A DNA stretch of 57,239 bases, filler included, from Dugesia japonica (lineage: Eukaryota), in assembly GCA_001938525.1 (NCBI GenBank). It is 5 parts of 5 records of this genome, joined end to end, with 100 filler letters (N's around TTAATTAATTAA, not from the genome) between each part and the next. Parts side by side here need not be neighbours in the genome. Positions count along the whole stretch, not along the records: positions 44,144 to 57,239 come from MQRL01646385.1; 4 more parts are not named here. One strand, given 5' to 3'. A program made the translations under genes and the position numbers. Positions 1 to 57,239 of this stretch are shown piece by piece (position 1 is the stretch's first letter; each line of letters begins with the position of its first letter). The notes under the pieces were generated by a model. The model was given only the letters and a program-made list of their open reading frames with translations. It was not told the DNA's origin and searched no databases.

Positions 1-272
1 CAAACTCATCTAACAGATAGTAAAATGCATTTCATTTAGTTCAATATCAAAAGATAATAAAGTTATCAATGTTAAATAAATAAGTTGTTAAAAGAGAATT
101 ATGATGCAATATTTGTAAAAAAAATAAGAAATATTAATAATCCAAAAATGTCAACAAAAAAATGAAAAAATTACTTATTTATTAATTTCTTTCAAAAGTT
201 AAATACTTATTTGTAATTAAAAAATTCACCAAATAAGTAATATCAGAAAATCAAAGAATTTAATGTACTTAC

Positions 273-3200
273 TCAAAGAAACGCCTTGTTCGCTGACTGA
301 ATCAAAATCATAATTACTACCCATAAAAAAATCTAATAAGGATTCTTGTGAATTATTCAACAAATCATCAATATCTTCAGAATTATTAATAATTTTCTCC
401 ATTAATTTAAAATCATCATCTCCTTCCTTTAATAGAACATTTAAATTTTGTTTTTTATATTTTTGATTATTTAAGGACGAAGAAGACTTTCTATTACTAG
501 TATTAGAAAGCTTTCTATTATCTTCTTTAGCTAATTTTTTAGCACGCATTTTTTCTCGCATTGCAGCTAAAGTTAGTGTTTGCCGTGGAGGAGGCATTCT
601 CTGTAACTGTTTTACTTCAGTATCAATTATAGTTTTAGAATTATGATTCTCTGCAACACTTATAGAGACGTTAGGAGTTGGTTTCGTTGGTTGAATATGT
701 CCATAGTCTGATTTGGCTGATGGTGTTGTGGATTCAGAAGTGCATGACCATGATGGTGATAAAGTCTAAAACCACATAATTTAAAATATTAGATATTTAA
801 GGTGAACTATTTAAGGTAATATATTTATGCGGAAATAAAATTGCTTTAATGTTAGAATCTATCGAATGTCACATATTTATATCAGGTAAGCCCGCAATTT
901 TGTGCAGTTTTAGAATATGCCACATAAATAAAAGTATGAAAGTTTATATATAGGTTTTATTAATTTTGTTATGAATCATTTTTTTTAATAATTTGATTTT
1001 AAATTTTAAAAATGTCTGCTTATTTTGTTAAAATATGAACATGCTTGCTTCATGAGTATTAACTGTCGTCAAACGCCACAGAAGTGTGTCGTAGGATCTG
1101 TTTAGCGTTTGTATCGAGTACATTAAGAATAAGAACTGTCCAAAAATGGTTCTCCAAATTCTCCAAAGGCAACGAGTCAATGGAAGATGAAAAACGCTAC
1201 GGAAGACCTTGAGTGATTTGTTAAGACTTTAAAAATCTATTGAAGAAAATTCAAATTTATTATACTTTATTATATTATAGAGTTGTCAAAAATCTTCAAT
1301 ATTGGCAAGGAAACATGTCGAGTAAATTTAAAGAAATTGGGAAAATCATGAAAGCTTTGCAAGTGAATCCCATATAATTTATCAAATGAGATTAAGCTCC
1401 GAAGATTTACAATTTGTTTGTCTCATATGATGCGTCATTAAATCTCGCCAGTTTTCGATCACTTTTTGACTTGTGATTAAAAATGGATATATTTCAACAA
1501 TAACATGCGAGGTCACCATCAGTCATCACCGAAGGATCCCATACAACACTCCAAGAACTAAGATTCATGTCTCGAAGGTCATCGACTTAAACTGGTATTG
1601 TTTACTATGAAATTTTGAACAATAATCAAACAGTAACTGCACAGATTTACACAGAACAACTTGGACGTGTCAAAGAAATGTTGCTTCAGAGATAACCAGC
1701 AACGGATCCAGGAATTTTTCATGGAGGGAGCAATATACAAAATAATTACGTCATTTATTATGTAATCGTCCAGGAATGAAATTTTTAGTTTAAATGAAGT
1801 GAAATTAATGATTTTTTGTTAACATTTACTAAAATTAATTTTTAATTAATTTTCACGGAAATCCAGTAGAAAAGTTTATTTTATTTACATATTTAAATTT
1901 TTAAAAAATAAAATTAAATATTTTCAAAATGAAGAAATTTAACTAAGGCTTAGGCCAGAAATGTTTTTTTTAATTTTTATTAGGGTTAAAAATTTTAAAA
2001 ATTTAATTTTCTTTGACTCAACTTTTCGATTTTATCTTCTTCAGAAGTTGTGATTAAATAAATTAAATTTAATTTTAGTATAAAGGAATCACAACTCTCG
2101 AAGAAAATAAACTCGAACATTTTGGATAAGTAAGTTAAATTTTTGAAATTTTTAACCTTAAAAAAAATTTTAAAATACATTTTTTGATATAAGCCTTAGT
2201 TAATTTTCTTAATTTTGAAAATATTTAATTTTATAATTCAGAGATCAATGGTTAAAAATTTTAAAAAAGTGATTAATTACCAAANNNNNNNNNNNNNNNN
2301 NNNNNNNNNNNNNNNNNNNNNNNNNNNNNNNNNNNNNNNNNNNNNNNNNNNNNNNNNNNNNNNNNNNNNNNNNNNNNNNNNNNNNNNNNNNNNNNNNNNN
2401 NNNNNNNNNNNNNNNNNNNNNNNNNNNNNNNNNNNNNNNNNNNNNNNNNNNNNNNNNNNNNNNNATTTTTCGAAAAATAAATTATTGAAAATTTTATCAT
2501 CTATTTTTTATCATCTATTATGCTTAGTAAGAATAACACGGGTAAAAATCGCCAAAACGTAATCCCGAGGAAATAAATGAAAATAACAATAAAAAAAAAC
2601 AAGGTTAATTTTTATTATAAAATTTATTATATTTAGTATTTAATATTTTTACAGTATATATATAGATTCTAAATTACTAAACCAAAATTTCTAAACTACA
2701 TTGNNNNNNAGGGATGTGGTTTAGTGCTCCACTATCTATCTACTTTATTTTTAATCTACAATTATTTTTATCTTATTCATTTTGATTTTTTGATACAAAA
2801 TTTTTTTTAATTATTTCTTCTTGACTTTCCAATACTACTATCCTAATATCCACCATGGATAGTCGCTCCTTTTTCATTATATAACTTTTTCGAAATTCGG
2901 TTATGGGTGGGGCGATCGCCCCCATCACCCTCCTGTGGATCCGCCCTTGGATATAACCTATGCTAATGAGTAGAAATCAAGTGATACTGTTACATGAAAA
3001 TGCAAGGTCTCATATTGCAAAAATCACTAAGACAAAATCTTCAATCGCTCCAATGGGAAATTCTGCCACATCCACCTTATTCAACCGAGATTTATCTAAC
3101 GAACTATCCCTGTTTTTAGTTATAAGAAATTATTTCAAAAATATTGAAGAAATTTCAGTGAAGTTTTTATAAAAATTGAATTGAAAACCTAGTGTCCCGC

Positions 3201-6200
3201 TGAGAAAGGGTTTTTCATTATAACGGTGACTATATTGATGCTGAAAATCTTATTGTTTGATTTATATTTTACATTTAATTTAACTGCGCGAATTTTAAAA
3301 TTAAAAAAGTGAAATATATGGTAGCTTAACAAACTGTATACATATTCAGATTAAATGAGATTTTTTCAGGACAGTTAGTAATAAAATAACATCATCCTTT
3401 GAATTTTTCGTATAACGCTACCAGAAAATTCACTAACTTCTTATTTATGCTCCTTATAATAGAAATTTCGTAAATATGAATTGAACTATAAAAATTATTT
3501 TTTGAGCCTTAACTGATTTTTTACAAATTACGTAATTAAAAAAAACCTTTCCATATTTTTGCACAATATATTAAAAAAAATTATTTAAATAAGTTATTTA
3601 ACATAAGTATAAATATATATTAATTAATTTTCAAATTTATAATTGTTGGCAAATAACATATTTTAAATGTATTTGATTTATTTCTAGTATAAAGGAATTC
3701 CATTGATTATAAACTTATTTAAAATTTCATAAATGGTAAAAAATTAATTATAAAAACATGAGATAAAATAATTTTAAATAATTTAAATTTAAAATTAAAA
3801 TAATTTAAGAAATTTCAAAATTTGAACGAATTGAACATAACGTCCCAAAAATATTCAATATAAATAAAAATATTAAAAGAATTAAAAGTAAAATAAATTC
3901 AAGAATTTTAAATTGTAAATAACAAAACCAAACTAACTTGAACAGAATTGATATGATTTGATATTAGATTAGATCTGATACAATTATTATATAAACTGCC
4001 ACCATTTGGAGACGGTTTAGACAAAGGACTTAAATCACTTTCAGTTTGTCCTGAAAATAAAGAATCTGGTGATGGCGGACATATTTTTAAGTTTTTAGAA
4101 GAATCAAGTGAAATTTCGGATTGTTTGGAAGCTTTTAATTCCAATTTAATATTGTCAAATTTATCGGTAAAAGTTTCATATTTTAATTTATGTTTTTTGT
4201 TAGAATGAATTTGATCCTTGAATTTTTTGCATTTAACATTAAACTTTTTATCGGAATTAGCAAAAGTATTCGGACTTATTGGTGGAGATTCGGAATCTAG
4301 TCTAGCAGGTCGTTTTCCGGCTGTTGATCGATTTGATCTTTTTATGGGAGTTATTTGTAAATCACCAGAAGAATTGAAAAGTTTTCTTTTACGTCCTCTT
4401 CTTCTTCTTTTTTCTTCAGTTAATTCTGAGTTCGTTGAACGATTATCACTTGATTCAAACGAAATATTATGCATCAATATTGAAGATGAATGTTTATCAT
4501 CAATATTATTTGATATTGTTGGATCAATTAATTCCTGAGAATTTTCATTAACTATGCTTTCTTCTTTTATTGGCAGTTGAGAAAGAATAGACAATGCTGA
4601 CTAAGAAAATATACTATAAATCAATAGTATAAAAACAACAATTCGTTTAAATATAAAATGATAATTTAAAATGTTTATATAAAATAAAAAAGATAATGTT
4701 TACAAAACATTCAAAATTTTTTTAGTATAATTTAAATATATTAATTTATAATTTATAAATTAAAATTTCATTTTATAGACAAAAATAATAAAGTATTGAT
4801 TATATAAGTAAAAGAACTTAGTGAAACTTTAGAAGACATTTTTACATATTAGTGGGTGCACACAACTTTAGGATCTAATAAGTTTAAGCATATATAGTTT
4901 CCTTGTTCGTCAGAGTTATATCCATACGCTTGATTTGAGTATTATTAATAAAAAAGTGTAATACGAAGGTAGTTCAAGAAGTCTGTGAAAAATGAATCAA
5001 GTAATATAATAAAACAAAATAAATTTTATTTTTCAACATGATCTCCACTGAACCTATTCCAACATTTCTAAATTATTTATTCCTTCTTTGTAGTATGATT
5101 TATACGAACCATCAAAATATGCATTAATTTCACGAATGTCTTCACAATTTGATCTGAATTTCTACCTGAACGCAATTTTTTTAGTTCAGGAAACAGAAAA
5201 TCTGGAAAATATGGTGGATGGGATAGCAGTTGAAACTGTAGTTCATGAAGTTCTGCCATTGCAATAGCAAACCTGTGGAACGGTACATAGTCACAATGGA
5301 ACAGCACATTTTCTTATGCGGCCGTTTTACTTGAATCTCTTCATTTAAGCGGACCAATAATACAGCATAATATTCTCAGGTATGTTTTTTCTTTTTCAAA
5401 GTAAAGGGCGAGAATTTGCACCCTGCGAATCCATAAATATAGCACTCATAACTTTTACAGTAGATGCAGTCGTCTTTGCCTTTATTAGAGCTGGTTCGCC
5501 TGATTTTATCACCGTTTTGATTGATTTTTAGTTCCAAACTTGAAATGGTGGATGCAGGTTTTATCAACAGTAATAAAACGAGAAAATTCGTATTTGGTCA
5601 ATTGTGAGCAAGCGTAGGCTCATCTTGCTGATAGTTTTCTCATTCTCAAATTTCTATGCAGAATTGTAAATACTGATCCTAATGAAATGTCCAAATCCTT
5701 GACTACCTCGCGCACTTTTATTTGGCAGTCATCTATGATATCATGGATCTTTTGGATCATTCAAAATTTTGTCACAACTTTTGGACATCCGGAACGTTCA
5801 GATTCATCTGTTGTTTTACAACCACAATGAAATTATGTAAACCACTTATGAATTTTTCCGATTGATGGTGAAGTCTTCGTAATATGTATCAAGCTTTGAT
5901 TTTGTATGGCTAATCTTTTTACCTCTTAAGAACTAATATTTTAAGAACACTCAAAATTCATGTTTTCCCATTTTTTGACAAAGATTTTGGTATTGTTAAC
6001 TTTAAACTGTGACTTACTTAAACAAAATTTACATATTTCTCTGAAATTTTAGATTTTTACTTTTCAATATCTTTATTTGTTAATAAAAAAGTTTCGTGCC
6101 ACTAGTACCGAATTTATTTTATTTTTTAGACTTGATCATTTCGAAGTATTCAATTACAAGTTTTTCAAATATTTATATTTTATAATTCAATATTTATAAC

Positions 6201-7119
6201 AATATAAAAATCCCACAAATTTAGAAACATTAAAATACAATAAATTTATTTGTTTGAAATAATAAAATACCACAAAAATTATGTCGGAGGTCACTAATTT
6301 GACCTTTTCATAATAAATTATAAATCTTATAAATAAGTCTTAATACTAGATTTGAGAAATCATAAGAAATTTGAGGTGAATAAACACGCGAAAATGTGTT
6401 TATCAGTACAAAATATTTATTTCAAAATATTGTTGTTTATATTTGTTTTCAGTATTATAATAGCAAAGTGTTTTAAATTTTAAATATAGAATCATTAAGA
6501 ATATTTAATTTAAATTAAAAGGAAATACCGGTTTTTCAAGATCCAGTGAACTGTTTTCTTTTTCTTCACGATCTACTTTATTTAAATCCTTTTCTAAATT
6601 TAGATCATTACGACTTTCTTGGCATTGAATAAAACTTTTTTCGTCAACATTTCCAATTCCATTCATTTCAACTGTATCAGTGGTTGTGGTGCTTGAATTA
6701 CTTTTTACTTCATCTGAAATTTTATGGTTATCTTCGTTAGACGTATTAACATCCTGACACTCATTTGTTTCAACAACATTTTCAACATTAGATTTTAACA
6801 TAGTTTCATCATTTAAGATTGTCAATGGGCGAGACCTAAGATTTTCTCTTTCTGAATTTAAAATATTAATAAGATCACATTGGCCCATTTTCAAAGAGAA
6901 TTTCGCCAAAGCTTTACCAAGGAATTCATTATTTAAAACACTAAAGCCCAAATTCGGAAAGGTTTGACAATTATCGTTTGAATTATAAATAGAATCTGTA
7001 CATTTGCAACTATCTAATTCGGTTGATAATTTTGGTTTATCACAGTTGGGTAATAGATTCACAAGTTGCCATTGAATTTCAGATGGAAATTTAATAAAAT
7101 TCTCATGATTAATAATATC
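273..7119 (-). CDS. ASXL: Additional sex combs (Asx/ASXL)-like Polycomb protein, partial; exons 7119-6529, 4600-3938, 765-273
   Basis: Three phase-compatible GT-AG exons. The first encodes DIINHENFIKFPSEIQWQLVNLLPNCD...SVLNNEFLGKALAKFSLKMGQCDL, which matches the DEUBAD/ASXH pattern (FxxLPxxxQxxLxxLLPxxD...SALNNEFF). The third carries TLAAMREKMRAK, similar to the ASX TLAxI(K/R) motif. The 5' and 3' exons are not identified in the window. Confidence 0.75.
1697..2949. mobile_element. Non-autonomous hAT-type element (MITE-like)
   Basis: Termini CAGCAACGGATCCA and TGGATCCGCCCTTG form imperfect inverted repeats. The 8-bp flanks GAGATAAC / GATATAAC match at 7/8 (TSD), and the mariner reading frame resumes after it. 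Confidence 0.8.
1890..2260. repeat. Long imperfect palindrome (arms ~170 bp, spacer ~30 bp) with degenerate hammerhead cores, probably inverted Penelope pLTRs
   Basis: AAATATTTTCAAAAT..AACTAAGGCTTA pairs with TAAGCCTTAGTT..ATTTTGAAAATATTT. TTCGATTTTATCTTCTTCAGAAGTTGTGATT pairs with AATCACAACTCTCGAAGAAAATAAACTCGAA. Confidence 0.7.
4961..6143 (-). mobile_element. Decayed mariner transposon in an ASXL intron
   Basis: TIR-like TACGAAGGTAGTTCAAGAAGT at ~4962. The minus strand gives KWF...TTDESERSGCPK and LFHCDYVPFH...ELQFQLLSHPPYFPD, with stops and frameshifts. Confidence 0.8.
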
Positions 7120-8199
7120 CTAATAATAATAAGCAAAATTAGAAAAAAAATGATAATCATAATAATTAATATTTCTAAATTAGAAATTAAAGAAATTGTT
7201 AACTTAACACTTTTAACGTTACGTTCAGTTTTAGCTTAAAATTTCATTATTTATGAAACTTTTGAGCTTTAAAAAGCTATTAACTTAACTAATGCTAAGT
7301 TGTTAGTATTATTTGTAATCTGTTTCAATTTTTCTTTTATATATATATATATATATACATACTTTTATAAATGATGCATGGTGAATTGATACTTTTACAC
7401 AATTATTTAATATGTTTGAATTTTTTATAAAAATGTTTAATTTTAATTAAATTATTTTTTTATTCTTTAATAGAGATTAAAAATATTAAATTAAACATAC
7501 TTATTATTAATTTACAAAATATAATTTATATTTTTTAATTTAATGTCGATTCAGTATAAAACTTGTTTTAAATAATTTAATCAATTTCATACACCATTTT
7601 ATTTGAAATATTTAAAATTATCTAAGCTTTTTTAGTGCCGCCTCAAAAATATTCCTAAAATTGTGATGACCCTTAACAGTAAAATTATTTTCGTTATTTC
7701 TTTATCACTGTAATTTATTCTACTNTTATTGATTGAAATATAAAAATACATATGAAATTCGGAATATATTTTTATTTTTTCAAATTTAACATACAAATAT
7801 AAAAATCGTAGTAAAAAATATAAATTATTAAATGTAAAAATGTACAATTACAGATTTATTGGATTAGAATAGCAAAATAAAAATATTTCTAATGATTTTA
7901 GTCAATCATTGTCGAATCGTAATTTGACCTCCAAAGGGTTTATGATACAAGTTGAGAACCAAAGATATGGAATATTTCAGATTGAAATAACTACAAAAAT
8001 TCGTATTTATAAAATTTCTTCATTTATACAAGTTATAAAAAATGAAAAAGTATCCTCGAAATTTAAAAAAATGAAACAATCAAAAATTCGAAAATCACAA
8101 AAAATATTACGATAGTCATTTAAACTGCAAATACAATTGACAAAATATAAATTTAATATAAATAAAAATATAAAATTAAAAATTTAATAAAAAATGTAA

Positions 8200-8570
8200 T
8201 TCTTAATGACATAGACGGACTAAGTTTATTTAGTATATTTTATAGACAAGAAACTATAAATATTCCCCACAAAATGCAAAAATAAATAAGGTGGTTAAAA
8301 GGAGTAGAGACAAAAATTCAAGATGTATGGTTGTAACAAAAAAGTTTGGAACTTTTTCATTTGAAATAGAATATGGTATTTTTAATAGAGATAGTTTCAT
8401 AAGATGCTTTGAAGAAAAATCCATTTTCAATTTTCAAGTGCATTCAAATCATTTTTCAATTATGGATAATCACCATGCACGAAATGTGATTGTAATTTAA
8501 AAAGCCATATATCTTTCGACCTATTAGACCCAACTCAGCACAATCAATGAAAACTTTACTCAGTTTAAGG
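8200..8570 (+). mobile_element. Tc1/IS630-type DDE transposase remnant
   Basis: IMDNHHARNV and YLSTY*TQLSTINENFTQFK resemble the MDNAxxH and YLPPYSPxLNPIExxFSxxK motifs. Confidence 0.65.
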
Positions 8571-8691
8571 CAGTTTTGAATTACCAAGAAATAGAGATGA
8601 ATAAAATATTATAATGTACTAAAAATGGAAACTTAATTTTTTATAGTTAAAAAATATCTTGACAAGACACTCACAATATACGAATTTAACT

Positions 8692-8791
8692 NNNNNNNNN
8701 NNNNNNNNNNNNNNNNNNNNNNNNNNNNNNNNNNNTTAATTAATTAANNNNNNNNNNNNNNNNNNNNNNNNNNNNNNNNNNNNNNNNNNNN
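8692..8791. other. Artificial assembly spacer 44N-TTAATTAATTAA-44N (also at 17204-17303, 30169-30268, 44044-44143)
   Basis: The same 100-bp structure occurs four times. The 12-mer has stop codons in all six frames, which is a standard contig linker. Confidence 0.95.
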
Positions 8792-11700
8792 GAAACTCCC
8801 AAAGGTGAATTAACCATGAAATCAGAAAAACCAAAGGAATCAACTAAACTGACAACATCTGGTTTCAATTCGAGGCAGAGTTGTAAAATAGCGTCTTTAA
8901 TAATTTCACCTGATTTCGAATCATGAATGTATCCATCTATATTTGCAAATAAGAACAATAATATAATTGATGAAATTATACATTGGTAGAAAACTCCTAA
9001 ATGCTTCTCCATACACCATAAACCATAAAGAGCACTAAGTCTTTGAAAAACTGGAGCCAATTGTTTTGGAAGACTTGGACAATTTGTAAATCGATCGAAT
9101 TTTTGAATTATATATTTCTGAAAAAATATTTCCGAATTTAAATAAAATTAAACAAAACTTTTATCAGATGAAATTCAAATTATTGTATTTGTCCATTACC
9201 ATTAATTTAAACTAGTTTAAATTAATCAAACTACAGGGTGTCCCATAAGTTTCCATGCATAGATAAAAATTTCATTATGGTGCGCAAGTACGTCAATGGT
9301 TACATCAGCGGATTCCAGAATCTTGGATAAGTCGGCGTTGTTCTGTGGAATGGAAAAAACAAAGAAAGAATAAACAAAAGTTTGGGTTTCATAAATTGAA
9401 TTGTTAATGCACGTGCAATCACGAGTTAAATCGTGACCAGCCAATAATGTGTTAATTTTAAAAAATAAATCACTCGGAGAAGAACAAAAACTTAGAAAAT
9501 CGTAATTTTTTAAGTAATAAAAATTGGAACCGAATTGATAAATTTAGTAATTTGTTAAATAAAACGATAATGATAATTGTAATTGTATAATTTACATTAG
9601 TTAAACTTTACTTCTATATAGAAAATAGATAAATCTCTACAAAAGAATATTTGACTATTATTGCGAGATTCAAATTTACTATCTCCAGCTTTGTTTCGTT
9701 CTTCAACCTTTTTAACTGATTCAACTAACAATTTCGATACTAGCCAATCGTAAGAAACTATCCATTCTGAATAAAATTATTCTTTAATTATTAAATATGA
9801 ATAAATTTAAAAATGAATATTTTAAGTTTATTTTATTTCGAAATATTTTTTACATGCATATATTAAACAGCTTTTCTTTTTAAAATAGTAAATTCAATTA
9901 ATACTTTCTCAAAAATTTGCGGTTTAAATTTGAAATATTTATCATATAAGAAGTCCCAAGAATAACAAAATGATAAATATTAAAAAANNNNNNNNNNNNN
10001 NNNNNNNNNNNNNNNNNNNNNNNNNNNNNNNNNNNNNNNNNAGTATTATTCTACTTATTAAAATCAGTAGTTTACTATGAAATAATATTTGAAAATAGAT
10101 TTTCAACAAACTTAAACAAAAATTAATTTACAAATAAAATTGAAATATTCAATATTTCTATAATATAAATTAATTTTTATTATTTTGTAATAAGAAAAAA
10201 TTATCTAAAATCCTTGTCAGTCCAGTATTGGACATACATTATATATACAATGCATCAGTTTTGCTGCTGCTAAATTAGTAAAGGGAAAAAAATAAAATTG
10301 CTAATTTTTTCAATATCACTTTAAATAAAGTAACAACTATATTGCATAGAGCAGGCCTGCCCAACCTTTTTGTATTAAAAATCGAATTTTTAAATTCAAC
10401 TACCTCGGGATCTACCCATATATACAAAGGATTTAGATCTTTACTTAGTTTAATTTCCTTTAAAAATAAAAAACAACAATTTAGCAAAAAAATTGATTTA
10501 ATATTTAATTATTATTTTCAAAAAGAACAAATGTAAGAAAACAAATGCGATCTTAATGTGACCTTTGGCATTGGTTTGATTTAGCAATTTTTTCAAAATC
10601 TGGATTATATGAAGACAAAGATAATCTTAAAAATTGATCGAGGTGAATGTCAGTTAAAGAATTTCTGATTTCCAATATAATAATAATATTCATATCTGAA
10701 AAAGCGGATTCTGTCAAATATGTNTAACCGAAACAAGACGTCATTTGTTTTAGAAGTTAACATTTTCAGTTTGTGGTAGAAGATCGACAAAAACTCGTGT
10801 CGCGATCGACTGGTAGATCGCGATCGCTTGGTTGGCCAGCACTGGTATATAGAATAAAGTTTGTACCAAAAATGTGAGTTGTTTCACTTATCCAAGTCAA
10901 TTCCTGAAGAAAACTAAGTCGAAATATAGAATTGTTATCAAATATCAAAAAAAAAATTTTTTTGATCGAAGCTTTTATTTTAAATAAATTCTGTAAAACG
11001 ATCAATGGTTATGTCCAACAATTATTCTCGCAATAATTGCAATTGTTTCACTTATATCCACCATTATAGAGTTCGACTTTATATATATACTACATATATA
11101 TACTTTATAAACTTATACTTAATTTTTTTTCATTTTTTAAAAAAATGATTATACATAAAAAATTCTGATTATGTAAACAATTATNNNNNNNNNNNNNNNN
11201 NNNNNNNNNNNNNNNNNNNNNNNNNNNNNNNNNNNNNNNNNNNNNNNNNNNNNNNNNNNNNNNNNNNNNNNNNNNNNNNNNNNNNNNNNNNNNNNNNNNN
11301 NNNNNNNNNNNNNNNNNNNNNNNNNNNNNNNNNNNNNNNNTACATATATATACAGGATGTGTAAAAAGTAACTACCAAATTTTAAATGTTATATTGTTAA
11401 ATGTATTTAAAATAATACTGCAAATTTTTAACACAATAAATTTCAAATATTAAAATTTAATATTTTTCTACAAAACATCCATTAACATTGATACAAGTTT
11501 GTAAACGATTATAAAAAGAAGTCATAGCATTTTCACATATTTCCAGTGGTACTTTAGCTGCCTCTTCCTCAATTAAATATCAGTAAAATTTTGATTACGT
11601 TTTTTATTATTTTTAAGTATTTACACTGTATACATTTTTACAAAATCTTTTCATTATTTTGAAACGTGATTCATTTAAAAATCTGTTAATGGAAAAATCG

Positions 11701-14700
11701 TTTTATTAAGATTATATAAAAGTGTAATGTAGTTATTTTTAAAATAAATTATCAACTAAAACAAATAATGACCCACCTCGCGAAGAAAGTAATTCATTTA
11801 TACATCTTGATTTGAATCGTAATTTCAAATTTCTATCCATATTGAAAAGAAAATCCATGGAGTTAAAAGGAAAATTATTCGTTGTTAATTCTGCTGTTTT
11901 ATTGCGAATAGCTTCGTAGCATTGCATCATATAATTACTAGTTTGCTGAAGAATCACATTGTTATCACCTTCGTAAGTGCAGTTTGTATCGTTATCATTA
12001 CTTAGAGATTTATTCAAAAATAGAATGAATAAAAAAAGTTTTAAACCTTACCGAATTTGACCAAGTCTGCTGCAATATAAATAACCGTGACCACCACAAG
12101 CTTCTCTACATTCCTGAGCACACCATTGAGCTGTCCAGGTAGAAACTGCTTTAGATGCACAACTCAAAGCATGCATTTCTTTACCGCGATCATTTTGGTC
12201 TTGCCTTTTTCCCGTTTGTAAATCAGCTTGAAATTTTATCATTTCCAACATAATAAATTCAGAAAAATGATTGATGGCATATGCTGCAGCAAGATAAGGA
12301 AATAATCTATATTGCTAAATATAAATGTCGGAATTAATAATAATAATTAAATATAATAAAACATCATGCATTAGATTTCATTAAAATAAAGAAAAAGCTT
12401 CAATCAAAATAAAATGAATTTGTAAAAAAGTTCAAATTTTCGACAAAAGTCTTCTTCAGGAACATGAACGCTTCTTGATATATTCAACGCAATAGGTCTT
12501 TGTTAATCAATTCTTTAGATTTTATCGAAATTTTATTGGTTTATTTTAATTATGGATTTAAATTTTTGTTTTTAAATTAACTCATATAAATTTTTTAATT
12601 AAATAGAATAGTCTTTTAGATATTTTCGATAATTAGCTATATTATAAAAATTTTTTAAATTTTATATTTTTTTTTAATTGAAAATTTTAAAAATTTCATT
12701 TGGTGTTTTTTTTTTAATTATTTAGTATGTATATATATAATTAGTGTTTTTATTTATGTTATATATAATTTATGTTATTTTAAAAATGGATTTTTATAAA
12801 TTTTTTATATAAAATTAATTTTTTTTAAATAAAAAAACCATTTAAAAGTTTCTTTCAAATTTGTATTAAGAAAACTTTTATATTTAATTAATATTATTTC
12901 GTTTTTTTATATAAATATATTTATTTTAAAAATATTATTTATTGATATTGATATAAACATTTTTTATCAAAATTTTTTTTTAAATATGGTTACTGTTGAA
13001 CACCACATTGATCTGAGGTTTATCTTCTTTAATTAATATTTGTTCGTGTTTCTTTCTGTGAAGTGTAGAAATGTAGCATGTTCCTAATGTTTTCCATGTA
13101 ATATGATGATTTTCTGGTAAAACACTATGTTTGTTTTATCATATATTAATTAACTAATTTATTTATTATTTATTATTATTTAATTAATTTAGATTCTCAA
13201 TCGTATATGAATTCTAAAAATACAGTAAAAATAGCTTTTAATTAAGTTATTTATTGAGAAATCAAAAATATTATACATTCATAATAAAAAAAGTTATGAA
13301 AGATTGTTTTATATATTTGCAACATTATTATTGAGATAAATAATTTACTACATTAGATTATGAAATTTATTCAGAACTAATTGTTTAGATTATGGTAAAA
13401 AATAATCAGTGATTTATATTTTGATACTTTGATAGCCATTAGATTTTATAATTTAAATGTGATGATCCTAATGTTATCCAATACTGAGTGATTGCAGAAG
13501 GACTATGAACTCATGATACTAAACCAATGTCCGGCAAAGAAATATAGCGCGAGAAAACTTTAGTGTGCAGTGAAAAATTAAGGAAAATATTTATAAATTT
13601 CTAATGTTTTTCAGTTTTTTCAATTTGTAATTATTGAATATTGAATATCGAATATTGAGACTTGAATAAGTCTTATTTGCGCTGATAAACAACCTCAGCG
13701 TTCTTACTGATCAAAGATAATTATTCTATGTTATTGATAATATATTTTATTTATTAAATTGTTTCTAACGTTTTACAAATCATTGTTNNNNNNNNNNNNN
13801 NNNNNNNNNNNNNNNNNNNNNNNTTTTATTGTATGGTTGTGCCGATGAAACATTTTTCGTGGTTGGGTGTGCCCAAATACGAATAAAAGTTGCCCGACAC
13901 TGTACTAAACTAATAAATGGATTTAACCTATGTGAAAATTAGACAACTATATGTACGATCATTCCATTAAAATTAGTTTGCTGATAGAATGATTCACGTT
14001 CAGAATCTCATTATAGTTGATTCATGAATTTGATAAATGGAACCAGCTGACACCAGAGAAAATTTATCAAAAATATCAATAATCCCAAAGAGATGCTGAA
14101 AAGAACGAGAATTTAAAATATCCATGGTTACAAATACAGAAGTTTTGTGAAATCTTTCACTGTGACTATCCTAAATAAATAAAATTAATGAATAGGATAT
14201 TAAGTACGAGAAGTTCACAACCAACCAAGAATTGTTTACTCCTTCAGAGAGTTTATGATCAGAAATAATTCTTCACGAAAAACTCAATTCAGAGACAGTT
14301 GTAAAATTAAACTTGCAAATACCTATTAAACAAAGGTTTTCATCTTAAAATATATCGGAAGTAGTATAAAGACAATGCAAAATTTTAATTTAAAAAACGT
14401 TCTGTTATTTTTGTGTTTAAATGGTAATTATAATTCTAAAATATTTATTAAATGTTAAATGTATTTTTACCTGTGTTTGATATTCAATAATAGGAAGTTC
14501 GACAGAACTATCATCGGGTCCAAATTGCCTTCGTACCGCAGAATATCTTATTGCAATAGTCACAAGAAGTTTTAAATTTGCTGCTCCAATACCAGTAATT
14601 CCAGCTCTACCAATTGATAATATTCCGAGATTAGCACCGAGACGTTTGGAAGAATCCTATATATTTAATTANTTAATATAAAAAGAAATATTCCCAATAA

Positions 14701-16829
14701 ACTGTTGTAAATAAATGGGTAAAATCAACTTAAAATAGAAATTAAAAAATAAAATAAATAAATAAAACATAAATTAATTATAATTAATAACATTATTTCT
14801 TAATTGTTTTAATTTATACAACTACACCTAAATTTTGTTTTTACGCGATTCCAAAAAAAATTGCACTTTGTTTTTGCGTGGTTTAAATTTTAGTGAAAAA
14901 TAATATGTGTTTGTTTTAACACGTTTCTAGAAATAAACACTAAATCGTGTGATACGAAAAATCTAAGACACTCTTATATGGAAGATTTCCCTTATTTATT
15001 TCACATAGGTTTTGGTTAAAAGTACAGTGCAGGTGTGCAGTTAAAATTTAATATTAAAAGTGAGAAGTTATTAAAAAAATCACATAAATATTTTTGAATT
15101 AAATAAACGATAATTAATATTTTCTATGGGTTCATTTATTACGTTACATTTACACCTAATTCTGTTTTTAGGCGATTTTTTAATGCGAGTTTCTGGTGAA
15201 CGTATCTATCGCGTAAAAAGAAAATTAGGTATATAAATATTATGAACGATTTTGACAAGATTACGAACAATTTTTGAAAACCCTGTATTTTATAGATATA
15301 CTAATACAAAGATATATCTATATATTTTTTGGCAATACTTTGTGAGTCATGTATATAATATTACATCCATAAGTATTATCGTGCCCATATACTATTAATT
15401 AATTTACGTCATTAATTTTTTTCTATATTCTTTATGCAGATCTCCTATTAAGTCATCATCTAATTCTTAACCTTCTTTTTCACTTTCTTAAATTATACCT
15501 TTTTAAAGCTTTAAAGTTTTATACACTTTTACATATTGTTTTAGTTATTTTAGTTTTTACATTTCTTTTTAATTTCTTTTATATCTTTTATCTTCCTGTT
15601 TCTCAACTGAAATCAGTGCTTTATTTGCCGCTTGTCCTATTAAAATTTTTACTTCCATTGCTAATTTCACTAACGTTCTTTGTGTATTTTAACTTGCTGG
15701 ATTGCCTATGTTATTTTAATCATGTATCATATTTCCATTCACAATATGTTTATCTCTCATATAATTACCTTTTTATGCTGCTCGATCTGCTTTGCTTATT
15801 AGGTTTTCTCCTGGTTTTGGTTTATTATTATTATCCAATATAATGTCAAGTCTAGTTCTAGATTCAGTATAGTAAAATTTTAAAAAAAGATGTTTTTCAC
15901 CAGTATACATTTTTTAAATAAAAGTAAAAGGTTTTAGTATAGTTTTGAGTTATTTTAGATGATACTTTATCTCTAATAACACGATCGCTGTATATTCTTT
16001 TATTATGCCAATCACGTTTATACAGTAGTCATCTGATATTTTATATTATTCTTCTTTTAACCACTACTAAATTTCATCTTTACATGTTTCTATTCTTTTC
16101 TCTACATGTTTCTTTTTCTTCTAAGCTTTGAAAGCTGAGTCTTATTATATTTAATATTTAATTTTTTGTATAATATTTTATTATTATCCATCTAGTTATG
16201 TAATATTTATTAAGAAATATTATTAGTATGTTCATTATCATTATATCTAGTTATTATTTACATTTAGGAATTACATAAATATAANGTCTTGTTCCGAATT
16301 TATTTTGTAGAAAAAATGAAACAATAATAGTTGAATATATAAAAATTATTAAAAATTTCTTCAGAATACAACAAAATATGATAAAAAATTAAGATTTGTC
16401 GGCGTTTAAATTACAAATGAATTATAAATTTTAATAAAATATATATTAACTAACTGTATATGGAGTAATGTACACCCCATCGGCAAGAATATCACCATTC
16501 TTCTTAAATAAAGAACTCTTTGGTATTCGATAATTATTAAATTTTACAAATCTATTGGAAAATATAATAAAATGTAAAAAAATTACGAATTTCTACCCAT
16601 TATCCAATCCATTTAATCCAATTTTTGGTCCCATATCACCTATTAGAACACCAGTATATGTTTTAAAATTACTTGTAGATCGTAACGGTGTTAAAAACAT
16701 GTGTATTCCGTGGTCTTTACCAACACCGTCAATTAATCTTGCAAAAACAATTCCATGTGTGGCGGTTTTAGCAAGATTTCCACACCATACTTTAATAGCT
16801 TCTAAATCTGGAGTATTAAGGATGAATTC
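8792..16829 (-). CDS. ACOX3: Peroxisomal acyl-CoA oxidase 3, partial; exons 16829-16597, 16551-16455, 14656-14471, 12314-12052, 12000-11777, 9766-9612, 9117-8982, 8936-8792
   Basis: The spliced translation is open and phase-consistent: EFILNTPDLEAIKVWCGNLAKTATH, GDMGPKIGLNGLDNG, IAIRYSAVRRQFGP, CREACGGHGY, RNDNDTNCTYEGDNNVILQQTSNY (catalytic Glu motif, ACOX3-type), LKPDVVSLVD...NSPLG. It is truncated by spacers on both sides. Confidence 0.93.
9232..9450. mobile_element. Tc1/mariner-superfamily terminal fragment
   Basis: TA-CAGGGTGTCCCATAAG terminus typical of Tc1/maT-like TIRs. No intact coding sequence. Confidence 0.4.
10352..10844 (-). mobile_element. Internally deleted hAT (Buster/SPIN-like) element retaining the transposase C-terminus
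   Basis: TIRs CAGGCCTGCCCAACC / GGTTGGCCAGCACTG and flanks GCATAGAG / GTATATAG (nnnTAnnn TSD, 6/8). ORF 10553-10744 encodes the hAT dimerisation tail FGxTYxxESAFSxM...RNSLTD.HL...LRL...QCQRSH. Confidence 0.85.
10898..10934 (+). ncRNA. Minimal type I hammerhead ribozyme motif (Penelope-type), stem II partly decayed
   Basis: CAATTC-CTGAAGA-AAACTAAGTC-GAAA-TATA-GAATTG gives a 6-bp stem I, the CUGANGA and GAAA core, and a palindromic stem III remnant. Confidence 0.6.
11352..11580 (-). mobile_element. 3' end of a Tc1/maT-like transposon
   Basis: TACAGGATGTG terminus. The minus strand reads IEEEAAKVPLEICENAMTSFYNRLQTCINVNG, the typical C-terminal RLxxCIxxNG motif. Confidence 0.6.
12430..12463 (-). 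ncRNA. Minimal type I hammerhead ribozyme motif with intact core
   Basis: The minus strand reads GTTC-CTGAAGA-A-GAC-TTTT-GTC-GAAA-ATTT-GAAC: stem I GTTC/GAAC, stem II GAC/GTC, palindromic AATT in place of stem III, predicted cleavage after UU. Confidence 0.7.
12430..13135 (-). mobile_element. Penelope-like retroelement 3' fragment (endonuclease C-terminus + pLTR with hammerhead)
   Basis: Minus 13130-12985 encodes HSVLPENHHITWKTLGTCYISTLHRKKHEQILIKEDKPQINVVFNSN, resembling the end of the PLE GIY-YIG domain (ExxLIKxxKPxLN). An AT-rich tail and the hammerhead follow. Homologous pieces lie at ~34020-34120 and ~37710-37810. Confidence 0.65.
14823..15232. mobile_element. pogo/Tigger-like MITE
   Basis: TACACCTAAATTTTGTTTTTACGCG at the left, an internal copy at ~15150, and inverted CGCGTAAAAAGAAAATTAGGTATA at the right. 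Confidence 0.55.
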
Positions 16830-17090
16830 CTAAATTTTAATAAAATGCATAACTTAAGATATTTTGATTTCAATAAACAAGAAATAAAAATTTGTGATTC
16901 TCAGAATTTCGAAAATACAATTTGCAACATAATAATATGAGTATGATTATATAAAGTTAAAATTCTTATTATAAAATTACAATTTTTTTAATATTTTGAC
17001 CATGACAAAATTACACATGTCATACATACCTATGTATTACGTTTCATTATAAATGTTTATCTTTATTAATTGGAAAATCATTTTTTATAG

Positions 17091-17203
17091 ATGAAACGTT
17101 TAAATGAAGCAGAACGAAATGAAATTATATTTAAGCTCAGTATGAAAAAACCTCAAAGCAAACGATTTCTGGCAAGAAATTATGGTGTTACTGAAGGTGC
17201 TAT
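17091..17203 (+). mobile_element. pogo/Tigger transposase N-terminal HTH fragment
   Basis: MKRLNEAERNEIIFKLSMKKPQSKRFLARNYGVTEGAI fits a psq/CENP-B type HTH. It is cut by a gap. Confidence 0.65.
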
Positions 17204-17303
17204 NNNNNNNNNNNNNNNNNNNNNNNNNNNNNNNNNNNNNNNNNNNNTTAATTAATTAANNNNNNNNNNNNNNNNNNNNNNNNNNNNNNNNNNNNNNNNN
17301 NNN

Positions 17304-18700
17304 ATAAGAAAGATTTATTATACTCGTTTTACGATATCTAACATAAAATATAAAACAAAATAATTACTTATGTGGTTTCGGACAAAAATCAAAATGAGCT
17401 CTGCAACGTAGGTATAGTTGTGCAATGGCAGATCCGTGAAACTTCCAATAGATTGGTGATCAATATACTTCGAGAATTTGAGGAGTTTTATTTGGGTGAT
17501 TGCTAACACTTTCTTCTTCTTAGCTGTAGTTTTGTTACAACAATGATGGATAGGCTTGAGAGTATTACGTTTGACTTCCTTGAAACTTTAAATTAGCTGA
17601 GCTGGATAGTTATGAACTTGAGATGGGTTTTTTAGTAATCTTGTGTGCCTCGCAACTTGGTAAAATAAATTTTCGTAAGTGTTCCTTTTCACAACTTGTT
17701 AAGATAAATTTTTTGTAGTTGTCCTTTTCACAACTGGTTAAAATAAAATTTTTTTTGTCGTTTTTTCACTTGAAAATTGGAGGTCNNNNNNNNNNNNNNN
17801 NNNNNNNNNNNNNNNNNNNNNNNNNNNNNNNNNNNAATGATGGATAGGATTGAGAGTATTACGTTTGACTTCCTTGAAACTTTAAATTAGCTGAGCTGGA
17901 TAGTTATGAGTTTTAGATGGGTGTTTTAGTAATCTTGTGTGCCTCGCAACTTGGTAAAATAAATTTCTGTAAGTGTTCTTTTCACAACTTGTTAAAATAA
18001 ATTTTTTGTAGTTGTCCTTTTCACAACTGGATAAAATAAAATTTTTTGTCGACNTTTCACTTGAANATNGGANGTNCTTATATATGGTTTTCTGGACACC
18101 CCAACTATGTTCAGATTTGCTGGTATTTTTAGACCAGCTCTTTTCCAATTTTATTGGTGCTAGCACCGATTCTCTGAAATTTTCTGGAAATTTTGGTGTC
18201 ATGATTGGCAACTATTTTTAGAGCAGCACCTGTTTTATTTTATTGTTTTATTTTTATTTTCTGGCTGCTCATTGGCTGGATTTTAGAATCCTTACCATAC
18301 CCCTCTGGAAGGTGGTACGTTCTTTCTTTTTTCGATTCTAGTTGCACCAGCTCATTTTCTTTTCAATTTTTCTTGTCTGAACGTTTTCTGACGCCCTGAG
18401 CCGGAGTTATCGGTAAAAAACATATTTTTATCTAATTTTGTTTATTTTTGTTTGAAAATTTCATTAATTTTTTTTTGCATTAATTAATTACTTTCTATAT
18501 TATTTTTTCTTGTTAATTCTTTTCATTTATTAAATTTTTCTTAATTGCCAATCATAACCGTTTCCATTTCTTCATAACCTTTTTTTGGATTTAATTTCAT
18601 TTCTCATTATGGTTGCCTCTAGGTTTTAGTTTCCATCATGGTTGCTTCAAAAGTTCAATGCGGATTTATTTTCCGCCTTAGTGGGTGTTTCACCCNAACA
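17304..18700 (-). mobile_element. LTR-like unit of the AAT-associated family (partial)
   Basis: Ends GTGTTTCACCCNAACA directly against an AAT array and contains ~39-bp tandem subrepeats. Confidence 0.6.
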
Positions 18701-18848
18701 ATGATAATAGTAATAATAACTTTATTAGTAATAATACTACTAATAGCAATAAGAATAACAACAATAATAATCCTAATAATAATTATCATAATAATAATAA
18801 TAATAATAATATCAGAAACCATATCAATGATAATAATATCGATAATAA
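18701..18848. repeat. Degenerate (AAT)n microsatellite between two LTR-like ends
   Basis: Seen directly. Confidence 0.9.
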
Positions 18849-20988
18849 TGTTAGGGTTCCACCTGAGTCGAATGAAGAAAATTGTGACTGGGGAAAAAAC
18901 AACCCTCAGGGGACCCTTATCAAGAATTTAACCTGACGCCCCTGGTTCAGGTATTCGGCATATGGTGTTTGACCTCTCTCTTAATGGGAGGTGCGCGCAC
19001 ATAGGTTTTTTTATTTGGGTTCACTATTTTCCCTTAACTTACACATAAAATTTAAACCAATGGTACTCGAAAACATTTATTAAGATAATATTTATATTTT
19101 GTCTAATACACCAGGGTCTAACCACTAGTCCGGATCTGTTATCAAAAAGTTGAAAGTGGCGACATCGTCGTTGTCGTCCCATTGTACCCAGGTAGGGTTT
19201 CCCAATTGACGAGAAAGGTAGGATATATATTGCTTGAGGAAATCGATTTTCCTCTGTATTAACATTTTATTTTCCTCCTCTAGGGCTTTTGTCTGCACCG
19301 CTAGGTCATTCTGTTTTTTCTCAATTTGGTTTAGCTTCTTAATTAGACGATCTCGTTAGTTCAGGTGTTTGATCAGAGCTTTATTGGTTTTCCGCTTTAA
19401 ATGTCGTTCTATTAGTAGGCGGCGCAATATGCGATGGCATCTGCGGATACTATTGGGAAAGGTGATGCGAGGCACTAAAAGAAATTAAATTAGTATATAG
19501 GCAACTTGACAGCAAATTTTAGGTAAAACATTAGGATAAATTACTGAATGCATAAGAACGATTGAATAATACATTTATTTACAAAAGACTATGTGGGTTA
19601 GGTCCGATGAGTTTGGGTGCCCTTCTCGATCATCAAAGGTTCGAGAAGTATCCTTTCTCGGAGAAGTAAAATATCATCAACCAGTTTATTCTTTCGGTCA
19701 TGGGTGGACCGGATAACTTCTGCAAAGGACTCAACTTGTTTCTTCCATGTTCGTTCCTGCAGGTGGGAGGCCTCAGCTTCCTTTTTAAAAGCGATACACT
19801 TCTTCTTGTATTGGGTCACCTAACTATTTGCGGCGGCTATTTCTGCCTCCCATCGACGCTTTGCAAGTCAATATAGGACCAAAGTCATTTCTTGGTCCTC
19901 GCTGGTATCCCTCATCTTTTTTGTGGGAGCCGTAGAACGATTTAGAGATGAATGCATAATAATAATTTTTACAAGAACTTCTGCAACGGTTTTTTGAATT
20001 TTCTGAATAGACTCAGGGCTCCTCAACGATATGGTTGACTTCTATTTTCAAGGAAAATTTATCGACTAAGCCACAATCCAAAAATATAATTTTACTTGGT
20101 AGTTTCGTAGTAGATCACTGATTGCGCGATAACTGGGTATGGTTTANNNNNNNNNNNNNNNNNNNNNNNNNNNNNNNNNNNNNNNNNNNNNNNNNNNNNN
20201 NNNNNNNNNNNNNNNNNNNNNNNNNNNNNNNNNNNNNNNNNNNTTTTAGTTGAAAAATTAAAATTTTAAGTTAATTTCTGCTATTTTTTTGGAGTCCTTT
20301 TATACGGTTTTCTTTACACTCTAACTTTGTTCGTATTTGCTGATTATTTTTAGTTTAGGGTTCACCGCTTCTTATTGGTCCTATTGCCAATTTTCTGGAA
20401 TATTTTCATAGTTTTGGATTCTCAATTAGCAGTTATTTTTGGAATATCACATGATGATTGTGTCTTTGTTTTTTTTAGGTATTTCATTGGTCCAGTTTTC
20501 AAGATCCTCTCTTAACATTCTGTATGATGATAAGGTTTTCCAAAGGTAAACTTTTGATACCTTATTCCATAATCTTCCCATATTTTCTTGTTCCGAGCTC
20601 CTGTGATTTTCTGGAGCAAAGGTATTCGTAAAAAACGAATTTCGGCCTAATTTTAATTTATTTTAAACTTAAAATTAATTAATATTTTCTTTATAATTAA
20701 TAGTTTGTTTAATAATTTTCTTGTTTCTTTAAATAATAATTTGATAATTTCCTTCGATTGATAGCATTGATGGGTGATGGCTTGATCGTTCAAATTCATT
20801 ATTATCAGCTTTTCTTATGTTGCTCATTTAATCATTGGTTTACAACCTTGTTTGATATCTGTACGTGTTCTTCTTCTCCTCATTTTAATCGTCTTCGATA
20901 CATTTATGCGTCTTTCTTTCTTTCCCGTATCTTATAGTTGGTGACCCCTTGATATAAATTCCCTTCAACTGGGTGTTTCACCCCAATA
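18849..20988 (-). mobile_element. Complete ~2.1-kb solo-LTR-like unit (TGTTAGGG...GTGTTTCACCCCAATA)
   Basis: Short inverted termini with AAT-like arrays on both sides. Segment 20580-20990 is clearly homologous to 22125-22486. Confidence 0.6.
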
Positions 20989-21299
20989 ATAACAATGATA
21001 GTGACCATCACTACAATGATACTAAAACTACTAAGAACAAAATCAATAGTGCTGCTAGTAATTGATAGTTAATATCAGTAAGTGTCAACTTGAATTTTCA
21101 TTAATTACCGCATAATTACAGGAGGAGATAATTATACCTTAATATCATAATCAAAATCGATAACAATGTCAGTCATAACTTCCCATGCATAAAATGTCTC
21201 ACCGTTAAATATCATCGAAAAATACAACTATTACTCTTCATTGGAAGCCTTAAGGGATAGCATTCACTTTACCTACTAATTGTACCTATCTCGCTTCCG

Positions 21300-22486
21300 A
21301 CATTGGTCACAAAAAATAGATGTCGGCCGTGATATCACCGCAATTTGAATGATATTTATCATAATGAGGCCTTATTTATCTAATGAAATTAATAACCCAA
21401 AAAACCAAAATATTTGGGAAGTTGAATTGTTGCGTTTGTGTTGCTTAGCGACATGGATGATTATTTCAATTTCGGGTTGATGACACCAGAAAGTGTGTAT
21501 GGATAGAGGTAGCATAGGGTGTGTGTAGGTATTATTGACTTGCCTCGGTTAGTTGGTCTGCAGTATTTATTTTTAACACACGGACACAGGGAAAAACTTT
21601 CTCTCGTTCTAGACTAGGAAGATACTAAACTGTGGTGAGTTGATAATTGTGAGAATTTGATGTTGCAATTTATTTTCCTTCCGGTTGTAGTATATTTTGT
21701 TTCTTTTCACAGAAGATCCCTTGAAAGTATTAAATCGGTGATGTGAAAATAAGTTCAACTTCCGTTAAGTACGTGGTGATTATAGAGTTATAACTCGTAT
21801 TTTTTGTAAGTTTTTCTGCTAAAATTTGTGGCTCCTCTTATATGATTCTTGCTTCACCTCAACCGTACTATTATTGGATGGTTATTTTTACTTTCAGCTT
21901 CGGGCTTTCTATTGGCGTTGGTGCAAATTTTTAGAATTTTTTACAGGTTTTTGGACATTTCATTGGTGCCTATTTTTGGAATGGCACACAAATCGTGCCT
22001 TTGTTCTAATTTTATTTTTTGACATCCCATTGGTCCCGTTTTTGGGACCTTATAGCAACCTTCTGGATGATGACAGGGTTTTTCGACAGGAAAATTCGAT
22101 GACCAACCCTAATTCCTTCTGGAATTTTCTTACGCCGAGCTCCTGTGATTTTCAGGAGCAAGGTTATTTGCATAAAACGAATTTCAGCCTCATTTTAATT
22201 TATTTTACACTTAAATTAATTAATATTTTCTTTATAATTAATTTTTTTAATAATAATTTTCTTTAATTGATTGCATTAATGGATGTTGGCATGATGACCC
22301 AAATTCATTGTTGTCGGATTTTTCTTAGGTTGTTCATTTACTCATTGATTTACACCCTGTTCGATGGCTGTACTCGTTTTTCTCGTTTTAATCGTTTTTG
22401 GTGCCTTATAATTCTTTCTTTCCTTCCCGTGTTTTTATAATCGCCTTGGTCTTGCTTCCTCCTCTATTGTGTGTTTCACCCCAACA
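21300..22486 (-). mobile_element. LTR-like unit of the same family (partial)
   Basis: Ends GTGTTTCACCCCAACA and shares CCGAGCTCCTGTGATTTTC.GGAGCAA...ACGAATTTC.GCCT with the 20590 copy. The left boundary is approximate. Confidence 0.6.
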
Positions 22487-25115
22487 CTTCTCGCAGAACG
22501 AATCCATGTTTGACTAGGACATTTTCATACTTATCTATCACAGCTTGTAATTGATGCCTTTGGCGAGCCGTTAAATTGCTGCTAGTTATTTGTGTTTTTT
22601 AGCAAAATTTTCTTTGTTTAGGTTTAATTTGATCATAACTTTAATCATAATCTTTTTTATTGTCTGTTTCAGTTTAGTTGGTTACTATTGTCTATTGTAA
22701 TTTTAAATATTACCAAGTCCTCGTTTTAATTATTAAATTTTCCTAATGTCATACTTTTGAGAAGAGTAATCTCTTGATTATTAAATTGGCATTTCTTATG
22801 AACACGGTTCCATTTTTGGATTTGAAACATTTATCCACTATTGATATATTCCTCAATTGATATTATCCTCTTATTAAATATTAGGTTAAAAAAAAGTATT
22901 TCTCTATGAAAAGCTAACTTTAGTGGCAATATACATTTCGTTAGTATATACTGTACCCTGTTAATTTAGAGAGTAGCCCAATCTTTAAAATGCAGTCTTG
23001 TACCCTTTGATCAACAATTCGGAAGAGGTGTTGTATATTTTCGTTTTCTTGTGTGATATAACAGTTTATTATCTCTTTTATATATGTAACGAATGGCGCG
23101 TAAATGATCTGATCCTTTCTGATAATTTAGTACATAGATTATTTATTTGTTGCTGGTTAAGAATTATCTATTTTATTATTGAACATGCGGCCAGTGTCTA
23201 TTAATGGAGGTGTGTTGTTTCCGATTATTGATATAATCATTGTGATTATTTTATTAATTTTTAGATTTTTATTCGTTATTAATTTAATCCATTAATTTAA
23301 TTTTTGTAAAATTTAAGTTGCTAATTTTCTTTTCAGTATTTTGTTCAAATTAAACCCTGACAAGTTAGTTGTGTAAGGTGGGATTTGAGATTGTTTTTCT
23401 AAATTATTAATTTTATGTTTTTCACATAATCATGCTCTACGAATTTATTATGCTTTTCGAGATTCTCCCGTATCACAGTTTAAATCTTGTATATTACACA
23501 ACGGATGCGTCATCATTTTAACTGAAACAGAATCGAAAGAATCTTTAAAATTTATCGGCTTTACATAATAGATTTTTTTTACTAACAAACTGTCTATATA
23601 CATAATAATTTCAATCTTTACACTATTCTCCTGCTGTTGACTAACTAACTATATCTTTTGATTCTCATTTTTATTCTTGCTTTTAAATCTACATTTTCGT
23701 GGATTTTTTATCTTAAGCTTTATTACATTCTTTTCATGACATCATTACTGCTTCTGGTGAACAACTTGAAACTAATGGTACTGCTTAAGAACGGTGCTTC
23801 TTTGTAGTATTTTATAATGTATTACTATGCTTCGGCTTAAACGCAGATTCTTAATATATGTGCATAATTATATATCGAATATATTTATATTTGTTGGATG
23901 TGTTTCTGGGCAACTTTCTACATTCATTTATGATCCCAACCATAGATCTTATGATCTTCAATCCTAGACTAATATAGCGTTTGTATCTCTTGCTTAATTT
24001 AATAACGATTATTAATATCATCGTGCTGATTACTTTTAACTTCATTTTTATTTATCATATTTCTCATCTCATTCTCCAGTTTAGATATATTAATTGGGTT
24101 TTCATTTATTTTCTCTCCTTTTATAAAAAATAATGTCTCCCAGCTTCCGTGATGTTTTAATGAATGGTTGTCTAAATAACCCTCAACATAATTGATAACA
24201 CAAGGAATGAATCTAACGGGCTATATTTCGTCACAAATAATAAATCAACTCTTAAAACTGATGTTTCATTTTAGTTAATTAAAGTTAAGTGATAGTCTAA
24301 TTCGTTAAGATTAACTTATCATAAAATTTAACTAATATTAAAATTGTTATATAAAGCTTATTAATTATTGAAAGATTTGCTCTTTTATTGTATGTTTAAG
24401 TTTTGAATGGATACGGTCGTCATCGTAATTTCACAGTCCTCATTTGTAACATAAGATATTCCAAAACTCATATATTTGAGAGGAGTAATCTCTTGATTAT
24501 TATTTTGGCAATTCTTATGGACATGGTCCCATTTGTTTGAGAATGAAACATTTAAGTACTATTGATATATTTCTCAATTCATATTGTTCTCTAATTGAAT
24601 ATGTAGTTCAACAAATAACTATTTTCCCAATGAAACTCTGATTTTACTGGCATTATACATTTGCAGGAATAATCGATTTTTCTGTTAGAATTTAGATAAG
24701 TTCTTTGGAATTGATTTTGATAGTTCATTGTATCGTAAGTATAAAACGTATCCTGTTAGTTTAGAGAGTAGGCCAATCCCAAAATGCAATCTTTTAGCCC
24801 TTAATCAACAACTCGGAAGGGGTTTGTTAGCATAAGGCCCGTAAATGATTTTACCCCTTCTGATAATTTAGTATCTTATATTATAATTATTATATAAAGC
24901 ATATTAACGATTGGACGCTTTGCTTATATCACCCCCTGTGAAACTATTTTCACCCCGAAAAAAGAACAACGTAACAATTTTATGTCGCTAAAACAAGTAA
25001 TATCAAAATACACACACACACAAGCAGAATTGGAACACAACAAATTGAAACTTGTCTGATAACTACAGTGAATGCGGAACATTACTATAGCTCTCATTAT
25101 CGGGATTTGATTTTT

Positions 25116-26479
25116 CTATTTACTGGTGCTTGTTGTTCCTAGTTGAGGTTCTTTCTTCTTCTTCTTCTTCTTCTTCTTCGCTTGACTAGGAGGGTTTGTT
25201 GCGAATTTATCAGGATTGGGTATTACTTGTGTTCTATTGCCACCCGCCGTTTTTCCTTGGAAATTAAACGATACGACAAATGGATCTCCTGTTTCTTTAT
25301 TAACATATACAATCGACGATAAAATATATGGCTCTCCATTTATTTCTTTACGGTTTTTCTCCAGACTGGTATCAACCACAGCAGTGTGGATTATCTCTTT
25401 GCCGTCATAGGCTTCCAGTCTTTTCCTCCATCCCATTTTTGGGTTCTGGAAATAAAAAGATTCATCAAGACCAACGATTTCAGAATCTGATTCCGAGTCA
25501 GACAGGGATATAACTCCATCAGATTCCATTTCGGTTTCTTGTTGGGACACACTCTGAACAAATAAATCGATAAATTGATGACGATGAATAATGCTAATGA
25601 TGAAAATCTAATCTAAAACAAATTTGAAAATTACCAACATTTCCCTTTATAATTCAACCAATCAAATTCAAGGTCAAATTACACAACTATAACTTATCTA
25701 CGTATATTTGGAAAAACCAAATTTTACTATTTTAGTTTTATTATTAATTCTAGAATTATATAACAATTACTATTTTAATGTTATTATAATAATTATTTTC
25801 ACACCTCGTACTCTGAATTAGTCACTTCGAAACTCGAAAATTTTCCTTCGCATTTGTGTTTTGGTTTCTTTTTCACCATACTATTGCAACTGGGACAATG
25901 AATCCAACCTTCGGAACAATCATTTACATGAGCCTGTATTGTAAATCAAATATAATTTGTTTCAATATTTTAAAGCTTGCAAAATTATTTTAAAACTTAT
26001 AATTTTTACAAAATGTCGATTATTAAACATACCTCGAGGTTAATAAATTTCGTAGATACATTACAATCAGGACATTTTACCGTTTCTTTTTCCATGTCTT
26101 TCTTCAAAGCTTTATCTAGAAATATCTTAAACAGACTTAAAATTAAATAAAATTAACTAATAAAAAGTACCGATTCTTTATTATGAAAATTAACTGGATT
26201 AGCAATTTTACAAACATCACAGTAGAATTTAGATTCTCTAATATTCATAATAATAACAATAAATTATTTTGTAAAAATAAAATACAATTCATCATAGCAA
26301 CTTTGACAATATCTACTACCACAATCAGGATGCTGATATGTACTCGAAACGATAGCAAATTTACATATTGCACAAATTTGAATTTTAAAATGATATTTAT
26401 AAGCTACGTCACTGGATAGTTTTATTTTATTATTAGTGATTTCATACCAACATTTAATATCATCAGAAAATTTTGACAT
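25116..26479 (-). CDS. TRAF-like RING / TRAF-zinc-finger protein (~307 aa); exons 26479-26286, 26237-26171, 26125-26033, 25933-25805, 25553-25116
   Basis: Phase-consistent GT-AG splicing (introns of 48, 45, 99 and 251 bp) gives CAIC...DCGSRYCQSC...CDVC (RING), then IFLDKALKKDMEKETVKCPDC...LEAHVNDCSEGWIHCPSC (TRAF-type fingers). An acidic linker, a beta-rich C-terminal domain and a poly-Lys tail follow. Joining of the last exon is inferred. Confidence 0.75.
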
Positions 26480-27047
26480 TTAAAGAAACAATCAGGAAAA
26501 AATATACTAAATTTACTGAATTTATATTAATATTTTCGAAGTTAAATTTAGTAAGTTCAAATTTTCGCGCAATAATATTTAAGGAAAACAGACTTTATTT
26601 TCAAAGCTATTTGTATTTTATTTATTTTTCATTTTATTTGTCACTATTTTCATTAAAACGTAATAATACTACGTTGTATAAAATGCCAGCTGAAAAAGAG
26701 TTAATATTGAAGGATTACTCAATAATTACTCCTCTTTTTCGTAATTTGCGCTGATTTTGAATCACTTTTACCGATAGATCCTAAATACTTTCAACGACAT
26801 GAACGTATTTCTGCAGGGTTATTATTATTATATAATTTTATTAATGATACCCAGTACTATCATGTTATTGGTTGTGATTGTATTTTCGAATCTTGCAAAT
26901 GATTGAGGATATAACTAAAAATATTTTTCATTCATATTATTTAAATAACAGTAAAATACAATAATAATTACATCTCATGAGGAAATAAGTTTTAAAAATT
27001 CAACAATATGCTATTTATGCAATAAACAAATAATTAATCCTGTAAGA

Positions 27048-29035
27048 CAGGAGCGAACAACCTTTTTTAATCAACGGGCCAATTTAAATTGTAAAATTAT
27101 TTGGCGGGCCGCACATAAAGTAACACATATTAATAATTTACAAAACTTTATTTATAATAAACATTAGAATAAAAAAATTTAAAATTTAAAAAAAGTAAAG
27201 ATTTCATATACAAATTTTAATGCAAAATAAAAACAAACAAGAAAAGAACAGAAAAACGAATTTATTTAAAATTTTTAATGAGAAATTTGGCTCTGTTTTT
27301 TCTATACAAGCTGACCAATATCAGCCGGAATTGATGAGGTAGCTACACGTACGCAGCTTTCTAATCGTGCATCACTCAGTCTTGATCGGTGATAATTTTT
27401 GATTAATTTCATGGTTGAAAATAATTGTTCGCAAACATATGTACTTCCGAACAGAGACATCATTTACTTTGCACTTTCGTCAAAAGCGGAAATTTCTCAG
27501 AGCTCGCAAACGTTTTTATAAAAATTTTCGATGTTTACTGAGAAAATACATTTTTTAAAACGGTATTTTTCTGTATGTCAATAACTTTCATTTGAAATTC
27601 TTCGGGAACTGTATCCAAATCGATATTAAATGTCGAGGAAAACATTTTCATGGAAACCGCTGTCTTCTTAGCTTTGAACATTTGGAATCGTAATTGAAAT
27701 TCGTTGATTAAAATGTCTATATATTGTGCGTATTTTTGAGAAGTAGTAACGTTTTCTTTTTCTAAATGTGGAAAGTGAGACACATTATTCTGCAAAGGAT
27801 GCTGCTTCCACAACTTTAATTTGCGCTCAAAGCCCTGAATTTTATCATACAAATTATTAATAAACTGTCCTTTGCCTTGAAATTCCACAATAAGATCATT
27901 GAGATGTTGAGTCATGTCGATAAGAAACATCCATTCTTTATTACCAAATTGAGTCAAGGAATAACCCCTCATATCCAAGAACAACTGTATTTCGCTTTTT
28001 AAGTTGTTTACTCTTTTTAGCATTGCACATCTACTAAGCCAATGTACTTCGGTATTAAAAACCACGTCGCCATATTCAGTTTTTAAATCTTTCAGAAATT
28101 CTTTAAATTCACGGTGATTTAACGCGCGCAACTTTATAAAATTGATTAGTTTAATTATTGGTACTGTGACATTTGGCAAACTCAATCTTTTCTCACACAA
28201 ATTTTCTTGGTGAATTATGCAGTGGTTAACGAATAATTCCTTTCCTGTGACCTTCTTGATGTCTTGAAATAGCCTTCCCAATACTCATACTTCCACGCTT
28301 GAGATTGCTCGTGCTCCATCTGTCGATATACCGATAATATTTTATAATACAATTTTAAAATTTTTCCAACACAGACTTTAGTTCATCGTACTGGTATTTG
28401 CCGGTTGTAATCCCTTGCATTAGAATCAGTGAACACAATTCTTCGGTAATATTAAATTTGGTGTTAATACCACGATAAAAATATAGCCAGTTGTGCTGTA
28501 TCGCTAATATCGCAACTCTCATCAAGTGCTAAAGAATAGTATTTGAATTTTGCAATGCGTTCACGAAGCGTTGTTGCTATGTTCTCGGATAAGTCTTCAA
28601 TTCTCCTTGCAATGGTGAAACTTGATAAACTAATGTTTGAAATAATATTTATTTTATCAGAAAATGCTATTTCTGCAACAGCAGTCAGACATTCTTTTAT
28701 CATCTCTCCATCCGCAAAGAGTTTCACTTTTTTGCTAGTATTTGACTGAAAACAAATCTAGCCTTTACTGCCGTATTTGATAAAATAGCTTGATTTTTAA
28801 AAATAGTTTGTTGTTTCCCAAGGTTTTCTCCATTTGATTAAACTTGTCTATCCGGAGTTATCCTGTTAAGTTTTTATATTGTTGTTCATGTTTTGTATCA
28901 TAATGCCTTTTTATGTTATATTCTTTTAATGTCGACACAGTTTCTAAGCATATTAAGCATACAGCTTTATCTTTGACAAAAGTAAAAAAATAATCAAATT
29001 CCCACTTTTCTTGGAAATGCCTGTGCTCATCTGCA
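27048..29035 (-). mobile_element. hAT transposon (SPIN/Buster, GTF2IRD2-like transposase), frameshifted, 5' end disrupted
   Basis: TIR CAGGAGCGAACAACCTTTTT at 27048. ORF pieces FQEKWEFDYFF...CLIC...KEYNIKRHY, YYSLALDESCDISDTAQLAIF, HCIIHQENLC, TEVHWLSR and FGSTYVCEQLFS. Stop at ~27275. Confidence 0.93.
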
Positions 29036-29784
29036 ACCTGTATCATCTGCAAGATGTATCCGTTATACACATTCTCTCATCACCCGTATTACTCCTTTCA
29101 CAATCATCTGTCTCTCATTATCATTTACTCACTATCAGTTCTCGTTATCCCCTTACTCATAATACTATCCTCACTTATTAACACTTATCAACTCATGCCT
29201 TTTACAGTCTTATCATCATCATATAATATTCATCTCACATTTATCATTGACAGTTCGATTTCATCTCATATATTCATAAACATCGACAGCATAATCATAT
29301 ATTATCATAACATCTGTAACAAAACTCATCATAACTCATGGTGACACGTGATGGATGATCTCTTGAAGCCACCACTGCTAGCAAAGCTAATGAGTAGTGA
29401 TCGTCACCCCAGTCCCTCTTTATAGTCGAATATATGATTAAAAAAATTAAATGACTCAAATTACTTTTCGATTTGTTCCGATCCTTCAATGTGAGAGAAT
29501 TCTACTTGGCACATTGAACAAGAGTTTAAAAAGAAAATTTTTAGTCTGATTTTACAGAAATTTGCTTTGCCTTTTATACCTCACTGTATCGTCAAATTTT
29601 CTCAGATACAGTTGGCGTCCACTTCAGATTTCTGTAAATGCAAGAAATCGTACGCTCTTCGCACGTAGCTTCCACATAGATGTCCAAATATTGGCTTGAT
29701 TATTTTTAATTTTTGTTAATTCTGTAGCGGATTATGTGCTCACAGATGTACTATGTTTTTTCTCAAGTGGAGAGACTTAAAAAC

Positions 29785-30168
29785 ATAATTTTTTCCTGAA
29801 AAAATAATAAATTTCTGAAACTTTTAAGTGTTTTAGAAATAACGATAACTCCACCATCACATGCAAATATAAACATATCAATCCTAAAAGCTTATATAAA
29901 ATCATCAAACCTTCATCTACATATAAATTTCCTATCATAATTCCTTTTTGTTCATTATAAATAAGTATTTTTCTTAAAAAATAATAATTTTCTAAAACTT
30001 GTAAGAATTTTATAAATAAANNNNATCACATAATCACCTACAAATATGAAAATATCAATACTGAATTCTGACATAAAATCATCAGAGCTTCTTATACATA
30101 TAATTTTCCTGTTATAATTCCTCCGGGTTCATTATAAATAATAATATTTATTGAATAATAATAATTTT
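29785..30168. repeat. Tandem repeat, ~180-bp unit, about 2 copies
   Basis: ATAAAATCATCA...ATAATTCCT...GTTCATTATAAATAA recurs at ~180-bp spacing and runs into a gap. Confidence 0.65.
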
Positions 30169-30300
30169 NNNNNNNNNNNNNNNNNNNNNNNNNNNNNNNN
30201 NNNNNNNNNNNNTTAATTAATTAANNNNNNNNNNNNNNNNNNNNNNNNNNNNNNNNNNNNNNNNNNNNGCGTGTTTCATCCCAACTTAATTAATGTTAAA

Positions 30301-30790
30301 GAAGCATGATTTAATGAATAAACAGAAGATGATTGTATTCAAATTAAATAAGAAGATATTAAAAAATGGACATGAATTGTTTTTGGACGAAAAAGTAATG
30401 ACTTATTTCTTATTAATATTAATATTAATTTATTGTTTGAAGAGGTACTTCGTGAAATTTTTGAAGATAGCTTCACATTGATAAATGTGAACTCAAAGGA
30501 TTGGCCACAGCAACAGTACTGGAAAAGAATTAATCGTCTTTTTCAAATAAATGTTGTCAATCAAGTTGTTGAGGAAACCCGGAAAACCTGAAAATAAACT
30601 ATGACTAAGAAAACCAGTAACAAGTTAAATATTCACTGGATGGCAGTCATTTGAAAAATTAACTGGAGTTGCTATGTTTGTACCGGCGACATTCATCAAC
30701 CAACAGCATGTCAAGCGTTAGACGTGGTACTATAAAAAGGCTTCAGGATTATTATTTTTCAATGATTTACTTATCTTTTGTGAATCAAAA
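30301..30790 (+). pseudogene. Possible BCL2-family pseudogene, intronless
   Basis: LFEEVLREIFED...YWKRINRLF is BH1-like. After a frameshift, IFTGWQSFEKL is BH2-like, and a hydrophobic tail WYYKKASGLLFFNDLLIF follows. Several stops are present. This is motif-level resemblance only. Confidence 0.45.
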
Positions 30791-30989
30791 AATTTTAATC
30801 AAAAAAAATAAAAGGATTTACTATTCTTATTGCTACATTTAAAAATTGATTTATTATCACGAAGATAATACAGGAATATTAAGAAGTAATTTCATTTTAT
30901 TTTATAAATTATCTAATAGGAACTCTATTATAATCCGAGTGACATATGGACAAATGATGATCGCAGAGCAAAACGATTGAAAAGAAATA

Positions 30990-32244
30990 TTTTATTGTAA
31001 GAAAATGAAATCACAGCCAAACATTATGTGAAAGAAAATTGAAAGTTATTTAACAAGAAAATGAAATCACGGCCAAATATTTTGTGAAAGAGAGTAAAAA
31101 ATAATTTATTACAAGATAATGAAAGCATAGTCAAAAATTTCTTAACAGAAATGTAAAATTATTCATTACAAGAAAATGAAAGCAGAGACAAACTTTATGT
31201 AAAAGAATGTTAAAAATTATTTATTACAAGAAAATGAAAGCAGAGCCAAATATTCCTTAAAAGAGACTCGAAATTTATTTATGAAGAGTACGAATGGAAG
31301 TGATAATAATGGGAGCTCAATCGTCAATGGAATGTAGAATAACACCTTTCTTATTTTATTTTTGCAAATCATTTATTTTATTTGTTGGATTATTTTTGTT
31401 TGTTAATGAAGTTAAATTTGTTTTTGACAAAAATAAATTATTTAAAATTTTAGTTTTTTTTATTCTTGTTTGATTAAATAAGCTTTAATTAGTAGCTGAT
31501 CAGTTCGTCTATTTCACTAAAAGAATTTACTTCAACTGTGGCAGTTTTCTTTTCGTTAGATCAATTTGATTAAACCAATTTCGATACAGTTGAATTTAAA
31601 CTCGAAGTTACGCAGACTATATTTTAGACATGTGTAGGAATTTTTAAGTCTGAAGTATGTCCTGTTCTGTTGATAATAATACGGTCCGGATTAAGGAATA
31701 GATGTAGGGAATTCTTGAGAGAACCTCTGGGGACCGATAACTGACAGGCCACAGGCTGAGGAAACGTAACTTTAAAAAAAATATTTATTTCTTTTTTATC
31801 TAATAAATATAGTTTTGATGTTTATGATTAATAATTATTAATAGTAGCAGATAGACAGATTGAGTCGTTATTATGAACGAATAGCGAATGGTAGAATAAG
31901 TCTGATGTGAATAAACTAATAGATATTGAATTTGGCGGCTTAAAATTTCGTGTTTTGGTTATGTTTGACCAGTTTAATAATTTAGTCTAAACTGAGCAAG
32001 ATTCTAAAGTGGATATCATTATCAGAGTGCAAGATCCGATACCACAAAGTCGCGCTGGACCCAGGAAAGAGAGAAGCAAGACACAGAGGTGTCCCAAATA
32101 CTTGTGGATCCTAGGTATGCCCCTAGATTGAAATAAAATTGATAAAGATGTGGTTTGAACATATATGAGTGTTAAAATCTAAATTGAATGAAAATGTTTG
32201 GAAATTTAATAGCAACTTAAATCTAAAAGCCTAGAATCCCAACA
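30990..32244 (+). mobile_element. LTR-like unit of the AAT-associated family, right part, with ~57-bp tandem repeats at 30995-31285
   Basis: Ends ...ATCCCAACA. Segment 32040-32130 is the reverse-complement homolog of 44295-44380. The motif AGGCCACAGGC(C/T)GA is shared with 48578 and, in near-identical form on the minus strand, with 44500. Confidence 0.6.
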
Positions 32245-33162
32245 AATTTATTAACAGTAACTTAAAATTTACTTGTTAAAAAATATTTAATTATGTTTTT
32301 TAAAGGGTTTATTGGATATCATACAGTTTCTATGTATATTTATTTATACTTATAAGTTTTTATATAGTCTCATATTGATTATATGGATTCATACGGTTTC
32401 TATAAATATTTATTTAATCCTATAAGATATTTATACAATAATTTTAAGTTATGCAGATACTGCATCTCCTAATATTGTTCTGAAGGCAAGATTGTTTCTA
32501 ATTTTGAGGAAGTCTTAAAATCGTCAATCTGCCGTCCGTGGGCTAATATTCAAGAAAACACTTGTACCTTAGAACCAAAAATAGGAATTTCGCAGCTTTT
32601 TAATCTACCACGCATATCAAAAAATCTATTTTTTATTTTTAAATGTGAAATTTTATTTTTAACCTTACTTTTATTGTAAACATTAATCGAATTTTTATCG
32701 GCCTTATCATTTTTAATGGCTGTTTTAGTTTCTTCAGACAGTTACCTCTGTGACATTTATTTAGTAAAATTTTTTAAAATAATCTATTTTTTCTGTTTTC
32801 TGTTAATTTTGTCATTGAATTTTAAATTAAAAATCTTGACAAATCCATACTTCGTCAATACACATTCCACTGTAACAGAAAGAACTTTTTCTAAATTTCT
32901 AATTAAAAAGTTTTTCTAAATTTCTAATTAAAAAGTTTTTAAAAATTAATAACTTTAATTGTGTGTTAGCGCATTTTTTATACAAATATAAAAATTTTAA
33001 AGTATTTGATAAAATCTTACGTAAAATTTTTAATTTATTAAAACCATGATTACAATATAAGCACGAAAAAAGGTTTGTTTTATTGGATTTTTTCTATTAA
33101 CATTTAATTTAAAATCTGTGAAATTTGTAAATATTAATAGCTTTTCAAGTTAAACTTCAATA

Positions 33163-33479
33163 ATGGGTAAGGATGTTAGTTGGGGCACAATGGAATACTC
33201 GAGAGGAGTTATAAAATATGGAATTTCACCTTATGAACAAAGGCCATTCAGAGCAATGCTTCCTCGAGGAATATTCAATTTTTTAAGAGGGTTTAGAGCA
33301 AAACTTTTTCCTGTTGGCATACGTAATTAAACTTTTTTAATTAAACTTCATTTAAATCATTTTCAGCTATTCTTTTTTTTACTACATTGTTTTCTTGGGC
33401 TTTTGCTGAAAACGAAAGACAACACAAGAAAGCATTTTTGCACCCTGAATTTGTAGATGAGGGTGAAGATGAATGTTAA
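33163..33479 (+). CDS. UQCRQ: Cytochrome b-c1 complex subunit 8 (QCR8); exons 33163-33322 and 33367-33479
   Basis: MGKDVSWGTMEYSRGVIKYGISPYEQRPFRAMLPRGIFNFLRGFRAKLFPVGIPILFFTTLFSWAFAENERQHKK... contains the QCR8 YxxSPYEQRPF motif and a TM helix. It has a 44-bp GT-AG intron and a downstream AATAAA. The ORF track missed it. Confidence 0.92.
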
Positions 33480-33844
33480 TTAGGACAATGTATGCAATTA
33501 AAGTTTAGTTTCAAGTTCATTAGAAAATAAATTTTATTGATTGTATATTATGCATTATTTCTAACGGCTATTTTATTAAATTAAATTTATATTTTGATAA
33601 AATTTGTTAGTTTTATATAATAAATCGAATTATGTAAAAATTATATTAAAATTATACTAAATTAAAGAAAACTTATAAAATATTCAGTAATTCATACCCA
33701 ACTAATGGAAACTTTATCCCAACTTTATTTTGTTGAAAATTTCATCAAATATTAATGTTTAGTATTGAATTGGAAATATTTATTTAGTATAATTAAAGAG
33801 CATTTTTAATTTTGATTTTATTTCAAGCAACATTTTATTTTACA

Positions 33845-34120
33845 ATAAGAATTATTGCGAGAATAATGAGTGATCGTATTTGATTAAAATGTTATTTTTA
33901 ATATTTCGAATTTTAATAGATTTAAATAGAAAAACTTCTGGAATTTATTTGATTAAAATTTAATTGTTTAATTTATTTAATTATTATAAGTTACAATGAT
34001 TTTAAAATTGTATTATTTGATTAATATTTGTTCATGTTTCTTCCTGTGAAGTCTATAAATATAACCTGTTCCTACTGTTTTCCATGTAATGTGATGTTCT
34101 GGTGAAATTGTGTGTTGAAA
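33845..34120 (-). mobile_element. Penelope-like 3' fragment
   Basis: The minus strand reads QHTISPEHHITWKTVGTGYIYRLHRKKHEQILIK. Downstream AATTATTGCGAGAATAA is the reverse complement of the tail of the 10898 hammerhead unit. Confidence 0.55.
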
Positions 34121-34310
34121 GTGTAATAAAATTCAAATAATTAGGAAGAAATGGTCTTTTAATCTTTATTACTTTGAATGTTTGTGTTGAACCAAATGAT
34201 TTCTAAGTAAAATTATTTTTCGGAAATAATAATATGTATAAATCAGCGAATTTGAATTTTAAATTTCAATTAAATCGATTATTAATATTTCAAATATAAA
34301 ATTATTAAAA

Positions 34311-35030
34311 ATTAAATCGACACAATGCTATTCTACAAATTTTATTTGAGAAGATTCATACCATTCATTCTGACTGGCTTCTACTAAAAGATCAAAAAAG
34401 AGCATTGACTAATTCACCTCTTAGAGTAGATCTTCAAATAGAGAATAAAGTTAAAAAACTAGTTTTTCTGCTTGACGTCAAGACGCCATATGATGTCATT
34501 TCTGCTATGGAAAATGCAAATATAGAAAAATACCTCCAGTCAGAAATTCATAAACTTCTTCCTCATTGGAAGGTTCACCTCGATACCTTCATCGTTGGAT
34601 GCTTAGGCAGTTGGCAACCCAAAAAATGACGCAATCCTCAAATAACTGGAATTCTCAACGAAAAATGTATATGAAATCAAGCAAAAGTGTATTGGTGTGC
34701 ACATACATGGAGAAAGCACAATACATTCGATGCAGCTAGTTCCGAAAAAATTGTAAAATCAAACCAAGTCTTAATCATAGAAGAAGAACAAGAACAAACA
34801 AGGAAGTGAACAATAACTTTACTCAAAACCAAAAAATAAGTAAAAATTGATCAGGATATAATACAACAATCCAAATCAAACTGTGATCAAAAGACAATTT
34901 CAAAACAAAATTATGTAAACATGTTTGTGATCCTCAAGATTTTCTAAAAAATTACTTATTTATAAAAGGTTTTCTGTAGATCAATGACGTTCTTGTTTAC
35001 GATCTACTTGTACACAATAAAAATGTAAAA
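34311..35030 (+). mobile_element. 5'-truncated non-LTR retrotransposon with restriction-like endonuclease (NeSL/R2/R4-type)
   Basis: RHNAIL...LRVDL...LLDVKTPYD...EKY...IVGCLGSW matches the RHN / PD..D / KY / VGxLGSW motifs of the RLE domain. The right end is approximate. Confidence 0.8.
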
Positions 35031-35268
35031 ATAATTTGAATGAAATAAATTTTTTTATTCTAATAATATAACAAATATCCGACTTTGAATTTAAATCACT
35101 AAATTTCAATTATCAGATAAAACATCGACTAAAACCTTCCTAAAATCTGAGGAATGAATTAAACCGGTTTATTTAAATTTATACAGCAATCTAGGCCAAT
35201 CCAAATTGATCTTTATGTGAAATTTGAGATGGATGTCAATTTGGACATTAAGAATTTGTTACTAATTT

Positions 35269-38200
35269 TTATGAGAATTTCATACCTTTCAAACCTATCC
35301 CATTTTTTATCCCATCTGATCGATTCACTCTGAGGCATCCAAATTGCAAGATCCAATTCTTAAAATTTGACTCTACAATTACTCCTTCATCTTGACGTGA
35401 TAATGTTACCATTACTATATGCGTACTATTCTTATCAATCATTCCCAGTATATATTTCTTTGTGCCTTTTGTTTCTCTCCATAGTCTACATATGTCTACA
35501 TACACTACCTCGAAACAACTAAACGTCTCCAATTTCATTGTTACTTCTTTCGTAGCCGAGGTCTCCGCTTTAGCTCTCTGACAGATTTTACAGCTACGTA
35601 CAACTTCCAGAATCCAGAATGTCTCAACTGTGGTCATTCAAACTTATTCTTCATATATTCTTGTGTCTTTTACACACCCGAGTTACACAATAACTTCTGT
35701 ATCTCTTGGATCTTATCGTTCATTTGCTTTTCTACAATCCAAATCTTTGTGTTTGTCTTACCTATATCTGTTTTCTTTCTTAGCTTTACATTCAAATCTT
35801 CTGAATTTTCACTCAACGCTCTAGTCTTAATCTTTCCTTTCATTGCATCCTTTGTATTATCTGACATTGAACACATAGCTCACAACCTGGTCTCGATAAT
35901 ATATCTGCATTGTGTGAAAAACGCCTTTCCTATACTCTAGTACACTATCTAAACTGCTTAGGTAATTGCCACACGTTTGAAACTGCGATGTTATTGTCTT
36001 TTTAGTCGTCAACATAAACGTTATTGCTTTGGGATCTGTCCTTAATGTGAATTTCCGTCCATAATGATAATGTGTAAAATGTACACAGAAAAAGTACACC
36101 GCTTACAACTTCTTTCTAGTAATGCAATAACCTTTCTCATGTGTTGACATTGGATGCGACCCATAAGCTTACACTCTTTCCCTACTCTGATTGTCTTTCT
36201 AAGATAATACGCTCCTAAAGTTTCAAAACTGGCATCTGTGTTTAAAGTAAAATCTTTGCTCAAAACAGATAAATTAAGAATCGAAGCCGACATTAATGCA
36301 TCTTTTAAACTTTGTAAAATTTTATGCAGTTCAATAGGTCAATTCAACTTTTTATTACTTGGACCACAGCATATTTGTTCCAATTTTCTGGCCTTTATTG
36401 ATTACTTCTTTATAAATTTCTGATAATAATTGAAAATTTCTAGAAAGCTACATAGCTTTTTTACGCAACTAAGTCGTCCGAATGATTTTAGGCGTCAATA
36501 TTTGTCAAACCTGTTCAGACCCCTTTCTTGCAAATAATATATCCCAAAATTTAATTTTACTTTTAATGAACTGACATTTTTCCGGTTATACACTTAATCT
36601 GGCCTTTAAAATACTCTCTAATACCACGGCAATGATTTCATAATGTTGTTTCTTACTATTCGAAAAAACATGATGGCATCCAAATATACCATTGCACCTG
36701 TAATTCCTCCAATCACTTTTGTCATCATCTCTTGTACTCGGTGCTGCTGCTATCCCAAAAGGCATCCGATTAAAACAGTATTGTCTTTGTTTGGTTGAGT
36801 ATGTAGTTATTTCTTGGGACTCCTCTTCTAACTCCACTTGGTAGTGGAGCTATTCCTAAATCAATCAAACTAAATAAATCTTGCTCCCTTCAATGTATCC
36901 AACATCTCGTCAATATTTGGCATTGAAAAAGCTTGCCTTTTCGTAACTGCATTCAATTGCCTAAAATCAAGACATAACCGAATGTTCTTTTTGCCCTTCT
37001 TCCATACACAAATCAACGGAGTGTTCCACTGAGAATTGCACTTACCAATGATTTTATTATCAAATAAATTCTGAATTGCTTCATTAATTTGCCCTTCCAA
37101 ATGTAATAGTTGCCTGTACGGTTTGATATTTATCTGTTCTCCTTGAGTGTTAATCCTATGTTTGACCAAAGTGTCCTACCCACACCCCATTTGTCGGCCA
37201 ACTTTCCTGTTTTTACATATTTTCATTAAATCTGAGTCATTCTTAATTCCCACAGTTTCAATCGCTCTATTTAAACGTTCTTCATTCTCCACTTGTCTAC
37301 CAAATTTTGCATCAATTTTATCTACAATTTTTCCAATTTCATCGTGTTTTTCATTATTAGATGAAATCCAAAAGTCATTTGGGTATCAATAGACCTTATT
37401 AACTCCGGCAAACCTTATCTGCTACCACAAAAGTAATTTCTCTGCAATCATCTCCCAATTGAACTAGTAAACTTACTCTTCCTGCGGTTCCTAAAGTACT
37501 GTCATTCACATACCGCAACCTCTTATCTCCTTCCTCCAGCTGTGTATCTTTAAACTTCTTTATACAACTCCTACTTATTACATTAATACGGATTCTCACA
37601 TCTAATAAACATTCTAGCTTAAAATTCTGAATTGTTACTAAAATACGAGGTCTGCGTTGAAATTTGTAATAAGAAATTGTTATATATTTTAGGATATACC
37701 TCTTTGACCAATATTTCTTCATGTAAAGTGTGGAAATGTAGCCTGTTCCTAGTGTTTTTTATCTTATGTGTTGCTGTTCTGGTGAAATTTTATGTTTATG
37801 TTGAAGGTCTTTGAAGACTTCATTTTCTTTCTGTTTCAAATGCTCCTTAATTCTTTGGATGGGTCTACATATTTCTATTATATTATATTGATTTTATAGA
37901 TTACTTTCCTCATTTTCTGTATCTTTTTTGTCTCCCATATGTCTCATTCCCGAATAATCATAACAATTTCCCACCCCATATTCCTTACTATTGCATCTTC
38001 CGCATCTCAATTCCAGACACCACCTTCTTATGTGTCCTACTTTCCCACATCCAAAACATCTGACAGGTCGTCTTTTTGGACACTCTCTACTCCTTTCTAT
38101 GACGCCACCAAGATTCCCTTATTTCTTGTACTTGACAATTATCTCTCCTGTGATCAACTTTGCGACATATTCAACATTCCAATTGTTGATTTGATTTAAT

Positions 38201-38800
38201 TTTGATTTGGATTCTGAAACTCTTTATTTACAATCTTCGCATAACTCTGAATAACATTAATTTGTTCTTTCTTTTTTTCCTCTCGGTCTAACAGTTTTTC
38301 TTCCAGTTTTTCTAATTTTCTTAGAACCACTTCTTCCTCAATTCTTCTATTCCCGAACAAAATACTAAACTTTTGGCGAGTAATTTCTCTTTTGTAAAGT
38401 CTTTGTTATCAAATATTCTGTCGATCAGATTCTCCACTTTCTTTACATATACGCCAACATCTAATTTTTTCCTTTTAAAATTTACTAAATACTGAAAATC
38501 ATCTACTATATCATTTTCTTTTTCATCTACGAATTGTAGTCTCGATTGAAATTCTTCCGTTTTCTTTGCTGTTTTTAAATAATCTTCTACTAAATCTTCA
38601 TCCAGTAAACAAAGGAATAGTCTATTCTGTTCTTTTTCTGGTTGATACCTTTTGCATCAAAATAAAATTCACGTCTTAATAAATTTTACAATTTCTTCGC
38701 CCTTACAGAATACCTTGTAAATAGACGTACGGTGATCGAGTCCGTATTTCCCGCTGCCACCATGTGAGGAATACACACCTCATTAATAATACTTTTTTTC
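35269..38800 (-). mobile_element. Decayed Ty3/gypsy LTR retrotransposon (gag-PR-RT-RH-IN)
   Basis: In minus-strand order: LTR end ...CTCACA, PBS, gag remnant, protease (CLLDVRIRINVIS), RT (WNTPLICVWKK..IRLCLDFRQLN; FNRMPFG), RNase H (LNTDAS; FTLRTD), integrase (RSCKICQRAK; VYVDI). Confidence 0.93.
38751..38762 (-). promoter_or_regulatory. Primer-binding site complementary to a tRNA-Leu 3' end
   Basis: TGGTGGCAGCGG lies immediately after the LTR-terminal CA and is complementary to CCGCUGCCACCA. Confidence 0.7.
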
Positions 38801-39059
38801 TTTGTATACATTACAAAAAATATACTGAAAACCATGATTAAGAAACTTTTGAATAAAATACATTATAAAAAATTATAATTATTTATTACAAATAATTTAT
38901 TATAAAAATAATTATTATAATAATAAAAAGTTTAAAAATATACAAAATTTACTTTCTTCTAAAATCTTCTCAAAATACAAATTTTTGCCAAACAACTTTA
39001 CAAAATTCAAATATTAAAACAACTTAAAGATTCTCCTTTTAAATCATTTTTAAAAGTTT

Positions 39060-39800
39060 TCCTTATAGTCAGCATGCAACCTATAAAAATCTAAATATTC
39101 ACCTTTTCCAATAGACCTACATGCTGGACATATGTAATACTTTTCCTCATATAAACACTGACCCTAATATTTCTCCATAATAAAATTGTAATCGTCTTTA
39201 TGAGTCCAATTCACACAATAATGTTTGAACATTGTACAGCATTCTAGAAAAAGTAAATTATATAACATGTTATTAAATTAACAAAATATTCCTAAAATCA
39301 TGAAATTTATTCAACAAATTAAATNATATTTAAATTATTAAGTTAAAATAATTTTTAAAGATTACTATTAAAAATTCATTTAAAAAATTACCAAAAAATA
39401 TTATAAGTCCATTTAAAAAGTAACATAAAATTAAAAAATTATAAAATAAATCAAAATTAACTATTATCATAAATAGAAGCTGCAACAACAGAAGCATCAT
39501 AATTCTAAAATAAATAATTTTAATAACTATTAAGTATTAATAATAAATTTACTTTAATTAAACTCTTCCTCTTCATACCTCTTCCGCTTTAACTGTAATT
39601 ATTATATTTCTAAAATAAAATTAATAGCTATTAAATAATAATAATAAATTTACATTATCCATCATTAAACGTGTCAAATTCATATTTTGATTATTGTTCA
39701 TAACCTGAGAGCAATCAATTAATGCAAATAATTAGTTTACCTTTTCTTTGCTCAACAATGTTCTCAAAATGTTTATCTTCCTAATTTAAATAAAAATAAA
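39060..39800 (-). pseudogene. Multi-small-exon gene remnant ending in a PHD-like finger
   Basis: An AG/GT-bounded exon at ~39097-39243 gives CCTMFKHYCVNWTHKDDY...*...YYICPACRSIGK. Several short upstream exon-like blocks have splice signals. Confidence 0.35.
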
Positions 39801-40244
39801 TGAATAAATAAATGAAAATAACAAACTTATGTATAAGAAATTGTGGCTTTTAATATAGTTTTATGAAAATTGTGAAAAAATTATGAAAGTAACTACTTTT
39901 ATACAGAGGCGTAACTGGGTTTTCGACACACTTAGCTAATTTATTTTTGGCGCCCTTGACAAATTTCAGCTTTGTGACTTTTACAATTGTTAGAAAAAAA
40001 TAAAAGAATTTCTCTTATTTTATTTGTGACAATAATTACGTTGTCTGACAGTGACAGTCATACAACGTGGGTATCAAAAATGCAAAAGACAGGAACAATA
40101 CTAATTTACAGTTTATTATTTACTAAATAATACTAAATAAATTGGTGGATAAAACTGGATATTGTTGCGTTAATACAAACTACAGCAAAACTTGAAGTAT
40201 CATGTATTATAAATAAAAACAATAGTGTCAACGTGTCATACTCA

Positions 40245-41470
40245 CTAACTCATACATAAAGATAGAAACTCATAATAAAAAGTAAATTTAAGTAACACTA
40301 CACTGATACATATTTCTTGATAATTGATGTTTTTTGATAATGGTATGGAACTAGCATTTAAATGTTGAAATGTCGAACTATATGTTTTATAATTACCAAT
40401 ATATTTATCTCCATTTTTAAATGCAATTAGAAGAACATATGGCAAACGACGATCGTCAAAGATTTATTCCTTTGATTTATTTATAGTTTCAATCAATTTA
40501 TTTTGAATATATGTTCCATATCTACATTCAATTTTGAAATTATTAAATGAAAAAATTGCATCCTTAAAAAGCATATGCAACATATAGTTACTATGAATTG
40601 CATTATTTTTATTATTCAAATATTTGCCTGTCTTATCAACTATCCTCACTTGAATATACAATAAAGTATCATTCAAATCCAAATATTCAGTTTGTGATCA
40701 GTTTAAAAAAAAAACTCTAAACTCAGAGACTGAATTCCTTGGAAACATATCTTCAAACAAACCAAATTCAAAAACTGCTTGTGGAGATGGAAGATCAGAA
40801 ATACATAATTCAGTATTACCACAAATCATTTTCAAACATTGTTCCATGTCCTCTCTTTTGTTTGTTTATACGTGAAACCTTTGATCTATTACGTATTCTA
40901 TTAGTTTGTTAAGATTAACTTGTTATCATTTTTCTTATTTTAGTTGGTATCTTATTAAATATACTTTCTGGTAACATGTTTGCGATTTTTCGGATCAAAT
41001 TAGTTACTCCACTAGGTAACAAAGACTATATTACCAAGTTAAGCTAATGCATTATATTTCAACGTTGGTAATATTTTTTCATTATTAGCCATTACATTAA
41101 ATTTACCCATTGTTCTCAACCACCCGGATCCATACAGTTTTTCTACAAAGTAAGGTAATTTTCCACCAGATTGACTGTTACTATNCAATGATACAGTATC
41201 AAGGTTAATCATTTATTTTTCGAAAATGTAAAGTTAAATGCGTTTTTGAATCTTTTTCCATTATTATGATGTATATTAATTTCTATATTGTTTATACATG
41301 TTGTTGCAATTGGTAAATACATTGAATTCTCAACTATTATTTGTACTACTTCATCATTTTCATGCTTTTCTATCCATACCGATTTCAATAGAGGAACATT
41401 AACATTTCCTACAATTATAGATTCAACAGTACTACTATAGATTAACATTTGCTGATGTTTTTGTAGTTTA
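40245..41470 (-). mobile_element. Polinton/Maverick virion-module remnant (minor capsid, small core-like ORF, major capsid)
   Basis: MLIYSSTVESIIVGNVNVPLLKSV...YLPI...INNIEINI is penton-like. SQSGGKLPYF...GSGW follows. LDLNDTLLYIQVRIV...MLHMLFKD...RLPYVLLIAF...FQHLN is double jelly-roll MCP-like. Gene order is canonical and the frames are decayed. Confidence 0.8.
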
Positions 41471-43134
41471 GATTTACTTACTCTTTTGAATTGCAAGTCC
41501 GGAATAGTAACCATTTCTCTTCGATAGCAAAGATGCAAAAATTGAAATAAAAAGAACTTTAGATGGGCGAATAATTACTGGTATCATGTTATTGAAAGCT
41601 ATCAAATTCCCATTATCAAGAGTATTAGGTATACGTGATTTAACTGAAGCAAAGGGTTTTGACAAACCTAATCTCCAAAAATGTCAGAGAGCCTACCGAA
41701 TTGACTATTTGGCAAGGCAGATCATTCCAAATGAAGATTTACCTATTACAATGTATATAAAATCAAAAATAGATGCACACCTATTGCAAATAATTTATTT
41801 AAAAATTAGAAACGACTGGGTAGACTATATTACATCTGATCCAATAGACGACATCCCTCAATCCATAGTAGAAAATAAGAATAGGCAAGAAAATCTGGCA
41901 AAACTCAAAGACAAAAATATTCTAACCAGATTTTTTGATTGAAAGGTACCAGAAGACGAATTGAAACCACCCACAGGGGTAAAACTACTGAGAGTAGATG
42001 AAATGGATATCGATGGAAAACCCTATAAAAATATAAAAGAAACTTCTAACGGTAATGATTCAAAGAATACTTAAAATATTCTACACAAAAATATTTACCC
42101 TGGGATTGAAATAGTAAACGTTGTGAAAGCTCCATCACCAAAGAATGACGAAGAACCAGCTACAATTATTAAAGAGGAACCAGTAGAAGAAGAAACAGTG
42201 AGAAAAGCAAGAAGGCTACCCTCATCAAGCGAAGGGAATTTTCTCAAATATAGTAATCACGTTAAATTAAATAGTCCCGATCCGATTTTTCCCCGAAAAT
42301 CACGTGCAACCTAAAGAAACTGTCTTGAGGTTTGTAATAGAAAAAACGCAAATCACACAGCCATCGTAGAGAGTAGTCACAACAAGAGACTGTTAGAAAT
42401 TAACGGACAAGAATGCATATATTCTCCTGTGGTAATAAACAAACGAGAGACCCTCTAGTTATCTCCTATGATTTCGCATCACGACAAATGTGTGATAACA
42501 GACCACGACATATACCAAATCCATAACAGCCTCAACGCAACACAAGCAATACGCAACAACAATAATGAGAACAATATCAGTTAGTGCTAGCCCCGTTCTT
42601 TATTATTGTATTTCTATCATTTAATGAAATCCACAGTAGTTTCCAATACTTCCCATTATAATTCACCAATCAGCCAATCTTGTTTATCAAGTTCAAAACG
42701 CGAACCATAGCGATACCAGCTACTTCCGNTCGTCGTTCACACTCAATCATCAATTATATTGATAACAGACATTTTAATTTATTAATGTGACTGTGGTTCT
42801 TGTGTTTTGCACCATTTGACATCAAACATTTGATTTTTTGATATTAACTGTGTATTGAATATTATATCATTTTATTCATTGTGTTTAATATTTTAGACAA
42901 AACATTTTTGTGGGGAAGGTATATTAGGATCATAGGTAAAAAACCTTATTTAAAAAGCTTTTTTATCAAATTAATTGTTTTAATAAATTAAGTTCATAAA
43001 TTGACTTATTAATAATAAGAATAATTACTATTTTTAACAGTTTGTTTTAATATTTCATTTACTTAAATTCAAGGATTCACAATATTAAATTTATTATATA
43101 ACTTTCAAAATTCATTAAAATAAAATTTGATAAT

Positions 43135-43221
43135 AATTCTATATTTCGACTTTGTCTTCTTCAGGAATTGAGTTTGATCAAAGTTTATTCCTGAAGAAGA
43201 CAAAGTTGAAAATATAAAATT
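43135..43221. ncRNA. Divergent pair of minimal hammerhead motifs (minus 43135-43169 intact; plus 43187-43221 decayed)
   Basis: Minus: AATTC-CTGAAGA-A-GAC-AAA-GTC-GAAA-TATA-GAATT. Plus: ATTC-CTGAAGA-AGACAAAGTT-GAAA-ATATA-AAAT. The pair sits in an inverted repeat at ~43100-43290. Confidence 0.7.
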
Positions 43222-44143
43222 ATTATCAAAAAGCAGAAAAACAAATTTTGATCGAAATTTTTATTTTAATGAATTCTGAAAAACGATTAATGATTACGTC
43301 CAACAATTATTCTTGTAAGGCATACTTACCTCTGAGTTACCTAAATTCATATTAACAAATAACGAATAATTAATAATATTTATTCTACAACAATTATTAA
43401 AATCGTTTACAAATTACTTAATAAAAATTACAAATTATAACTCAAATATTACAATTTACAAACTTTCTAATTACGATATATTACAGAAATATTACTTACA
43501 CAAATTCTTATACAATAAAATGAAAATAACTTACAAAGATATTAAACGAAATATTTGTCAAAGATTAAATCCAAAAAAACTCTTAATTTGAATTTCGCAT
43601 GCTTTTCAAAATCTTCATTTAAAACACTCACAAAATTTTCTATTTATTCTTAATTTTCCTCACAATTCTAGAAATAATTGTAATTGTAAAATAATTTTCA
43701 AACCTCATATAAAAAAAATCTGATTATTTAAACATAAATAACATCGCATTTTGACATTTACAAAATTCTAAATTATAGTTTCACATAAATCTTCACCATC
43801 AAATAATAAAAATAATAAACAATTACAAATCAAAGCAAACTCATTTAAAATGATCAATAATTAAACTTTTACAAATGTTTTATTAAAAAATGTATTGAAA
43901 AATCTATTGAATCATTTGAATCGAATAACATTAATTTCTTTCATAAAAAAGTTTTATCAATAAAATTAATCTCAAAAAAATATCTAAAATAATTTATCTT
44001 TAGTGAAAATAATTGATGTGCATGTTCAAAATATGACCAGTCANNNNNNNNNNNNNNNNNNNNNNNNNNNNNNNNNNNNNNNNNNNNTTAATTAATTAAN
44101 NNNNNNNNNNNNNNNNNNNNNNNNNNNNNNNNNNNNNNNNNNN

Positions 44144-44169
44144 ATAATATTAATAATAATAATAATATT

Positions 44170-44216
<47 letters not shown>
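44144..44216. repeat. (AAT)n microsatellite abutting a TGTTGGG terminus
   Basis: Seen directly. Confidence 0.9.
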
Positions 44217-44218
<2 letters not shown>

Positions 44219-44870
44219 TTGGGTTTTTACGATTTTGATGTTTTAAATTTTCTTTAACTTCTCCGATCTCACTTTTAATAATTTTAATTTCCATCGACAT
44301 ATCTAGGGGTATACCTAAAAACCACAAGCATTTGTGTCACCTCTGTGACATGCCCCTCTCTTTTCTGGGTCCAACAGCAATTTCTCTCACAAGCTCAGTT
44401 AAAATTCGACTTGTAATATCACTGTGATTTTACTTTACCAGACACAATCAATAAATATAAATTAAATCAATTAAAACGAAGATTGATCAGTTTGCGTTTC
44501 TTCGGCCTGTGGCTTATTGGGTCTTCAACCATAAGCCGCTATCTTTACTTGTTCCCAATCGTCTGGAGTTCTTTCAAGAATTTCCTTATCGATCGAGATC
44601 GTACCCGACTTTAGTAAGCAGTGTTACCAGTCGCTTTACAGCATCTAAAACATTGAGAACTTTGGTGATCCAGAGAAACCAATGGAAAAAGGAGAGTCAT
44701 TAAGAAATTCATTCTTCACGTCGCTAAAGCAGTTAAAAGATTTACCCATTATCGGGAAGAACTAGATATCCGACAAAATAATACATTGGTTCTTAGAAAA
44801 CTATGGTCACATTACGTCAGTGATGTACGCGTTACAGCATGAACGTATCACAACAGCACTAGGCATAAAA
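44217..44870 (-). mobile_element. LTR-like unit of the AAT-associated family (end fragment)
   Basis: Starts TGTTGGG right after the AAT array and has reverse-complement homology to 31740-32244. Confidence 0.6.
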
Positions 44871-44950
44871 CTTACTTACCATGATAGTATTCCCATTCCC
44901 TTCCCATATTTTTCGAAAATAAGAAGTCAATGTAGGATTGATAATACAAT

Positions 44951-45580
44951 AGTAGTGGGAATAGTACGCTTTTAAGCCAAGGGGGTACCCTAGAAATCTT
45001 AAGATGTTTTATGTAAAAATTTTACATTAAGAAATGTTTTTCCAGAGACATTATTTTCTTATTTTTAGTGTCACCAACATCAAAATTTCTAGTTGAAAAA
45101 TTTTCCAACAAAAATTTTCCAACCAAGAAAAACAGATATTGGTGACATTAAAATTTTAAAAAAATCTCAAACAAATCACCTCATTAAAGCATCAAAAATT
45201 TTTACATTAAACATCTTAAGAGGAGATATTTAAGAGGAAACTAAATTTTTACTATATAAAATGAGTGTGAAGAAAAAAGTTGAAGAAGAAAAAGTTAGCG
45301 AAAGTTATTACAGAGAAAAAAGTGGTGAGCGAGTTAATTTTACGCACATTAGTAAATTCAATAAAGAGTTTTGAAAGTTTTGATGAGTCAAATTTAGATG
45401 AAATAAAAGAATATTTAAATTGTGAACTTTCAGAAGAAACTGCAAAACGTTATTTAGATTAGGAAAAATGGTATCAAAATTATATGAAAAACACAAAATA
45501 GACAAAACGAAAAATAGGAGCCGTCCTGAAACCAATACAATCCCAGTCGAGCATAAAAAGAATATTAAATAACACACTAA
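44951..45580 (+). mobile_element. Probable Polinton/Maverick terminal region
   Basis: Starts AGTAGTGGGAATAGTACGC (AGTAGT Polinton-type end), followed by a ~220-bp imperfect hairpin (TCTTAAGATGTTT.ATGTAAAAATTTT / AAAATTTTTACAT.AAACATCTTAAGA; TGTCACCAA / TTGGTGACA). Confidence 0.45.
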
Positions 45581-47519
45581 TGAAATACTAACTTAAGATC
45601 AGCTAACGGTATATATTGACTTGATCCATCTCATTCACCTATGACATAAAAGTTCAAGATAGGTTCGAATTTACGATACAATTCAACACAAGCCCTATAA
45701 GACCAATGCAGATACAATTTAATAACCCATAGCACGATAATACCATCCACTAAATTTTTCTATCAATCGTGCTGATACCCACGAACAATCAAACAAACGA
45801 AGAATCAAACAATACGAATAATCACTATTCGCATCGAGCCAGTTACCACCCCTAGTCAATTAGGNNNNNNNNNNNNNNNNNNNNNNNNNNNNNNNNNNNN
45901 NNNNNNNNNNNNNNNNNNNNNNNNNNNNNNNNNNNNNNNNNNNNNNNNNNNNNNNNNNNNNNNNNNNNNNNNNNNNNNNNNNNNNNNNNNNNNNNNNNNN
46001 NNNNNNNNNNNNNNNNNNNNNNNNNNNNNNNNNNNNNNNNNNNNNNNNNNNNNNNNNNNNNNNNNNNNNNNNNNNNNNNNNNNNNNNNNNNNNNNNNCTG
46101 CATATCACGACATCGCTTGTCCACATTTCTCATTCACACAAAGATGACGGAGCATCTTTTGTGAAGTAGATACATGTTGAGTTCTAGAAAACAGACATAT
46201 ACCATAATGTATAACAAACAAACAATCTAAACACAATACACACATATATTACATACCAGAATCAATATTCGAGTCAGAGCGAGATATGAACAGTCAGTTT
46301 TCGAAACAGCCAATTCAAGAAAGTGATTATTCGAAGATAAAAAATGTTTAATCAGAGTGTAATATTGAACATTTTTATTGATTATTTTTTTGGATGAACA
46401 ATTTAGTGTAAAACAATTTTATTGAGTGATCAATTTTGTAACTATTTTATGCATCGATAATTTGGTTTTTACTGAAAATAATATTTTTATTTTTATGCAT
46501 CAATAATTTTATAGAGAACTGCTTTACTGAAAATAATTTTGATTTTTTTTAAAGTGTGTAATATTTTNNNNNNNNNNNNNNNNNNNNNNNNNNNNNNNNN
46601 NNNNNNNNNNNNNNNNNNNNNNNNNNNNNNNNNNNNNNNNNNNNNNNNNNNNNNNNNNNNNNNNNNNNNNNNNNNNNNNNNNNNNNNNNNNNNNNNNNNN
46701 NNNNNNNNNNNNNNNNNNNNNNNNNAGAAAATTATTATTATTATTATTATTGTCATTATTATTATGTAATTATTATTATTATAATTATTATGAATTATTA
46801 TGAAAAGATTGGGAAAAAGAAAATCGGGCGTAGAAGACCCAATTTTAATGACACGAAAATGAAAATTATATGGACAAGAAGAGAATGATTGAATAAATAA
46901 AAATAATCTACTATAATATAACAATGTTTTAAAGGAGTCTCTACGACCCATTTTATTTATGAATTGTAATTTAATTGATACTGGTCCAGTCATCTGTCCT
47001 TGTCTAGCTGATGAAAAAAAAATTGAAAATAATCATCAAAACAGATCAATCATTTCCTGCTAGACAAGGACTTTTCCACAGTAACAATCAGAGGTCATAT
47101 GAGGTGACCGACTGATAAATTCGTAACGTGCGAGTTGGTGTGCACAAGTATAATAAAGCGATAAAGATAGAGAGTTGCACACCAACTGCTCCAATTAGAA
47201 GGAAGTATTGGGCAAAATTCGACGGTCATTTGCAAACGAATAAGTAGTTGCAAGTTGGGGTGCAAACGAGGAATAAAACTCGTTTGCACGGAAAAATCAG
47301 TCAGAAGTGACAATCAAATTTTGTTTTAAAAATTTAGTAGAATTATTATCGTCATCTCTAAAGGAATTATTGTTGTAATTGAACATCTCGTTAACAGTTC
47401 GTGAACAAGAGAAACGTTATTAAAAGTAAATAAATTTTGTTTTGTCGTATACTTTCATCAATGTAAAATCATTCTTTTTATGTTCGAGTGCCCTGGATAG
47501 AGGTCGTGTTCCCGGAATG

Positions 47520-48090
47520 TCGAAAAATTATGCTTGCAAATTATATTAAAAGAAGTGAAGCCATTATCGAGAAATTATGCTTGCAAATTCGATTAAAAGT
47601 CGTGAAGCCATTATCGAGATGGTGTGATTGCAAATTATATTAAAAGAAGTGAAGTTATTAACAAGAAATTATGATCGCAAATTATCTTAAAAGAAGTGAA
47701 GTTATTAACGAGAAATTATGGTTGCAAATTATGTTAAAAGAAGTCAAGCCATTCACGAGTAAGCATGTTTGTAAATTCCAATAAAAGTCGTGATGTCATT
47801 ATCGAGAAGGTGTGATTGCAAATTATATTAAAAGAAGTGAAGCCATTAACAAGAAATTGTGATTGCAAAGTATATTAAGAGAAGTGAAGCTATTAACAAG
47901 AAATTATGGTTGCAAATTATTTTAAAAGAAGTAAAGCCATTAACAAGAAATTGTGATTGCAAAGTATATTAAGAGAAGGGAAGCCATTATCGAGAAAGCA
48001 TGATTGCTAATTATATTAAAAGAAGTGAAGCCGTGATCGAGTAATTGTGATTGAAAGTTATAGTAAAAGAAACGAAACCACTGTCGAGTA
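47520..48090. repeat. Minisatellite, 47-bp unit, ~12 copies
   Basis: TTGCAAATT occurs at 47534, 47581, 47628 and onward. Consensus GATTGCAAATTATATTAAAAGAAGTGAAGCCATTAACAAGAAATTAT. Confidence 0.9.
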
Positions 48091-48671
48091 AATATTAGCA
48101 TCGATCACCGGGATCCCAGAGGAACGTAAAAGAGTAAAACGAATTCTGGGAGCTCGGTTAATATCACTCTCTTTAGTTAATAAAATTTTGGTGTTTCTTT
48201 TCCAACCGATTGTAAAATGTGTTTCTTGGTTATTCTTTGTGTATTGCTTAGCATTAATTATTCACCAAATTAAAACGGGTGTAAATTGACGTGGTTATAA
48301 AGTGAATAATGTTGGTCTGAAAAGTCATGAATATATTTTAAAATCGTATTTATTTTTATTTAAATATAATAATAATATGAGAATTATAACTGAGTTTTAA
48401 GTAAAACTGAAATTGATTAGAATAAGATGGTTTCACATTTTATTTGGATTTTCAAATTGTTTTATGCTTTAGGGAAATTCTTAACAGAGCTTCGAAACAG
48501 TGAGAACTAGAAAAGATGGCTACCTTAGTGGACATCTTCTCTGGTTCCTACTACAGAAGCCGGGAAACCAGAAATGATAGGCCACAGGCCGAAGATTCGT
48601 TAATTTATTATTCTGAATGTCGCTAATTTATTTAGCTGATATTAATGTTGTGACCATGACAGAGTACTACA

Positions 48672-48749
48672 AGTAGGGGGATAGTAGCGCACTGCCCGCA
48701 CATGCACAGCGCTGGGCATGTGCGGGCAGTGCGCTACTATGCCTCTACT
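48672..48749. mobile_element. 78-bp loopless palindromic insertion with AGTAG...CTACT ends and 6-bp TSD (miniature Polinton-like element)
   Basis: Two 39-bp arms pair at 36/39 positions. ACTACA is duplicated at 48666-48671 and 48750-48755. Confidence 0.75.
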
Positions 48750-49884
48750 ACTACACACCTTATATATCGTTGGTTCTTACCAACGATGGTGAGGAAGGAA
48801 CCTTCTGGGTTCCCTGGAGAAATACCGTCGAGTTACTAACTGAGCAGCGGATGAAATAAGAAAAAGAGAAAACCGATTTGCTCGGTAAAGGAGGACAGCT
48901 GGTAGAGAAATTCAGAAGCATAAAACAAAAATGTTTGGATACTCCGGCATCACTGCAGCTCAGCAAACAAGAGTCTGTGCAGCTTAGGAGAGGCTGAATT
49001 CAATTAAGGAGAACACTAACAAATTAATCATACAACAGATGGAGAGCAGAGCGGTTCTAGAACAACTGGAGAACCAGGTTCTGTTACTGACACTCGAGGT
49101 TGTCGCAGAACCAGAGAATTTGCAACTTCCCCTTATCGTGAAGATGGAGTCTCTTGCGACGAATGACGAATAAATGTTACGGGTGTCAGAATTTGTTTTC
49201 CTTTGATTAAGTTGTTAAGATTTATGAATGTAGGGTGTTATGTATGTCACTTTGTTCGTTGAAAATTTTGCATCTGCAGAGGTAGTAATCAGTTTAAATG
49301 AAATTTAAAATTTATTTAGTTGTGTATACACGCAAACGCGGTGTCAATATTTAGTTCTCAAAACATTGTCTGCCGTTGTTAAACAAATTATTTCCCATGT
49401 TTATGATTTTTCATTGATTATAATAACTTACAGCAGTTAAACGTATTACAAATAAATTACGATTAAACAATTTTTTTTCTAGTGAATAGATCCAATGAAG
49501 AGAAGATGCAGAAAAGAATTTAATTGCCGCGCAGCAAGTTCGAAGGAAGAAAGTAAGGAGTTAAAAATGTAATTTTGAGGCTGAAGGGGCAGCTGATGAA
49601 GTCATAAGCGAAGTATAACCAAATTAAAGAGAAAGAGCTGTCCCTTCAGCACGCGAATAGACTAATGGCGGACATTATAAAAACCTATGCAGACCTATGA
49701 TCCATATTCGTCACGCTAAGAACACTCTGGTTAAACTATCGATCGTCATTTCTGTATCATTTCAGAGTTTTATAGTTTGTTTTCAAATGTTACTAGATGT
49801 AGTTATTATGTAGTTGTTATGTATTTATTTAAATTAATGTTATATTATTATTATGATCATTATTAATATTATTTATTATTATTA

Positions 49885-49886
49885 AT

Positions 49887-49946
<60 letters not shown>

Positions 49947-49996
49947 NNNNNNNNNNNNNNNNNNNNNNNNNNNNNNNNNNNNNNNNNNNNNNNNNN

Positions 49997-50034
<38 letters not shown>

Positions 50035-50096
50035 CATTTTAATAATAATAATAATAATCATTTTAATAATTATAATAATAATGATTATAATAATAA
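49885..50096. repeat. (AAT)n microsatellite (gap inside) abutting a TGTTGGG terminus
   Basis: Seen directly. Confidence 0.9.
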
Positions 50097-52083
50097 TGTT
50101 GGGATTGATTTTTAAATTAAGTCTAAAAATAATCGAGTAAGCCAGTGCTGTACTATCTACCTACTATTATCTTTACATAAAAATGTAAAGTAGGTAGAAA
50201 GTGCAACACTGAACTAACGAATTTAGTAGGCGTTTTTAAAAAAGAGGTTGTTTACAAATAAAAAAACTGAAGACTAAAAATTGAAGACCACTTTTTATGG
50301 GGGTAGGGTAGGGTATACCCTTTTTTTGTCCAACTTAATGCATTAGAAAAAAACCCCAACTAAATACGTTGGTCCAGGTTGGCCTAGTAAAACCCCGTGA
50401 AGAATTTAATCTGGAGTCCCTGAAAATACAAGTCTTCGGAATGGAGCCGTTGACTCGTAACCCGTAGTTCGAGTGTGTGCTCGCATTCCTTTGGTTTGGG
50501 TTCATATTTCATGATACTCACTTGATTTTCAGGACATACTTAATTCTTCCTAATTATTTTCATATTAGTTCTTACTTTATTAGTTTCCACTTTGTGGGTC
50601 GTTTATTAGTCTTTATTTTATTATCTAGTTCAATCTTAATTAATTAACATTTTTACTAGTTTGTTGTTACTAACAGGAGAAATTAATCAATAGTTGTCGG
50701 GTTTGAAAAATTTTCTTTATCACTACTAACCCTTGATAATTTAATTACGAAACAATTACTTCCTAGAATTTCAAAAGTTATGCAACTATTTAATAATCCA
50801 AAATTCGTTAATGAAACATACATTGTTAAGATAGGGTACAGCAAATTTTAAAATTACATAACTTACCTGAGCCGGGAATCGATCCAGAGCAAGCACCTAG
50901 AAATCTTTGTGATGAATCGATTAATACTTTTTGATTCTCTTCTATAAATTCTTCAGAGTTCATGAACCGTTGCAGGTATTTATCAACGTGAAATTGATTA
51001 ACTTTAATCAGTTAAATTAGATTTTGGATTAGTTTTTAGCTTCAGAAATTTAATGATTATTTTTTTCCAAAATTGAAACGGTATTTATATCGGTTTTTTC
51101 ATACGCCTCCATTCTTCTTATTGGCTAAAAGGCATCGTATGANNNNNNNNNNNNNNNNNNNNNNNNNNNNNNNNNNNNNNNNNNNNNNNNNNNNNNNNNN
51201 NNNNNNNNNNCAAAATTACTGGAATTCAATTGGTTAATCTTAAAACCCAAGTATCTTATTTCTTAGTCTAGTTATGGATTTTTAACTTGGATTTTCGAAA
51301 TCTCCAATTTTTTCTTGATTATAATTTTCTTAATTTTTAATTTTATTTCAATGGGAAGTTTTCATTTCCCTATATTTTCGTATAAATTTAATTTTCTTTT
51401 TTAAAATAAATTATTTTAATTTGTATGATTTATTTTATATAAATCATTTTTTTTACAAAAAAAATTTTTAAAAAAAATTTAACCACTGATCTGTGAAAAT
51501 AACTAAATAAACAATTTTATTTAAAATAAAATGTTTTAAATGCAAAAGATCAGAATTGGGTTTCTTCTTTTCTTAATTTTTCAATATTTCGGCTATGCTT
51601 TCTTCAGGAACAACAGATTTATTTTATTTAAATAAAATAAATTATTTATTTTACTTTCTTCTTAAATATTTATTTGAAGTTTATTTTTTTTCTAATCTAA
51701 AATTAATTTCAATTCGTCGTTTTCTTTCACTAATTAATTCATTTAATTTATTTTCTCTTTCTTTCATTATTAATTCAATATGATTTCTTTATTTTTTGTC
51801 TAATAAACTAATTGCTTGGTTGTTAGTTATTTTTTTCCTACTAATAGTTTTTATTACTTCTTTTCTTATTCGTCTTTCTTATTTCTGACTTTTTTTCTGA
51901 TGTAATTCTTGATTTTGCTGGTTATTTCGTAAGTTTTAGCTCCCTAATCTGGTTTTCTCCTTAATTATTTTTTTCTTTCATTCTCTTGTCTGGATTATTT
52001 CTTTTTCTTTTCTTGTGGCATTTTTCCAAATTTCGTGTTTACCTATCGCCTTTATTTTCTATACCAGGTGTTTCACCCTAACA
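50097..52083 (-). mobile_element. ~2-kb solo-LTR-like unit (TGTTGGG...GTGTTTCACCCTAACA)
   Basis: Both family termini are present, and it shares the AACCGTTGCA motif with the 19980 and 55608 regions. Confidence 0.55.
51580..51610 (-). ncRNA. Minimal hammerhead motif, partly decayed
   Basis: The minus strand reads TTC-CTGAAGA-AAGCATAGCC-GAAA-TATT-GAA. Confidence 0.5.
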
Positions 52084-52681
52084 ATAATATAAAAATACTA
52101 CTAAAAGTATTAATATACAAATATAGTTAAAATTAATAATTATTACTAATTATTATTGTTTACTTTTTAGTTTTCTTGTGTTTAATAAATCACGATTCAA
52201 ATAAAATATTAATATTAATTTTAACTTTTCTCATCTTTTTACATTTTCAATCTCAATACATTAATTTATCGTCACGTATATCTTTACATCAAAACATGTA
52301 AAACCTCAACACATTTATTTGTTAGGTCTTACAAATCTTTAAGCATTTAATAATTTTTTTTATTTCTATAATACCTCACACATTTCATTGAATTCATGTT
52401 AAAATTTAATGAGTCAATTTTCAGTTAATTAATTTCGGAATAAAAATATTGGTATATTTTTAGTTTTTTAGCCACTTAATTTATATTGATACAAAGAAAA
52501 AATTATACTAATAATAATACAAATATTTTAATTTTCTTAATGTTGAAAATCAAATTAATTTTATTTAACTAATTTTTCTAGCCAAAGAAATTCTTGATTT
52601 AACAATAATATTTTAACTATTTTTCCTTTGAAATCGTCAAAGTATAGAAATTACTTTTTTATTAAAGTTCAAAAGTCTAAT

Positions 52682-53590
52682 ATGAGTTACAGATTTTCAA
52701 GAAATAATGATCGACAATAGAATTATAGAAATCAATCTAGAGTGAAAATGAGATCTGAATAAGAAATGAAAGCGAGTTGTTCAGAAGTTGTTAAAGCAGT
52801 TGAATTGAAAGAGAAAAAAATTGTTTATAGTACAGATGAAATGTTGAAATTCATTAATCATTCATTAGACTAAACCAATGTCTAAAGATAATTTGTTGAA
52901 ATTGGCAAAATCATTTTATTGCATTGAAATCAATCAAATTGATTTAAGNAGNCTAATAGATAAAGATGTTGGTTGTGATAAATTCATAAATAGTAATCAA
53001 TCGATTTGTCTTTAAATATTGGTCACAGACTAAAAAATTTAGTTCATCATGTAAATGGTTTTGCCACCAAAATTAAAAAAATCAAAATCAATTATTAGAA
53101 TGCTTATTTATTGGATTTTGAGAGAAGTATAAAAAGCATACTTAATAAAATGACACCTGTAAATTTTGAGAATTTTATTTCGGAAATTAAGACTTAATAT
53201 TATTAGTAAAAAGTTAAATTGTTTTGTTGAACAAGTTTTTAATAAAGCTATTCAAGAAGAATCTACAGTAAACTTTATTCAAAGCTTACATGTAAATTCA
53301 ATGAACTTTGTGTAAATAAACAAAGTTTCCTTATGGTTTTATTAAAAAAATGTCAGCAAATGTTTAAAAAGGGTCTTAATTGAAGAAGTNAGAGAATTTT
53401 AGATGGATAAAATAAGTAAAGAAACTAATGAAAGAATGAAAATAATGTATGAAGAAAGTATTGAGGAATAAATTAAAAAACCAAAAGATAAATTTTTCGG
53501 TAACACAAGATTTATAATAGATTTATGTTTGTTAAATCAACTTCCTTACCATATGATTAAACATGTAATTAAAAGTTATCTTAGTGCACC
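52682..53590 (+). pseudogene. Intronless compact eIF4G-like pseudogene (putative eIF4E-binding motif + MIF4G domain)
   Basis: KIVYSTDEMLKF precedes ERSIKSILNKMTPVNFENF...FVEQVFNKAIQEE...FLMVLLKKCQQMF...KFFGNTRFIIDLCLLNQL, which tracks the eIF4G MIF4G consensus (SILNKLTP, IFEKA, LLNRCQ.EF, GNIKFIGEL). Multiple stops and frameshifts. Confidence 0.8.
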
Positions 53591-54252
53591 AGAATTCAGC
53601 GGAAAATACAGCAAAATCACAATTCAAAGAGATGTTACCTCACTTAGTAATATACAGAATGATATATGCAGTAATTTGAAGAAAACCATCCGAAAACGGA
53701 ACAAAAAATGCTAGCTAAATAGAAGCACACCAACTTAGCCAATATTGAAGAAGATACCTATGTATATTTAATGAACCGTATCATAATAGTATTCCTTCTG
53801 GCCTACACGATATGAGTTGCCCTTACTTCACTTTATTTTTGACTCAAGATGCTGGCGCATCTTCGCCTGAGGGAGGAAAATTTGTAGTGTAGAGCCACAG
53901 TTACACACACACATAAACAAACATACCAAACAATACACATAATAATCAACACAATAATATATGCACGCATTACATATGCAAAATATGCAAACACAACATA
54001 ACATAACATTCAGAAGCAAAGAGTTCTTCAAACAATCTAGAAAAAGAAACCTCGAATACTCAATCCAAGATTCAATCCTTGCAAGCAGCAATTCAATCAA
54101 TCAAATAATAATTTAGACATTATTTTTCGTGATTCCTTCATGACAATTATAATTTTAATTTGACTCGTTATTTTACTGATAATATTAATTAATTTTTATG
54201 TGAATCAATATGTATAAATAATTTTAATCTGAGAATTTTGGTTGACATCAAT

Positions 54253-54557
54253 CGGGGCCGCTGCTAGGGGCTGGAGAATAGGGCAGTCACCCTGGGTGCC
54301 GAGGCACTACAGGAGCCTAGGAGGCGCTAAAATGATGTCCCGGAATTTACGAAATTTTCAAATGATTCAAATAAATAAAACTAAGCAGTCTAGGCTTGGC
54401 TACAGTCTACAATGTGGATGATGAATAAATAATTATAATTATGAAAACAATGTTGTTACTTTTTAGTTAGAGAAACCACTGTTTCGTATATACATAGGGT
54501 TGGGGGCGCCAAATCTACCCCTTGTCCTGGGCGCCAAATGACCTAGCAACGGTTCTG
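54253..54557. mobile_element. Non-autonomous hAT-type MITE
   Basis: Imperfect TIRs CGGGGCCGCTGCTAGG / CCTAGCAACGGTTCTG, GGCGCC-rich subtermini, and a weak 8-bp TSD (5/8). Confidence 0.55.
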
Positions 54558-54754
54558 GCGTAAATAATAATAATATGGGAATAATTATATTGATTAAATA
54601 TGTACAAATAATTTTAATCTGGAATTTTCTTTTCTTTTATGTACTTTTATAATTTTATTTATGTAATTACAGTTAAATTTATTATGAGAATAATTTCAGT
54701 TTTCATATTATTTTTTTAAACAATGACCGAAAATTCGTTCTATTCTGTAAATAT

Positions 54755-56250
54755 TGTTGCGGTGAAACACCCGAATAATGAAGACCAGATAATTAAGGGC
54801 CCAAAGCAAGAAACCGAAAACGATTGAAGATGAGGAAGGAAATGGAATAATGAAAAACCAGTAGGGATCAAGCTTCCAATTAATATTAATTCCAAGCAGA
54901 AAATATGAAAAAAATAATTATAAAATTAATTAGAGAAAATTAACAAGAAATTGAAGGAAATACAGAAAATAATATTAAAAAATTAAAGGGAATCAAAAGA
55001 GTAATGAATGACCATCAATAATGAAGAAAGGTTATAAATTATAATTGGAGTAATTAAATATCAAAGAAAATAAATGGAAATAATAAAGAAGAAAACAACT
55101 TAATTAATAACGAAAAAAAGAAAATTAATTAAGAAGAAAATCTGTAAATGGGGAATAACTTCTCGCAAGATGGTCAGAAATCGACAGGAGAAGAAAAATC
55201 AGAAAGCCCCTAACAATAGGGATTCAATTCTGCTAAGAAACTGGTAACATTATCAGAAGTGTCATAAATAGGCTAAGACGGATAGGACAATAAGAAGCCA
55301 TGAAAGAAGTATGAAACAAAGAAACAAGAATCATATGGCATATATAATTAAGCACCAATGAAAAACAAAGAGAAAAACAAAAGTCTGAAAATCAGACAAA
55401 AGGTAATGAAAAACCTTAGAAGGAAACTAAAAATAAAGACCCAATAAGAAGAAAGTTGGGGTGCGAACAAAAAGCTATATTAAACCCCCCGAATTTTAGA
55501 TGAAAACCACAAAAACAAAAAATCTTTTCATTTTGCTAAGCTTCATCAGTTACAGTGAATTATTACTTACCGCGACACTACAATTTGTTCAATAAAAATA
55601 CCTTGAGAACCGTTGCAAATTCATCAAAATTTATTAGTACGTAATTGTTGTTGGTTATATGTTAATTTTAAATATATTTTATTTTGATATGAATCATTTA
55701 TCTTTTTATTTTATATTATATTTTATATTTTTATTTTATACTACCTGCATGAAGCTTCAATCGATGTGTCCTTTCATAAATTAATAACATGCTTAAATCA
55801 CACCGTATTAAGTGACTATCTATTTTCTAAAATAGAGGTTGATCAATATATTCGCGACACTAAATAGATAATGCCATCTGAAGAAAGGAGATATTTCCGT
55901 TATATATTCCCAGTCATTGCCAGAGAAAACTTTCAAGAATAATCGCAATTATCTTGCAAGCTACAATTTCTGAGAAACAACCATCATGCAGGCTCACACG
56001 TTTACTATAATCCAGATTAACACGATTACTGACTACCTCGTTAAAATAATTGCCAAAACGTAGACCACTCCTGTCTGCTCAGCTGTGCCATAGAGATAGA
56101 AAGTGTCTCTCGATGACTAAGCAATGCACGTCTACCTCGCATCATATATAAATATCTTGAGTAATCATCATGAGATGAATGGCTATTATTTCTCAGCACC
56201 TATATTTCTAGTAGAATTTTGCAGCCATCATGATGCTAACAACAATTGTG
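54755..56250 (+). mobile_element. LTR-like unit of the AAT-associated family, plus orientation
   Basis: Starts TGTTGCGGTGAAACACCC, followed by a purine-rich body and the AACCGTTGCA motif. The right boundary is approximate. Confidence 0.55.
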
Positions 56251-56314
56251 GATTGTTATGTTTCTTATGATCTCTATCAGTAGTGTTATTATCCGTCCTA
56301 TGGTTGTTCTTGTT

Positions 56315-56740
56315 TATTATTTAATATCATTATTATTTCTTATAATCATCATTATTTATTATTAAAATAACCATTATTGTCCGTTAATTATTATCATTGC
56401 TCTACTATTTGTTTATATCATTATAATTGATATTATTTCTTTAGCATAGATATAATTATTATTACTACGAAGTACTAGTAACATTAATAGTATTAATATC
56501 ATCGTTATTATATTTCTAATTGGCATTATCATTCTTTATCGGTATCCTTATCATTGTTATTATCACTGATTGTTATTACTATTAATTATATTGTTGATGT
56601 GATTGTATTATTGTTACCATTATCATTATTACTATTACTATCATCATTGTCTATAATATTATTGTTATTATTACTAACATATATACTAAAATAAATTATT
56701 ATTACTAAAATTATTACGAATGTAATTATCATGACGATGA
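56315..56740. repeat. Degenerate (ATT)n low-complexity tract
   Basis: Seen directly. Confidence 0.8.
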
Positions 56741-57239
56741 TCCTGACTTTATGACTACTGCTGTTGCTGGCAGGAATACCGTGGCTCAACTCATTATGGT
56801 ACCTGCCAAATTCACTTTATCACCCTTCTTAAATAATTATTAACCCTCGAAATAACCTAAATTTATTCCAAAAGTCTCTGGAAGCCACTGCGACGTTATG
56901 TGAGAATTATTTGATAGTTTCCTTCTTCTAGATTTATGCGTGATATACTGTTAACCACGTTACAATTAATCCGCCGCCAAAGAAAGGTAGCCAGACGACG
57001 GTAACTAATCGCCCATTTACTATTCACAGGAACTGTAGAACATCCGGATGAAATTGATCTGACCTGCTTGGCTGAAATGTTCCCCTGGAAATCTCTGAAG
57101 AAATATGACTAACTTTCTTATTGCTAATTAAATGTAACAATAAAATTCTGATGGCTTATTTATTTGGTTGACTCGTTTATTGAGATTAAATTATTATTCA
57201 TAATATTTTCTGTTCTTATGACTGCTGAATAACCATTTA

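Follow-up and report, generated by a model that had tools for sequence, protein, structure and literature searches.

A 78-bp palindromic insertion with AG..CT ends in Dugesia japonica, a candidate miniature dependent of Polintons

Polintons, or Mavericks, generate 6-bp target duplications and have ends starting with AG, according to the sections consulted of three published accounts (PMC8097293, PMC10045372, PMC10748475). The vertebrate Mavericks treated in two of them end in (AGT)2 or (AG)3, and their terminal repeats span 46–1,447 bp (PMC8097293, PMC10748475). The Ginger2 transposons end in TGT (PMC2836005). The excision and replication of Polintons are deduced from sequence, and one account calls the excision mechanism unknown (PMC2836005). 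Here, we describe a 78-bp element that resembles Polintons in its ends and in its target duplication. It lies in a stretch of 57,239 nucleotides of Dugesia japonica DNA, filler included (GCA_001938525.1), which we call the window.

Structure and insertion of the palindrome

The element and its surroundings comprise the following features.

48672–48749, no strand: palindromic non-coding element of 78 bp with AG..CT ends; its left terminus is set by loose ends of contigs before 48672.
48672–48710, plus strand: left arm, 39 bp, carrying nearly all the contig depth on the element and hence nearer the common family form.
48711–48749, minus strand: right arm, 39 bp, departing from the left arm at 48715, 48741 and 48744.
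48707–48714, no strand: central perfect palindrome of 8 bp, the putative fold-back point.
48666–48671, plus strand: left copy of the 6-bp target duplication ACTACA, from the sequence and the enumeration of registers.
48750–48755, plus strand: right copy of ACTACA, from the same two sources and from paralogues lacking a net 84 bp.
48474–49200, plus strand: older multi-copy host repeat hosting the insertion, with high depth and many substitutions (limits approximate; 48420–49200 examined).

The sequence confirmed the architecture given in the initial annotation: the arms measure 39 bp each, abut with zero spacer and mismatch at three arm positions (6, 9 and 35), and the longest run free of mismatches spans 25 bp. 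The described contrast in composition was also borne out, as the GC content is 0.62 in the element and 0.19–0.38 per kb across the window. The palindrome scores 27, far above the next short-loop palindrome in the window (15, an AAT microsatellite). One strand folded as DNA reached −44.1 kcal/mol (z −11), which 0 of 200 shuffles equalled, and RNA folding gave −69.6 kcal/mol. The hairpin had been called loopless; this holds for the sequence, which is spacer-less, but not for the predicted fold, which has a 4-nt loop. The two ends read AGTAGG and AGTAGA, and no second copy of the element was found within the window.

The element failed a test as a microRNA precursor: its four Rfam matches were all under the gathering score, and the best (mir-2162) reached 31.2 bits of the 65 needed, a likeness of shape only. 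Reading frames across the element, used as protein queries, gave 0 matches in one search and no credible homologue; a tandem-repeat protein matching these frames at 21% identity was judged a chance match and rejected.

The boundaries were analysed by enumerating every register, that is, every choice of boundary that fits a net insertion of 84 bp. Among these, the 6-bp register was the sole symmetric one with a perfect duplication and complementary ends, and the perfect 6-bp target duplication claimed for this locus thus stands. Registers of 2, 4, 8, 10 and 12 bp were rejected; the 8-bp register matched at 7/8 and the 10-bp register at 7/10 positions, and both conflict with the loose ends at 48672. 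The chance of six identical flank bases at the local composition is approximately 3e-4. The duplication was seen at this one locus only (48666–48671 and 48750–48755).

Empty sites in paralogous copies, which the initial annotation had proposed looking for, were found. Two of the five joints listed cross the element, one contig carrying each (one in run X1, one in run X3). In both, a net 84 bp is missing, equal to the 78-bp element and a single 6-bp copy. At the two bases that directly follow the duplication, the paralogues depart from the window. The contigs with these joints represent diverged paralogues of the host repeat, and on their short side they extend for just 22 letters, so that the joints fix the length of the insertion and not the exact ancestral site. 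The host repeat itself received no assignment in Pfam, PHROGs or Atlas. Upstream of it, a 47-bp unit is repeated in 12 tandem copies (47520–48093), and the array and the host repeat are possibly parts of one larger repeat.

A repeated, base-exact end in public runs

Of 24 public runs listed, 16 contain part of 48200–49300, with no RNA run listed among them, and four runs (X1, X3, X11 and X18) were placed on 48420–49200 at 85% likeness. This placed 757 records of X1, 675 of X3 and 96 of X11; the RNA run X18 yielded 0 and carries no weight as an expression test. In X1, 39 contigs break off from the window exactly in front of 48672 and continue into flanks unlike one another (agreement 0.42), and 5 contigs do so in X11 (agreement 0.51). 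The arm end thus recurs in many copies, with a sharp AGTAG terminus. The 78-bp element is a true insertion of a family with a repeated, base-exact end.

The depth over the left arm, summed by bin, was 26,380 in X1, 18,739 in X3 and 674 in X11, and exact single-locus flank pieces had depths of approximately 10, 17–21 and 3, respectively. The summed depth is not a copy number, because overlapping short contigs add up and inflate it; a figure of thousands of copies was rejected on this ground. Twelve simple models put the depth per word at 1,653–4,547 in X1, 1,090–2,997 in X3 and 34–93 in X11. A rough model would place the family at tens to a few hundred ends, and the 39 unlike flanks provide a firmer minimum.

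A minor variant of the family has one base inserted after 48687 and one deleted at 48693; it was seen in X3 and X11, and the deletion also in X1. We rejected X11 as a second species carrying the element, as it contains a 151-nt piece identical to the locus flank; X11 could come from this species as well or be mixed. Three exact 20-nt matches in metagenome contigs all lay in contigs of 58–61% GC, lacked the second arm and the terminus, and were judged to be chance matches.

The Polinton link and the competing explanations

Further features of the window bear on a possible link to Polintons.

50143–50211, no strand: two related 23-nt ends, at 50165 (minus strand) and 50189 (plus strand), in divergent orientation on either side of a 23-bp AT-rich spacer.
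2722–2744, minus strand: related 23-nt end starting AGTAG, 18/23 identical without gaps, adjoining a run of N.
41208–41532, minus strand: broken remnant of a Polinton minor capsid (PX), from homologues and motifs compared by eye.

The element has 5'-AG..CT-3' ends and, at one locus, a 6-bp duplication, as a non-autonomous Polinton derivative would. This combination points to a Polinton integrase rather than to the enzymes of IS3EU, GingerRoot or Ginger2. The Polinton signature claimed in the initial annotation therefore agrees with print in its AG..CT ends and 6-bp duplication, whereas only AGTAG is shared with (AGT)2: the first five of the six bases match and the sixth departs, in comparison with a motif set that is vertebrate only. 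The element is no autonomous Polinton or Maverick, as it has no polymerase, integrase or capsid genes, is far below the 13–25 kb of such elements, and has arms shorter than 46 bp. A search of viral contigs for Polintons with the element's end returned 0 loci for two end motifs, and the minor capsid, searched there as a protein and as an alignment, gave 0 confirmed loci.

The likeness of the element's end to a terminus at 44951, which had been offered in support of the link, proved weak. The alignment needs two gaps and is equalled in 2 of 100 shuffled windows, and the window holds three ends that are closer matches. The site at 44951 is also oriented away from the capsid remnant, and it adds little to the argument. 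Just after it, an imperfect 225-bp inverted repeat (44997–45221, 70%) is followed by short lysine/glutamate-rich frames with no family match.

The end at 50165 is 19/23 identical to the element's end, ungapped and with the same first five bases, and the end at 50189 is its mirror, the third related AGTAG end in the window. An 18/23 match was attained in 0 of 200 shuffles. No matching 6-bp flank pairs were found at the ends at 50165, 50189 and 2744. The three show this type of end in use by other elements of the genome, distinct from the 78-bp element itself. The end-spacer-end unit at 50143–50211 forms a 69-bp imperfect inverted repeat, of a polarity opposite to that of the element and 45 bp from an AAT array; its layout resembles a tandem or circle junction.

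The broken gene at 41208–41532 is 60–80% identical to four proteins, full-length or nearly so, which lead a family of 72 matches; a 346-aa full-length relative shows 80% identity over 96 aa. The label PX rests on terminal motifs of this family, which agree by eye with the available part of a published PX alignment (PMC4028283, supplement 3). PDB and Pfam searches with an alignment of the capsid relative found nothing. The segment at 40250–40870 is presumably a major-capsid remnant, so that the minus strand of 40250–41532 reads as a broken Polinton capsid region, the minor capsid and then the probable major capsid remnant. The genome has hosted Polintons, as the minor-capsid remnant shows. The capsid remnants claimed for the window are thus supported for the minor capsid, by its PX homologues, but the PX remnant lies 7 kb from the element, parted from it by assembly gaps and other repeats, and is context without physical linkage.

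The window holds other repeats. An AT-rich palindromic repeat of 105 bp at 43126–43230 (−34.7 kcal/mol), with a relative at 10890–11028, represents another MITE-like family. Degraded retroelement-like frames with weak integrase matches occupy 34300–38660; we take them to be reverse-transcriptase- and gag-like from their look. Frames on the minus strand at 27535–28757, which we assume to be those of a broken hAT-like transposase, had no Pfam match. A match to Asx homology, below the cut-off, would fit an animal genome. The gaps at 8692–8791, 17204–17303, 30169–30268 and 44044–44143 are padded with an identical 12-base spacer between runs of N; they are artificial and create false repeats.

We regard it as an even proposition that the 78-bp element is a gene-less, Polinton-dependent miniature hairpin satellite of the repeated-end family. 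A Polinton-type end would have snapped back at the 8-bp central palindrome and been copied onto itself. As a single strand, the product would form a hairpin, the open end of which could mimic the duplex origin of a Polinton. The protein-primed polymerase of a Polinton would then copy the hairpin into a linear 78-bp duplex whose two ends are identical, and insertion of this duplex by the retroviral-type integrase would make the 6-bp duplication. More tentatively, and with somewhat less than even confidence, we propose that most family members are likewise short 78-bp palindromes, or “micro-Polintons”, each one Polinton end copied onto itself, amplified by the polymerase and inserted by the integrase. 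Their centres would be missing from public contigs because a 31-mer graph would break off at the hairpin turn, which would also be sequenced poorly. Pairing two ends just 78 bp apart in one integrase complex is sterically demanding, which counts against a satellite of this kind. The Polinton parasite of the initial annotation gains partial support from a real multi-copy insertion, the 6-bp duplication, the empty paralogous sites and the PX remnant in the genome.

Alternatively, the element could be an ordinary MITE like MADE1, in which hardly any interior separates the pair of terminal repeats of a cut-and-paste DDE transposon, and which is moved by a transposase that makes 6-bp duplications. 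We consider this unlikely, though it deserves serious weight. It makes a polymerase step unnecessary, the window holds another short palindromic repeat (43126–43230), and the element has the structural marks of a MITE, being short and non-coding with terminal inverted repeats and a target duplication. A MITE family would have many copies of one uniform length, and of this the contigs showed many ends. High copy number is typical of MITEs. The hAT groups with 6-bp duplications start with YA, which counts against a MITE, and registers of 8 and 10 bp match incompletely (7/8 and 7/10) and are at odds with the loose ends at 48672. In the published sections consulted, MADE1 has a similar size and shape (80 bp, with two 37-bp repeats and a 6-bp spacer; PMC1784062), and Mavericks mostly stay low in copy number (PMC8097293); however, the 6-bp cut-and-paste groups compared in print end in TA..TA or TG..CA (PMC10045372).

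A third possibility, which we hold to be improbable, is that the element is a collapsed copy of a longer family with Polinton-type ends that shares approximately the first 43 bases, its interior having been lost by fold-back or slippage at the 8-bp centre before or after insertion. In accordance with this, X1, X3 and X11 all lose their high depth at most a few bases from the centre. In the next bin past the centre, the depth drops 98-fold in X1, 87-fold in X3 and 51-fold in X11, to values 4 to 10 times below the prediction of an undepleted palindrome model, which counts against the satellite. In favour of the satellite, the shared sequence in X11 must extend to approximately position 43, through the centre, as the ratio is 0.909 against a ceiling of 0.778 for a sequence ending at position 39. 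For X1 and X3, the fit of a model with sharing up to position 43 is about equal to that of a depleted palindrome. Against a longer family, no high-depth loose end falls at the centre among the 18 of 305 rows listed, and this holds for X11 too, although its 96 placed records are few and its single-contig loose ends were included. This leans towards a family of short palindromes over a longer shared element. The initial annotation had also considered the locus to be the scar of a Polinton; that reading is weakened, as the family shares sequence through the centre and yet the depth collapses just beyond it.

It is very improbable that the element arose when host replication folded back on a palindrome, as in the Angel-type model, and left a by-product that host recombination integrated with no dedicated transposase. 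The available part of PMC5172404 presents such a model for palindromic MITEs, and the hairpin is very stable (−44.1 kcal/mol), but the terminus is exact to the base at 39 flanks and the 6-bp duplication is clean, both of which indicate an integrase or transposase. An assembly fold-back artefact, which had been raised at the outset, or a chance palindrome is less credible still: the assembly is gappy and not one of the 24 listed contig pieces (of 1,535) spans the element or a junction of it, but the arms differ at three positions, the duplication is perfect, and the same terminus recurs with unlike flanks in contigs of other runs, alongside paralogues shorter by exactly the element and one duplication.

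Implications and comparison with known systems

Kilobase-sized non-autonomous Polintons are described in Repbase-type literature, and the present family may already be catalogued. The novelty of the element rests wholly on the Polinton link, because palindromic MITEs of approximately 80 bp, such as MADE1, are known. If its helper is a cut-and-paste transposase, the element simply joins the short palindromic MITEs, and its chief interest is an unassigned AG..CT, 6-bp signature. If the Polinton link is true, it is a far smaller Polinton passenger than any that we found described, and MITE-like parasites would be linked to a virus-like element. Polinton enzymes would be shown to work in trans on MITE-sized substrates. 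If the element is a micro-Polinton, all the cis signals for Polinton replication and integration would be bounded to 39 bp. The amplified 78-bp substrate would then define a minimal end and offer a ready in vitro substrate for the polymerase and integrase. Among the titles in the literature that we searched, none names a miniature or palindromic Polinton derivative (including 10.1101/2025.02.07.637071, PMC3014272, PMC6431247, PMC4443254 and PMC5499653; Repbase lay outside the search).

The comparisons with known systems below draw on the portions consulted of the sources cited. Replitrons and other HUH elements have hairpins near their ends and short direct repeats at their borders; in these elements, the direct repeat belongs invariably to the element, and the duplications are of variable length (PMC10288648), whereas the flanks of the 78-bp element are unlike one another from copy to copy (agreement 0.42). 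IS3EU and GingerRoot share with it a 6-bp duplication made by an integrase-like transposase, but their ends are TA..TA or sometimes TG..CA, and the AG..CT ends of the element place it outside these groups (PMC10045372).

MADE1 is a mariner derivative with a TA duplication. As the MITE of Hsmar1, it resembles the element in being approximately 80 bp long, almost wholly palindromic, non-coding, repeated and capable of a strong hairpin; it differs in its 6-bp spacer, as the element is spacer-less and GC-rich, with AG..CT ends and a 6-bp duplication (PMC1784062). Compared with Polintons and Mavericks, the element is a gene-less 78 bp without an interior, against 12.7–24.6 kb in vertebrates, and its arms are 39 bp, against terminal repeats of 46–1,447 bp in vertebrate Polintons (PMC8097293). 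In common with them, it has a 6-bp target duplication, an AG start and a CT finish, and terminal inverted repeats (PMC8097293).
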